A stretch of DNA of 64,000 bases from Utricularia gibba. Lineage: Eukaryota > Plantae > Magnoliophyta. The DNA is taken from contig CM007992.1 in assembly GCA_002189035.1 (NCBI GenBank), forward strand, positions 2,666,001 through 2,730,000. The letters run 5' to 3'. A model generated the notes under the pieces. It did not search any database. It had not been told where the DNA came from and worked only from the letters and a program-made list of their open reading frames with translations. Positions 1 through 64,000 of this stretch are shown here, piece by piece. A program made the translations under genes and the position numbers. Every line of letters begins with the position of its first letter. Position 1 is the first letter of the stretch.

Positions 1-72
1 ACTTGTTCTAGGTTTCCCCCTCCTTTCAGTATGCATTCTGATGCTTTACTTGGTTCAATAAAAATGGAACAG

Positions 73-1372
73 GCATCTAAACCCGAGCACATTTGCTGGA
101 TGGTTTGGCCGCTCACTCTTCCATGTGAGTGATCGCTGTATTGGCCTCGATTAGCGTTTATAGGTTTTCATGTTTGAACTTTCAGAATACAGTTTGATCT
201 GTTCGCTTCTTCAATAGAGCATTTAAGAAGTATAGACGTCAGGGTATCAGAGTTGTAACCAAAATTTTCTCAGGAGCAATTTCATTTCTTTGCCACATGA
301 TGTAGTTTGTATGGGGTTGGGTACCATAGGAATCGATATTTTAACATTTCTATGTCAGTCATTTCCAAGCATAGTAACTGGTTTTTTTTCTCAGGCAACC
401 GTCGTATTTTTCATCACCGTACATTCATATGCTAATGAAAATAGTGAGATGGAAGAAGTATCGGTAGTTGCACTCTCAGGATGCATCTGGCTGCAGGCAT
501 TTGTTGTTGTGCTAGAAACCAAGTAAGTAGCTAACGCTGTGCACCTAGTAAACAATTCATGAAGTTAGCCTTTTTCCCAGTAAATAGTTCATCTTTATTA
601 TGATCTCATCGTAACTTGCTTGCATGTCAAACTCTTCGACTTTGCATGACATCTATTTCATTCTTTGGCATTTGCAGTTCCTTCACAGTAATACAGCATT
701 TTGCAATATGGGGCAATCTAGTTGGCTTCTACGTCATTAACTTGATCTTCAGTGCTATTCCGCACTCAGGGATGTACACAGTAATGTTTCGCCTATGGAG
801 TGAACCATCATACTGGCTTACCATGATTGTGAGTACCCTGGTTTTCTGTTCTTGTTCCTCCTACCTGCTACCCGCATCTCAGGATCAGTTATGCATAGGA
901 TGTTATGTGGGTTTGCTTGCGCTCATTGATTATGTTCAAACGCAAGCATGCATCTTTTGAGGAAGGAAACGTAGTTTCGATGAACTTTCCGAATCGTTTG
1001 CTAACTATTACATATCTGTTGCAGCTCATTGTCGCGTGCGGGATGGCACCTATATTTGCTCTCAAGTGCTTCAGATACACTTACAGGCCTAGTAAAATCA
1101 ACATTCTCCAGCAGGCTGAGCGGTCAGGCGGTCCGATAGTGTCAATAGGGAACTTGGAGCCGCAGTCGAGGTCCATGGACAAAGATCTCCCTCCTGTGTC
1201 GCCGTCACGCTCCAGAAACCAAGGCTCTGTATATGAACCTCTCTTGTTCGAAATCCCAGGCCCCATGAGGCGCACCTCTGGATCAGGATCGCCAATTGAT
1301 ATATTCCAGGCGCAGGCACAGTCACAGTCCAGACAGTCGTCTGGTTATTCTAGAAACTGTAAGAATAACTGA
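73..1372 (+). CDS. ALA2: 3' part of a phospholipid-transporting P4-ATPase (ALA2-like); visible exons 73-124, 395-522, 678-828, 1025-1372; gene begins upstream of the window
   Basis: GT-AG bounded exons join in phase to give ...HLNPSTFAGWFGRSLFH-ATVVFFITVHSYANENSEMEEVSVVALSGCIWLQAFVVVLETNSFTVIQHFAIWGNLVGFY...LIVACGMAPIFALKCFRYTYRPSKINILQQAER...YSRNCKNN*. This matches the C-terminal transmembrane region and tail of plant ALA2 as I recall it. Confidence 0.92.
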
Positions 1373-1630
1373 TTCTGGAAGATGAGAAGGGCCATACGCG
1401 TAACAGGTTCTAGTTGTAATAGTATACCTCAGTAATGTAGATCGACATAACACTTTTGGTCCATCCAAACTCATACAAGGAAAGAAATGCAAACATGGGA
1501 AAGCTCATAGTACGGAACAAAAAATTGAGTACTCACGGTTTTACATTAAACGCAACTTTTATATTAGATGCAACAGACTCTGCAGTGGGGGATGGATTGA
1601 AAAGGGTCTCATTCAACCACATCATAACGG

Positions 1631-2731
1631 TTAGTCTTTGTTCAGAACTCTAGGAACCTTGATGTAAGGTTCTTCATATGTTGGCACAGCAGACAGCATG
1701 GATTCCCTAGAAAACCAAGCAGGAGTGTAAGCATGATTGGTGTAGAATTCGTTGTCCAGGAGTCGAGCAAACATTGATGTACTATACCGGTTACTAAATA
1801 CTTCAGCTTCATCGATTCGTAGGTTGTCGCCTGCAGTACCTGCATAAGCCAAACACACTCAGTTAATTTGGTGGTAATCTCCAACAAAGACCTGCGTTCA
1901 CTACCACAGCCAACTTTAGGATTTCCCACTACATGATATGGGAACTCACACAATGAAACAAATTCTAAACTTCGAGAGTAGGGAAAGGAACTGCTTCAAT
2001 ATCAGTAAACTTACTCTTGAAAGTCTCCATCTTTAAAAAATAGAAAAAAGAAAACAGAAGGCAGGAACTTAATTACAGCTGTTGAGCATAAGGGAATGAA
2101 TGTGATGGTACATGTTTTTATATACAAAAACGTGTTTTCAATGACCTTTGAATTGACCGATGTCGAGCATAACCAGTTTTCAATGGGTACATTTTCTTCC
2201 TTATTTGTTGTCATGAGAATTCAGTCTACGGGAATGCTATTATAATTCCAACTATATCAAGCATACACTCGCAAGCTGAATTACCAGCTCCTAAAGCAGG
2301 TGCAATGCTTTGGAGATCAACTGTTTGAAGCTGTCCAAACCTGTTTCAGTGTCAGCATACACAAACCAGTGAGTTTCATGCTTTGAATCCAGACACACAT
2401 GCATAAAGGCATAGAGAGCTTTTAGGTGGGTAGTAGGTAAGTTTTCATACCAATCCACAACTTGGCGAATTTTCGGGGCAAAATCTTCAACCTAGAGAGC
2501 AAATTAGGTGATTCTTAAGCGAAGGCAATGAACCGAGTATAAGAAGCAGAAACTGAAATTGGAAGGCGGACGTACTTCTTCAAGAGTTACAGAAATTCGT
2601 GCCGTCTCGGCGAGGCGGGCGACATCCGGCTGCTCCAGGCCCGATTTCACAGCGTAAAATCGTGGACGGCGCGGATGCCGAAGCGGGAGAATCGGCGGCG
2701 CTCTCAGCAATATGGCTCTGGATACTCCCAT
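1631..2731 (-). CDS. GATC: Glutamyl-tRNA(Gln) amidotransferase subunit C, organellar; exons 2731-2576, 2491-2451, 2340-2285, 1839-1788, 1706-1631
   Basis: Five GT-AG exons join in phase: Arg-rich transit peptide, then [93 protein letters not shown], the typical plant GatC sequence. Confidence 0.93.
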
Positions 2732-3723
2732 CCTTTCGTCACTGCTCTCACGTTTCACTTAAAATCGGATTTTAAAATGAAACCTCTCTTTATTCAATTC
2801 ATTTGACTCCATCAAATTGGAATTTGACAAACCAAGTTATACACTTACATTGGACACAAAATAGAGACATGATACAATAGGAGGTTAGAGCAGGGAACAT
2901 ATTAACAATCAAGCTATGTTATGCAAATATTTCATAATATTCTATAAGTCAAATATACGTACATCATTAATATATTGAACAATGTTATCTTACAATATGA
3001 ATGTATATGCAGAAAAAACGAAAATTTTGACTTAGAGAATACAAAATGACAAATTTATGATCATTGAGGTTTTTAAAAACATAAAATATGATAAGGAACT
3101 AATGATCGTTATATATAAAATCAAAGAAAATATGCATTCATAACAATACTTCACAAGTGTTATTAAGTTAATTTTAATGTCGCAACTCTAGCAAAAGTGC
3201 ATAAATATATTAACTGGAATTTAAAAATATTTGTATGTGATGTTCATATGATAATACTATCAACAGGAGTTTTCTTACCAGATATCATTCAGTATTCAAA
3301 AAACATACAATTCACATGCATGTGATATGCTATTAAGGTTAGTGAAGAATAATTTCATAATTTCCCACATGATCAACATACCCTTCAACCAAAATTGAAA
3401 TTATGACAACAACTTTTATTTAATGTACCTTATGGATATTTCAAATGTTGTAATCCATATAATATATTATATCAAGTTCAACTTCAACATCCATTATGGG
3501 ACATCGAATAATGCATTGTTGGTGCTAATTATGTTTTTAGTGTTTTTATACAAATATTTCATGTTAGACAAGTTGAAAATGCATGATTTAGTGGCTAAAA
3601 TGCTATGAATTATATATTTCTATTTGTGTATGAATGATAATGTTAATGAAAAGATAGAAGCGTACACTCTAGGTTACTTTGTACATAGATTTATTCATGT
3701 TCAACGAATATGACCATGGTAAG

Positions 3724-3828
3724 TAGAGGTGGGTTCAGTTCGAACCGGAACCGCAGTTCGAACCGAAACCGTCGGTTCCAGTTCCGATTCGGTTCCAAGA
3801 GATGGATGTCCATACGGTTCCGGTTCAG
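3724..3828. mobile_element. One-ended remnant of a non-autonomous DNA transposon (hAT-like MITE end)
   Basis: Starts TAGAGGTGGG and contains a cluster of AACCG/CGGTT subterminal motifs (GTTCGAACCGGAACCG, CGAACCGAAACCG, CGGTTCCGGTTC). No second terminus is seen. Confidence 0.5.
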
Positions 3829-3839
3829 GAGATATATCA

Positions 3840-6800
3840 AAAATACTGCTTACCACCACAAACCTTAATGGCAAAAACTATACTACCTGGGTGAAATGTG
3901 TTTGTCTAGGGTTATCGACTCGCAACAAATTGGGGTTCATCAATGACACCCTCCTTGAGCCTCCTCCCTCATATTCACTTCATCACCATTAGGCTTGATG
4001 TAATGATTTGCTAGTGACTTGGTTTATTTGATGTATAGAGCTTGAGGTCTTCTCCTCTGTATTTTTCAAGACTAATGCTCATGACATCTGAGTCAATCTT
4101 GAGAAGCAATAGTTGCGTCTCTCCAGCTCGCATCTTCTAGCTTCAACAAGATATGGGTGTTCTCTCCCAAAGCTTTGATTCTATGGATATCTTTTACATA
4201 AAATACACAATCCTCTTGGCCAAGTTTGAGCACTATTGTCTGCTACTGTCTTGTTCATGTGGTCAATATATTTCTTGTTTTGAAAAATTTCATAACAAAT
4301 GCTAGGATGATTAGGTCTATAAGCTTCTTTCCATGCTTAACCTGGAATATGAGATCATATGCTCTCAAATCTTTATACAGTCGCCACTGCTCTCATTGGA
4401 AGAAGTATTTAATGTTGCTTATCAGGAAAAAAAAGTGCCTATCCTAACCTATTTTACCACTTCCATCGGAATGTTCGATGTTTCTCGGCTAAGCCCACAC
4501 TCAACCACCATACCAAACAGCCACACCAGCAATGCAAGAAGCTCAAGTGCATTCATTGTAGCTTAGAGAACCACACCATCAACCCGATACTACAAGATTA
4601 TTGATTATCCTAAGAATCGGCAAACCAAGAAGGGTGAATGAGCTCCTTCTAATTACTTTGCTAATCAAAGTTCTTTGCAGAGATAGTCTATAGATGACTC
4701 ATTGTCGGTAATGTGGACAATTAACTTCCCTCGTGAACCACTTTCAGCTGATATCATTTTCACAAAATTTTTACTCTACAACAACCTCTACACTCATAGT
4801 GGGGTTGGATCAAAATACTATGAATTTTTCTAGTATGTACCTATCACCTTTATCTAAAGTTTTCATTGTACATTTATCTACTAGCTCCTCTTCTACTTGG
4901 GTCATTGATTTTGGAGTACACATATGTGTGAGAATTTGAAACTTTTTTCTAGCTATGAAAAACACTCTAGTGCAGTCACATTTCCTAAACCCTAAACATT
5001 CAATTAAAGTGACACATATTGGCATAATGAGGTTAAATTCTTCCATCATTATCCATAATGTATTTTATATGCCTTCCTTTATCGTCAATCTTCTTTCAAT
5101 CCACAAATTATCCAAAATGAACCACATCCTCATCATTTTCAATCTTTCCACTTATTTCCTTTATGACTCATGCACATAGAAGACGATTGACATGGGTAGG
5201 AAACATCATAATCTATGCTTATTTGAACAAGCCAATTGTGATGTGGCTCAATCATCAATTTTAAAACCTTTCATTGTGACTTTTGTTTTTATTGATTTGA
5301 ACTCATCTTCACCAAACAATAGTGATTCGGGAAATGTTATTTTGGATTCATATCCTAGCTTTGATTTTTGGCATTTTAGATTGGGATATCAATTGCATAA
5401 AGTGATTTCACATATTTCAAAATTTTCCATAAACATCAAAACATTACCCTCGAATTTGTGTTTTACATGCTCTATGGCAAAACACAAATGCCATCCTTTT
5501 CCTATTTCAACAACAACATCATCACAACTTTTTGACCTCATACACATAGACACTTGGGGGCCAACTAAAATCCCCACACCTAAAGGACATCGATATTTTT
5601 TAACTATTGTCCATGATTATATCAAAAGCCACATAGATCTATCTCATGTGCCATAAATATGAAGTAGCAAAGTTGATTCAACAGTTCATGGCAATGGTAT
5701 CTAGACAATTTAATGGTGAAACTAAGATTATCCGAAGTGATAATACCAAGAAATTCAACATTTCCCTCTTTCTTGAATAAGACATACTTCACCAACATAC
5801 TTGCGTCGACACTTCACAACAAAATGGAATTGTCAAACACAAGCACCAACACCTACTTAATGTCACATGTTCCCTTATACTTTAATCATCGATATCATTA
5901 CAGCTTTGGGGACATCCACTACTCAAGGCCACTCATCTCATAAATTGTTTGTCTATTTTATCACTTGATCACTTTATTCCATATCACAAACTAATTGGCT
6001 GCACATTAGAGTATAGCCATTTAAAAGTTTTTGGATCATTATGCTTGCTGTCACTCTCTCTAGGAATCATAGTAAATTTGATTCATGTGCTAGAGCATTT
6101 ATTTTCTTATGATATCCTCCTAATATAAAAGGTTACTTGCTATATGATTTGAAATTTAGAGAAATTTTTATTCAAGAGATGTAGTATTCCATGAGCATAT
6201 ATTTCTTTTTTCTCCAAAATTCTTGATAAATTAAATACCCCTATTTTTACTAGAGATTAGTTAGCCCCTAAGCCTAGTTTTGAATGAACTAGAGCAAAAC
6301 ATTGTGTTTCTATAGAACCAATATCTTCTGACCGTACACCCAATGAAGCATCTGAACTCTCAATACTTGATTCCTCTAAGGATGGAAATAACAACACATT
6401 TTTGGAGCACCAACTGATTCAAACACCAACTTGGACACTTTGATTACCTCTAGAACTGTAGCAGATAATTCACAGCATATTGCTAAATCCATTTCAGATA
6501 CTTTGCTAATCCCACCATCTACTTCTACTTCTTCACATCGCTTCTAAGACCTACTCACCACAGAAGAATTCCTAATTATCTTAGAGATTTCCACTACCGT
6601 GTCCCAAATCTAGAGCTTCTAGCATCTACTGATCATCCAATCTTCGATTTTATTGGCATCCACAAAATTGTCAACCTCACATAGTGCCTTCTTGGCAAAC
6701 CTATCTGAAATCAAAGTACCAATCAATCACAAGATTCTAATTTGGTGACATCTATGAGATCGAAAATTGTAACACTTGATGCTAATAATACTTGGATAGT

Positions 6801-8420
6801 GGTGACGATCCCTTAAGATCAACACACAATTGAAAGCAAGTGAATCTATATTAAGAAATTATTCTCAGATTGAACATTTCATGGACTCAAATCTTGGTTG
6901 ATTGTTAAAGACTATAGTCTGATTTATGGAGTGTATTATGAAGAAACATTCAGCCCAATAGCCAAACACATGACTCTCCAAACGTTCTTTGCACTAGCAA
7001 CTCAATAACTATGAAAATTAAGATAGCTAGACATCAATAATGCTTTTCTTAATGGAGAATTGAAGGAAGTTGTATACATGGACCTCTCACTTGGTTATTC
7101 TACTGATGTGATGTGTAATCCAAATCAGAAACTAAACAAAGCTATATATGGATTGAAGCAAGCATCATGCTAATGGAACTCAATGTTTTCCACTGTAGTG
7201 AAGATATATGGATTCCAACAATGCTCGACAGATCATTGACTATTCACAAAAAAGTTGGAAAATGGCAATATTTTGCTCTAGTTTTTTTATATATATGATA
7301 TCGTTATCAGCTGTAGGAATGATAATGATCTACAACTTGTTGAGGATTTTCTTGCATCAAAATTCAAGTTGAATTTAGGAGCTCCAAAATATTTCTTAGG
7401 CCTTGAGATTGCAAGGGCAACCTTAGGAATATCACTTTGTTAAAGGAAATATGTGTTAAACTTGCTCATAGATTATGGAATGATTGGATGCAAACCAGCA
7501 CTCACATCCATTGAAATGATTCACACACTAAGGTTAAATGATAGTCCATTATTACCAAATGCTAATGTGTATATGATCTTAGTAGGCAGACTATTATATC
7601 TCACATTTACAAAACCAGACATCAGCTATGCAGCACGAATTCTCCCTCAATTTATGCACCAGCCAGCCAAGTATCAACCTTCAAAATCCTCTAGTATCTT
7701 AAAGGCAATCTTGGTCAAGTAATTTGCTTAAGTTCTGAACAAGGGAAATCATTATCGACATATGCGAATAGCGATTGTGGAAGCTGCAAGGATACACTTA
7801 GGTCAATTTTTGGTTACTACATTTTTCTAGGAAATTAGTTGGCGATCAAAGAAAATGAGATTGGTAGCATGAAGTTTTATTGAAGCAGAGTACAGAGCAT
7901 TGTCTTCCACTATTAAATCTACTGAAGTCATTCTATTACTCGATTGCCACTCTAGCTCTATTATCGTGTGATAACAAGTCGACTATCCAAATTTCAAAGA
8001 ATCCCATGTTTCAAAGAATCTCATGTTTCATAAAAGGAAAAAGCAGTTTAAAATTGATTGACACTTCATAAGAGAGCAAGTGAAAGCAAGAAGAGTCCAA
8101 ATTGAGCACATCAGTTCTAAACAACAAGTTGATGATCTCCTCACAAAGAGCCTCCCATCTGCTCAATACAATTTTTTTGGTTTCCAAACTAAAAATGTTG
8201 AATATACATGTTAAATTTGTGGGAAGATGTTAAGGAAAAGATAAAAACCTATACTCTCGACTAATTTATTTGTAAATATATATAGATTAATTCATATCAA
8301 CAAATATGACTCTAAATGTGGTTAGAGTAGGAGTACAAATACTCTCTGTAATATTTTCTTTAAATATTTCAATTAATGAATTATAAAGTTCTTCTCTCAA
8401 TAGATCTCAAGTTCTAAAAG
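3840..8420 (+). mobile_element. Degenerate Ty1/Copia retrotransposon lacking a recognisable 5' LTR
   Basis: Fragments in Copia order: gag (LNGKNYTTW...RNKLGFINDTL), GAG-pre-integrase (FWHFRLG), integrase (LFDLIHIDTWGP), RT (CKPA...YMILVGRLLYLTFTKPDISYA), RNase H (CDNKSTIQISKNPMF). There are many stops and frameshifts. Purine tract GGGAAGA precedes a candidate 3' LTR starting TGTTAAGG at about 8228. Confidence 0.88.
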
Positions 8421-9208
8421 ATATCCAGAATTTTGCATTTTTTACTTAGTTTAATCTTCAAGTTTGTATGCATAAATGGCTTTATATGGGTTGAGTCTAA
8501 TTGGAGTGGGACATATTATTTAATTGTTTTTTGAAATATTTTTGAACAAAGAATGACAAAAAAGAAATATATTGCACTTGAAAAAGGTGAACTTAGATGA
8601 TACTTTACTCTCCTAGTGGGTATGGTGGGGGAAAACTAGCATATTTTCTTGGGAACATCAAGAGGGGACAAAAAAAAAGATTTAAATCATCTCTCTAAAA
8701 GTGCAAGAGAGCAATTTCTAGGAGCTAAGAACAACTTTGAAGAATATTTCATTGAAGGGACAAAACTCCACAACTCAAAGAACTCAACTTCGACCAACAA
8801 AGGGAGAATAGTAAGTGATCATGTCCAAGTAAGAAGAGAGAATATAGTAATTCAATGAAGGAAAATAAGATATAACCTCGAGTAAGCAGAATCAAGAAGA
8901 TAAAAAATGTTTGCTATTGTTGCATATGTAGGTAAAGAACAAGAAGAATTGGAATTGAGAATATTTCATATTTTCATTCTACTTCTGATGCCATATTTTT
9001 AACCTATATTTGACTATTTTTAGTAATTTCTTCATTAATTAATGAAAAATATCTTATTTTCTAGCAATATTTCATTTCCTTAACATTGAAAACCTACCCT
9101 ATCAAAACCGTAATTTAATCTAACTTATGCATGAGACATACAACTAAAATTCGTTGCACTAAAGGGAAAACATTAAATCAGAACCCTCGAATTTGGATAG
9201 TGGAAATT

Positions 9209-10563
9209 TTAGTGATTTAATATACCATGCAAATAGTAGGCATTTCGTCTATAGGAAAGAGCCCTATGTGAGGCTCCAACACACCACAAATGACCTTGCA
9301 GCATCAGTTCTCCTTTCATTCCAGCAGTCTCCCACACAAACTTGAACAAACCAAGAGCCCTATCTAGCTGCCTCACCCCATTCAGAACAGCTTTTTCCTC
9401 TTCCGAAGTTATGATCTTCCCCATGTGCAAGCAAAGCTTACTCTCACCACTCAGTGCATTGATCCCTCCACGAAGATCTACTTCAACTTCAGTTATGCAC
9501 CCATACAGATAATACAGAACGAGTGTGAATAAACACTGAGATGGGAAGCCTAATGTCTTTGTTAGCTTCTTCTGCATTAAGTTTTCTTGGTAACGATTCT
9601 CTTTGTATCCCATATTCTTATCAACAATAACGTCCCGTATCTGGTATAACCCCTCCTTCATTCCCTCGAGCTTGGAAACATGAAAAGCCAAGTCCTTTTC
9701 ATCAGTAAGGCAGTTCAGAAGATCAATGCACATCTCAAGGGCGTCTTTCCATTTGGGAGAATCATCTGACTCCTCTGTTTTTTCCTTCTTGGGCATAAGC
9801 CGCATCCAGGAACTGGCCTCAGGGTCATACGATGTAGAAGATGCAAGGAAGTTTAGATAACTGACGATAATTTGTTGAGCCAGTCTTATCTCTTTAGTGG
9901 GGCGTGTATGAACCAAGATATCGATCTCGGATTTCAGACCATTGAGTATCTCAGTGAGTGCTCCATTCCATACCTTATGCTGTGTTACCTGTCGACAAAC
10001 CGTCTGCCGAATCACACCCTTTTGCTGAGAAGAAATGGAAAAAATGTCGGCAATTTTTGCCAATGAATTCACAGTCAGTGCCTCCCGTTCATGCTCCTTG
10101 CAGAAATACTGCAACTGTGCACATGCTATATCTGCACCTGAAGCCAATAAATTGTTCCTAATTGTTTCCTTCATCGATGGAAGCCCTATAAAGACCCTGG
10201 AAATAGATTTATATGCTTGCATTTTCTGCTCCATCTTAGCATGATCAACTCTAGAATGATCATCAAGCCTCACAAGGTATCCATTAATCAGGTCAAAATC
10301 TTTCAGAAAATGTTTCCATTTCTTCAACTTAAGGAACGCCATTTCACGCCATTCAGCAGGGGGATCTTTGCTTCCACTACAGGCAATTTTTCACCTTTTA
10401 AATGGAAATGATGTAACCCTCCCATACGCATTTTTCGAATTGATCTTTGAACCAGATGATTTCCAAGAAATACAAAGGTTCGAAAAATCTTCGAGGCCGT
10501 CAAAACCCCACTCTTAGCTTCTGCGAATAATACGCCCCTGGATGAGCATTTCATCGAACACAT
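9209..10563 (-). CDS. Conserved plant protein of unknown function (At5g25500-like); 377-aa ORF 10342-9209 plus a probable N-terminal extension in an adjacent frame (10563-10324)
   Basis: Long open frame with motifs I recall from this family (QVTQHKVWNGALTEIL, SWMR, KLEGMKEGLYQI, QLDRALGLFKFVWETAGMKG...LQGHLWCVGA). An in-frame TGA lies 17 codons upstream of the Met at 10342; the upstream 79-aa ORF joins if one base is restored. Confidence 0.78.
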
Positions 10564-11818
10564 GGTGACTCAATTTGCGTGCCTGTTCCATCAAACAGCG
10601 GGTGAATCAGAACCAGACGGCGTATCAACAAAAAAAGAACATGGACCGAATTACTGTAAAGCGCACAGCATCAACATCAATGCGGCGTTGAAAGAGCTTA
10701 CACATTCAACATGCTGCTTGATAACTTAGGTTGCTGCCCGCTGTAAGCGCTTATAAACCTCGAACACACCTACAATGGCGTAAATTGCGACCGTCACATT
10801 CAGCCTCTCCAGTCGCAGGTACCTTTAGTTGAAGGAAGACCCCAAGAATGACTCGATGGAAATAGTTGGGTAGATTGAATTAGATTCAAAACTAATTCAA
10901 TATTGTGGATTATTTACTAAAAGCACGAAAATATTCTTCAAAACCTCGACATTGCCAAAGTGTCCTTCCTATCATCTCCAGCTCCAACCATCCATCTTCG
11001 CTAACTCTAGTACCAACAAAAACATTCAAAAACTAGAAAACTCTTTAAATGGAGAGAAACAAAATGACGTTAAATATTACAGGATTTTTGGTTTGTTGAT
11101 GTGTTTTAGGGGAATTTCCATGACATTAAACGTATTATGATTGATTTTCAGAAACTAATAATAAGTTACACAAGTGACAACTTCAAAAAACATAAAAATC
11201 AAGAATGATCACACAGTTAAAAAATGATTCTACTAAATAGTAAAGAAAAAAAAAGACTGTAACGTATGACTTATTTTACAATTTATAATTTAATGTAAAA
11301 TTAAAATTAAGTATTTTACAAAATATATTTAATTGTTCTAAAATTTAACTTCTATTTATTATTAATTATTTCATTTAATTATCACATAAATTGAGAAAAT
11401 ATAATTTATTCAATAAATAAATTATTTATTTAAATAGACTTATTTTAATTATTCTATATTTACTTAATATTAAGCTACATATAGTACACTCGAAATGTGG
11501 TTTCATGAAACAATGAAATGGGATTTTAAATTATTTTTTTTTCTTTTGCATAACACATAAACTAAATCAGATTACTAAAATGAAATTATTTGGGAATATA
11601 TGATTCCAAGGTATCCACCCTCGTACATGTGTTGGTAGGCATCCACGAATGTGGTTACGTACTCTGATATTGCAAAAAGGAGGAGAAATTCCCGGCAAAA
11701 ACAGGAGTTACATTCAATGAGTAAACCGGGGAAAACTGTAATCCATGGCAGTAACTAGAACGGGGTTGAGAGAAGAGGTTCCTCTCATCTCTGCACACAA
11801 AACAGGAGAACAAAAATC

Positions 11819-14674
11819 TCAAACATCATTGAGCTTCCTCTCTTGTTGAATGGACCTAAAGATTCTCGCAGCGGATTCAGAAGCAGAGATGGAGTTGTGG
11901 GGCACGACCTTTATCGGCCGCCGTTCAGTGACGGAAACCTTGGAGTAGTTCGGTCTCGAAGGATTGGCAGCAGGAGTGAAGATTGGGAATATTCCTCTAG
12001 GACCCATTCCGCTGCCTCCTCTGCTACTCCTTCCCACCTCAACTGGGCTGCTTGCTGTGCTAGCGAGGACTTCAGCATCCTCTGACTGCCGTGCATTAGG
12101 TACAGCTTTGAAGTCTCCGGCAGGCACTTGGCTCGGGAATGCAGGCGGGTGCATTTCATCCTTGGGAGAGCCGGAGAACGGGGCAGCGTTCATAACTGCA
12201 CCGAAGGCGGGGAAGTAGCCGTAAGGTCCCATCGAAGTAAATGGCATCGGACAGTGGGGTGGCGCAGGAACCCCGCATACTGGAGCCATGAAGTTGCTTG
12301 GGTTTGGATTCGATCCTGTGGAGCCGCAGGCACCGCACGATTGGCCAGGAAAGCAAGGCCCGGAATATGGCTTGTATACTAGTCCTTCAGCGGGAGACAC
12401 CACAGGAATCAACAACTGGTGGCCCTGCAGTTGACTGAAGTAGAAGAGGCTGCCACAGTTGCTGCTGCTGATGGTGGCTGGTAAAGGAGTTCCCTTGGGC
12501 GGCTTATCTTTAGATGACTGCTCCCTGTTTCCCGAGGCAGAAACTGGCGCTTTCTCAAAGGCATTTTCTGCAGTGGATTCCTTATAGATAGACGGCAGCT
12601 CCATCGAGACGCTTTGTTTGCGAACATTAGACATTGTCTCATTGCAGGAATCCGAGGGGGTTTCTTTTTGGGTAACCTTACAGGTATACTCAATACAGCA
12701 GTTTCTTCCTCGGGCAGGTGATGCGATGATGCAGATGCTGACTTCTGAACCTGAATCCAAAACATGACCAGGAAACAGTGAAACCCAAATGTAAGCAAGC
12801 CAATCAAAACAACAGGAATCAGTACGTACAACAAAACATGGAAAAGCAGCATTCTTTACCTTTATCAATTTGTGCAACTCAAATACTTGAATAGAGAAAA
12901 TTCTTTGTTGACTGCAAAGAAAGACCAACGGTCAAAATGCTCAAACCCCACAAGGACCGGTAAACTGTAAACCAAGATAACAAAGTCCAAACATCATTTC
13001 AATATCAGACCAAGATTATTCAAAAACTATGTTCCACAGTGTAGAAAGCTTCATTTATTTGGATTCGGCTGCTGAAATGTTCTTCAAGGAGGACTGGATG
13101 AACCCACGTTCTAGGAACAGTAAACTTACAACGGCAATTCACTTGACAGAAAAACTTCTCTAAACCCCTCAGCAATGTGAAGGTGACTGGGGTTTCCAGC
13201 CTTAGTTCAAATGTGTGTGTATACTTTCAGATGCACCAACCATGCTAAACATACGGACATTCGCCGCTCAGATACATCGAAGGTGGTGGCAGACAATTAG
13301 TTCCTTATTGTCATTAATTATTAGACTCTGCACCAGCTACCCACCCCCCATTTAATCAAACATATAACGCAGAGGCTAAACTAAAACATCCTATACTTCA
13401 ATTGAAATCTTCCACCACGTGCTCAGTCCAATAAGGAATGAATTGTTTTCCCATATTCCATAAGCAGGAAAGTCATTGGTCATTGTTAGTACGCAGAAAA
13501 GAAGGCCTTTGCATGTTCAAGATCTTCAGCTTAAGGAACGAATCATATTACTCTAAAAGCAAATCAAATCCAAAGAGTGGGATAAATCAAAAACGACAAT
13601 AAAAAATTAAAAAGTCAAGGCAGAACTGCTTACTCGGCAATAGTTCTTCGGGCTTTCCAGAAGCGTTTCTGACCAATGAGACCAACGACATCATCAGGCG
13701 TTATGCTTTCCATACTGGATTCAGTTTCCAATACAGAAGTTTCAGAAACGCTATCATCCCTCTCCAGGTTTCCCACCTGAAATGTGTTACAAGACCCATC
13801 TTCCAGACAGCTCATATTATTACTAGAATCGGGTATAACATTCTGATTCTGTGGATGAAAATTTTTCTTAGAATTTGGCGATGATTTCCTTTTTCCCAGT
13901 GCAGCAGCATCCTCCATACATTTGGAATTCTCAATACTTCCATCTGTCTTTGGCCTGTGACTAGTAGTCACTGGATTTTCATTTGGTTCGCGAGGCATGA
14001 ACGGACCTGCTTGTGTTCTGAAACACTCACTCTTCAGAATGGATGATGAGTTCAATGTATCATCCTTGCATTCAATAGCAGAAACTTTTGAATTCGGCCT
14101 TCTCTTATTTTCAGGATTTGAAGTTGAATCCCTTTCAAACTCCTCAATCCCACTTTCATCCAATCCTATACTAGACGTAGAGTGGATACAGATAGGAACC
14201 CTATAATCATCCTCAACTAGCTTCTTTCTTTGCTCAGTTTGCACCAATGAGGAGTCAGACGATAAGCAGTACTGATTCTCATAGTCATGCCTTGAAGTAG
14301 CCTGATGAACAAAAGCCAAAACGGTAAACTCATTGTTTAAAGGAAAAGAAACATAAACACACTAATTTCAAAGAATATTCAATCCTGTGCGTTTCAAACT
14401 CCACTTTTGCTTCTCCAAAACACATCGAACTCCCAACTTCCACAAAACAATATAACAACATTATGATTCTGCTACTCACCCTTACTAAGTCGGTGGAAGC
14501 ACTATTCGGCTTCAATATAGCAGGACTATGAAATCTCTGAGAAGGAATGCTGAGTTGTTCATATAGAGCCATCTTATTCCTTGGCGGCGCCCTTGGACCT
14601 CCCTTAAACGCATCATTCACATGAAGCCTAGGAAACATTGGCTCCATCACCTTTTCATCTCTCCCTCTCTTCAT
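11819..14674 (-). CDS. ELF3: EARLY FLOWERING 3; exons 14674-14480, 14301-13634, 12911-12860, 12750-11819, with a -1 frameshift early in exon 4 as written
   Basis: All four conserved blocks are present: I ([34 protein letters not shown]), II ([44 protein letters not shown]), III ([17 protein letters not shown]) and IV ([23 protein letters not shown]). Splice sites are canonical GT-AG. Confidence 0.95.
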
Positions 14675-15398
14675 CTCAAATAACTAAGCTTCCTTCCAAT
14701 CACTCTTTCGTACACCCTGAAAAGAAGAGCACAAACTTTGGTCCAATAATTTTCCCAATCATCCATAAATCAACCATATAGCTAGAAATCATTCTACTCA
14801 TAGCAATCAATGGACCCAATCAGCAAAACTATAAACCCTAATATAAAAAAAGAAATCATTTCATCCAATACTCATCCAAACGAAAACAGAAGCATAAAGC
14901 CGTCCTGGACCTTTAATTCCCGAAGGCAACAAACGACTCAGTGACCCGAAAATCGTGGAAAACAATCAGAAAAACACCATAGACGAACCACACAAAAAAC
15001 TACCAGAACTCTATGACTTAGGGATAGGGATATGATCTCCCAAAATGAAACAGAGGCTGGCAAACGATCAAGATGCGCGAAAACTGCCGTGGACCCGAGC
15101 TTTTGGATAGGAGGGAACCTTTTGCAGGTGGAGGCTGCTTATGGCGGTGGCCTACTTTTGCAACCGCCCACAGGATTACTAATATCTCGTAGCTGGTTTT
15201 TTGTTAGTCCAACTAAAATTAACAAATATATATTTACTAAAATAAGTTTAATACATCATGCATGTTTAATAGCATTTTAATTCTCTTGTATTTTAAATAT
15301 TTTATAAGGATATAATCTTAATAATCGATCATCAAATCATTTTTATTCCTGTTTATGATTGTAATATAAAGGTTCCCCTTTTTAGGGGAAAAAGCGCA

Positions 15399-15407
15399 AG
15401 ATATTTT
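15399..15407 (-). promoter_or_regulatory. Evening Element (AAAATATCT) upstream of ELF3
   Basis: The plus strand reads AGATATTTT, an exact Evening Element on the ELF3 sense strand, about 725 bp upstream of the ATG. Position fits an evening-phased clock gene, but AT-rich DNA makes a chance match possible. Confidence 0.55.
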
Positions 15408-17152
15408 TAAAAGTGGGGCATGATGCAATATTTTATAATTCAAAAAAGGTAAAAGAGAAGATGTGCCTTTGAAAAATTGAAGGAAGGGTTAGGATATCTT
15501 ATGCACACATTCTCAAAATAAATTTTCAGAAAAATAAGAATATGAATGCTATTTGGTTTAACGATTTTTTAACTCTTTTTTTATGGGATTTTTGTAACAT
15601 TGGATCATTTTACGATGTGATTTGGGAAACAAGAAAAAAAAAAACAAAGAAATGGCAACCCAAAAACATAAAAATTATAAGTTGAATGTCTATAAACAAA
15701 ATAGGTGCATGGACAAGGGTAGAGTCGAGGCCCAACGAGGTAGCAAAACTATGTCTCCTACTCCTTGGGCATTCATCAACGTAAGTCCCCCTTGTTATGT
15801 GTTGAGTTCTGCGCTGGTAGGGAGTTGGGGTGTCATCACTTGATGCTGAAGAAAATAATTTACTTCCTTATAGCACTAGCCTATTGAAGCTAAGATGTAA
15901 CTTATTAGGATGGGGATGTAACCTTTATATGGGAAGTAAAGGTTTTGAGGTAGTTAAGATATGTGTATTCTTATACCACACTTTTTCATTTCACATTATC
16001 ATTTATTTATTTTCTTATTCCGCATCATCATTTCTCTCACTTCACATTATCAAAATATTGACATTCTCTCATTCATGTTCCTACATTTCATGCTTTATTA
16101 ATAATATTTATTTATTTTATTTAAATTCTAGAAATCATTTTTAATATTATTAAAAAATTTAACAATTAAAATGCATATACTAAAACATTCAATATTCTAA
16201 ATAAAGACGGGAAAGGAAAATGAATTACATGATTTTTTTGACTTGGGGCATGGACATGAAGTGGCCATGCTCAATTAATTTCATCCCAAAATAGTTTTAC
16301 ACATTCATGTTCAGACGTCACATAAATTTTTTATAAAAAAATCATGATCCATGTGGCATTGATATCTGCCATCTATGCATTGGGCAAACATTAGTGCACA
16401 TATTCTTACATGGGGGAATTCGAAGTTACTCCCTTTTTGTTTATACAAGCTCTTTGAATTTCCTCTCTCCTTGTTTGCAACAAATCACGTTCTCTGTATT
16501 CCATTTAGAGGTCACTATTTATGGACCTCATTACCTTATGAAGTCTCTTGGTTAATGGGGAATGTTTTCCTCTTGTTTAGATTACTATGGTGTTGAACAC
16601 ATTATTACTGATTCAAAATATATTTGGTTGGTAAGTGATGGTTTTGGTGTTATATATTTGATTTGTGAGTTTTGTATTAGGGTGTCTTATTTGTCCTTGC
16701 GTTTTCATTTTCTCCTTTTGTTCTTAGGGTTTGTAAACCTTAGGGCCAATGGATAAAGGAGCTTTCAAATGTTTCTAGTCGGCAACTGATGAGAGGAATC
16801 TGATTATTGCTTTGAAGAATAAGCTAGCATAAGTACCTAGTCATTGAACCGTCGAAATTACGAGAAGATAAGCCAAGGATTGGCGTGGTTGCAGATTTGG
16901 AACCCTAATCCCAAATTTGATAAGGGAAAAAAATGTCCTCAGATCATGTTAGTTTGCAGAAACCCACCACCCTAGCAAGTTTTGTGATACTCACTCTCAT
17001 AGATATTGCAGTTTTTTTTCAAAACCAATGGATGTAACACCTTCCAACCAAACATCAGAAACACACAAAATTTTAATGGAAACTAGCCTATACTAGCTAT
17101 TCAAACGAGCCCTAAATGTAAACATTTGGTTTCAAAAGGGCAGATATGCAGT

Positions 17153-18507
17153 TGATAAACAGAAATTTTAGCAATGTCATTGCAAATAAAGCAATTCTCC
17201 GTATTAAATAAATTTATAAGCCTTAATCCTCACAAAATACAAATTAAACAAAAGTGTAAAGTGGAATTCGGGGTCGATCACAAGGAACTTGTAATTGTTA
17301 AGTGTTTTAGTAGATGCATAATTCGAAATACAATAATCTTAGTCTAAGCTCGAACTAACATAGGTAAGCAAGTTCAGTAAACGAAATCAGGTTTCAATGC
17401 GAAAGTTAACAAGTATTGGTTCTAACTCAGAATAATACGAAGATGCTTTAAGGGTCTGCAGATGGTGTGGTGCAAAAATGTCTAATTTAAATTAACATGT
17501 TCCTACACTTACAATTTCAAATAACCTAGGTCTATTCAGGTCATTCATTATATTTTCAGCTAATTTAGTCCCTAATATCATCACCAACATTGTAATTAGA
17601 TCTACCCGCATGCAAAGTGCATAGAACTAGGTCTACCCGGTTCTACTGGTTCTACCTCGGACTAACACCTACTGCTCCCGCCTTGATTTGTTACTACCTC
17701 TAAACTAAGCATCTCAGTTGTGAAACTACTTATTCCTTTCCTTAGCTCTACTCATGGATTGATAGAAACAAGAGCTAAGAAACAATGATGAATTTTATCT
17801 AGAATCCTAGATCTACACCACCATACTTTACCTTAGGGCATCCCTAGGGTTCTAGCTACTCATACATTGAAGGTAAAGCATGATAACATTAACATAAAAC
17901 AACGAAAATGTCAAAAACATCGTGAAAGAGTTGATTGCAGAAACTGAAAACATCAACAAATGAAAATAAAGTAATAAGAGTTCTAGTTTCAGTCTACTAC
18001 TGTTCCTCGGCTGGAACAGTAGCGCTGAACTGGGCTCTGATGTTGTTCTTGAGGATGAAGTTCTTCTTTTCCTCTCTTGGCTCAGTACTCGTTGTGTTGG
18101 GGGAGAAGCCCCGTTTGCTATGCGTTCTCCCATTTTCGAAAAATATCTCCCCTCCTTTACTCCATTGCACTGTTCCTGACACCAGCACTGTTCATGACCT
18201 GAACCTGTAGATTGTGGACGGCAAAACAGTGCATTATATCTCCTCTTTTGATGCTGCGCATTCTTCCAAATCTCTACATACGCGAAATTCATGTCTCCTC
18301 CCTAATTTTAGAACTTTGCTGCTGGATTAGAAAAAATGTTAATAACATGGGATGGACTAAATCAAAGAATTTAGCCCATTAACACATAAAATCACATTAT
18401 GTCCTAAAATTTGGTAAAAATACTAAAAACTATAAGATAAACACTTAAAACATGATTCAAAAGCATAATTTTCTTATTCTAATAATTGAAAAATTCGTGT
18501 GTTATCA
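17153..18507 (-). mobile_element. Solo LTR (1355 bp) of an Athila-like Ty3/gypsy family
   Basis: Ends TGATAAAC...GTGTTATCA, with the perfect 5-bp TSD GCAGT on both sides (17148-17152, 18508-18512). Homologous throughout to the LTRs at 49719-51094 and 58772-60147. Confidence 0.92.
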
Positions 18508-19149
18508 GCAGTTTTTCATGGCCACTAACACCATCGATTTAAGGAATTTTGCCCCATGCATTTCCTCTAAACTTAGATGCTTTTAAAACTAGGTTGTGAT
18601 TTCTAACACATCCATTCATTGTTTCTTTTATCACCACATTAGAAATCCTATCTTTTTACAACTTTTTTGCATTTTTACAAAATAATTCAAAAATGCATTT
18701 TTGCATGTTTTGGTGTTTGTCTTACCATATATCAAGTATGAGTAGAATTAGCAAATATAACTTAACAACCTGACTTTGATGTAGACTAAAGAATTAGGAT
18801 GGATAAAATAAGTGATATTCTTGGATAGAGATAGATAGAGCCATGTAAACCTAGTCTAATTTATTTGAAGAAATGGTATACCTAGGTATGAAATAGTTAT
18901 ATTAGATAATGTTGCAACTAACAGTTCAAATACGAAATCACTATTTATATATTGTGGTGGAATATAGTCATGAACAAAACACTACCTCCCTCAAACTAGA
19001 AAGATAGGAGTTGTTGCTTTTTACTTTACTTTTCTTCAAAACTCATAAGCAATGGTCAGCTATTCATGAATCTAGACTTAGGATTATTACATAAAGATTG
19101 CAATGTATGCCTGTGGATACATGCAAAAACCGATTGAATCTAAATAAGA

Positions 19150-20150
19150 AAATTTCTTATGAAAACTATCACATAATTTGAAATGTTGTTGAAAAATGTC
19201 TAGAATTGTTTGAGGAGGAGCATGCTATAAGATGCTTGGAACATTAATAAAGAAAAAAATTGATCTATAGTCAAACACACACAATCCAAGTTAGAGATAT
19301 AATCCAAACTTTTATTGGAAGAATAACAAAAATGCCAACAAGAGAGAGAGTTCAAGGATGGGACAACAATAATTTCACATTGAAAGTGCAAAGATCCTAT
19401 CAAACCCAATATTTTGGAAGTAAAACCAGCTAAACCAACAATAATTTCAGCAATCAAATCAAAATAATGTTGGAGGAATTTCTAAAAACTTTCACAATGC
19501 AATCCATCAAGAATCAAACCAAAATTCAACAAGCGATTAGGAATTTGGAAATTCAAGTGATTGAGTTAACAATAGAATGTAGAGAGCTGAAATGAATGGA
19601 AGTTTGACATGCCAACTTATGCTAAATCTGCATTCTAGTGGAAGACCGAATATTAGTATCATAACACTTTGAAATGTAAGGAAAAACCTATTAGGGAAAA
19701 TATTTTCATTAAAAATAAAACTGATTAAATAGAAGAATATAAGGTTGTTGTGATGAATATAATGCTCCTAAAGCCTTCGTTTTCAAGAAGATTGAAGTAA
19801 AGAGAAAAAGAACATAAGAAGGAGAAAATATTAAATTTTTTGGATAATTTTGAATTGAGCCTAACTCTATTGGAGTACATTGATTTTTTTTTGTTGAAAA
19901 ATATTAATATTTGAAGTAGCTTTGTATTTTCAAATGAAACTTAAAGGAAAAAGAATGAAATTGAGTGAAAGCTTCTATACTCTTCTCACATGAAAATTAT
20001 CAAAAATAAATGATTTAAGAGATGCATAATTTTTACCTATTGAAGGTAAATACTAAAACAAAATGATTTTTACCTACCCATTTGGTTGCGTTTATAGAAG
20101 AATGCCCTTTGGACTTTACAATACTACAATCACATTTAAGAGGTACATGA
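19150..20150 (+). mobile_element. Heavily deleted internal remnant of the same Athila-like family (gag, traces of protease/RT)
   Basis: At about 19467 the plus strand encodes MLEEFLKTFTMQSIKNQTKIQQAIRNLEIQVIELTIECRELK, homologous to the gag segment LEEMLKIFIAQSIKNQIENQQAIRNLEVQVSQLALELGDLK of the element at 49719-60147. Sequence near 20090-20115 resembles the RT YRRMPFGL motif. Confidence 0.72.
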
Positions 20151-20773
20151 TGTGTATGTTCTCCAATTTTACAATATATGAAAAATATTATGAATCTTGT
20201 TTATAAAAAATGTATTGAGAAAAAACTTGGTTTTAAATTTTAAAAATATCATTTTATGGTTAATTATGAAATTATTTTGGCATATGTGCTTTCTATGAAA
20301 AAGTATTGAACTAAGAAAGTCAAAAATTGAGATTATATCGAAAATATAATATCTAATTAAGGTAAGAAGAGTGATATCCTTCTTGAGACATGTCGTTTTT
20401 ATAAACAATTTATCAACAATTTTTTTCTAAAATTATTTTAGCTCTGAGTAGATTTTTATATAATGATATGAATGTTAATTTTGATTATTTTTTTAAAATG
20501 CTTTTAATTGATTAAAAATAACTATAAAAGCATCTTTATCTATTACCAAAAATTCAAAAATCCACTTGATATTACAAACTTTCCTAGAATTTTAATAAAT
20601 TACTTTCCATCTTTGATGAACTGAAATTTCTTTTGGTGTTTAGGTCTAAAAAGTTTTCTCATCAAAGGATTTATAAGTTAAACATGCAATATATAAATAT
20701 TATATAGGAAAATAAATGTAGTATTATCATGTCTCAATCGATGTACATGGAATAATTGATTTTTAGTTGCATG

Positions 20774-22627
20774 AGATAAACGAAAAATTTTGCATACGTC
20801 ATAAATATGAAATTTTTCCTATCAAATAAATTTATAAAACTAATTCATATCCAATTATACAACCAATATGTGTGAAGGTTGATGTATTCAGTTTATGTCA
20901 CGTAAAAGAGATTTAGTCTAAGTTAAGATTAAGTCAATTCGACAATAATATACAGAAAGATAGTAAACAAGTAAAAGCATATCTTTATTTAAAATAAAAG
21001 AAAGTGATGTATTGAGACACTCAGGAATAATATGCTAATCACTATAACTATCTCACCCAAACCTAAAATCATTCACCTAACAAACAAGGGCTCAAGTCTA
21101 TCCAAAACCCTTATTTTTCCCAAATTGTTGATCTACCTCTAATTAGGCTTGTTTAGGACAAAAACCACTACCTCTTCCTCCTAAATTTATCCTAGCTTAT
21201 TAAAAAAGTAGAGTGATTAAGTAGTAGTATGGTCTAGTGAACAATAATACACTCATCCCTCTTTATCCCAAGGCACTCCCATGTGCCTAGCGACTCATAA
21301 CAACGGAAATGAAAACACTTTAATGACATTTCATAAATATCATCTTAGTTCTAAAGTTCAACAACAACATAAAACGCATAACAGAAACATAAACAATAAA
21401 TAGTTCTCTTGGAAAAGCTAAAACAATTCCTAGTTAAGAATAATATCCTTCATAAGGGTGCGTTCGGTTGTTGGGTTTAGGTGGGTTGCGGCGTGGGTTT
21501 AGACATAAACCCACGTTTGGTTTGTGGGTTTCAGATGAGTAAAAATAAACCCACCTATTGACCATAAACCGAGTGGGAACCCGTGGAACTGGGTTTAGCT
21601 AAACCTAGGGGGGGAGGTCGGTTTAGCTAAACCCAACTCGGTGCTTCCACTTTTGCCCTCGCGTGAACCACATTTGAACGCAGATTTGCCAGAAGAAGAA
21701 GAAGAAGAAGAATGTGGGTTTTCATTTTTGGTGCTGAATGTGAGTTTCGTTTAGAAGACGAGCACTGCGTCTATTATTATTCGGTGCTTGCTATAAAATA
21801 TGAATTTTCGTTTTAAAGACGAGCACCGCATCTATTATTACTCAGTGCTTGTTATAAAATAAAGTTTCAACTAACCACCATAATTTATGTTATGCGGTGC
21901 TCGATTGAACTTATAAAATGATATAGAAAAATAAAATATATGATAATTTATTTTAATTAGCTAAAGAGTATATTGGTAATTTCATATGAAAATCATCACA
22001 AACCTAATTTTAAACCCACGTACCAAACGTGTATTCATCTTAAATCCAAATAATTTAAACTCATCAACCAAACACAGATTACACCCTTTAAACCCATGAA
22101 ATCGGGTTATCTAAACCCAAATAAACTAAACCTGGGTTTAGATCAAACCCACCAACCAAACGCGCCCTAAGTTGAAGAAAACTTCAAAAGATGGTTTGGA
22201 TCTTGGTTTTGTCTTCCTCGTCTTCCATGGTTCTGCTATAACTTCCTACTTACTTCTTCTTCCCCCCCCCCCCCCCCCAGAAGTCTAAATCATGTTCTAC
22301 AATGGGTGAGAGATATATTTTCTCACCCTTTATGATGTACAAAATCCACTTTTTGTCACATTAAGATTTGGTATCTTCCATTTTCAGCTTTTGTCCTCAT
22401 TTATCTGCTATCTCCACTATACACTTTCGTGTCCTTGGGATTTGAATTGCTAAAATGTACTACATTGCTCAATAGAATGATTAGAACTAAGATTAGGCAA
22501 GTAGGAATAAAAGACGCAAAAAATATCATTAATCACAAAAATACAGAAATACATAATAAAATCCGAGTTTTATAACAAAACATTAATTATTTTAATATCT
22601 TTAAACACTAAAAAATATGTGTTATCA
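20774..22627 (-). mobile_element. Older, diverged solo LTR of a related Ty3/gypsy family, interrupted by a MITE
   Basis: Start (AGATAAACGAAAAATTTT...ATCAAATAAATTTATAA) and end (ATGTGTTATCA) resemble the termini of the other three LTRs. Flanks GCATG/ACACG match at only 3 of 5 positions. Confidence 0.62.
21456..22167. mobile_element. Tourist-like (PIF/Harbinger) MITE, 712 bp
   Basis: TIRs GGGTGCGTTCGGTTGTTGGGTTT and AAACCCACCAACCAAACGCGCCC, TAA target duplication on both sides, many GGGTTT/AAACCC subterminal motifs, no coding capacity. Confidence 0.9.
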
Positions 22628-25141
22628 ACACGCGTAAAATAGATTAAATAGGGGCTTTTATAAGAGAGTTTGTAACTATGTAAAAAAAGAAAATAAAAAC
22701 TTATGGTGCATACCGCATATAAAAATGCACAAGACGTTGTGTTAATAAAAAATGATAAAAGCTACGACTAAAACATAAATAGGTTACAGAACTTAGCGAA
22801 TAAAGCAAGTAAACAAAATTCGAATTTCTACACTAAAGGTTTAGATTTCATTTCTCCAAAGATAAATGAAAAGCAACTAGCTGAAACAAGTAGGAAATGA
22901 AACGATTAAACTATGCAAATCATGAAGGTGAAAAGTATTAAACAAATATCATGAAAATCTTGAAAATAGTTTTACAAATTGCCTTCAACATTCAGGCCTC
23001 TCACTCTCCCACGATTTATGCTTGGTTACAGCTTCACCCTTCCCACACAGAATGAAAATCCTGAAAATAGTTCTGATTATTCATCTTTTGTAGATTGTCT
23101 TCAACATTAGCCCTCTCACTCTCTTGCAATTTTTGCCTGGTCTCAGCTTCACCCTTTGTGCATAGAATGGAAATCGTGTGTTTCTTTCTACCTCTCGTCG
23201 GAAGTTTACTTATTCCTTCCATTCATTTTTCTTTCAAAAGTTGCTAGAAAAATATCTACCATCCAGGAGAGCTCCCGCTAGCTGGTCACTAATTGGAATC
23301 TTTCCTAACTTGATTCACTTTTATCTTTTTTTAATTCTCTATCGTATTTCAACTTTCCACCAAAACTTATATTTTAGATTTACCCATGTTCTAAAAAATA
23401 TCTTGTAGATTGATGTAATTTTGCAGCCCAACCCAAATGGATTGGATTTGTACAAACTCCACGTAGTAGTAGACTCACTTTGACGTTAAATTAGAATAAA
23501 AATTAGATTAATTCAAGTTTTCTTTATGAAAAATTAGAGTTCACAAACTTTTAGCTATTCCCTCCCAATTCAAGTTTTTTTACTAAAATCTAAACTTGAA
23601 ACCATCAAAATAAAAGACAATATCAACCTTTATTCATATCCATTTCCGAAAACTTGTTTAATTATAAATATTAATAAAATTAGAAATTCAAATTTAACCT
23701 TTGATTAAGATTACTAAAAACTTGAAATAATATAAATTAAAAAAATTAGAAATAACCAAGATACAAAATGATAATAGAACTTCTCTGGATATGCTAGATT
23801 AATTTTTTTAAAACACCATCGGTCATGGTACAAATTCATGTATTTAAGTGAAATAAATGTGTATGTTTTAAACAAAAACACAAATACAAAAATGAATATT
23901 CTTCATATGTAAAATCAAAGTAACAACTAAACCACATTAAACAATATTTGATCATGCATAATAAAATTTTAAAAAAGAATTTAAGAACATGAATTTGTAC
24001 CAAATTTACAAAGGGTGCACATTTATAATAAATTTATTTTTTCTAAGCACTCCAAAACGAAAAAGGTTTCCCTAGAACAAGTCGTCCACTCGGTTTTGTT
24101 TTTAGGATAAATTGTTTTTATCCGCATGATTGATATGTGTTTTACATTGTTCATTTAAAATACTGGAAATATTAATATTCTTTAGTACTGAGAATAAACA
24201 TTGTATATCAATTTGTGGTAAATGGAATAATAATATATACAATACATTGAATTGCTATCCTACAAATATATCTTTTAAGTAATAAATATGCTACTACTAA
24301 AGATGGACATGGATCTGATTTGACATGTTATGGATCGAATCCACTTAATCGACATAAAAAATTGCCGCTCCGGTGGGTATGGGTGCATGGATCTACATGC
24401 TAAACTTATCATGGATAGCGAGTTGACCAAAATCATTACATAATTTATATATACTAATACAAATTGAGCTTAATTATTAGGTCTTAAATCCGACTAATTG
24501 AGGTGCACAATTCATTTGATAAAAAATATATTTTTTATTGCTGCACTAAGTTTCAGATCCAACTTGTCTAATATATCGAGTTCACGTGTACCTGTGTACT
24601 ATAAACCTATCCATACCATTTTTTACGGTTATACATAACGGGTCCATCACGTGATGGGTCAATCTGGTAGACAACCAAGTTGACTTGTATCCTAGTTACT
24701 ACCATAATGAAATTATCAACAAATTGTATGGGGATAAATCTGTGTCCGAAACAAAATGTCATGATGGGCATGACTAGATGAAGAAGATAACTGGTCCCGA
24801 AGAGGTATAGTGAATGTCCCATTGCACGATAGAGGAAGATATTCTCTTTGGGGGAGGACTCAAAAGTACTTAGGAAGATGTCCCTCTACATAACAAAAAC
24901 CTATCATCGAGTACGCAGTGCCTAAGAAATACTATCATCGAGGATAACGCCCAGGTACATAGTGCTCGTAAATAAATGCTGTCCGAAAGCAGATGCCCGA
25001 GAACCAAGGGCTCAAGAACAGACTCACGCTTGAAGGCTTGGATAGAACCTCATAAGCAAATGCCTGGGTAGGATGTGCCTAATCTGACTTTCATATAAAT
25101 GTTGTTAAACAAATTTTAAATAGCAAAACGTAACACAATAA

Positions 25142-25575
25142 GGGCTCATCTGGTAGATTTGTTATTCTTAATAGTTATTAAAATTATTATTGTTATCGTA
25201 AATAATAATTTAATTGTTTAGAAATTAATTGTGTTTGATAACATTGTTATGATTATCATTGTTTAGGATTAAATAGTGTTTGGTAGTATATTATTAAGAT
25301 AAATATATTATAGACTTTTTTAATTTTAACTTTTATTTAATAATAATATTATATTAAATCTCTTCTTTTTTTTTCTTTTAAACGTGTTTCTTGTTTGAAA
25401 TCCAAATACGGGCTAGGGTTTAGTTTCACAACACTACCAAACACTACCAAACAATTATTAATAACCTTTATTTGGTTGTTAAAGTGTTGTGAAGCTAAAC
25501 AATTAGCATTACCAAACAGTGAATTATATTTTATTTGAGTTGTTAAATTGTCTTAACAAGTTTACCAAACACGCC
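25142..25575. mobile_element. Degenerate AT-rich Tourist-like MITE
   Basis: TAA-GGGCTCATCTGGTA at the left and TACCAAACACGCC-TAA at the right (about 9/13 match as inverted repeats), with internal TTTGGTA/TACCAAAC repeats. Confidence 0.4.
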
Positions 25576-25918
25576 TAAAAGTGTAATATAAGTGTAGATA
25601 GTTGATATTTAATATAAAGATGAAGTCGTTATTAAATGCAAACTGCCACAACTTCGTAAATGAATTTGAAGATTATGTTAAACAGTAATTAGAAATGAAG
25701 CGATAAACTTGAGTAACATAAATGTTACTAGAAATAGAATTCATTTCGTTCATTTTACATTTATTCTTATCTTAGTTCTCTTTCTACTTGTTCGAATAAA
25801 CAATGATAGGAGTAATAAAATGTCTACATTCATTTACACTAATATAATGAATTATGGGAATTGGTTCACGTTACTCTCCTTAACTAAAAATACAAGAGGA
25901 AATAGCAGAGTATATTAA

Positions 25919-25986
25919 ATGTGCCTGAATATTGACATGTGACATGTGCCTAAACTTACATGTGGCATGTGCCTGAATACTGACAT
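25919..25986 (+). repeat. Short tandem repeat containing four CATGTG boxes upstream of UGT copy 1
   Basis: CATGTG at 25936, 25943, 25959 and 25966, inside repeated TGTGCCTGAATA(T/C)TGACAT units. Confidence 0.75.
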
Positions 25987-26391
25987 TCATTAAATGGTCC
26001 AAATAGGAAAATATTTCATTCGAAGAGTATATTAATTATGAACAAATCACTAACTCATTTCAACCCAAGATGATATTTTTCATCTTAATTTCTATCAAAA
26101 CATGTAAGCAGTAATTAATTACTTATAGACATACTAGAAGATATTGCAGAAAGATTATATCATGTATGTCTAGATGCATATGAAACCTTGAAAAGATCTA
26201 AAGAGAAGATAAGATATTTGTTCAAAATGTAAAATCAATAATCCTACCCACAGTCAAGGTGCCTAGGCACAACTGCTTTTAAAAAATTGAAATCAAAATG
26301 GAAGATGAAATTTAATTTATTTCTTTCAATGAAGATGGAAGAGAATAATAAAAAATTCTTATTTCTAAAAATAGCTCATACCAAATATATA

Positions 26392-26612
26392 AGTAGTGTT
26401 TTGAAAAATTTTTAAAATCTATTTTTATTTTTTAAAAGTAAAAATTTTATAACAATTTTAATTATAAAATTAATTTTATCAAAAATAATTTTAAAATTAT
26501 ACTACAAAAGTTTATTTTTTTAAAAGTATTGTTTACTTTTATTTTTTATTTTTAATTTTCAAAATAATTTTGAAAAATAAAAACAGATTTTAAAAATTTT
26601 TAGAACATTACT
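26392..26612. mobile_element. AT-rich foldback MITE (about 220 bp) in the promoter of UGT copy 1
   Basis: About 45-bp inverted repeats (AGTAGTGTTTTGAAAAATTTTTAAAATCTATTTTTATTTTT and AAAAATAAAAACAGATTTTAAAAATTTTTAGAACATTACT). Absent from the homologous promoter position of copy 2 (about 29455-29470). Confidence 0.7.
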
Positions 26613-26924
26613 ATATTATCTCTATCTGATCTTTTCAGATTTTTGGCATACAAGGAATTCTCTCATGATTTTTCTTCCTTTCTACTCTTTGCTAGGACGC
26701 CTTTTCTCAATCAAGGGTCATGGTCAAAATCAGCGTCATGAACACAGTCAATACAATGGGTTTTATTTATTTTTAATTTTTTAATAAATAATGATTATTA
26801 GTCAAACAAAATATCAAAATAATTTTCAAATATTACGGATGCTCAATCATTATTCTAATGAACCCTTTATAAAATGGGGCTGGGGTTGGAAGGAGATGCT
26901 CGAGTCTCAATCATCGTAACTGCA

Positions 26925-28369
26925 ATGGCTCTCGAACCTCGTAGCGATGGAAGAAATCTCCACGTTGTGATGGTTCCGTGGCTTGCCTTTGGGCATATGC
27001 TTCCGTTCTACGATTTCGCGAAAGCCTTAGCTCAAAGGGGCCATAGAGTCACCTTCATTTCCACGCCCAGAAACATTTCCCGTCTTCCCAAACTTCCAGC
27101 TGATCTGGTTTCCTCCATAACTTTTCTCGAAATCCCACTTCCCAAGGTTATTGGTTTGCCGGAAAATGCAGAGGCCACCATGGATGTTAAGGGGGAGATG
27201 TCCAGTACCTCAAGGCGGCGTACGATGGGTTAGCTGAGAGAGTTGGCTCTTTCTTGGAGGAATCTGGAGCGGATATTGTTGTGTGTGATTTCGCTCCATA
27301 CTGGTTACCGCCGATGGCGAAAAAATTGGGTGCATTTTGTGTCTTTTTTTCCATATTCAGCGCTTGGTTTGTTGCTTTTCTGGGTACGACGAAATCTCTA
27401 ATAAATGGGATAGATGATAGAAAGAGGCCGGAAGATTTTGTGGTTCCGCCGAATTGGATTCCGTTCCCAACTAAGCTTGCCTATAAACTCTTCGAGGCGA
27501 GATGGCTTGCCGAAGAAGCTTCGAAAGTAAATGATTCAGGGGTTTCAGATACCTACAGGGCAGGAAAAGTTATTGAGAACTCGGATGCAATTGTTATTCG
27601 ACATTGCAATGAATTCGAGCCCAGATATTTGAATCTGCTTGAAGTTCTTCATCAGAAAGAAGTTATACCTCTGGGGCTGATGCTTCCTCACGCTTCAGAA
27701 GCCAGTGGCATGGATTGGGTTTCAATCGAAGACTGGCTCTCAAAACAAAGCAAAGGATCTGTGTTGTATGTTGCATTTGGAAGCGAAGTGACGCTGAGCA
27801 GGGAGCAGATGAATGAATTAGCTTATGGGTTAGAGCTCTCTGGTTTCCCTTTCTTCTGGGCTCTCAGGAAGCCAGCTGGGTCGGCTGAAGTTGAACTTCC
27901 AGACGGGTTTGAAGAGAGGAACAAGGGGAGAGGAGTTGTATGGAAGCAATGGGCGCCACAGTTGAAGATACTCGAACATGATTCAGTCGGTGCATTTTTG
28001 ACTCACAGTGGTTGGAGCTCAGTTGTGGAGAGCTTAATGTTTGGGAAACCACTTGTGCTGCTACCGGTTCTTTTCGATCAAGGGCTGAATGCAAGAGTGT
28101 TTTCTGAAAATGAATTTGGATTGGAAGTGGATAGAAATAATGAAGATGGATCATACACTAGAAATGCAGTTTCAGAAGCTATAAGAATCGTGTTTGTTGA
28201 TGAGGAGGGCCAGAGATTCAGAGACAAGGCTAGAGAAGCTCGTGGTGTATTTGGAGATAGGGAACTGCATGAGCACTACGCTGGGAAATTCATAGATTAT
28301 TTGGAAGACAAGACTATAAAAGCAGCTCCCAACACCAAGTTTATCAGAAATTCAGAGACTTCAGGGTGA
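26925..28369 (+). CDS. UGT91: Family-1 UDP-glycosyltransferase, UGT91-like (sugar-sugar/rhamnosyltransferase clade), copy 1; intronless; -1 frameshift at about 27191-27196 as written
   Basis: N-terminus LHVVMVPWLAFGHMLPF...GLPENAEATMDV. The shifted frame continues DVQYLKAAYDGLAERVGSFLEES through the PSPG box WAPQLKILEHDSVGAFLTHSGWSSVVESLMFGKPLVLLPVLFDQ. The likely start is the ATG at 26925, since the ATG at 26874 abuts the TATA-like TTTATAAAA. Confidence 0.9.
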
Positions 28370-29795
28370 CCAGTAAGGGATGCTTATACTGTTCCACTAT
28401 TGTAATGAATAATTCTCTGTTGTGATCTTGGATGTTAAAATAAGTGTGCCATAAGAACATATTTCACAAAATACTGTCTTTAAAAACATTTCAATTAAAA
28501 AAACATTGCATAAAATGAAATCAAAATCCCAAATTAAATATAAAATAACATATTAAAACATCAATATACGTACAAGTTTATTTGAATATCAAAATTAGCC
28601 CTATTTTGTATGATCATTGTTTTGTTGGTTAAAACATCAAAATAAACTTTCCAGTAGAGTTGAAATAACCACATACGTAACATCATCCTCGACTGAACCC
28701 TCGTCATTCAAAATTGGACATAAACATATGATATTATTCAAGATATCCCTTTCATATCATCAGATTATCCCAAATAACACACATCCATACACAAAACTAT
28801 CTGTATAAAATGGAAAGTAGTGGTTTGATGAAGCCAATCTATGTTGCTACACGATTGAAACTAAAATTTTAGAGAAACTTGAATATGATTGATGCCAAAT
28901 TTCGACGCTTTCGTAGATGATTAGGGTTCAAACTTGATTTTCACAATAATTAAAATAAGGGTGCATGGATTAATTGTGAATTATTGTTATGAGCTGAAAT
29001 TTACAATCATTTTGTAAATATAAAGGTTTAATTTTGTAATAAATGAAACAGTTAGATTTAATTTTCGTATTAAAAATAGTAATATCTAAAATTGTAAATG
29101 AAAAAATAAATGTGCCACATTTGGTAATTTTTCCAATATTTGTCATCTAAATTTCTGTCAAAACACGGAAGCAATAATTAATCACTCATAGACCAACTAG
29201 TAGATGTTGCATAAATATTATACCATGTGTTCATAGATGCATATGAAACCTTGAAAAGATTTACAAAAAAGATGAGATATTTGTTCAAAATGTAAAATTG
29301 AAAAATTATCCAACCCACAAACAAGTCGCTTAGCAACAAACACTTTTAAGAAAATGAAATCAAAATGGAAGTTGAAATTCAATTTCTTTCTTCCAATGAA
29401 AATGAATGAGAAGAATAAAAAGAAAATCTCTCATTTTTAAAAACACCTCATACTAAAAATACACTCATCTCTTTCTAATCTTTGCTGATTTTTGGCTTAC
29501 AAGTAATTTTCTCATGATTTTTTTCCTTCCTACTCTTTGCTAGAACACATGTTGTCAATCAAGGGTCATGGGCAATAACTAAAATTCATCTAAAACAAGA
29601 GAAATAAATGTAAACAAGCACAATAATATAATGAGCTTTATTTATTTTGAATTTTTTAATGAGAAATAATTATCATTCAAACAAAATATAAAAAAAAATC
29701 TTCAAATACATGCACCTATCCTAAATCATTATTCTAATGAACCCATTATATAATGAGGCCTGGTTGGAAGGAGATGCTCAATCATTGTACCTGCA

Positions 29796-31237
29796 ATGGC
29801 TCTCGAACCTCTTCGCGAAGGAAGAAATCTCCACATTGTGATGGTTCCGTGGCTTGCCTTTGGGCATATGATTCCCTTCTACGATTTGTCGAAAGCCTTA
29901 GCTCAAAGGGGCCATAGAATCACCTTCATTTCCACGCCCAGAAACATTTCCCGTCTTCCCAAACTTCCAGATGATCTAGTTTCCTCCATAACTTTCCTCG
30001 AAATCCCACTTCCCAAAGTTATCGGTTTGCCTGAAAATGCAGAGGCCACCATGGATGTTAAGGGGAAGATGTTCAGTACCTCAAGGCGGCGTACGATGGG
30101 TTAGCTGAGAGAGTTGACTCTTTTTTGGAGGAATCTGGAGCGCATGTTGTTGTGTGTGATATCACTACATACTGGTTGCCGCCGATGGCGAAAAAATTGG
30201 GTGTATTTTGTGTCTTTTTTTCCATATTCAATGCTTGGTTTCTTGCTTTTCTGGGCCCGACGAAATCTGTAATAAAGCGGATAGATGAAAGAAAGAGGCC
30301 GGAAGATTTTGTGGTTCCGCCGAATTGGATTCCATTCCCAACTAAGGTTGCTTATAAACTCTACGAGGCGAGATGGATGGTCGAAGAAGCTGCAAAAGTA
30401 AATGATTCAGGGGTTTCAGATACCTACAGAGGAGGAAAAGTTGTTGAGAACTCCGATGCAATTGTTATTCGACATTGCAATGAATTCGAGCCTAAATGGT
30501 TGAATCTGCTTGAAGTTCTTCATCAGAAAGAAGTTATACCTCTGGGGCTAATGCTTCCTCACGCTTCAGAAGCCAGTGACATGGGTTGGGTTTCAATCGA
30601 AGACTGGCTCTCAAAACAAAGCAAGGGATCTGTGTTGTATGTTGCACTTGGAAGCGAAGTGACGCTGAGCAGGGAACAGACGAATGAATTAGCTTATGGG
30701 TTAGAGCTGTCTGGTTTCCCTTTCTTCTGGGCTCTCAGAAAGCCAGCTGGGTCGGCTGAAGTTGAACTTCCAGATGGGTTTGAAGAGAGGAACAAGGGGA
30801 GAGGAGTTGTATGGAAGCAATGGGCGCCGCAGTTGAAGATACTCGAACATGATTCAGTTGGTGCATTTTTGACTCACTGTGGTTGGAGCTCAGTTGTGGA
30901 GAGTTTAATGTTTGGGAAACCACTTGTGCTGCTACCGTTTCATATCGATCAAGGGCTGAATGCGAGAGTTCTTTCTGAAAAGGAATTTGGATTGGAAGTG
31001 GATAGAAACGATGAGGATGGATCATACAGTAGAAATGCAGTTTCAGAAGCTATAAGAATCGTGCTTGTTGATGAGGAGGGCCAGAGATTCAGAGACAACG
31101 CTGGAGAAGCTCGTGCGGTATTTGGAGATAGGGAGCTGCATGAGAACTATGTTGAGAACTTCATAGATTATTTGAAAGGCAAGACTATAAATGCTCCCAA
31201 CACCAAGTTTGTCAGAAATTCAGAGACTTTGGGGTGA
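29796..31237 (+). CDS. UGT91: UGT91-like glycosyltransferase, copy 2 (tandem duplicate); -1 frameshift at about 30062-30067 as written
   Basis: Same architecture as copy 1, with PSPG box WAPQLKILEHDSVGAFLTHCGWSSVVESLMFGKPLVLLPFHIDQ. Promoter and 3' flank are homologous to copy 1 (about 26080-28560 versus 29140-31420). Confidence 0.9.
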
Positions 31238-32521
31238 ACAGTAAGGGATGCTTAGTTTGTTCCACTCACTATTGTAACCAATAATTTCATGTTGTGGATC
31301 TGCGATGTAATAGGTGCGTCATAAGAACATGTTTGACAGAATACATGCGTTTCCAAAATATTTCCTAACATTGCATAAAATCAAATCAAATATAGAATAA
31401 CACATTACATATTTTCCCAAGTTCCATTTCATGTTCGGCTTTGAGTTCACTCTCTTCTTTCTAGCAATTCTGGATTTTATGTTTGTGGTTCTAATTTTGG
31501 TTTAGGTTCCCAATCTTCAAGAAGAGGTTCTGACTCTTCCACTAGCTTTGAGTTATCAATCATTGGTTCTAATATTAGTTGTTATGCATTAGTGTAGTTG
31601 TCCTCCCCTACTTCTTCAAGGGTGATTCCTTCCTCCTCTGTCACCTTCTCTGCCTTTGTGTCGGGTATCTTGGTGAGTTCATTATGTTGTAAACGAATAC
31701 GATGAATAAGAAAAACCGAAAACTTAAGACACATAAAACACTATTCTAAAGTATTTTTTGATCTCCAGAATTTAAGGAAAAAGTAATATAAATAATATTG
31801 TTTATTAAAATCATTATATTAATAATGTTATGCGCTACTAGTAGTGGCGCTTTGATATCTTCAATGAGTGGTACCATCAATGATTGCGCCTTAGATAAAG
31901 CTCCATCATTGATGGTGCCTTAGGTAAGCCTCAGTCCGTGATGGCGCCTTAGATAAGACACCATACGTGATGACGCTTTAGATCTGTTAAGCCCAAACTT
32001 CTCCTTCTATATATATCTCACATTTTCACAAATTTTTTCATTCATCTTCAAAGTTGAGTAGAATTGGAGTTGAAGAAAATTTTGGTAATATCGTTTTTTC
32101 ATTTTATAGTATTATTTATTTAAATTTTTTATATTTCATAATAATTAATTACATATATTTGTTTTACCATTTTAAAATGGATAAACATACTAGCGATTTT
32201 TTTGATTTTTTGGAAATGTCATCCGATTTGCCCTACAATGAGAGTGAAAGTTCGCATACTCCTTCATGGACTTGCATCAATATGCCAAATGTCAATTATG
32301 GAGGTACTTATTTTATTACACATGTTAAGACATCCATTTTTTTATATTTGTAATAATTAATTGTATTGTAGGTGTATTTCCGAGTTTTCAATTATCATTA
32401 TCTTTAAACCATGATAACAGTTCAAGTGTGAATGTGGCTGAAGGATTCCCCATAGAAGGTAATTTTAGTGAGATTAAGTCTTAATATATGAAATTATTAT
32501 CATTAATTGTTTTTTTAAGAT

Positions 32522-34650
32522 ATGGTCGACCTTGATGATGACGGTGGAGACACCGACTCGAGTGAGGATTCTGAAGCCCCACCAAAAAATGTTTGTGAAA
32601 ACGAAGCACCAGAGACCGGAATTGAGGCACCTCGTGTAGTACAATTGCCCGGATCTCGCTCTCGACGATTCTCTGGAGTGTTTCGTGAGGGAGGAATACC
32701 TTCTATCCAAAACAATCCGGTAAACAATTTCATATCCGAAGAATTTAAATATGGTGGCAAATATAGGCGATATGATGAGAAGATACATGTGCTAAATAAG
32801 GAAATTGCATTTACCAGTAAAGTTCATTCCTAATATTGTGTTGCCCACTATCATATAAAACGAGGATATGAATTCATCGTTCCTGTTAGTCAGCCTACAT
32901 TCTGGGAGGGCAAATGCGCTCGTGCTAACATGGATCCTAAGTGTTATTGGCGTATAAGGATTATGCGATTTGCACGTGATGGAGTTTGGCAAGTATCGGT
33001 CTGTGACTTTCCACATACTTCATGGCATATATGGATGGAGCGCAACATCGCAACCTTTCTGGTTTATTCATTGGATATAAACTTATGCATACTGCACATA
33101 GAGAAGGAGGTATAGTTTAAATATTTCTTAATTTTTAACATAGTTTATATTTTTAATAAATTTTCTTTTTTGTAGAGATTAAGGTTGCAGATGCTTGAAA
33201 ATGTATTTTTGAAAAATATCAAAAGAAGATTACTTATGAACGTGCATGGTACGGTGCTCAACTTGCTTTTGAGTTGGTCTATGGAACATGGGAATTATCA
33301 GTGCAAAAACTACCTGCATTATTTCTATCAATCACGCAAGCCAATCCGGGTACATTGGTCTTGTGGGACTGCTTTCCCACTATTGCAGGAGAGGATCATA
33401 AAATCATGTACTATGTTTTTTGAGCCCATGGTCCCTTTATTCGACCATTCAAGTTTTGCAGGCTTGTTGTTATGGTCGATGTCACCTTTTTATATGGACG
33501 TTATGACCACAAGTTGCTCGTGACCACTACCAAGGATTAAGGTGGTCACATCCTACCACTAGCCTATGCATTCATCGATGAGGAGATTAGAGATGCATAT
33601 CTTTGGTTTATTGATTTGCTAGATGAGCATTTTTTTTGTCGAGGCCAGGGTAGTATAATCTCGGACAAAGTTGCAGGCATGCTTGCAGCTGTGAGGAATT
33701 ATGGTGGGTTTCAAGAAGGCCGTCTGGCCCACTTTTGGAGTTTGCGTCATTATGTTTCCAACTTCAACAAGAAGTTTGGAAGCAAAATACTTAAGCAAAT
33801 GGCTTACAATGCCGGAGCAACATGTGATCCAAGAATGATGATGATGTACCTCGAATGGATTCAAAAGAAAAATCCGATGGCTTATGCATGGTTCTTTGAG
33901 CCGGAAAATGGTCCATATGAGAGATGGGCACTCTCATATGATTCTGGCAGACGCTACGGGAATATAACTTCTAATGCAACAGAGATCATGAACAACGTTC
34001 TCAAGGTTTGCTGTCGGTTTCCCTTAGATACAATTGTTGAGACTACGTTGTACAAGTCAGCTACCATCCTCCACGAGCGTAAAGAGGAGATCACCTCGAT
34101 GACAAAAAACCACCAGGTATTATGTTTGAGGTTACTTAATTTCAAGTATTTTTAATGTTTTATTATTTTACTTTATGTATAACACTTGTTATCTGTGTAT
34201 GCAGGCGCTCTTAGATGAGGCAAAACGTTTTTGGGATAGAGCACGTGAACGAACTAAGACACACAAGGTGCATCAATTCGAGACGACGAATATGCCATTT
34301 CACATTGAAGTCATCAGCTGTGGAAAAGGGAGACGCTATCGTTATATAGTGATGCTTTGTGATCAAATTTGTAGTTGCGGAAAGTGGACTAAGTATGGTG
34401 TTCCATGCTCTCATGCTGTTGATGTTGTTGAAAAGGTGAAGTTAAGTGCCGACGATCTCATGATTAGTCTTGATATATTGCATGTGTTGCGACAAACGTA
34501 TAGTGAAGAGGTTTTCAACCCTCTTGACTCTGATACATGTGTCTCTTACTCGGGCTGGACCCTATACCATGATTCTACACGCCGTTAGACTATTATTGGC
34601 AGACAGCGTCGCACAAGAATACACAACGAGATGGATTGGGGAGTGAATCC
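32522..34650 (+). pseudogene. MuDRA-like transposase, disrupted
   Basis: N-terminal zinc-finger-like region (CYWRIR...HT), MULE domain (IISDKVAGMLAAV...CLRH-like SLRHYVSNF, YGNITSNATEIMNNVLK) and SWIM finger (CSCGKWTKYGVPCSHA). In-frame stops occur, e.g. GATGCT-TGA near 33195. Confidence 0.85.
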
Positions 34651-34799
34651 ACTACCAGCAGAATAGTCTAATAAATTTGGTTTTTTCTAGTTTGAACTTT
34701 GATTAATTGCTAGTTGGAGTTATTTATTTTGGATATTTTATTTATGGTTGTTTTCAAACTACTTTCATAAAAATAGCTTATTCGATAACAACAAAACAC

Positions 34800-36819
34800 A
34801 TCTACTCATGCCTACGCTGCCGTGATGATGATGGACGGGTTGCATCATGTGGACCACTATATGGTGGTGGAAATGGGAATCTCCAATACCCATGTCGCCT
34901 CTCAGCACTAGACTGGCTCGATCCTGCATGGGGCATCATGAACTCCGGGTAAGGAGGCGGCCAAGGATATGACGGAGTCATAGCCAAGAGTAGTGGTCGC
35001 ACATAGGAAGAGGAGCCTCGCATGTTGATGGTCTACTCGTTGGTGCCACATATTGCTGAAACAACTCTCCATTGAAATCCTCGTATGCTTGGTCCATGTG
35101 GACCTGTGTAGGGTCATCATCACTAGGTAGCGGTGAGTGATGTGCCACGAGTGGCTGGCTCCATCCAAGCTGCTGGCTAAGACCCTCATATGCCCACGTT
35201 GCTTCTTGATCCCCAACACGAAATCTATCTAGCTGTGCGACCTGAAAACAAACAAGATATCAGAAATAAGTTTACACGATCTAACTCATATTTGCACGAA
35301 GGATTATTTTACCGCATAAGCTATCGGCTCTGCATCTCCACCTCAATATCCATCACCCTTCTCTCGTCTTCTTCCAAGATACAACAATGCGCGTGTCCCC
35401 AGACACTGTAGGGATGTCATGCATCTGGAGAATGTGAGTGTGCCTAGATGCCCACAAAGCTACACGTGCAGCATGCTCCAATGTCCAATTAGTATCGTAG
35501 GAGTCTCTGGTAAACTTATGTTCTACAGGATATCGATCTGGAGGGAGTGGAATAACAAGGCCACATCCAAATTGACGAGAAACTCGATCAGGGCAATGAG
35601 GCTCCACTCGAGATGCATATATCATCAGACCGGCATACTGCCAAAGCATACGATCACATTCAGGAACACACAGTAAATGTATATCCTCGTAAGGAGTCCA
35701 CTCAAATTGTCCAAGAAACAATGAAATGTGTGTCATGACAATATCCACGGTTCAACGAAAAATAAATTTATATGAAAACAATGTACCTCGTCATCCCCGC
35801 AAACCAAATCAAGTGTGTCACGGATTGGCTCTAACTTGTGGGAGACCACATTTGAGTGGTCGAGCCAACGTTCAAACCTCCAACCATATACGGAAGGTTT
35901 AAACCCCTCGCCCTCCCAATATACATCGTGTGAGAAATGACGCTTCAGTATAGGACGTAGAGATGAGATCCGAGTATATGCCCACAGATGCATAAAAAAC
36001 ATTATAATATGATAAATTTTAACGTATATAATACTAGTAGGAAAATCAAGAAATTGAACCTGAAGAAGACGATGAGCACCACCCATTGTAACTCACCTAA
36101 GCACACACAAATCAAGCTCGCGATATAAATTCGCTAGGACAACTGTCCCCCAACTAGTAGTCATCTAGCGATCTTGATCTGCCATCCAATCAAGGACACT
36201 TAACTTGGCACGGTTACTGGTGGCATCCTGGAAAAAAACCCCACAACAGACTAATAGTACCACCGCACAAGCAAAACGTACAACTTCCTCCTCAAAAGTC
36301 TCCGTTGTATACAAATGTATGTATCATCAATGTATATCTGAAGGCCAGTCATAATAAAATGTGAATCACCAACAATAAAAGTCTCCTCGAGCTCCCCTCC
36401 AAACTGTTTGACACATAGTTCACGCCATTGCTGTGTTGTGCGTTTTGTGCGAGTGCGAACCATCGGTATACCATCAATACGAAGACCCATAGCATAGAAA
36501 CATCTTGGAGAGTGATCGTGGCCTCTCCACATGGTAAGAAGAAGGTGTGCGTCTCTGGACGCCATCTCTCAACTAAAGCTGTGAGTAAATTGGGATCTGG
36601 TTTCATTCGTAATGTCTTAAGAACTCTATAAAAAACCCAATCATCGAGATATCTCGCAATCGTCTCCTCCCATGATTTGCATGCTAAGAATTTGTAGCTG
36701 TGTTTGAATTGCATCGTTTTACGGTTTGATCCCTGTAATAGATCATAAGTAATGTGTTGTTGCTGCATATCCAATAGGCTCGGATCCTCAGGACCATGAA
36801 CTCTTAAACGTGACGACAT
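34800..36819 (-). pseudogene. Plant Mobile Domain (PMD; MAIN/MAIL-like) gene inside the MULE, disrupted
   Basis: Motifs HGPEDPSLL, LLTALVERWRPETHTFFLPCGEATITLQDV, GLRIDG, QFEWTPYED and HCPDRVSRQFG, spread over several frames. Confidence 0.85.
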
Positions 36820-37849
36820 GTCAATCTACAAAAAAAACATTACATATTTGACAAGAAATGATATAATAAATTAAATATATTATTCAATAATAAAAAAATA
36901 ATAAAAACATATTATTCATAAAAAAAATCTTACGTCAATGTACAAAAAAATGTAAAACAAATTGATAAATATCATATATGTAATAAAAAAATCATGACAA
37001 ATTAATAAAGAAAATTATTATCAAACAATAAAAAAAATTAAATAACTAGATTGTTTTCTTGCAATCAACAAATTAAATTATCAAAACTTGCGAATATATA
37101 AAAAATTCATAGTCTTACCCTTATAATCAAAATGTTTTTTTATCACAATTTACACTTGTAGGATATGAACAACGCTCAGGGTATTTATAAGGAGAATGTA
37201 CTAATAGGACAAGTGAGCGTGCTTGGAGAATAGAAGGGGAGCATGGGCTCCTACCATTGAGAGTATCGAGGGGAATGGAAGGGGAGCGTGGGCTTCTGCT
37301 ATTGGGAGCAGCGAGGCGCCATCAATGATGTTGCTATGCTGCATGCACTTGGAGGTGCCATCAGTGATAGCGTTCTTTCACATACGGTTCCTAAAGCGCC
37401 ATTAATAATGGCGTTATAGACAAAGCGTCACTACTAGTGGCGCATAACATTATTAATATAATGATTTTAATAAAAAATATTATTTATATTGCTTTTTCCA
37501 GAATTTAAGAGGCTCTTCAAGAATCCGAAATCATTTGAATATATATCAAATCCTAATCCTAATGAGCTCAACAAAATAAAGCAAAAACGTGAACTTCGCA
37601 CACACACTATAGGTTTTTGGGGTCGGTTTGCACCTCCTACACATAGCATCTTTAAGTTTTTCGGTCTTCTGAAATGCCCTTTTTCATATCTACAATTATT
37701 ATCCATTTTTGGGATCAGGTCTCACTAATGGTGCTACTGTTGTCTTTTATGAAAATATTAGTTGTCTGGATCATTGTGTAACATTCCTCAATGGGCAAAG
37801 AGGCAGGTAGATGCTTATCCTTGAAAATATTATTTCATTGGGTGCATAG

Positions 37850-38222
37850 TGTTGGAGTGTGCTTACCCAATTGAGGATTCATGTCAAACACCCAAGGCAT
37901 CTGCTCTGCAAGCAACAAGGTGCCAGAATCCAATCGCTACCCCGCGAAGTCGAAGACCTGCTCTCTGCGGAATTTGGGGCTTATTGTGTTGGACAGGAAT
38001 TCAGTTCTGAAGCCCATAAACTGATTGTGCACACCGGACCAAGTACTCAAGCTCTCAGCCCAAAGTCAAGCTGTACATAAAGACAAGGCAACGACTACAA
38101 CTGAGACAACAACGGATCTATTTTTCAGCATAAATACCATGTGATCTGCTATAAACAGTATATTGCTTACTAGAAAATCTTCTATGCTCTCAAATTCCTT
38201 CAATATCTCCCAAATTCCTTCA
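37850..38222 (+). repeat. 5' LTR of the Copia element (373 bp)
   Basis: TGTTGGAGTG...AATTCCTTCA; direct repeat of 42735-43116. Confidence 0.95.
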
Positions 38223-41200
38223 TGGTGAACTCGACGTGAAGCTCAAACTCATACACAAAACCTTCTCTTATCTCTCAACAACAACTTCTTAGATCAGCAT
38301 GGAAAATGCCTTCTCCCAACCACCTCCAACATTTGATGATAACTCAGCTAAGTATCCCAACTGATCCAAGAAAATGGCGAATTATTTTCGCACCTGCAAA
38401 CTCTGGGAGGTATTTGATCCTTCGCTTCAAGGGGACCTCTCCAAAGACACAACAAACGATTCTTGGACCAACAAGGTCAACAGGGCTCAGTCCCTGCTAG
38501 ATCAAGCGGTTGTGGATGATGCCTACGATCTCATCAACAACTGCTCCTCTCCACTTGAAGCATGGAACATTCTGGCAGAAACCTACGGCAAGAATCAACA
38601 AACACTTGTGCTCGAGAAAGCATTAAAGTGGCAAGTATTCGAAAATCTCAAAAATGATACCTGGTCAGAGCATCTCCACCTTCTCCGACTATCTCACTAA
38701 AGTGGTCAATGACTTGAAACAACTGGGAGAATCCCCAGACGACAACAGAATTCGCATGAAGATCATCAGCATAGTTCCCACTCAGTTCGCCTCAACCATT
38801 AATGCCTCCATCTTTGATGGAAGCATCCACACCATGACGCTCAAACAAGTCCTGGAAGGGCTCAAAGGCGTGGAAATGAGGCAACTCAACTATGAGCAAC
38901 AAAACCCACACAAAACTACACTCAAAGCTCAAGAAACTACTCTACCACTCACAGCCAAACATTCTGACCGGCTACAAACCAAATCTCCCCCATCAACTCT
39001 GACAGACCCAACAATCAGAACACATGTCCCTTTTGCAAACAAAAAAACCAGTTACCTCAAGCATGCTGGTGGCATCCGGATGCCGTTTGTTCCTACTGCA
39101 AATTACTAGGCCACACTGATAAGGTTTGTCCACTGAAGAAGTACCACCTCCTTGGAGGTAAAACTGCAGTAAGCATGGAAAAGCTCAATGCAAAGATGAA
39201 AGATGTATCACTCTCAGAACCCTCTAATAAACCGGTAGTTGAACTTTACTCAGAGTGTCACGACACCTTGCTCACAACCTTCACTGACCTACGAAAGCAA
39301 GGAACCTAGCTAGTAGACAATGGGTGTAGTCATCACCTGACTAATGATCTGATGCTCTTCACCTCATTCTCATTCCTACACCACAAATATATTCAAATTG
39401 CAGATGGAAAATGTATACCTGTCACTGGTCAAGGGGCAGTCTGTATTGAGACATCACTGAAGCTTCTAAAACTCAGTGACATTTACTACGTCCCAAACGC
39501 TTCTCACAATCTATTAAGCAGTGGACAGTTAGTCAAGAAAGGTTTTCGAGTGCATTTCGAAAACAATCAATGTCTCATCAAAGATACAAATGATAGCATC
39601 ATCTTGAGCTCTCCTATGGTGAACCACATCTTTCCACTCTTCTCACCTGAGCACCTTGAACATCCTCAAATCTGCTTAACTACCACAGAGGAATCAGAGC
39701 TATGGCACAAAAGGTTAGGGCACTATCACTATCAAGCCATCAATACCTTATAGCCGCAAAACATGGCGACTGGTATCCCCTTCCTTGCTCATCGAAAGAA
39801 TCAGTGCAGCATCTACCTCCAATGCAAACCCTCCTAGAAACCTTTTCCCACCAAGACCTCGATAGCTGCAACAAAATTGTGTGGTTACCTCAGATGTCTG
39901 TGGTCCTATGCACATCACTTCCAATTGTGGTAACCGTTACTATGTTCTCTTTATCGACGAGTTCTCTAAGTACATTTGGGTCTACCTACTCAAACGGAAA
40001 TCTGAGGTCACACACTACTTTACGGTATTTAAAGCAATGGCAGAAGCCCAGAGTAATAGCAGAATACTTACCCTGAGATCAAATAACGGTGGCGAATGCT
40101 CCTCTGCCGAACTGAAAAACTCTCTGCGAGACAAATGGCCTAGTGCACCAATTTTCAGCCCCCTACACCCCACGGCAAAACGGTATCAGAGAACGAAAAA
40201 ACCGTACCATAATGGATATGCCTCGGTGCCTCCTACATGAGAAGAATATGCCACTGAGATTTTGGGGAGAAGCAATCCAAACCTCGGTATATCTCCTGAA
40301 CCGGCTTCCCACCAAAGGCACAATGGATAGGAAATTCCCTTATGAACTTTGATTCAACCAAACACCTGACCTAGCACATCTCAAAATATTTGGATCGATT
40401 TGTTATATTCTCAAACCCCAAGAACTACAAGCCAAGTTGGATAAAAAGTCAGATACAGGCATTTTTCTAGGGTATTCCAACACAAGCAAGGCTTACCATG
40501 TCCTGAACCTTAACACCAATAGAGTGGAGATCACCAGAGAGGTCGTGGTTGACGAAACCAAAAACTTCGATTGGTCTGCTCTGCCTGCTACTCCTGCAGT
40601 GGACAGCCCCACCCACCACTTTATTCAACCTGTTTCTTAACCACGAAGAAGATTCAGACCATAATTCACTCATCAATGGACCCTCAAATTCATCAGAATA
40701 CTCAACTGCTACTTGTTTAGGTACCGAACAAACCTCACCTGCACCTTCTGCACCAACCGCGAATAGCATAGTGATGTAGTCTCCTTCACATGACTCTCTC
40801 AGCAGACTGCCTTACTCCACTGCTACTCCCCCCGTGAGGAAATCAGCTCAGCACCCCCTATGTCTGATGTCCCTCCTCCCATGGATCTACACTCGGAGGA
40901 CATGCTACAACCCTCAAAATCAGACTCCGAAACTACGTCATTAACTCCCAGAGATCATCCCTCCAGCTCCTCCGAGAACCCTAGTGATCACGAGGAAGAT
41001 ATTTCAGGTGTTCCTACACCCTCCGGTGTTATCCCAAGACTGCTCAAGGCAGTCACTCAGGACTACTTGGACAGTATATCCCACGACTACGAGTCCGACA
41101 ATAATCTGCCTAACCACTTTCAAAGCTCCAACCCTGGTGACAATGAAGATTATTTTAGTGACTCCGACATACCCTAGTACCAAAATACAAACTGCTCTCA

Positions 41201-42734
41201 GATATTGTAAGTTACAACCACCTAACCCTTCATGGCCAAAGCACTGCAAATATCATGAAGTTACTTGAGTGGAAAAAATCAATGGATGAATTAGATTCCA
41301 TCCAAGCTCACGATGTATGGGAAGTCGTTGATAAACCTGCAGGAGCCAAAGTATTGAGTCTAAAATGGCTACACAAAGAAAAGCTCAATGCCGACGGGAC
41401 TCACAACAGATATAAATCCTGTATAGTGGCCAAGGGGTACCTGCAACAAGCCGGCATCGACTACAATGAGACCTTCGCCCCTGTAGCACGCCTCGACACC
41501 ATCAAGCTATTAGTCGCACTCTCAGCCTGCAACAATTGGAAATTGCACCATTTGGACATCAAATGTGGTGACCTACCAGAAGACATATACGTCTACCCTC
41601 CTCCAGGCTACGAAATCACAGAAGGCAAGCACAAAATCTTGAAACTCAAGAAAGCACTCTATGGCCTAAAACAGGCCCCTAAGGAGTTGTATTCAACTAT
41701 ACTTCATAAAACTAGGATATATCAGAAGTAAAAATGACACGACACTATATGTCTTGGAGAACTCCTCAGGGAAAGTGATTATATCATTATATCTTGACGA
41801 TATCTTAATCACTGGTAGCAACACTGACCTGATCGAAGAACAAAATTCACTATTGAAATCCCGCTTTAAGCTAATAGACTTGGGACTCACCAGATACTTC
41901 CTCGGGATTGAGATACTGTAGGGAGACAACTACATCTTCATGAACCAAAAGAAATACATCGATGACCTGCTGTGCAAGTACTCACTGCACGGAGAGAAAG
42001 GCAGCAAAGTTCCCTTCTCACCAGAGGGAAAACACAAACTCAAAAATGCTGACAGCAAATATCCAAACCCATCAGAATTTCAACGCCTCATAGGAGCCCG
42101 TCTATACCTCACTGCTACTCGTCATGATATAACCTTTGCAACCTCATATCTATCGAGATACATGCATTCACCTGGCAACCTACACATGGATATAGCTAAG
42201 CAAGTGCTCAAGTACCTGAAGACTTCTTTTACGCTCGGTCTGTATTTTAAAACCGGCACCAAACCCTCTCTGCTAGGCTTTGTGGACGCCGACTTCGCTA
42301 GAGATGAAGATAACTGCAGCTCCACTATCGGGTACCTGTTTACACTAGGATCTACCACATTTGCCTGGAATTGCAAAAAAACAAAGCACCGTGGCTCAAT
42401 TCTCTACCAAGGCAGAGTACATTGCCAGTGCTGCAGCTGCCAACCACGCCCAATGGTTGATAAAAATCTGCAAAGATTTGCGGCTCAACATCAACAAACC
42501 TGTAATCCTTAAAATCGACAACAAATCAGCCATAAGTAAAGCCCAAAATCCCGTGATGTTCGGGCGCACTAAATACATCAAAGTCAAATATCATGTCCTT
42601 CGTGAGTATGTGAAGGAAGGCACTATCAAACTGGAGCACATACCTTCTGAAAATCAAGTTGTAGGCATCCTTACGAAATGTCTCTTTCCTGCCAACTTCT
42701 GCAGATTGCATGAATTACTAGGGTTAAGGAGGAA

Positions 42735-43116
42735 TGTTGGAGTGTGCTTATCCAATTGAGGATTCAGGTCGAACACCCAAGGCATCTGCCTCTACAAGCA
42801 ACAAGGCGCAGAATCCAGTCGCTACCCCACGAAGTCAAAGACCTGATCTATGTGGAATTTGGGGCTTATTGTGCTGGACAGGAATTTAGTTCTGAAGCCC
42901 ATAAACTGATCGTGCACACCGGCCCAAGTACTCAAGCTCTTAGCCCAAAGTCAAGTTGTACATAAAGACAAGACAACGCCTATAATTGAGACAACAAGTG
43001 ATCTATTTTTCAGCATAAATACCATAAAGTCAAGTTGCACATAAATACCAAGACAACGGCATACTAGAAAATCTTCTATGCTCTCAAATTCCTTCAATAT
43101 CTCCCAAATTCCTTCA
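42735..43116 (+). repeat. 3' LTR of the Copia element (382 bp)
   Basis: Direct repeat of 37850-38222, with roughly one difference per 10 bases in the stretches compared by eye. Confidence 0.95.
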
Positions 43117-43237
43117 CATAGCACCTCCTCATTGGGGCATAAGGACCTTACATAGCATAGCGACTTTGACGCGATCAATTTTATGCTCAGAGCTATGCAC
43201 AATCTGTGATTACACTGCCTCTCGGTAACGACCTGTG

Positions 43238-45172
43238 ATGGCGCCACTCACAACCGCGTTGATTCCTGTCTCAGAAACTGGATGCGTGGATCTCAAGTCT
43301 GATGCTCGGCAACTCATTGCAACTGCTTTTTCGAAGAATCTCGCGTTTTCCTGTACTGGGTCTTCTTATTGGGAGCCTAAAAGGCGCAAGTGGTCCAATT
43401 TTGCTATCAAATATTCACCAGGGGCTCATGTTTCATTTGGTGATTTGATCGGTTTTTAGAGTTCTTTGGTGTCCCTGTCGTGTGTTTGGCTTCCCGCGTT
43501 ATCGTCATTGTGTTTCGCTTCTGTGCAGGAGTTGAATCTACTTCGGTTTATGATGTGCCGCTTCTTTCTTGTGAGCAGGTAATTTCATTTTTCTTCACTT
43601 TTGGATTTTGAATGGAATACGGAGAAACCAATCTGCTGTATGTGCATGTATAATAACTTGCCTGATTGGATCATAAGGCTTGGGGGTTGTACATCAATTG
43701 TGGGTTAGGCTCAAGGAGTTTTGGCTGTGAAATGTAGACTAGAAATTGGGGTGGAATATTCCAGTGTAGGTTGTATGCTGTAGCATCTTGTTACAACACA
43801 ATACCTTTTGTTTTGGTGAATGAAGTTGTTGCCCTTGGAAGCCATAATTTTAACAGTCGATGGTATTTTTGAATCATGGTAAATTTGTGTAAGTATACGC
43901 CCTTAATCATTAGTTATGCACGCATTAGCTTTTGGGCTTTATTCTTAATCTTCAGGCCATTGAAAGATTAAAAGCAGTACGTGAAAATTATGAGAGCAAG
44001 TACCAGTACTTGGCTATGTATTCAAGTGTTTTTGGGGGAATAACAACTGATCCATCAGCCATGGTTGTCCCCATGGATGACCACATGGTCCACAGAGGTC
44101 ATGGAGTCTTCGATACCGCTGCTATCTCCAATGGGTCAGTATATGAACGTTCCTGCACCTGTCTTCTAATAATAAACTTTGCAGTATGCTTCCTTGCTTA
44201 TGATCTGTTACTGGCTCAGTCATTTGACAAACGTGGTTTCTCGAATGCTTTTCTGTTGGTTGCTTTAAACTTATTTGGTTAATGTATCAAGAGAATGCTT
44301 ACCTTATTCTTTTATTCCAGTTATCTCTACGAATTGGATCAGCACCTCGACCGCTTTCTAACTTCAGCTGAAATGGCCAAAATAAAGCCCCCTTTGACAG
44401 ACAAACAATCAGAAAAATACTCATACAAACCGTAAGTGCCTCGAAGTGCCGAAATGGATCATTAAGATATTGGCTTTCTGCTGGAATTGGTGATTTCCAG
44501 CTATCTCCAGCCGGCTGCCACAGATCCTCTCTTTATGCTATAGTAATCCAAAGTAAGTCCACTTCCTCTGCCACGCAAAAGGGTGTCAAGGTGATAACTT
44601 CATCTATACCCTTGAAACCTCCCCAATTCGCCACCATGAAGAGTGTGAACTATCTCCCGAACGCACTCTCAATGATGGAGGCTGAAGAGAGTGATGCCTC
44701 CGCCGCAATTTGGTTAGACGAACATGGCTACATTGCCGAAGGGCCTAGTATGAATGTTGCATTTGTTACGAAGGAGAAGGAGCTGGTGATGCCGAAGTTC
44801 GACAAGATTCTGAGTGGCTGCACAGCCAAGAGAGTGTTAGTTCTCGCGGAGGCACTAGTGAAGGAGGGAAAACTTCAAGCAGTGAGAGTGCGGGATGTGA
44901 ATATGGAGGAAGGGAAGAATTGTGAGGAGATGATGCTCGTTGGCAGCGGAGTTCTTGTTCGTTCAGTTATTCAGTGGGACGATGAAGTCATTGGAAATGG
45001 TAAGATTTTCTTGTCCATTCAACAGTGATCATCCATTTGCTTCTGAGGTTCAGAAAGTATCACTTGCTTGACAGGGAAAGAAGGCTCCATTGCCTCTAGT
45101 CTTCTGAATCTTCTTCTGGGGGACATGCACTCCGGCCCGGAATCTGTACGAGTCCTTGTTCCATATGCTTAA
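43238..45172 (+). CDS. DAAT: Plastid D-amino-acid transaminase / aminodeoxychorismate-lyase-like class IV aminotransferase; exons 43238-43439, 43529-43578, 43956-44134, 44321-44999, 45075-45172; -1 frameshift at about 44388-44395 as written
   Basis: Motifs AMYSSVFGGITTDPSAMVVPMDDHMVHRGHGVFDTA, YLYELDQHLDRF, SLRYWLSAG, KSVNYLPNALSMMEA, IAEGPSMNVAF, KILSGCTAKRV and DMHSGPESVRVLVPY, with GT-AG introns. The exon 1 donor is the least certain. Confidence 0.92.
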
Positions 45173-45699
45173 GTTGTACCAGACAAATCTCAGGGCAAGT
45201 GACGTGCGTTGATCACTCACCTATCGTTCAAATCAGTAATATGCATTGGAATGTGTAACATTATTTTCTTTTTTTTAGAAACATTCTTTTTCTGCCAACA
45301 CTACAATTATTATTATTTTTTAATTTTCAGTTTAAATAGGAGGCATATGAAATGTACATGGGGAAATTGAATAAGTGATTCCAAGGGGTTAATTTAATGA
45401 CACAAATAGTTTCAAATCTCATTAACAAGATGACTCCAAACGTTTTACTTATTGTTAGATTTGATTGTACATAATTATTTGAAATTTTATATTTCATTAC
45501 TTTTTTGGAGATTTATAAAACAAGGATCATAAATTTGAGATTTCAAATAATTAGAATTTGGGAAAAGAAATGGAAGAGTAAATATTAGGATTCGAATAAT
45601 TCAGGTAGTATAAAATAGGTTTACCCTTTTTTAATATTATATTAGGATAATTTTATCCTCATTCTTCCAAATAATTATTCATCAATTGGCTCAAGTATT

Positions 45700-46172
45700 C
45701 AATGTTTGTAGTTCCTGATTCATAGAAATTCACTTTCAGGGCAATCTTGTCCCAAGGAAGACTACCTTTCCTTCTGGGATGAAGGTATTGCCTCATTATG
45801 TCCATACCAAGGGGCTTAGGCTTGGGATATATTCAGACGCAGGGTAATCTAAATTCGACTGTGTTTGATATCAGGCTTCAAACTAGATAGCTTCAGTTGT
45901 GCATTTGGAATCTCTCACGCAGAGTGTATGAAACTGATACTCCTTGATGAAGCTTACTGTTCTTGCTGCGTTTTCTCTTCCTTTGGCAGAACTTACACCT
46001 GCAGCAAGACAATGCCAGGCTCACTTGGTCATGAAGAACAAGATGCAAGCACCTTCGCATCGTGGGTAAGGATCCTTGTTTTGCAAATTCTGTTATCGAT
46101 TGCTGTATTGTAGTTCGTGGTTTGAAACCGGAATGTCATCCCTAGATTTGATTGCAAGAATATCCACCCACA
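45700..46172 (+). pseudogene. Orphan alpha-galactosidase fragment (two exons, 45740-45843 and 45990-46065, with flanking intron)
   Basis: Encodes [35 protein letters not shown] and [25 protein letters not shown]. It is a direct copy of about 49061-49488, including intron sequence. Confidence 0.9.
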
Positions 46173-46178
46173 AGGTGA

Positions 46179-46964
46179 TCAACGACGACGGTTCAGAGAA
46201 ACCTTGACTCTTGTGCGACAGAGGGGGCATTTGTTCTTAGCTTGCAGCCATTTTTTGATGCATGCGGAATGAAACTGATGTTGGCAGTCCAGGATTCCGA
46301 TCATGCCGCCGTCGCAGAGGCCCTCCTGACAAACGACGCAGATGTTGGACTGCCCGTCTTCATCAATGGCTTCAATTTCCCAATTGTTCTTCATTGTCAT
46401 GCTCTCCATTAGTATCCTCTGATACCTCCTCAGTAACTTTTTTTGATGGTCTTCATGTGCAGGTTCATCCTCTTCGATCTCCTCCGCGAAGGCCGCGTCC
46501 TCCGTCTCGCTGCTCCTCTGGTTCGAACCAACCTCATGGCCCTCAACGATGAGTTTGTCCAGAACCTCCAGTTCTTCATCGGAGGAGATACTCTCACTAC
46601 GAGGAAACAGCACATAGCACCAAAAGCCTCTGAAACGTGGAACGAAGGGTGGAGCGTCGGGATTCAACCCCTTGAAAATCCATGGAACGACGGACTGTGT
46701 GAAACTTGATGGCACGTATGGAGGAGCGTGGATATTCATCGGGAAAGGAGCAGGCACGAATGGAGGGGCCAAGGGATCCAACCCGTAAGGAGCTTCGGAA
46801 ATCTGTGGAACCATGGGCTCCCTCAAACTTAGTGGCACGTATGGAGGAGCATGGATATTCATCGAGAAAGGCGCAGGCACGAGAGGAGCGGCCAGGGGAT
46901 CCATCGGAAAAACAAGTCGGCAAGAGGTGAGTCGTGTGAAAATTCCTCTGGCGAAAACAACCAT
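46179..46964 (-). CDS. Intronless RING-H2 E3 ubiquitin ligase-like protein (261 aa) with an N-terminal array of PAM2-like motifs
   Basis: C-terminal CVVC-x14-CQHQFHSAC-x10-CPLC (C3H2C3). N-terminal repeats MDPLAAPLVP, MNIHAPPYVP, LDPLAPPFVP, MNIHAPPYVP and LNPDAPPFVP, then an acidic linker. The ORF is fully open with a real ATG at 46964 (second Met at 46904). Confidence 0.85.
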   Translation of the reverse strand: MVVFARGIFTRLTSCRLVFPMDPLAAPLVPAPFSMNIHAPPYVPLSLREPMVPQISEAPYGLDPLAPPFVPAPFPMNIHAPPYVPSSFTQSVVPWIFKGLNPDAPPFVPRFRGFWCYVLFPRSESISSDEELEVLDKLIVEGHEVGSNQRSSETEDAAFAEEIEEDEPAHEDHQKKLLRRYQRILMESMTMKNNWEIEAIDEDGQSNICVVCQEGLCDGGMIGILDCQHQFHSACIKKWLQAKNKCPLCRTRVKVSLNRRR

Positions 46965-47851
46965 TTTTATAGGGATTCAGATGCCTCACTTCCATTGAAA
47001 TATGGAAACATTAGAATTAGTAATCAGATACAGATATTAATCTAAACTAGGAAATGTTGTCATATAACATAATATAATTTAAATATTATATAATATAATC
47101 ATGTTTTCATTAGTGCTAAATATAATCAGGTTTTCATTAAAATAAAAACTACTTCTTCATGATTTTATTAATTATAAATAATAAAAAAATAGAAAAAAAT
47201 AGAAAAAAAATCAATTCATCTGCCAAAATTACATATTTCAACTTCAAAGAAAAGAATACCATAATACACAAGTAATTAACAACGTCAATTTATCAACAAA
47301 ATAGATAAATAAATTATTTATTTATATTTAAAATAAATAATTAAATTTTTGTATGTTTTAACAAAAACATTAAATTCAAAATATTTTATATATTTTGTAA
47401 AATATGCATGTATTGTTAAACTAGTTTATTAAATATATATTATTATTAATATATAGATATTTAAATAATAAAAACTATCTACCAAGCAACGATTTAAGGT
47501 TATCTTAATTATAGTTCATACATGCTATATTTATTTTATTTTTTAATGTTATATTCATATTTAATATCATCAATTTAAAAATACAACTTATTATTTTAAA
47601 AATCAGAATATCTATAATTTCTCATGGTTGATACAGAAGATGTCTCAAATCTTTGGGTTAGACTTTTGGTGTAGAAGAGAAAAATATATAATTTTTAATT
47701 ATGTTTAAAAATATTTGTTACTAATTAATATAAATTTAGAGTAATAATTTTAAATCATATTAATAAAATACATACATTATATTATTGAATTATGATATTG
47801 TTTTGATGCATTTATATGTATTTATCTTCATCTTCTCCTTTGATCCTGGAG

Positions 47852-47878
47852 CACGTGTTCTTGGGGTTTCATCACGTG
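47852..47878. promoter_or_regulatory. Pair of G-boxes (CACGTG) upstream of the alpha-galactosidase gene
   Basis: CACGTG at 47852-47857 and 47873-47878, about 200 bp upstream of the candidate ATG at 48084. Confidence 0.4.
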
Positions 47879-48083
47879 GATCCAAGAAGAGTGATGATTG
47901 CCTTGCGCGACTGAAGATGAAAAGCGGGCACATTCCGAACATTCTTTCCTAATGATTGTGGTGCTGACACCTAAGGCCTAATATTTTTTAAATGGGGAAT
48001 GTTGACAATCATCCTGCCTGAGACGACGCTATGGATCGAATCAATCTTCTGTTTCAAATCAGCACCATTGATTGATCTCATCC

Positions 48084-49382
48084 ATGGCTTCTAATGGACC
48101 ACTGATTGCAGTGCAGTGTGTACTCTTGGGGTTGATATATACCATTCACGTTTCTCAATTTTGTTTTCAATATTCTTACGGCTTACAAGAACTACTGTTT
48201 CGCCTTCTCTTTTGTTTTCTGTGTGTCCAACCAGTTGGGTACGGAGGATCTGCGAAGGGGTTCATCGCTTCTACTTCTTATGTTGATTGCATCAGCTGTT
48301 GTTGTTCATTCCCACGATGGAGTTTTGAGTAGGAGAAGTTTGTTGGCAAATGGGCTCGCGGCAACTCCTCAAATGGGGTGGGCACCTTTTTCTTATATTT
48401 TTTCTATTTGGGGTGAATTGTGTTCTGGGTTGTGCAGAATCATGACTGCGCGATGGTTTTTGTTACGTCGATGTACTTTTTGTTTGTTATCCATTTGTTG
48501 AAAATGATGTTTCTGGAAACTGTTTTCTGGTTTCTGCCACTTTTTGCTAGTGTTCCTCATCTTTCTGGCTTTGGAAATCATTTTTGTCCATTGCAAACTC
48601 TGTTCTCTTAATGTTATTGTGATCTTCTCGTTGAGGAAAGGATAATCTCTTCTTATTTTGCCTTTGCTGGGGTTTCATTTTTCAGGTGGAACAGTTGGAA
48701 TCATTTTGCGTGTCACGTTGACGAAAAGATGATCAGAGAAACAGGTTTGTGACATCTTCTGCAGCCTCTTGTATTCAAATCGTCTTTCGCAACAGGGGAA
48801 GTTCCCTTGCTATATCATTTTCATTCCTTGTTCTAGCACAACGATTTTGTTTTGGTCAGCGGATGCTTTGGTTTCTACTGGGCTTTCAAAGCTCGGTTAT
48901 GTCTACGTCAATATTGGTATGTTCTTAGAGTTTGGAAATTGTTTCCACATTTCCTTGTCATGAATGCTGGTATCTTTGTTCACAGATGACTGCTGGGCCC
49001 AGATTTTTCGTGATGACAAGGTTTGGTTCATTCGAATAATCGAACAACTGTGATATATGTCCAATGTTTTAGTTCCTGATTCATGGAAATTCACTCTCAG
49101 GGCAATCTTGTCCCAAGGAAGGCTACCTTTCCTTCTGGAATGAAGGCATTGGCTGATTATGTTCATAGCAAGGGGCTTAAGCTCGGGATACATTCCGACG
49201 CAGGGTAATCTTAATTCGACTATGTGTTTGATATCATGCAGAGTACGAAACTGATACTCCTTCATGAACCTTACTGTTCTTACCGTGTTTTCTTCTCCAT
49301 TGGCAGAACTTACACCTGCAGCAAGACAATGCCTGGCTCACTTGGACATGAAGAACAAAATGCAAGCACCTTCGCATCTTGG
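48084..49382 (+). CDS. AGAL1: Alpha-galactosidase (GH27, AGAL1-like), only the N-terminal part found; exons ending 48377, 48686-48744, 48860-48916, 48986-49020, 49101-49204, 49307-49382; start codon uncertain (48084 via a small upstream exon, or 48280)
   Basis: Signal-peptide-like stretch, then [60 protein letters not shown]...GNLVP...[16 protein letters not shown]. The following exon with the YLKYDNC nucleophile motif is not clearly present in the window. Confidence 0.88.
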
Positions 49383-49718
49383 GTAAGGATCCTTGTTTTG
49401 CAAATTCTGTTATCGATTGCTATATTGCAGTTTGTGGTTTGGAAAGAGGAATTTCACCCAAGATTTGATTGCAAGAATATCCACCCACAGAACTGACTCC
49501 CCTTCTGGCTCGTAGTTTGAATGAAACAGTAAGGGGTTAGTCATGAATTAAGGCATCTATGATGCAGGGATTCATTGAAATACAATTTAAGTTCAAGATA
49601 TCATACTAAAAGTCATGGTTTATTTAGACATTGGCAAATGAGCTAGTTTATGTTATGTAAGAGCAATCTGTAGATGAGTTGCTTAAATACCTCCTTTAGG
49701 TGCATGGAGCAAATTTAG

Positions 49719-51094
49719 TGATAAACAAAAATTTTAGTAATATCGTTGCAACGAAACCAAAATTTTGTATCAAATAAATTTATAAATCCTAGTCTACATA
49801 AAATACAAATTTAAAAAACTTATATAGTGGATTTCGGGATCGATTACGAGGAACTTGTGCTTACTAAGTATTTCGGTAGATGCAGTTTTCCAAATAACAG
49901 TAGTTCTTAGTCTAAGTGCAGACTAGCAATGGCAAGCAAGTTCAATAAAAAGGATCAAGTCTCAACACAGAAAATAACAGGTACTAGTTTTAACATAGAC
50001 TAATACGAAGATACCTTAAGGGTTTGCAGGTGGTGTAGTGCTAAAATATCTAATTCAATTTACCATGTTCCTATTCTCACAACTTCAAACAACCTAAGTC
50101 TACTTAGGTCATTCATAACATTTTCGGCTAAGCTAGTCCCCAATATCATTACCAACTTTGTAATTAGGTCTACCCGTATGCAAAGTGTATCGAATTATAT
50201 CTATTCGGTCCCATTGGTTCTACCTTGAACTAATGCCTACTAATCCTGCCTTGATTCGCTGGTCTACTTCTAAATTAAGCATCCTAGTTGCGAAGTTACT
50301 TGTTTCCCTTCTTAGGTCTGCTCATGGAATGATAGAAACAATAACAAATTTCATTATCAATCCTAGATTCACACCACCATACTTTACTTAAGGCATTCCT
50401 AAAGTTTTAGCTACTTATACATGGAAAATAAAGCATGATTTCATTTAGACAATGTGGCGAAAATAACAGAAACATTGTAAAGAAGTCAGATACAAAAACT
50501 CAAAATGTTCAGAAAATGAAACGGAAATAAAGATTGTTTTGTTGTCCGGTTGCTACTGTTCACGGCCCGGAACACTAGTATTGGACTGAGCTTTGGTGCT
50601 GTTCTTGAGGATAAAACCCTCCTTCTCTTCTCCCCGTTGGTGTTTTTTCGCATGCCTTCTCCCCTAAGGAGAAGCCCCCTTGCGTGCGCTCTTTTCGGGT
50701 GTGTGTTTCCAGCTCTCCCCCTATTTCGAAAAATATCTCCCCTCCTTTACTCCGTTGCACTGTTCTTGACAGCACCACTATTCCCAACCTGAACTTGCAA
50801 ACTGCAAGCGGCAGAATAGTGTTATTTGTCTCTCTTTGGATGTTGTGCCCTTTTCTATTTATCCCACACATTTGTAAGTCTGATTTTTTGCTGCTAATCT
50901 CTCTGCTGAACTTAGTCAAACATTAGTAACAAAGGTGATGGACTAAATCAAAGGATTTAGTCCACTTTTCAACATAAACTCACAAAATTAACATAAACAC
51001 ACGTAAAACATTAAAAACCACATATACCTACCCTAAACCACAATAAAACATAATCATTTTGTATTATAAAATTCAAAGAAAATGTGTGACATCA
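49719..51094 (-). repeat. 3' LTR of the Athila-like element
   Basis: TGATAAAC...GTGACATCA; direct repeat of 58772-60147. Confidence 0.92.
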
Positions 51095-51744
51095 CACTAA
51101 GCTACAACGACACGAGACTTGTGCCCAAGTCCTAGCTAAGTCTAACAGAAAACTAACTTCATCAGCGCCAATGGTAAACACAAACAACTTTTATACATTT
51201 TGGATGCATAAGCTATAGGAGTGCGGGTATGCATATCATGTTATCACTCAAATGTGCATGAATAGATTCCTCTTGGGGAGTGTGTTTTGAAGATTGCTTC
51301 CTCAAGTTGATTCACCCAAAATCGCTTAGGAGTATGGTTGCCAACCCTCTTTTTTTCTTTCTTTTTTTTTCTCTTTCTTTTCCTTTTTTTGACTTTGATC
51401 TCAAAAAATTTTTTTTCGGTATTGCTTTTCCTCTTTTTTTAAGTTGGCAACCAGTCCCTGAAACGATTATGAAGTCTATCAACTCAGGTGAAACTAATCT
51501 ATATCACACTTCCTAAGTTCCTCTAATCATGCACATGCTCTCATAAAATAGAAGGTAGAAGCATGCTCCTAGGAATATAAAAGGCATAAAAAGCTCATAC
51601 ATCCAAATCATCTAATAGTTGCAATGTTCAATCATATGGCAATTCGAAGCAGCTTATTGATGTTAAACAAAACAAACAACTGGCACTCGACTATTCCTAG
51701 CATAGACTAATAGACACCTACACGAACATGATCCTAAGAAAAAG

Positions 51745-51784
51745 TAAAAATAAAAATAAAAATAAAAATAAAAATAAAATAAAG
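51745..51784 (+). repeat. (TAAAAA)n microsatellite in the 3' non-coding region of the retrotransposon
   Basis: About six tandem TAAAAA units. Confidence 0.85.
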
Positions 51785-51809
51785 CTACATGAAATAAGTT
51801 CAATAGCAG

Positions 51810-53060
51810 TTACTTATTCAAGGAGGAGTCAATCACTCCCTGTTTCAATTCTTGCATCTCACGAATTAAATCAGACACTTTTTCACTTAAATCCTTAATC
51901 ATTTTCAGGCAGCAACATCCCTTGCTGTTGTGCTGTGAGGTTGTAGGAGCAAGAGCATTTGAGCTGCCTTCTCCAGGAGTAGAATTTCCACACAAATCTG
52001 CTAAAGATCTAAAAACAAACCCACTCCTTTGGGCTTTAATTAGTTCAGAAACTTTCAAGAAATATGCATCTAAAGGCACTGTCTTAGTTTCAATATGGAA
52101 AAATTCTAATTCAAACAGTTTTTCGGGACATAAAGTGTGAGCAAGATGTGTTATAATATTGTCAAAACTCAAGTGTTGAATTTTCGTTTATCTATAGTCC
52201 CTATTCATTTGTTCATCAAGCATAGCACCTAAGTTCAAGGAGCGTTTGTTCATGATGCACCACATGACAAATAATTCACGCTTATAAAGAGAATTGAATC
52301 CTTTAGTTTGTCCAAAAAGGGTTGTGATAATTGGATCAACAAACAAGTTTGCCTTAGTCCCTTTTGCCTTAAATTCTATAGCATGCTGGTCGGTCAGAAT
52401 TGCATAAATTTCCTCAACATCAAGTTCATCAGGATAATCAATAAGTGATGCAACAAACTCATGAGAATCTACATCATGTTCTGAACAAAATCCTAGAGCT
52501 ACGTTCCATTCACCCAATGAAAAAGAAAATTTTTCATTAAAACTTCTTTTTCAGCAATCGGTTCTTCCTCAATTGCCTCCACTTCATCTCTAGATTTTTC
52601 AGTATATTCCTCTCGAACAAGCGCTGCTGGTTCCTCAGGCATGACACCTTCTTCTTCAAGGATAGGTTCGTCCAATGATATTCTCTACTTTTTCTTCCTG
52701 CCCTTCCCTTTCTTCTTCTTAGTCAAAACTTGTGGTTTTGAGGGTGGTTCCTTCACTGATGCTTTCCTCTTTTTGTAACTTTTCTGCATGTCCCTCAATC
52801 GTTGTTGGAAGCTCACATGCTCTAAGCTGGGGTTGTTAGAGTGTTCTCTCATCTCCGCTGCCTGAAGAATCACGTCCACTCCTTTGGAAATTTTCTATGG
52901 CAGCAACAGTAGGCAAATCCCCTTCTTCTAGGGTTGGAGCAACAGTGATTTCTGCTTCTGCGGCTCCAACATCTTCCTTTGGTTGCTTCGTTTGCATTTT
53001 CTTCCGGCTGGGTTTCTCCTTTGTGGCTTTTCGTCCACTCCTTGTTGTAGGCATTCTGTT
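51810..53060 (-). pseudogene. Extra ORF downstream of pol in the Athila-like element (fragmented)
   Basis: Same-strand ORF pieces 53117-52836 (MPTTRSGRKA...), 52879-52685 (Lys-rich), 52517-52188 (IITTLFGQTKGFNSL..RELFVMWCIMNKRSLNLG) and 52172-51810, lying between integrase and the 3' LTR. Confidence 0.65.
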
Positions 53061-53397
53061 TCTACTGTTGTAATTTTGCAGAAAAATCACAGAGGCAATG
53101 GTTGAAATGAGGAACAAAGTAGCTGCTCCTCCAATTCATTTCAAGCACCAGGGGTTTTTGTATCATTTCCTTCGGTTAAATCTCCCACTTCCCTCAACGG
53201 TCAAATTTTTGTGACTCCTAGTGATTAACTTCCTCTAAGTTAGGCATCCGTCTTTGCCCAGCAGCACAAAACATGGCAAAAATCCTAAAAAAAACATATT
53301 AAAACAGAAATAAAAATACATAAATTAAAAGAGTTAGTCATGGGTTGCCTCCCATAAGCGCCCTTGTTTAAAGTTTTGAACCCGACTTCTCGTGTGG

Positions 53398-56300
53398 CTA
53401 CGTTTTTTGTGCGTCCATCAGCTTAATCATCTCCACATTCCCTGTAAACATATGGTCAACATTTTCATGAAAAATTTTAAAGAGATGCCCATTTACCAAA
53501 AATCCTTTGTTTGATTCTCCATCAAATATCTCCACAGCATCATTTGGAAAAATTTCCTTCACAATAAAAGGTCCTATCCATCTTGATTTCAGCTTTCCAA
53601 GGTGCAATTTTAACCTGGATTAGAATAATAAGACTTTATGGCCAATCTCAAAATTTCTCCTGGAAATATGCACGTCATGATAACTCTTAGTCCGAGCTTT
53701 GAATAGTTTTGAGCTCCCGTACACATCATTTCTCAACTCCTCCGATTCTGAAAACTGAAGCTTCCTATGACTTGCACTGAGGTTCCTATCCAAATTCAAC
53801 TTCTTCACAACCACCAAGTTTTGTGCTCAAGAGCTGCTAGTAATCTACAAGGCTTCCCATAGACCAACCGAAATGGTGAGGTCCCAATGGGAGTCTTGTA
53901 TGCTGTTTGTATGGGCTAAAGTTCATCCTTTAACCTCATGCGCCTCCTTCCTGCTTGGGTTCACAAATTTCTCTAGAATTTGTTTGATTTCCCTGTTTGA
54001 GACTTCAGTTTGTCCATTGGTTTGTGGATGGTATGCCGTAGAAGACTTGTACCAAACATTAAAATGCTTCAAAACACTTCTTAAGGCCTGATTGTAAAAA
54101 TGTGTTCCCCTATCAATGATTAGGGCCTTAGGAGTTCCATATCTCGTGAAGATGTTGTTGCGCAAGAAATTAATCACAGTTTTTGCATCATCAGTTCATG
54201 TAACTGCCTCAATCCATTTGGACACGTAATCAACCGCAATCAAAGTGTAATTGTAACCTGCTGAAGTAGGAAATGGTCCAATAAAATCCATACCCCATAA
54301 ATCAAATAATTCACATACCAGGATTCCTTGTTGAGGCATTTCATTTCTGTTTGATAAATTTCCTACCCTTTGGCATGGTTCACAACCTTTGCAAAAGGCG
54401 TAACAATCTCTGAAAATGTGAGGCCAATAAAATACGCAGTATAGAATTTTTCTTGTTGTTCTATTCAGTCCATGATGGCCACCAAAAGGTTCTACATGAC
54501 AAGAATCAATGATTTTTGGAATTTCATTTTCATGAACACACCTTCGAATGACGCGACCATTGCATCTCTTTCATAAATATGGATAATCCCATATGTAGTA
54601 TTTGGCATCACTCTTCAGCTTGTTCCTCGCATGATAGTCCATTCTAGGTGGCATCACCCATGTTGAGACAAAGTTTGCAAGGTCAGTAAACCACGGTTCA
54701 CGTATATTAGTCTGAACTAAGAATAGCTGTTCATTTTGAAACATCTCAGTGATGATTCCATCTCCTTCACTTCCTTCAATTCTACTGAGATGATCAGCCA
54801 CAAGGTTCTCCCTTCCAAGCCTGTCCTTTATGCCAACATCAAATTCTTGAACGAGAAGGACCCATCTGATAAGTCTCAGTTTGGAATCCTTTATCTCCAT
54901 CAAGTGCTTCACCGTCGAATGATCAGTGTATATCACCACTTTGCTACCTAAAAGATAAGAACAAAATTTTTCCAAGAAAAAAATAACAACAAAAAATTCC
55001 CTTTCAGTGATGGTATAGTTTTTCTGGGCCTCATCCAAGGTTTTCGAAGCAAAAGAGATAACATGGTGCTTCCCTTCAATTTTTTGTCCCAAAACAACAT
55101 CCACAGCATGATTACTTGCATCACACATGATTCAAAATCATATTTCCAATCAAGTGGTTGCATCAAAAGTGCATTAATAACAGGATTTTTTAAAGAATTA
55201 AAATCTTGCTTACATGAATCATCAAAATTAAAGGCAATATCATTATGCAACAACCTACTAAGAGGCAAGGAAATTTTCGAAAAATTTTAATGAACCTCCT
55301 ATAATAACTAACATGGCCTAAAAATGATCGAATGCCTTTTACACCAATAGGATAAAGATGCTCAGACATAATCTCAATTTTTGCCTTATCTACTTCAATT
55401 CCTTTTTTAGAAATCACATGTCCTAAAAAAATTCCATGATCCATCATAAAATGACATTTTTCAGAATTTAAAACCAAATTCTTTTCCACACATTTCTTTA
55501 AAACCTGATCCAAATGGTCTAAGCATAACTCAAAATTTTCTTCATATACCGTAAAATCATCCATAAATATTTCAATAAAATCCTCACCAAAATTGGAGAA
55601 AATACTAGTCATACACCTTTGAAATGTGGCTTGGGCGTTACACAATCCGAAAGGCATCCTCCTATAAGCATAAGTTCCAAATGAACACGTGAAGGTTGTC
55701 TTATCTTGGTTCTGCCCTGAAATAGGAATCTGATTATATCCAAAATATACATCCAAAAAACAATAAAACAATTTTCCATCCAATTTTTCCAACATATGAT
55801 CAATAAAAGGCAAAGGATAATGGTCTTTCTTTGTTACTTCATTTAATTTTCGATAATCAATGCAAATACGCCAACCATTTTGCACCCTTTGTGGAACAAG
55901 CTCGCCTTTCTCATTTTCCACCACAGTCATCCTTGTCTTCTTTGGCACCACGTGAATGGGGCTCACCCATTCACTATCTCTGATAGAGTAAATAATCCTT
56001 GCGTCATGAAGTTTAACAATTTCTTTTCTTACCACCTCCATCATGTTCGGGTTGAGGCGTCTTTGAGGTTGGCGAACTAGTTTTGCACCATCCTCTAGAA
56101 AAATTCTATGCATGCATATGGATGGGAAGATCCCTTCAATGTCATCAAGCGTCCAACCTATTGCCTTCTTGTTTCTGTTTAGGACTTTGAGAAGTCGCGA
56201 CTCTTGGTCTAAGCTCAAACCAATGGAGATGATGATAGGATTCCTAAACTCTGCGTCAAGAAAAACATATTTTAAATGATTAGGCAATGGCTTCAGTTCA

Positions 56301-58721
56301 GCTAACCTCTCTTCCTGAGTCTTGGCTTGCACCATATTTAATTGCTTGAATTTTTCTTCAGCTTCAAATTTTGTAAATAAAGATTTTCGTGAGCCTCTTG
56401 TTTTTCTTGAATTTCTTTCTTCAAGTGCTCCTCAATGAGTCCATCCATGACATTCACAACACACATGCTCTCAAAATTAATGGGATAATTCTTCACATTC
56501 TTCATGTCTAGTGTGATTTTTTCTTCATCAAAAGAAAGCTCAATGGTCCCCATTTTCACATTGATGATAGTATTTGAAGTGCTCAAGAATGATCTCCCCG
56601 AGATAATTGTTGTGTCCTTTGATCCTCCAGTGGGCATGTTCACCAAATAAAAATCAGCTGGAAACAGAAGATGCTTAATTTTCACCAAAACATCCTCCAC
56701 CAAACCTTTGGGAGAAATCACTCTCCTATCCGCCAGCTCAATTTGCACACCTGATGGTTGCAGAGGTCCCAACCTAAGTGCCTCATAAACAGAATTCGAC
56801 ATGACATTTATAGAAGCTCACAGGTCTGCCATAGCTCTCCTGATCCACAATTCTCCTATTTTGCATTGTATAAAAAACGTACCCGGATCCTTATGCTTTT
56901 TGGGTAGGTTCCATGTTAAAAGTTCTAAGCAGCTTTCACTCAACTTCACATTGCCTTTCTCCTTCAATTTGGGCTTAGACATACATAGCTGCTTCAAATA
57001 TTTAACACTCTTTGACACAAGATCAATATACTCCAAGAGGGTTAAATTCAATTGGGTGTTTCTCTATGCTTTCAGCATTTTTTCCTTCTCAGTTTGCTCT
57101 TCTTTCAGCTTCAGCCTTCCTAGAAAAGGAGGCTGGGTCACCTTCACCGTGACAGGTTCTAGAAGTAATTCAAATTCGTCCTCACTTTGTACAACAACTT
57201 CAACTCTTCTGTCTCATTCTCCTTAGTCTTAATCTGCACTAGTTCTCGTCCAGACTTCTCTTTTCCACTCCTAAGTGTCATGGCACTGATGTTCGGCCCT
57301 CCACTGGAATTTGGATTTGGCTTGGGTTGAGATGGTAAGCTCCCTTTCTATTTCAGGTCTCCTAGCTCTAATGCCAACTGACTCACTTGGACCTCCAAAT
57401 TCCGGATGGCTTGTTGATTTTCAATTTGATTTTTGATTGATTGCGCAATGAATATCTTCAGCATTTCTTCCAAAGAATTTCTAAAATTCCATCCAGCATT
57501 GCCTTGATTTGAGGCTTGAAATGGCTGCTGGTTCTGTTGATTTTTCCTTCGAAATGGAGGCGCCTGGTAAGATCTTTGCTCCAACGAAAATTTTGCTGCC
57601 CCATGGTTGAGCTCTCCCCTTTGTAAGAATTTGCATTGTTGCTCCAACAAAAATTTGGATGATCCCTCCAGCCTAGATTGTAAGTATTTGTGTATGGATC
57701 ATATTTCTTTCTTTGCTGAGATTTCAAGTATCCCATAGTTTTGACATGCTCCTCTTTAAACAAATCTAGGCACTTGTCCACAACATGCCCTACTCTGTGA
57801 TAGTTCTCGCATGGCATGTTCTTGGTCTGGAATAAGAACAACTCCTTCATCATTTTAGATATAGCAGCAATATTTTTCGTGAGTTCAATCTCTGAAACCC
57901 TGGGCTTGCTCTCCACTTCATACACCCTCTTGTTTGAGGCTTGCTTCCTAATAATATGTCTCGAATGCTCAGCTAACTCCTCAAGCAAGGAAAGAGCTTC
58001 TGTTAGTGTTTTTTTCCTTAAAAATCCTCTCGCTGCCGAATCTATCATGGCTCGATCATTGCATAATAATCCATCATAGAAATATTTGACCAAAACATTG
58101 ATCTAAAAACCATGGTGTGGGAAGGAACCCAAAAGATGGTTGAATCTTTCCCAATATTCGTGCAATGATTCTCCACTCATTTGTTCAACATCACTAATTT
58201 CTTTTCTGATTCCTTTAGCCTTGGAAGCTGGAAAATATTTGCTCAAAAACACTTTCTTCATTCCAACTCAATCAGTTATGCTTGCAGGCCTTAGTGAGTT
58301 GAACTACCTTTTGGCTCCTCCTTCTAAAGTAAATTGGAAGGCTCTCAAACAGATTGAATCTTCAGTCATTCCAACTCCCTTGAAGGATGTGCATATCGGT
58401 GTCACATCATCTAGATGCTCATAGGGGTTCTCTCCAATTTTTTCATAGAACTTTGATAAAAAATTGATCATTCGCTGGTTTCAGCTCGTTTGCTCCATCC
58501 TCTGGAAATCTGATGCATAGACCCCTGTAAGTGTGATCAATGGCATCTAATTCATTCAAGGTCTTCTCAAGTTCAGCCATTCTAAAATTGTTGTTGGTCT
58601 CGGGTGGGAGCTGCCTCAATCTGCTTGCTTCCCTAACTCTGACCCTGTTCTTGCTGATAGTTCTTTCAATTTCTGGGAAGAAAGTGAGATTACTTGCACC
58701 AGAAGAATGTAAATGCATCAA
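53398..58721 (-). pseudogene. gag-pol polyprotein of the Athila-like element, multiple stops and frameshifts
   Basis: ORF-track fragments with gag, aspartic protease, RT (381-aa piece 56335-55190), RNase H and integrase motifs in Ty3/gypsy order. Confidence 0.92.
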
Positions 58722-58771
58722 CTAAAAACACAAAACAATTAAATGCACCAGAAGAATGTAAATGCCAAATA

Positions 58772-60147
58772 TTATATACAAAAATTTTAGCAATGTCGTT
58801 GCAATGAAATTAAAATTTTCGTATCAAATAAATTTATAAGCTCTAATCTATACAAAATAAAAATTTAGAAAACTTGTATAGTGGATTTCGGGGTCGATCA
58901 CGAAGAGCTTGTGCTTGCTAAGTGTTTCAGCAGATGTAGTTTTCCAAATAACAGTAGTTCTTAGTCTAAGTGCAGACTAACAGTGGCAAGCAAGTTCAAT
59001 AAAAAGGATAAGTCTCAACACGGAAAATAACAGGTACTAGTTTTAAAGCAGACTAATGCGAACATACCTGGGTCTGTAGTTGGTGTAGTGCTAAGATGCC
59101 TAATTAAATTTACCATGTTCCTATACTCACAACTTCAAACAACCTAAGTTTACCTAGGTCATTCATAAAATTTTCAGGTAAGCTAGTCCCCAATATCATT
59201 ACCAACATTGTAATTATGTCTACCCGCATGCAAAGTGTAAAGAACTAGGTCTATCCGGTCCCATTGGTTCTATCCTGGACTAATGCCTACTACTCTTACC
59301 TTAATTTGTTGGTCTATCTCTAAATCAAGCATCCTAGTTGCGAAGTTACTTGTTTCCCTTCTTAGGTCTACTCATGGAATGATAGAAACAAGAACTAAGA
59401 AACAATAACAAATTTCATTATCAACCCTAGATTCACACCACCATACTTTACCTTAAAGTATCTCTAAAGTTTTAACTACTCATACATGGAAAATAAAGCA
59501 TGATTTCATTTAGACAATGTGGCGAAAATAATAGAAACACTGTAAGGAAGTCACATACAGAAACTCAAAATGTTCAGAAAATGAAACGGAAATAAAGATT
59601 GTCTGGTTGCTACTGTTCACAACCCGGAACAGTAGCGCTGGATTGGACTCTGGTGCTGTTCTTGAGGATGAAGCCCTCCTTTCCTCTTCTCGTTGGTGTT
59701 TTTCACGTTCCTTCTCCCCTGAGGAGAAGCCCCATTGCGTCGCTCTCTTCGTGTGTGTGTTTCCGGCTTCCCCCTTTTTCGAAAAATATCTCCCCTCCTT
59801 TACTCCGTTGCACTGTTCCTGACACCAGCACTGTTCCCGGCCTGAACTTGTAGATTGTAGGCAGCAGAATAGTGCTCTTTGTCTCTCTTCGGATGTTGTG
59901 CCCTTTTCTACTTATCCCACATATTTGTAAGTCTGATTTTTTACTACTAATCTCCCTGCTGAACTTAGTCAAACATTAGTAATGAAGATGGTGGACTAAA
60001 TCTTTTGATTTAGTCCACTTTTCAACATAAACTCACAAAATTAACATAAACATACGCAAAACATGAAAAACCACATATACCTACCCTAAACCACAATAGA
60101 ACATAACCATTTTGTATTATAAAATTCAAAGAAAATGTGTGTCATCA
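58772..60147 (-). repeat. 5' LTR of the Athila-like element
   Basis: Direct repeat of 49719-51094. The inner terminus is mutated (TTATATACA versus TGATAAACA) and is followed on the minus strand by a PBS stub TTTGGCA. Confidence 0.9.
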
Positions 60148-63100
60148 TTCAAATACTTTTATTATATTGAAAAAACACTCATAGGAGTTAAGAGAAACAT
60201 CTATTGTACTATATTTTCTGAACTTCGGTATCTTTTATTGCATGTTACAAGCATTTTGATTCACTTGTGGCCATGTATGTTGGAGGCCACCGTTTCTCTA
60301 TGATATATGCTGTTGCCAACATATAGACGTGAACTACATGGGCATGGTTACTATAACTACTAGATGTGTATTTCATTTGTGGTCATTATCCAATGTGCAT
60401 AATTAGTTTTTAGATTGGATTGCTAGGTGGATTGTTAGGTGCTGTAAATACAATTCCAATGTTTCAAGTACCTAATGGAATTCTTCACTTCTACCTACTA
60501 TATGTGCAATTGATAAGCCTTACGCATAATAGAAGCAAAAATCTTGATGTCTTAGGGTAAATACAATTTCAATGTTTGAAGGACCTAATGGAATTCTTCA
60601 CTTCTGCTTACAAAATGTACAATTGATAATTGGATACGATATATCACACACATGCAAGAGCACTCTAGTACCTAATAGACATACTGTTGAAAATATGGAC
60701 ATTATTACATGATAGAGGGACAAGGTATAATTACTTTATTTCCTGCATACCACATTCTAAATTAGTTTTTAATTATATTACCATACATGACTTATACTAA
60801 TTGATTTTCAAATTTGATATTATGACTACAAATCACAATGAAGTAGCAATCAATGGAGCTTTTCGAGGGAAGTGTCGCCTGCTGCCTACATTCATTGCCA
60901 AGGTGTGATGCTTACGCACACTAATTCTAATGGCATTTGTTGTTTAACTACCCTTCTAATAACTGTAGACAGCATATACAAAGCAAAGTAGTACTTTGCA
61001 AATAGAACAGTCACTACTCATCAAATGGTTTGATAACAAATCAAGTTTGTAGAAAAAGGTAAAAAGTTCTTTTAGGCAAGCTCGAATAATCTTTCCGGCA
61101 TATGAGTTAAAAAATGCAATAGAGCCATGATGATCGCCTCTTTATAACATGCAGTTATCAATTCTGACAAACTTTTTGAATTTTATGCAATCATGCACAA
61201 CAGGTTTTATCTCTATTTTAAGTATTATGTTATAAGATCATATCTAACTCAGTACCTAATTATCATAACCATATAGATATGCCACTTCTTCAAATTATCT
61301 CCATGTAAGCTATATTGATAGGTTATATTCCTTGAAGAGATTTGTTGATACATACTCAAAACCACTTTAACCTCATCTAAATGAAGCTAAGTGAGATAAT
61401 GCTCCCTATTAGGTAAATGTTATCATCATGGACTAAATACGATGACTCAAGTACATGAATAAGTGGATTGAGGAGTTGATTCATCACATGAGCCCAATCG
61501 CACATCTCAAGACAATCAACACTAAGATAATGGGTGAGTGGTACTACAATCCCTCAAAATGCATGTCATTCTTCATATGCATTGATGCCCCCATCTAATG
61601 CAAATAGATAGTCACATTTGGTGCATACTTTAGGCATTCATTCTATTGTATACCCATTGAGAGATCATAATCATAAGGCACCCGTAGCATACTGAATCTA
61701 ATCCATCCTTATAAGTCAACATCTAGAGTAAAAAGTTTATTTAAAATATCTTCCAAAAACAGATATTAATATTTCAGATAGCATATATTATTTCTTTTCC
61801 AATGTATTATTAACATGTATTTGCATTCAAATTATTATTATTATTATTATTTCAGCATCATCAGTGTGGATATTTTTTGTCTGTGTATGAAACAAAAAAA
61901 TTATACAAATGGACTTCTTGGTTTTATTTGTGAAAACTTTCAGAAATTAATAATTTATATATGATTTTTTGATTAAAGGATTTACAATTAAATTATAAAT
62001 AATTAATTAATTGTAATACTATACTACACAAGTTTTCATTAATAATTATTAGAATCAATAAAATTTTCAAATTTAATAATATTTTTTAATTTGTAATGTT
62101 GTATTATATATAAAAATTAATCATGTTTATTATAGGTGAAACACAATAATATATATTATATGAAAATTAGGGTTGTAAATAAATAAATAAATATATATAT
62201 ATATAATATAGTTATTTGGTCAATATTTACCAAATATGATTATTCAACAAATAAAAATTTTGCAATGAACTATTTTACTGATAATTCCGTAAAATACCAT
62301 TTTCCTAACCTAGTTGTGAAGGCTCATGCTCAATTCAGTAAAATGTTTCAAAACCTGAAATATTATATGATGCATAAATTGTATATTATTATTATAAATA
62401 TAAATAATTAAAAGTGTAATTACAAATATTAGTAACATAGTATTTTTAGTTTTCAATTTTATTAATAACTTTTATAAGTTATTTTTGTTTTATATTAATA
62501 TGAGTACTTTGTAATGAGAAAAATAACTTGTTATAATATATAAAAGTTTTATAAATAATAAAATGTTATTTATTTAATTAATAAAAAAATAATAACGAAA
62601 AAAATCTAGTTTACATTCTTACTTTATTATTATTCTTGTTTGATTATCTCTTTTTAAAATTTTCTTAAAGTCATGTGTAAAAAATAAATCTCCATTGTAC
62701 TATTTGGTGTATATTATGAAATGATTTGATCAGTGACAAACTATGAGATATGTTCTAATCATGTTGAGTATATCTATAATACATATTCAAAAATATTTTA
62801 TAATGATAAAATAAGACTTATACGATAAATTTACATGTAAAATAGAGATAATCTCTAAAGTAATTTTATAAATTCTCTCTATATGTCATTCACAGAAAAA
62901 TGGTACCCATGGTTCTTTTTCACAAAACGTGTTAAGTATGACAAAATTTTTCACAATTGACATACATACAATTCATTGTTAAGTCTGATAGAAAAGGTCT
63001 CCATATTTTCCTAATGTATATTTCAAAGCTTGTTGTTTTTAATGTTCAACACTATGATAAGTTTACCTGCAATGTTTTTGTAGAATATTAGTGGATGGCA

Positions 63101-63619
63101 CATAATTGTGAATGTTGATGTGGTGTTTAGTGAGAAGTTGACTAAAAGGGTGTAAAAAGACCCTACGCATTTTGTTTGGTGTCTAAGAATTATTTTCTTT
63201 GATCATGGAAGTGAAAGGATTATCCACAAGTTCTTTATTGCCAATCATTGTAGCATTTTTTTGGACTTGCTTAACATTTGTTTATATTTTATGATTAAAA
63301 AAAAACATAAGAATAAAGTTAGAAACCAAAAACAATTTTATCATCGAAACAAACAATTTTATCATCTAACAAAATTGACTTAATTTTACATATTTTGTAG
63401 TATATTGATCTTTTCGAATTTTACAAGAACTATGATTATATCAATATTTTTCATGTATTGTGCACTTTATACCCACGTTTCAAAAAGTAGAAACCAATTT
63501 TACTTTGTTTTTAAATAATAGGAATGAACAATATAAATTTAAATCCCATTTTTATATTTAATTTGAAGCCTCGGGACTGTTGTGACTAATAACACAAATG
63601 TAAGTTGTATAATAGGGGT

Positions 63620-63654
63620 CACGTGCTACAGTGAAGCCACCGACAGCTCACATG
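63620..63654. promoter_or_regulatory. Compact G-box + DRE + MYC-site cluster, possibly the promoter of a gene extending beyond the window
   Basis: CACGTG (63620), ACCGAC (63639) and CACATG (63649) within 35 bp, followed by more GC-rich, UTR-like sequence to the window end. Confidence 0.35.
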
Positions 63655-64000
63655 CGATTAAAGGTGTGTCAGAATGATTAAATTATTGTTTTACGGTTTT
63701 TTTTAATTAAGAAAAATTAACTTACATTTGGCGTTTGATTCTGTTGCTCCCGGCGCGGTGACTGGGTTGTTCTTTCCTAAGCACAATTTCTTCCCAATCC
63801 ACTCTTGTGGCTCCATTTGAACTCTGGCCTCTCATTTAATTCATACAGCTGTTGGAGCTGTTGAATACTTCAGTGAAATTACAGGTCTTGAATGTATTCT
63901 CGTTTCCGGCGGTGGTTGGAATCCAGAGTAGAGTCTGCCTCTCTAATTATGAACTCTTGAGTAATGATGCATTTTATGGAAAACTTGTTCTGCAGTAGCA

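Follow-up and report, generated by a model that had tools for sequence, protein, structure and literature searches.

PAM2 motifs follow the consensus L-N-x-x-A-x-x-F-x-P. In animals, the RING E3 ligase MKRN1 carries a PAM2 motif through which it binds the MLLE domain of PABPC1, a poly(A)-binding protein, and it ubiquitylates PABPC1 and RPS10 in vitro (PMC6805484). In the fungus Ustilago maydis, Upa1 has both PAM2 and PAM2-like motifs as well as a C-terminal RING that was dispensable in the reported assays (PMC4466420), and Upa2 is presented in the title of its report as a multi-PAM2 protein (10.1101/455378). Both elements considered here, the pairing of PAM2 with a RING and the multiplication of PAM2 motifs, therefore have precedents outside plants. 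A further variation is found in eRF3/GSPT1, in which two overlapping PAM2 sites share Phe76 and bind MLLE with a 1:1 stoichiometry; its PAM2-C site (Phe76, Asn79-Val80-His81-Ala82, Phe85) does without the usual Leu and binds MLLE at ~3 µM (PMC2854688). The described plant PAM2 proteins that bind the MLLE domain of PABP have been grouped into CID classes A-D, comprising ERD15, the ataxin-2-like CID3/4, the CUE/SMR proteins CID5-7 and the RRM proteins CID8-13; CID3 and CID4 contain two tandem PAM2 reiterations, and a RING occurs in none of the four classes (PMC4574140). Our full-text literature searches found no plant protein that joins PAM2 to a RING-H2 finger, in agreement with the first-pass annotation of this DNA, which knew of no described plant protein with such an architecture.

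Here we describe a gene from Utricularia gibba whose product appears to make this combination. It lies in a stretch of 64,000 nucleotides, the whole of which we analysed and which we refer to as the window; all coordinates are positions in it. The reading we prefer, with a probability of roughly 0.4, is that the gene encodes a lineage-restricted, single-exon ligase of the MBR / Arkadia-RNF38 type with a duplicated PAM2 array, which would dock on PABP and ubiquitinate it or its neighbours. RING ligases guided by PAM2 have already been described from animals and fungi; what is particular to this locus, judged from its sequence, is that PAM2 and RING are paired in a plant RING-H2 protein with a duplicated array. 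The first-pass annotation had read the gene as a RING-H2 ligase with five tandem PAM2-like motifs that could bind several PABP molecules. The architecture stands, but a single motif passes the Pfam threshold on its own, and the principle of a PAM2-guided RING had already been described outside plants. The parts of the gene are as follows.

46179-46964, minus strand: uninterrupted single-exon open reading frame of 261 codons plus stop
46179-46181, minus strand: its stop codon, read from the sequence
46965-46971, minus strand: TATAAAA heptamer, directly abutting the first ATG
46782-46904, minus strand: repeat unit 1, residues 21-61, with motifs 1 and 2 (self-comparison and blastn)
46668-46781, minus strand: repeat unit 2, residues 62-99, with motifs 3 and 4 (self-comparison and blastn)
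46875-46904, minus strand: motif 1, MDPLAAPLVP, from residue 21; Met for Leu, Asp for Asn and Leu for Phe
46833-46862, minus strand: motif 2, MNIHAPPYVP, from residue 35; Met for Leu and Tyr for Phe
46752-46781, minus strand: motif 3, LDPLAPPFVP, from residue 62; Asp for Asn
46710-46739, minus strand: motif 4, MNIHAPPYVP, from residue 76; Met for Leu and Tyr for Phe
46638-46667, minus strand: motif 5, LNPDAPPFVP, from residue 100; no deviation from the consensus
46632-46673, minus strand: canonical PAM2 by Pfam PF07145, residues 98-111, KGLNPDAPPFVPRF, which contains the core of motif 5
46350-46607, minus strand: acidic linker rich in Glu, Asp and Ser, residues 120-205, defined by composition
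46218-46340, minus strand: RING-H2 finger (C3H2C3), residues 209-249, defined by pattern and Pfam and followed by Arg250

When the reading frame, the motifs, the repeat and the RING were re-derived, every coordinate of the first-pass annotation proved correct, as did its description of the gene as intronless. The open reading frame forms an island of 50% GC in flanks of 16-35% GC. Were the TATAAAA heptamer a TATA box, transcription would be initiated downstream of it, and Met21 (46904), the first residue of motif 1, would be the start of translation. Two further frames are open over the repeat, one of 132 residues at 46597-46995 on the minus strand and one of 75 residues at 46703-46927 on the plus strand; both look like by-products of a GC-rich, stop-poor repeat and not like overlapping genes. 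As to the origin of the gene, a retrocopy seems unlikely, since the stop codon is not followed by a poly(A) tract; capture by a transposon was considered as well, but terminal repeats around the gene were not found.

The N-terminal half is organized by an internal repeat. The stretches 46676-46780 and 46799-46903, offset by 123 nucleotides, share 83% identity, and a blastn self-comparison recovered the same repeat (E 1.8e-25), which Tandem Repeats Finder missed. The two units encode 41 and 38 residues and are followed by a partial third that holds motif 5, so that the earlier description of a unit of about 120 bp in about 2.3 copies holds. The five motifs are present exactly as they had been quoted; because they arose by duplication, they do not represent independent events. 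Scanned as a whole, the protein scores 23.3 bits against the Pfam PAM2 profile (PF07145), above the gathering cutoff of 20, and this profile scan had been named in the first-pass annotation as a way of checking its proposal. When the motifs were scanned individually as 20-residue peptides, motif 5 alone matched PF07145 (28.4 bits, E 1.1e-6), and motifs 1-4 gave no match; the earlier caveat that the last motif fits best is thus borne out, motif 5 being the one canonical copy. The core residues Leu3, Ala7, Phe10 and Pro12 are all present in motifs 5 and 3. Motifs 2 and 4 have Met3 and Tyr10 instead, and motif 1 has Met3 and Leu10.

At the other end of the protein is a complete RING-H2 finger, as had been claimed, with the pattern C-x2-C-x14-C-x-H-x2-H-x2-C-x10-C-x2-C. 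All eight zinc ligands (C209, C212, C227, H229, H232, C235, C246 and C249) stand at canonical spacing, and the domain is recognized by Pfam as zf-RING_2 (E 3.7e-12) and zf-rbx1 (E 1.2e-10). Ile208, Trp239 and Pro247 are invariant in an alignment with seven relatives, and Arg250 aligns with the Arg that follows the last Cys of RNF38 ('CPICRAD'). The predicted E2-contact residues and the Arg after the last Cys are thus present as in active monomeric RINGs. A sequence search of the PDB placed RNF38, ARK2C/RNF165, Arkadia and RLIM nearest among solved structures (E ~1e-11 to 1e-10), and its sequence places the RING with plant ligases of the MBR / Arkadia-RNF38 type. AlphaFold2, run on an alignment of eight sequences, gave a mean pLDDT of 40 and was uninformative even for the RING. 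The acidic linker that had been noted between the repeats and the RING is also present, with 18 Glu and 7 Asp in residues 120-205; part of it aligned opposite an acidic stretch before the RING of relatives from the Lamiales, with hardly any residues conserved.

Taken together with the described systems, these features suggest how such a protein may act. A disordered, proline-rich N-terminus was expanded by tandem duplication of the 123-nucleotide unit, giving an array of one canonical PAM2 (LNPDAPPFVP), one near-canonical copy (LDPLAPPFVP) and three degenerate ones. At least the canonical motif would dock in the MLLE domain of a cytoplasmic poly(A)-binding protein, the weaker motifs beside it may increase local affinity through rebinding, in the manner of eRF3's overlapping pair, and the C-terminal RING would recruit a charged E2 and ubiquitinate PABP or its neighbours on the poly(A) tail. 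This, in our view the most likely mechanism, would follow the logic of animal MKRN1, in which PABP docking is followed by ubiquitination of nearby proteins. The two proteins are, however, non-homologous outside the RING fold: in MKRN1 a C3HC4 RING is joined by C3H zinc fingers and by a single PAM2 that departs from the consensus, whereas the U. gibba protein lacks C3H fingers and combines an MBR/Arkadia-type RING-H2 with an array of repeats in which one PAM2 follows the consensus. We therefore rejected membership of the Makorin family, since no zf-CCCH finger, of the kind that flanks the C3HC4 RING in that family, was matched even at E values as high as 10, and the RING here is an H2 one. Membership of CID classes A-D was likewise rejected, the PAE1/acidic region, Lsm/LsmAD, CUE/SMR and two RRMs that mark them all being missing from the Pfam scan. 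Upa1 and Upa2 are very large fungal proteins of endosomal mRNA transport, with FYVE and ankyrin domains, and have no sequence relationship to the U. gibba protein.

The comparison with eRF3 is closer at the level of the motifs. Motifs 2 and 4, which read F-x-M-N-I-H-A-P-P-Y, have the same spacing as eRF3 PAM2-C with Tyr in place of Phe, and the arrangement L-D-P-L-A-P-P-F-V-P followed by F-x-M-N-I-H-A-P-P-Y-V-P gives an eRF3-like pair per unit. In eRF3 the sites overlap and sit on a GTPase, whereas here they are four residues apart on a RING protein, and each repeat unit looks like a pulled-apart eRF3 pair. By this analogy, adjacent motifs, whose starts lie 14 residues apart, probably cannot hold two MLLE domains at once and would instead bind 1:1 as in eRF3. 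Measured from start to start, 38-41 residues separate the two pairs and motif 5, a spacing from which we infer room for no more than about three MLLE domains. Simultaneous binding of several PABPs is speculation, because only one motif passes Pfam alone. The repeats were also considered as WW-domain (PPxY) or COP1 VP-motif ligands, and both readings were rejected on grounds of misfitting spacing or acidic context.

The relatives of the protein are defined by its RING. An exhaustive phmmer search against 1.84 billion representative sequences gave 15,670 RING matches, in which the top rows (one of them at E 5e-56) were discarded as orthologues; these are multi-RING proteins whose score is the sum of several RINGs. 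Among the matches listed, the best true relatives are small Lamiales proteins of about 205-292 residues, encoded by Buddleja, Paulownia and Sesamum; MBR2 or MBR2-like is the name given to several, and others are annotated only as hypothetical. Their RINGs are 52-61% identical to the one described here and have in common with it the signature C-x-V-C-Q-[DE]-x-L-C ... M-I-G-x-L-D-C-x-H-x-[YF]-H ... C-I-K-x-W-L-Q-x-K-N-x-C-P-L-C, of which the C-Q-[DE]-x-L-C part is unusual. All five relatives whose loci were inspected are single-exon genes with unrelated neighbourhoods; none of these five Lamiales loci has alpha-galactosidase or aminotransferase neighbours such as flank the U. gibba gene, and no orthologous locus was found. 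Thus MBR1/MBR2-type RING-H2 ligases and the Lamiales relatives share with the U. gibba protein the RING, the single exon and the acidic stretch before the RING. A GGLSEE motif before the RING is kept in all seven aligned relatives (GGLSEEVI..LKTRN) and is replaced by YQRILMESMTMKNN in the U. gibba protein, and PAM2, present in U. gibba, was absent from the closest RING relatives in Pfam.

Clear homology begins only at about residue 200; with two of the relatives, tblastn carries it back to residue 153. In their N-terminal halves, the members of the family are all rich in Pro, Tyr and Phe and poorly conserved. None of the best 150 of the 15,670 phmmer matches shares the N-terminus; word-indexed homologue searches with the whole protein, with the N-terminal region and with the N-terminal piece alone returned nothing; metagenome scans with one DNA pattern and one protein were blank; and a PDB sequence search with the N-terminus gave chance matches only (E ~1). 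Because the N-terminus is common to no relative and the closest RING relatives are without PAM2, no cross-species conservation supports function, and the array therefore looks lineage-specific, an innovation, as far as these comparisons suggest, within a fast-evolving family of intronless RING genes.

The gene sits in a rearranged, transposon-rich patch among gene fragments, the parts of which are given below.

38374-42759, plus strand: broken Copia remnants (gag, Pol_BBD and RVT_2, by domain matches)
43929-45028, plus strand: 3' exons of a class IV aminotransferase (Aminotran_4, E 5.9e-33), shortly upstream of the galactosidase fragment
45700-46172, plus strand: alpha-galactosidase fragment of 473 bp, exons 4-5 (GH27, Melibiase_2), 82% identical to 49062-49489
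about 47.0-48.1 kb: AT-rich sequence
about 48280-49372, plus strand: alpha-galactosidase exons 1-5, a run to which the copied region 49062-49489 belongs; the duplicated piece lies 3.3 kb upstream
54571-56335, minus strand: broken Gypsy remnants (RVT_1 and RT_RNaseH, by domain matches)

The galactosidase fragment ends at a rearrangement breakpoint 6 nucleotides beyond the stop codon of the RING gene, and any 3' UTR of that gene would therefore run antisense through the fragment. Both galactosidase pieces look like truncated gene fragments, because simple peptide patterns, run over the whole window, matched nothing from exon 6 onward. The rearranged surroundings and the antisense course of a 3' UTR lower our confidence that this copy of the gene is well regulated.

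These surroundings also bear on a different account of the locus, in which the gene would be a young duplicate heading to decay, its frame open because the copy is recent, with no meaningful expression or selection and with a PAM2 likeness that has no cellular consequence. We regard this as unlikely, though with a real chance of being correct. It would sit well with the patchwork locus, with a galactosidase fragment so close to the stop codon and devoid of later exons, and with the flanking Copia and Gypsy remnants; the exact protein, translated from any of five possible starts, is moreover absent from a collection of 15 billion annotated proteins. Transcript support for the gene is thin and was drawn from sampled sequence words, whose matches to runs guessed to be RNA carry no strand and do not separate paralogues. 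Of the sampled words of 46100-47050, 53% occur in one small run of this guessed type, as do 60% of those of the PAM2 half; a second contains 22% of the words of the wider stretch, from part of the 3' half, but not one from the PAM2 half. In DNA runs from the same organism the share is 30-70%. Most of the RNA-guessed runs contain no sampled words, including two others from the study of the first run and three further runs labelled with the same species, which favours decay, but parts of the reading frame do occur in one to two such runs. The frame itself argues against decay: all 261 codons are open although the repeat units differ by 17-24%, and a simulated neutral reading frame at 0.11-0.13 substitutions per site, which is half of the between-unit synonymous distance, stayed free of stops only 5-8% of the time. 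The zinc ligands of the RING and the invariant residues of the family are likewise all intact, and changes inside the motifs are mostly synonymous. Between units 1 and 2, the block of 24 codons that holds the motif pair shows 4 synonymous and 4 non-synonymous changes (pS 0.218, pN 0.075), in contrast to the adjacent spacer (pS 0.36, pN 0.40), and motif 3 differs from motif 5 with pS 0.67 and pN 0.17. In Fisher tests on these counts, which rest on 10-24 codons, the p value was 0.10 for the motif block, 0.03 for motif 3 compared with motif 5, and 0.004 when non-synonymous changes in the motif block were set against those in the spacer. The mostly synonymous changes between units within the motifs, and not within the spacers, are weak evidence that motif residues have been kept.

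A working ligase might also carry repeats that serve as a disordered spacer or bind another ligand, such as an SH3-type PxxP partner (PPFVPR would fit PxxPxR), with the match to PAM2 a coincidence of composition. The N-termini of the Lamiales relatives, also rich in Pro, Tyr and Phe and free of any PAM2 match, are in line with such a coincidence, as is the absence of a key residue from four of the five motifs. A motif of 10 residues can, in addition, arise by chance: the strict PAM2 core occurs once elsewhere in the six-frame translation of the window, at 57271-57300, which makes the core alone weak evidence. Motif 5, however, fits the full profile and not merely the core, at 28.4 bits, and when the N-terminus was shuffled with its composition preserved, the strict core came up in only 0.08-0.15% of cases, so that it is not just a product of proline-richness. 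The positions kept among the copies are moreover those of PAM2 (a hydrophobic residue 3, Ala7, an aromatic residue 10 and Pro12), and a language-model feature search with residues 15-125 ranked a PAM2 cluster first, at a low score of 0.51 that we treat as only a lead. On balance we consider coincidence improbable, more so than decay. That the frame is no gene, being either a chance open reading frame or an exon of a larger spliced gene misread as complete, seems to us very improbable. The first 20 residues do lack a counterpart in the aligned relatives, but a chance frame would hardly end in a complete RING-H2 (E 3.7e-12) at the same C-terminal position as in those relatives, of which the five inspected are all single-exon and of similar size, nor would it be expected to form a 50% GC island in flanks of 16-35%.

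Should the PAM2-directed ligase that we prefer be real and its motifs bind MLLE, it would be, as far as our literature searches reach, the first plant ubiquitin ligase to be aimed at poly(A)-binding protein through PAM2 docking, and would provide a handle on the ubiquitin control of PABP and of mRNA translation or stability in plants. It would also document the birth of a short linear motif and its amplification by tandem duplication within a young gene family, and the one strong motif and its graded weaker neighbours would offer a natural series for measuring which PAM2 positions matter. A bolder extension, which we hold to be doubtful, less probable than decay and yet a little more so than coincidence, is that the Lamiales or a carnivorous-plant lineage has turned an ordinary RING-H2 ligase's disordered N-terminus into a multivalent PAM2 array with eRF3-like pairs. 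The result would be a plant-specific family of E3 ligases able to sense how densely PABP occupies poly(A) tails and to ubiquitinate PABP or ribosomal neighbours. As a convergent counterpart of animal MKRN1, it would have evolved independently, and it would still be expanding and partly decaying. If the motifs do not bind MLLE, the locus would be one more fast-evolving orphan RING gene.

Buddleja, Paulownia and Sesamum contain several dispersed, single-exon genes for small RING-H2 proteins, at least four of them in Buddleja, which share the RING signature C-Q-D-D-L-C-Q-E together with GGLSEE. These genes form an intronless, fast-evolving subfamily in the Lamiales.
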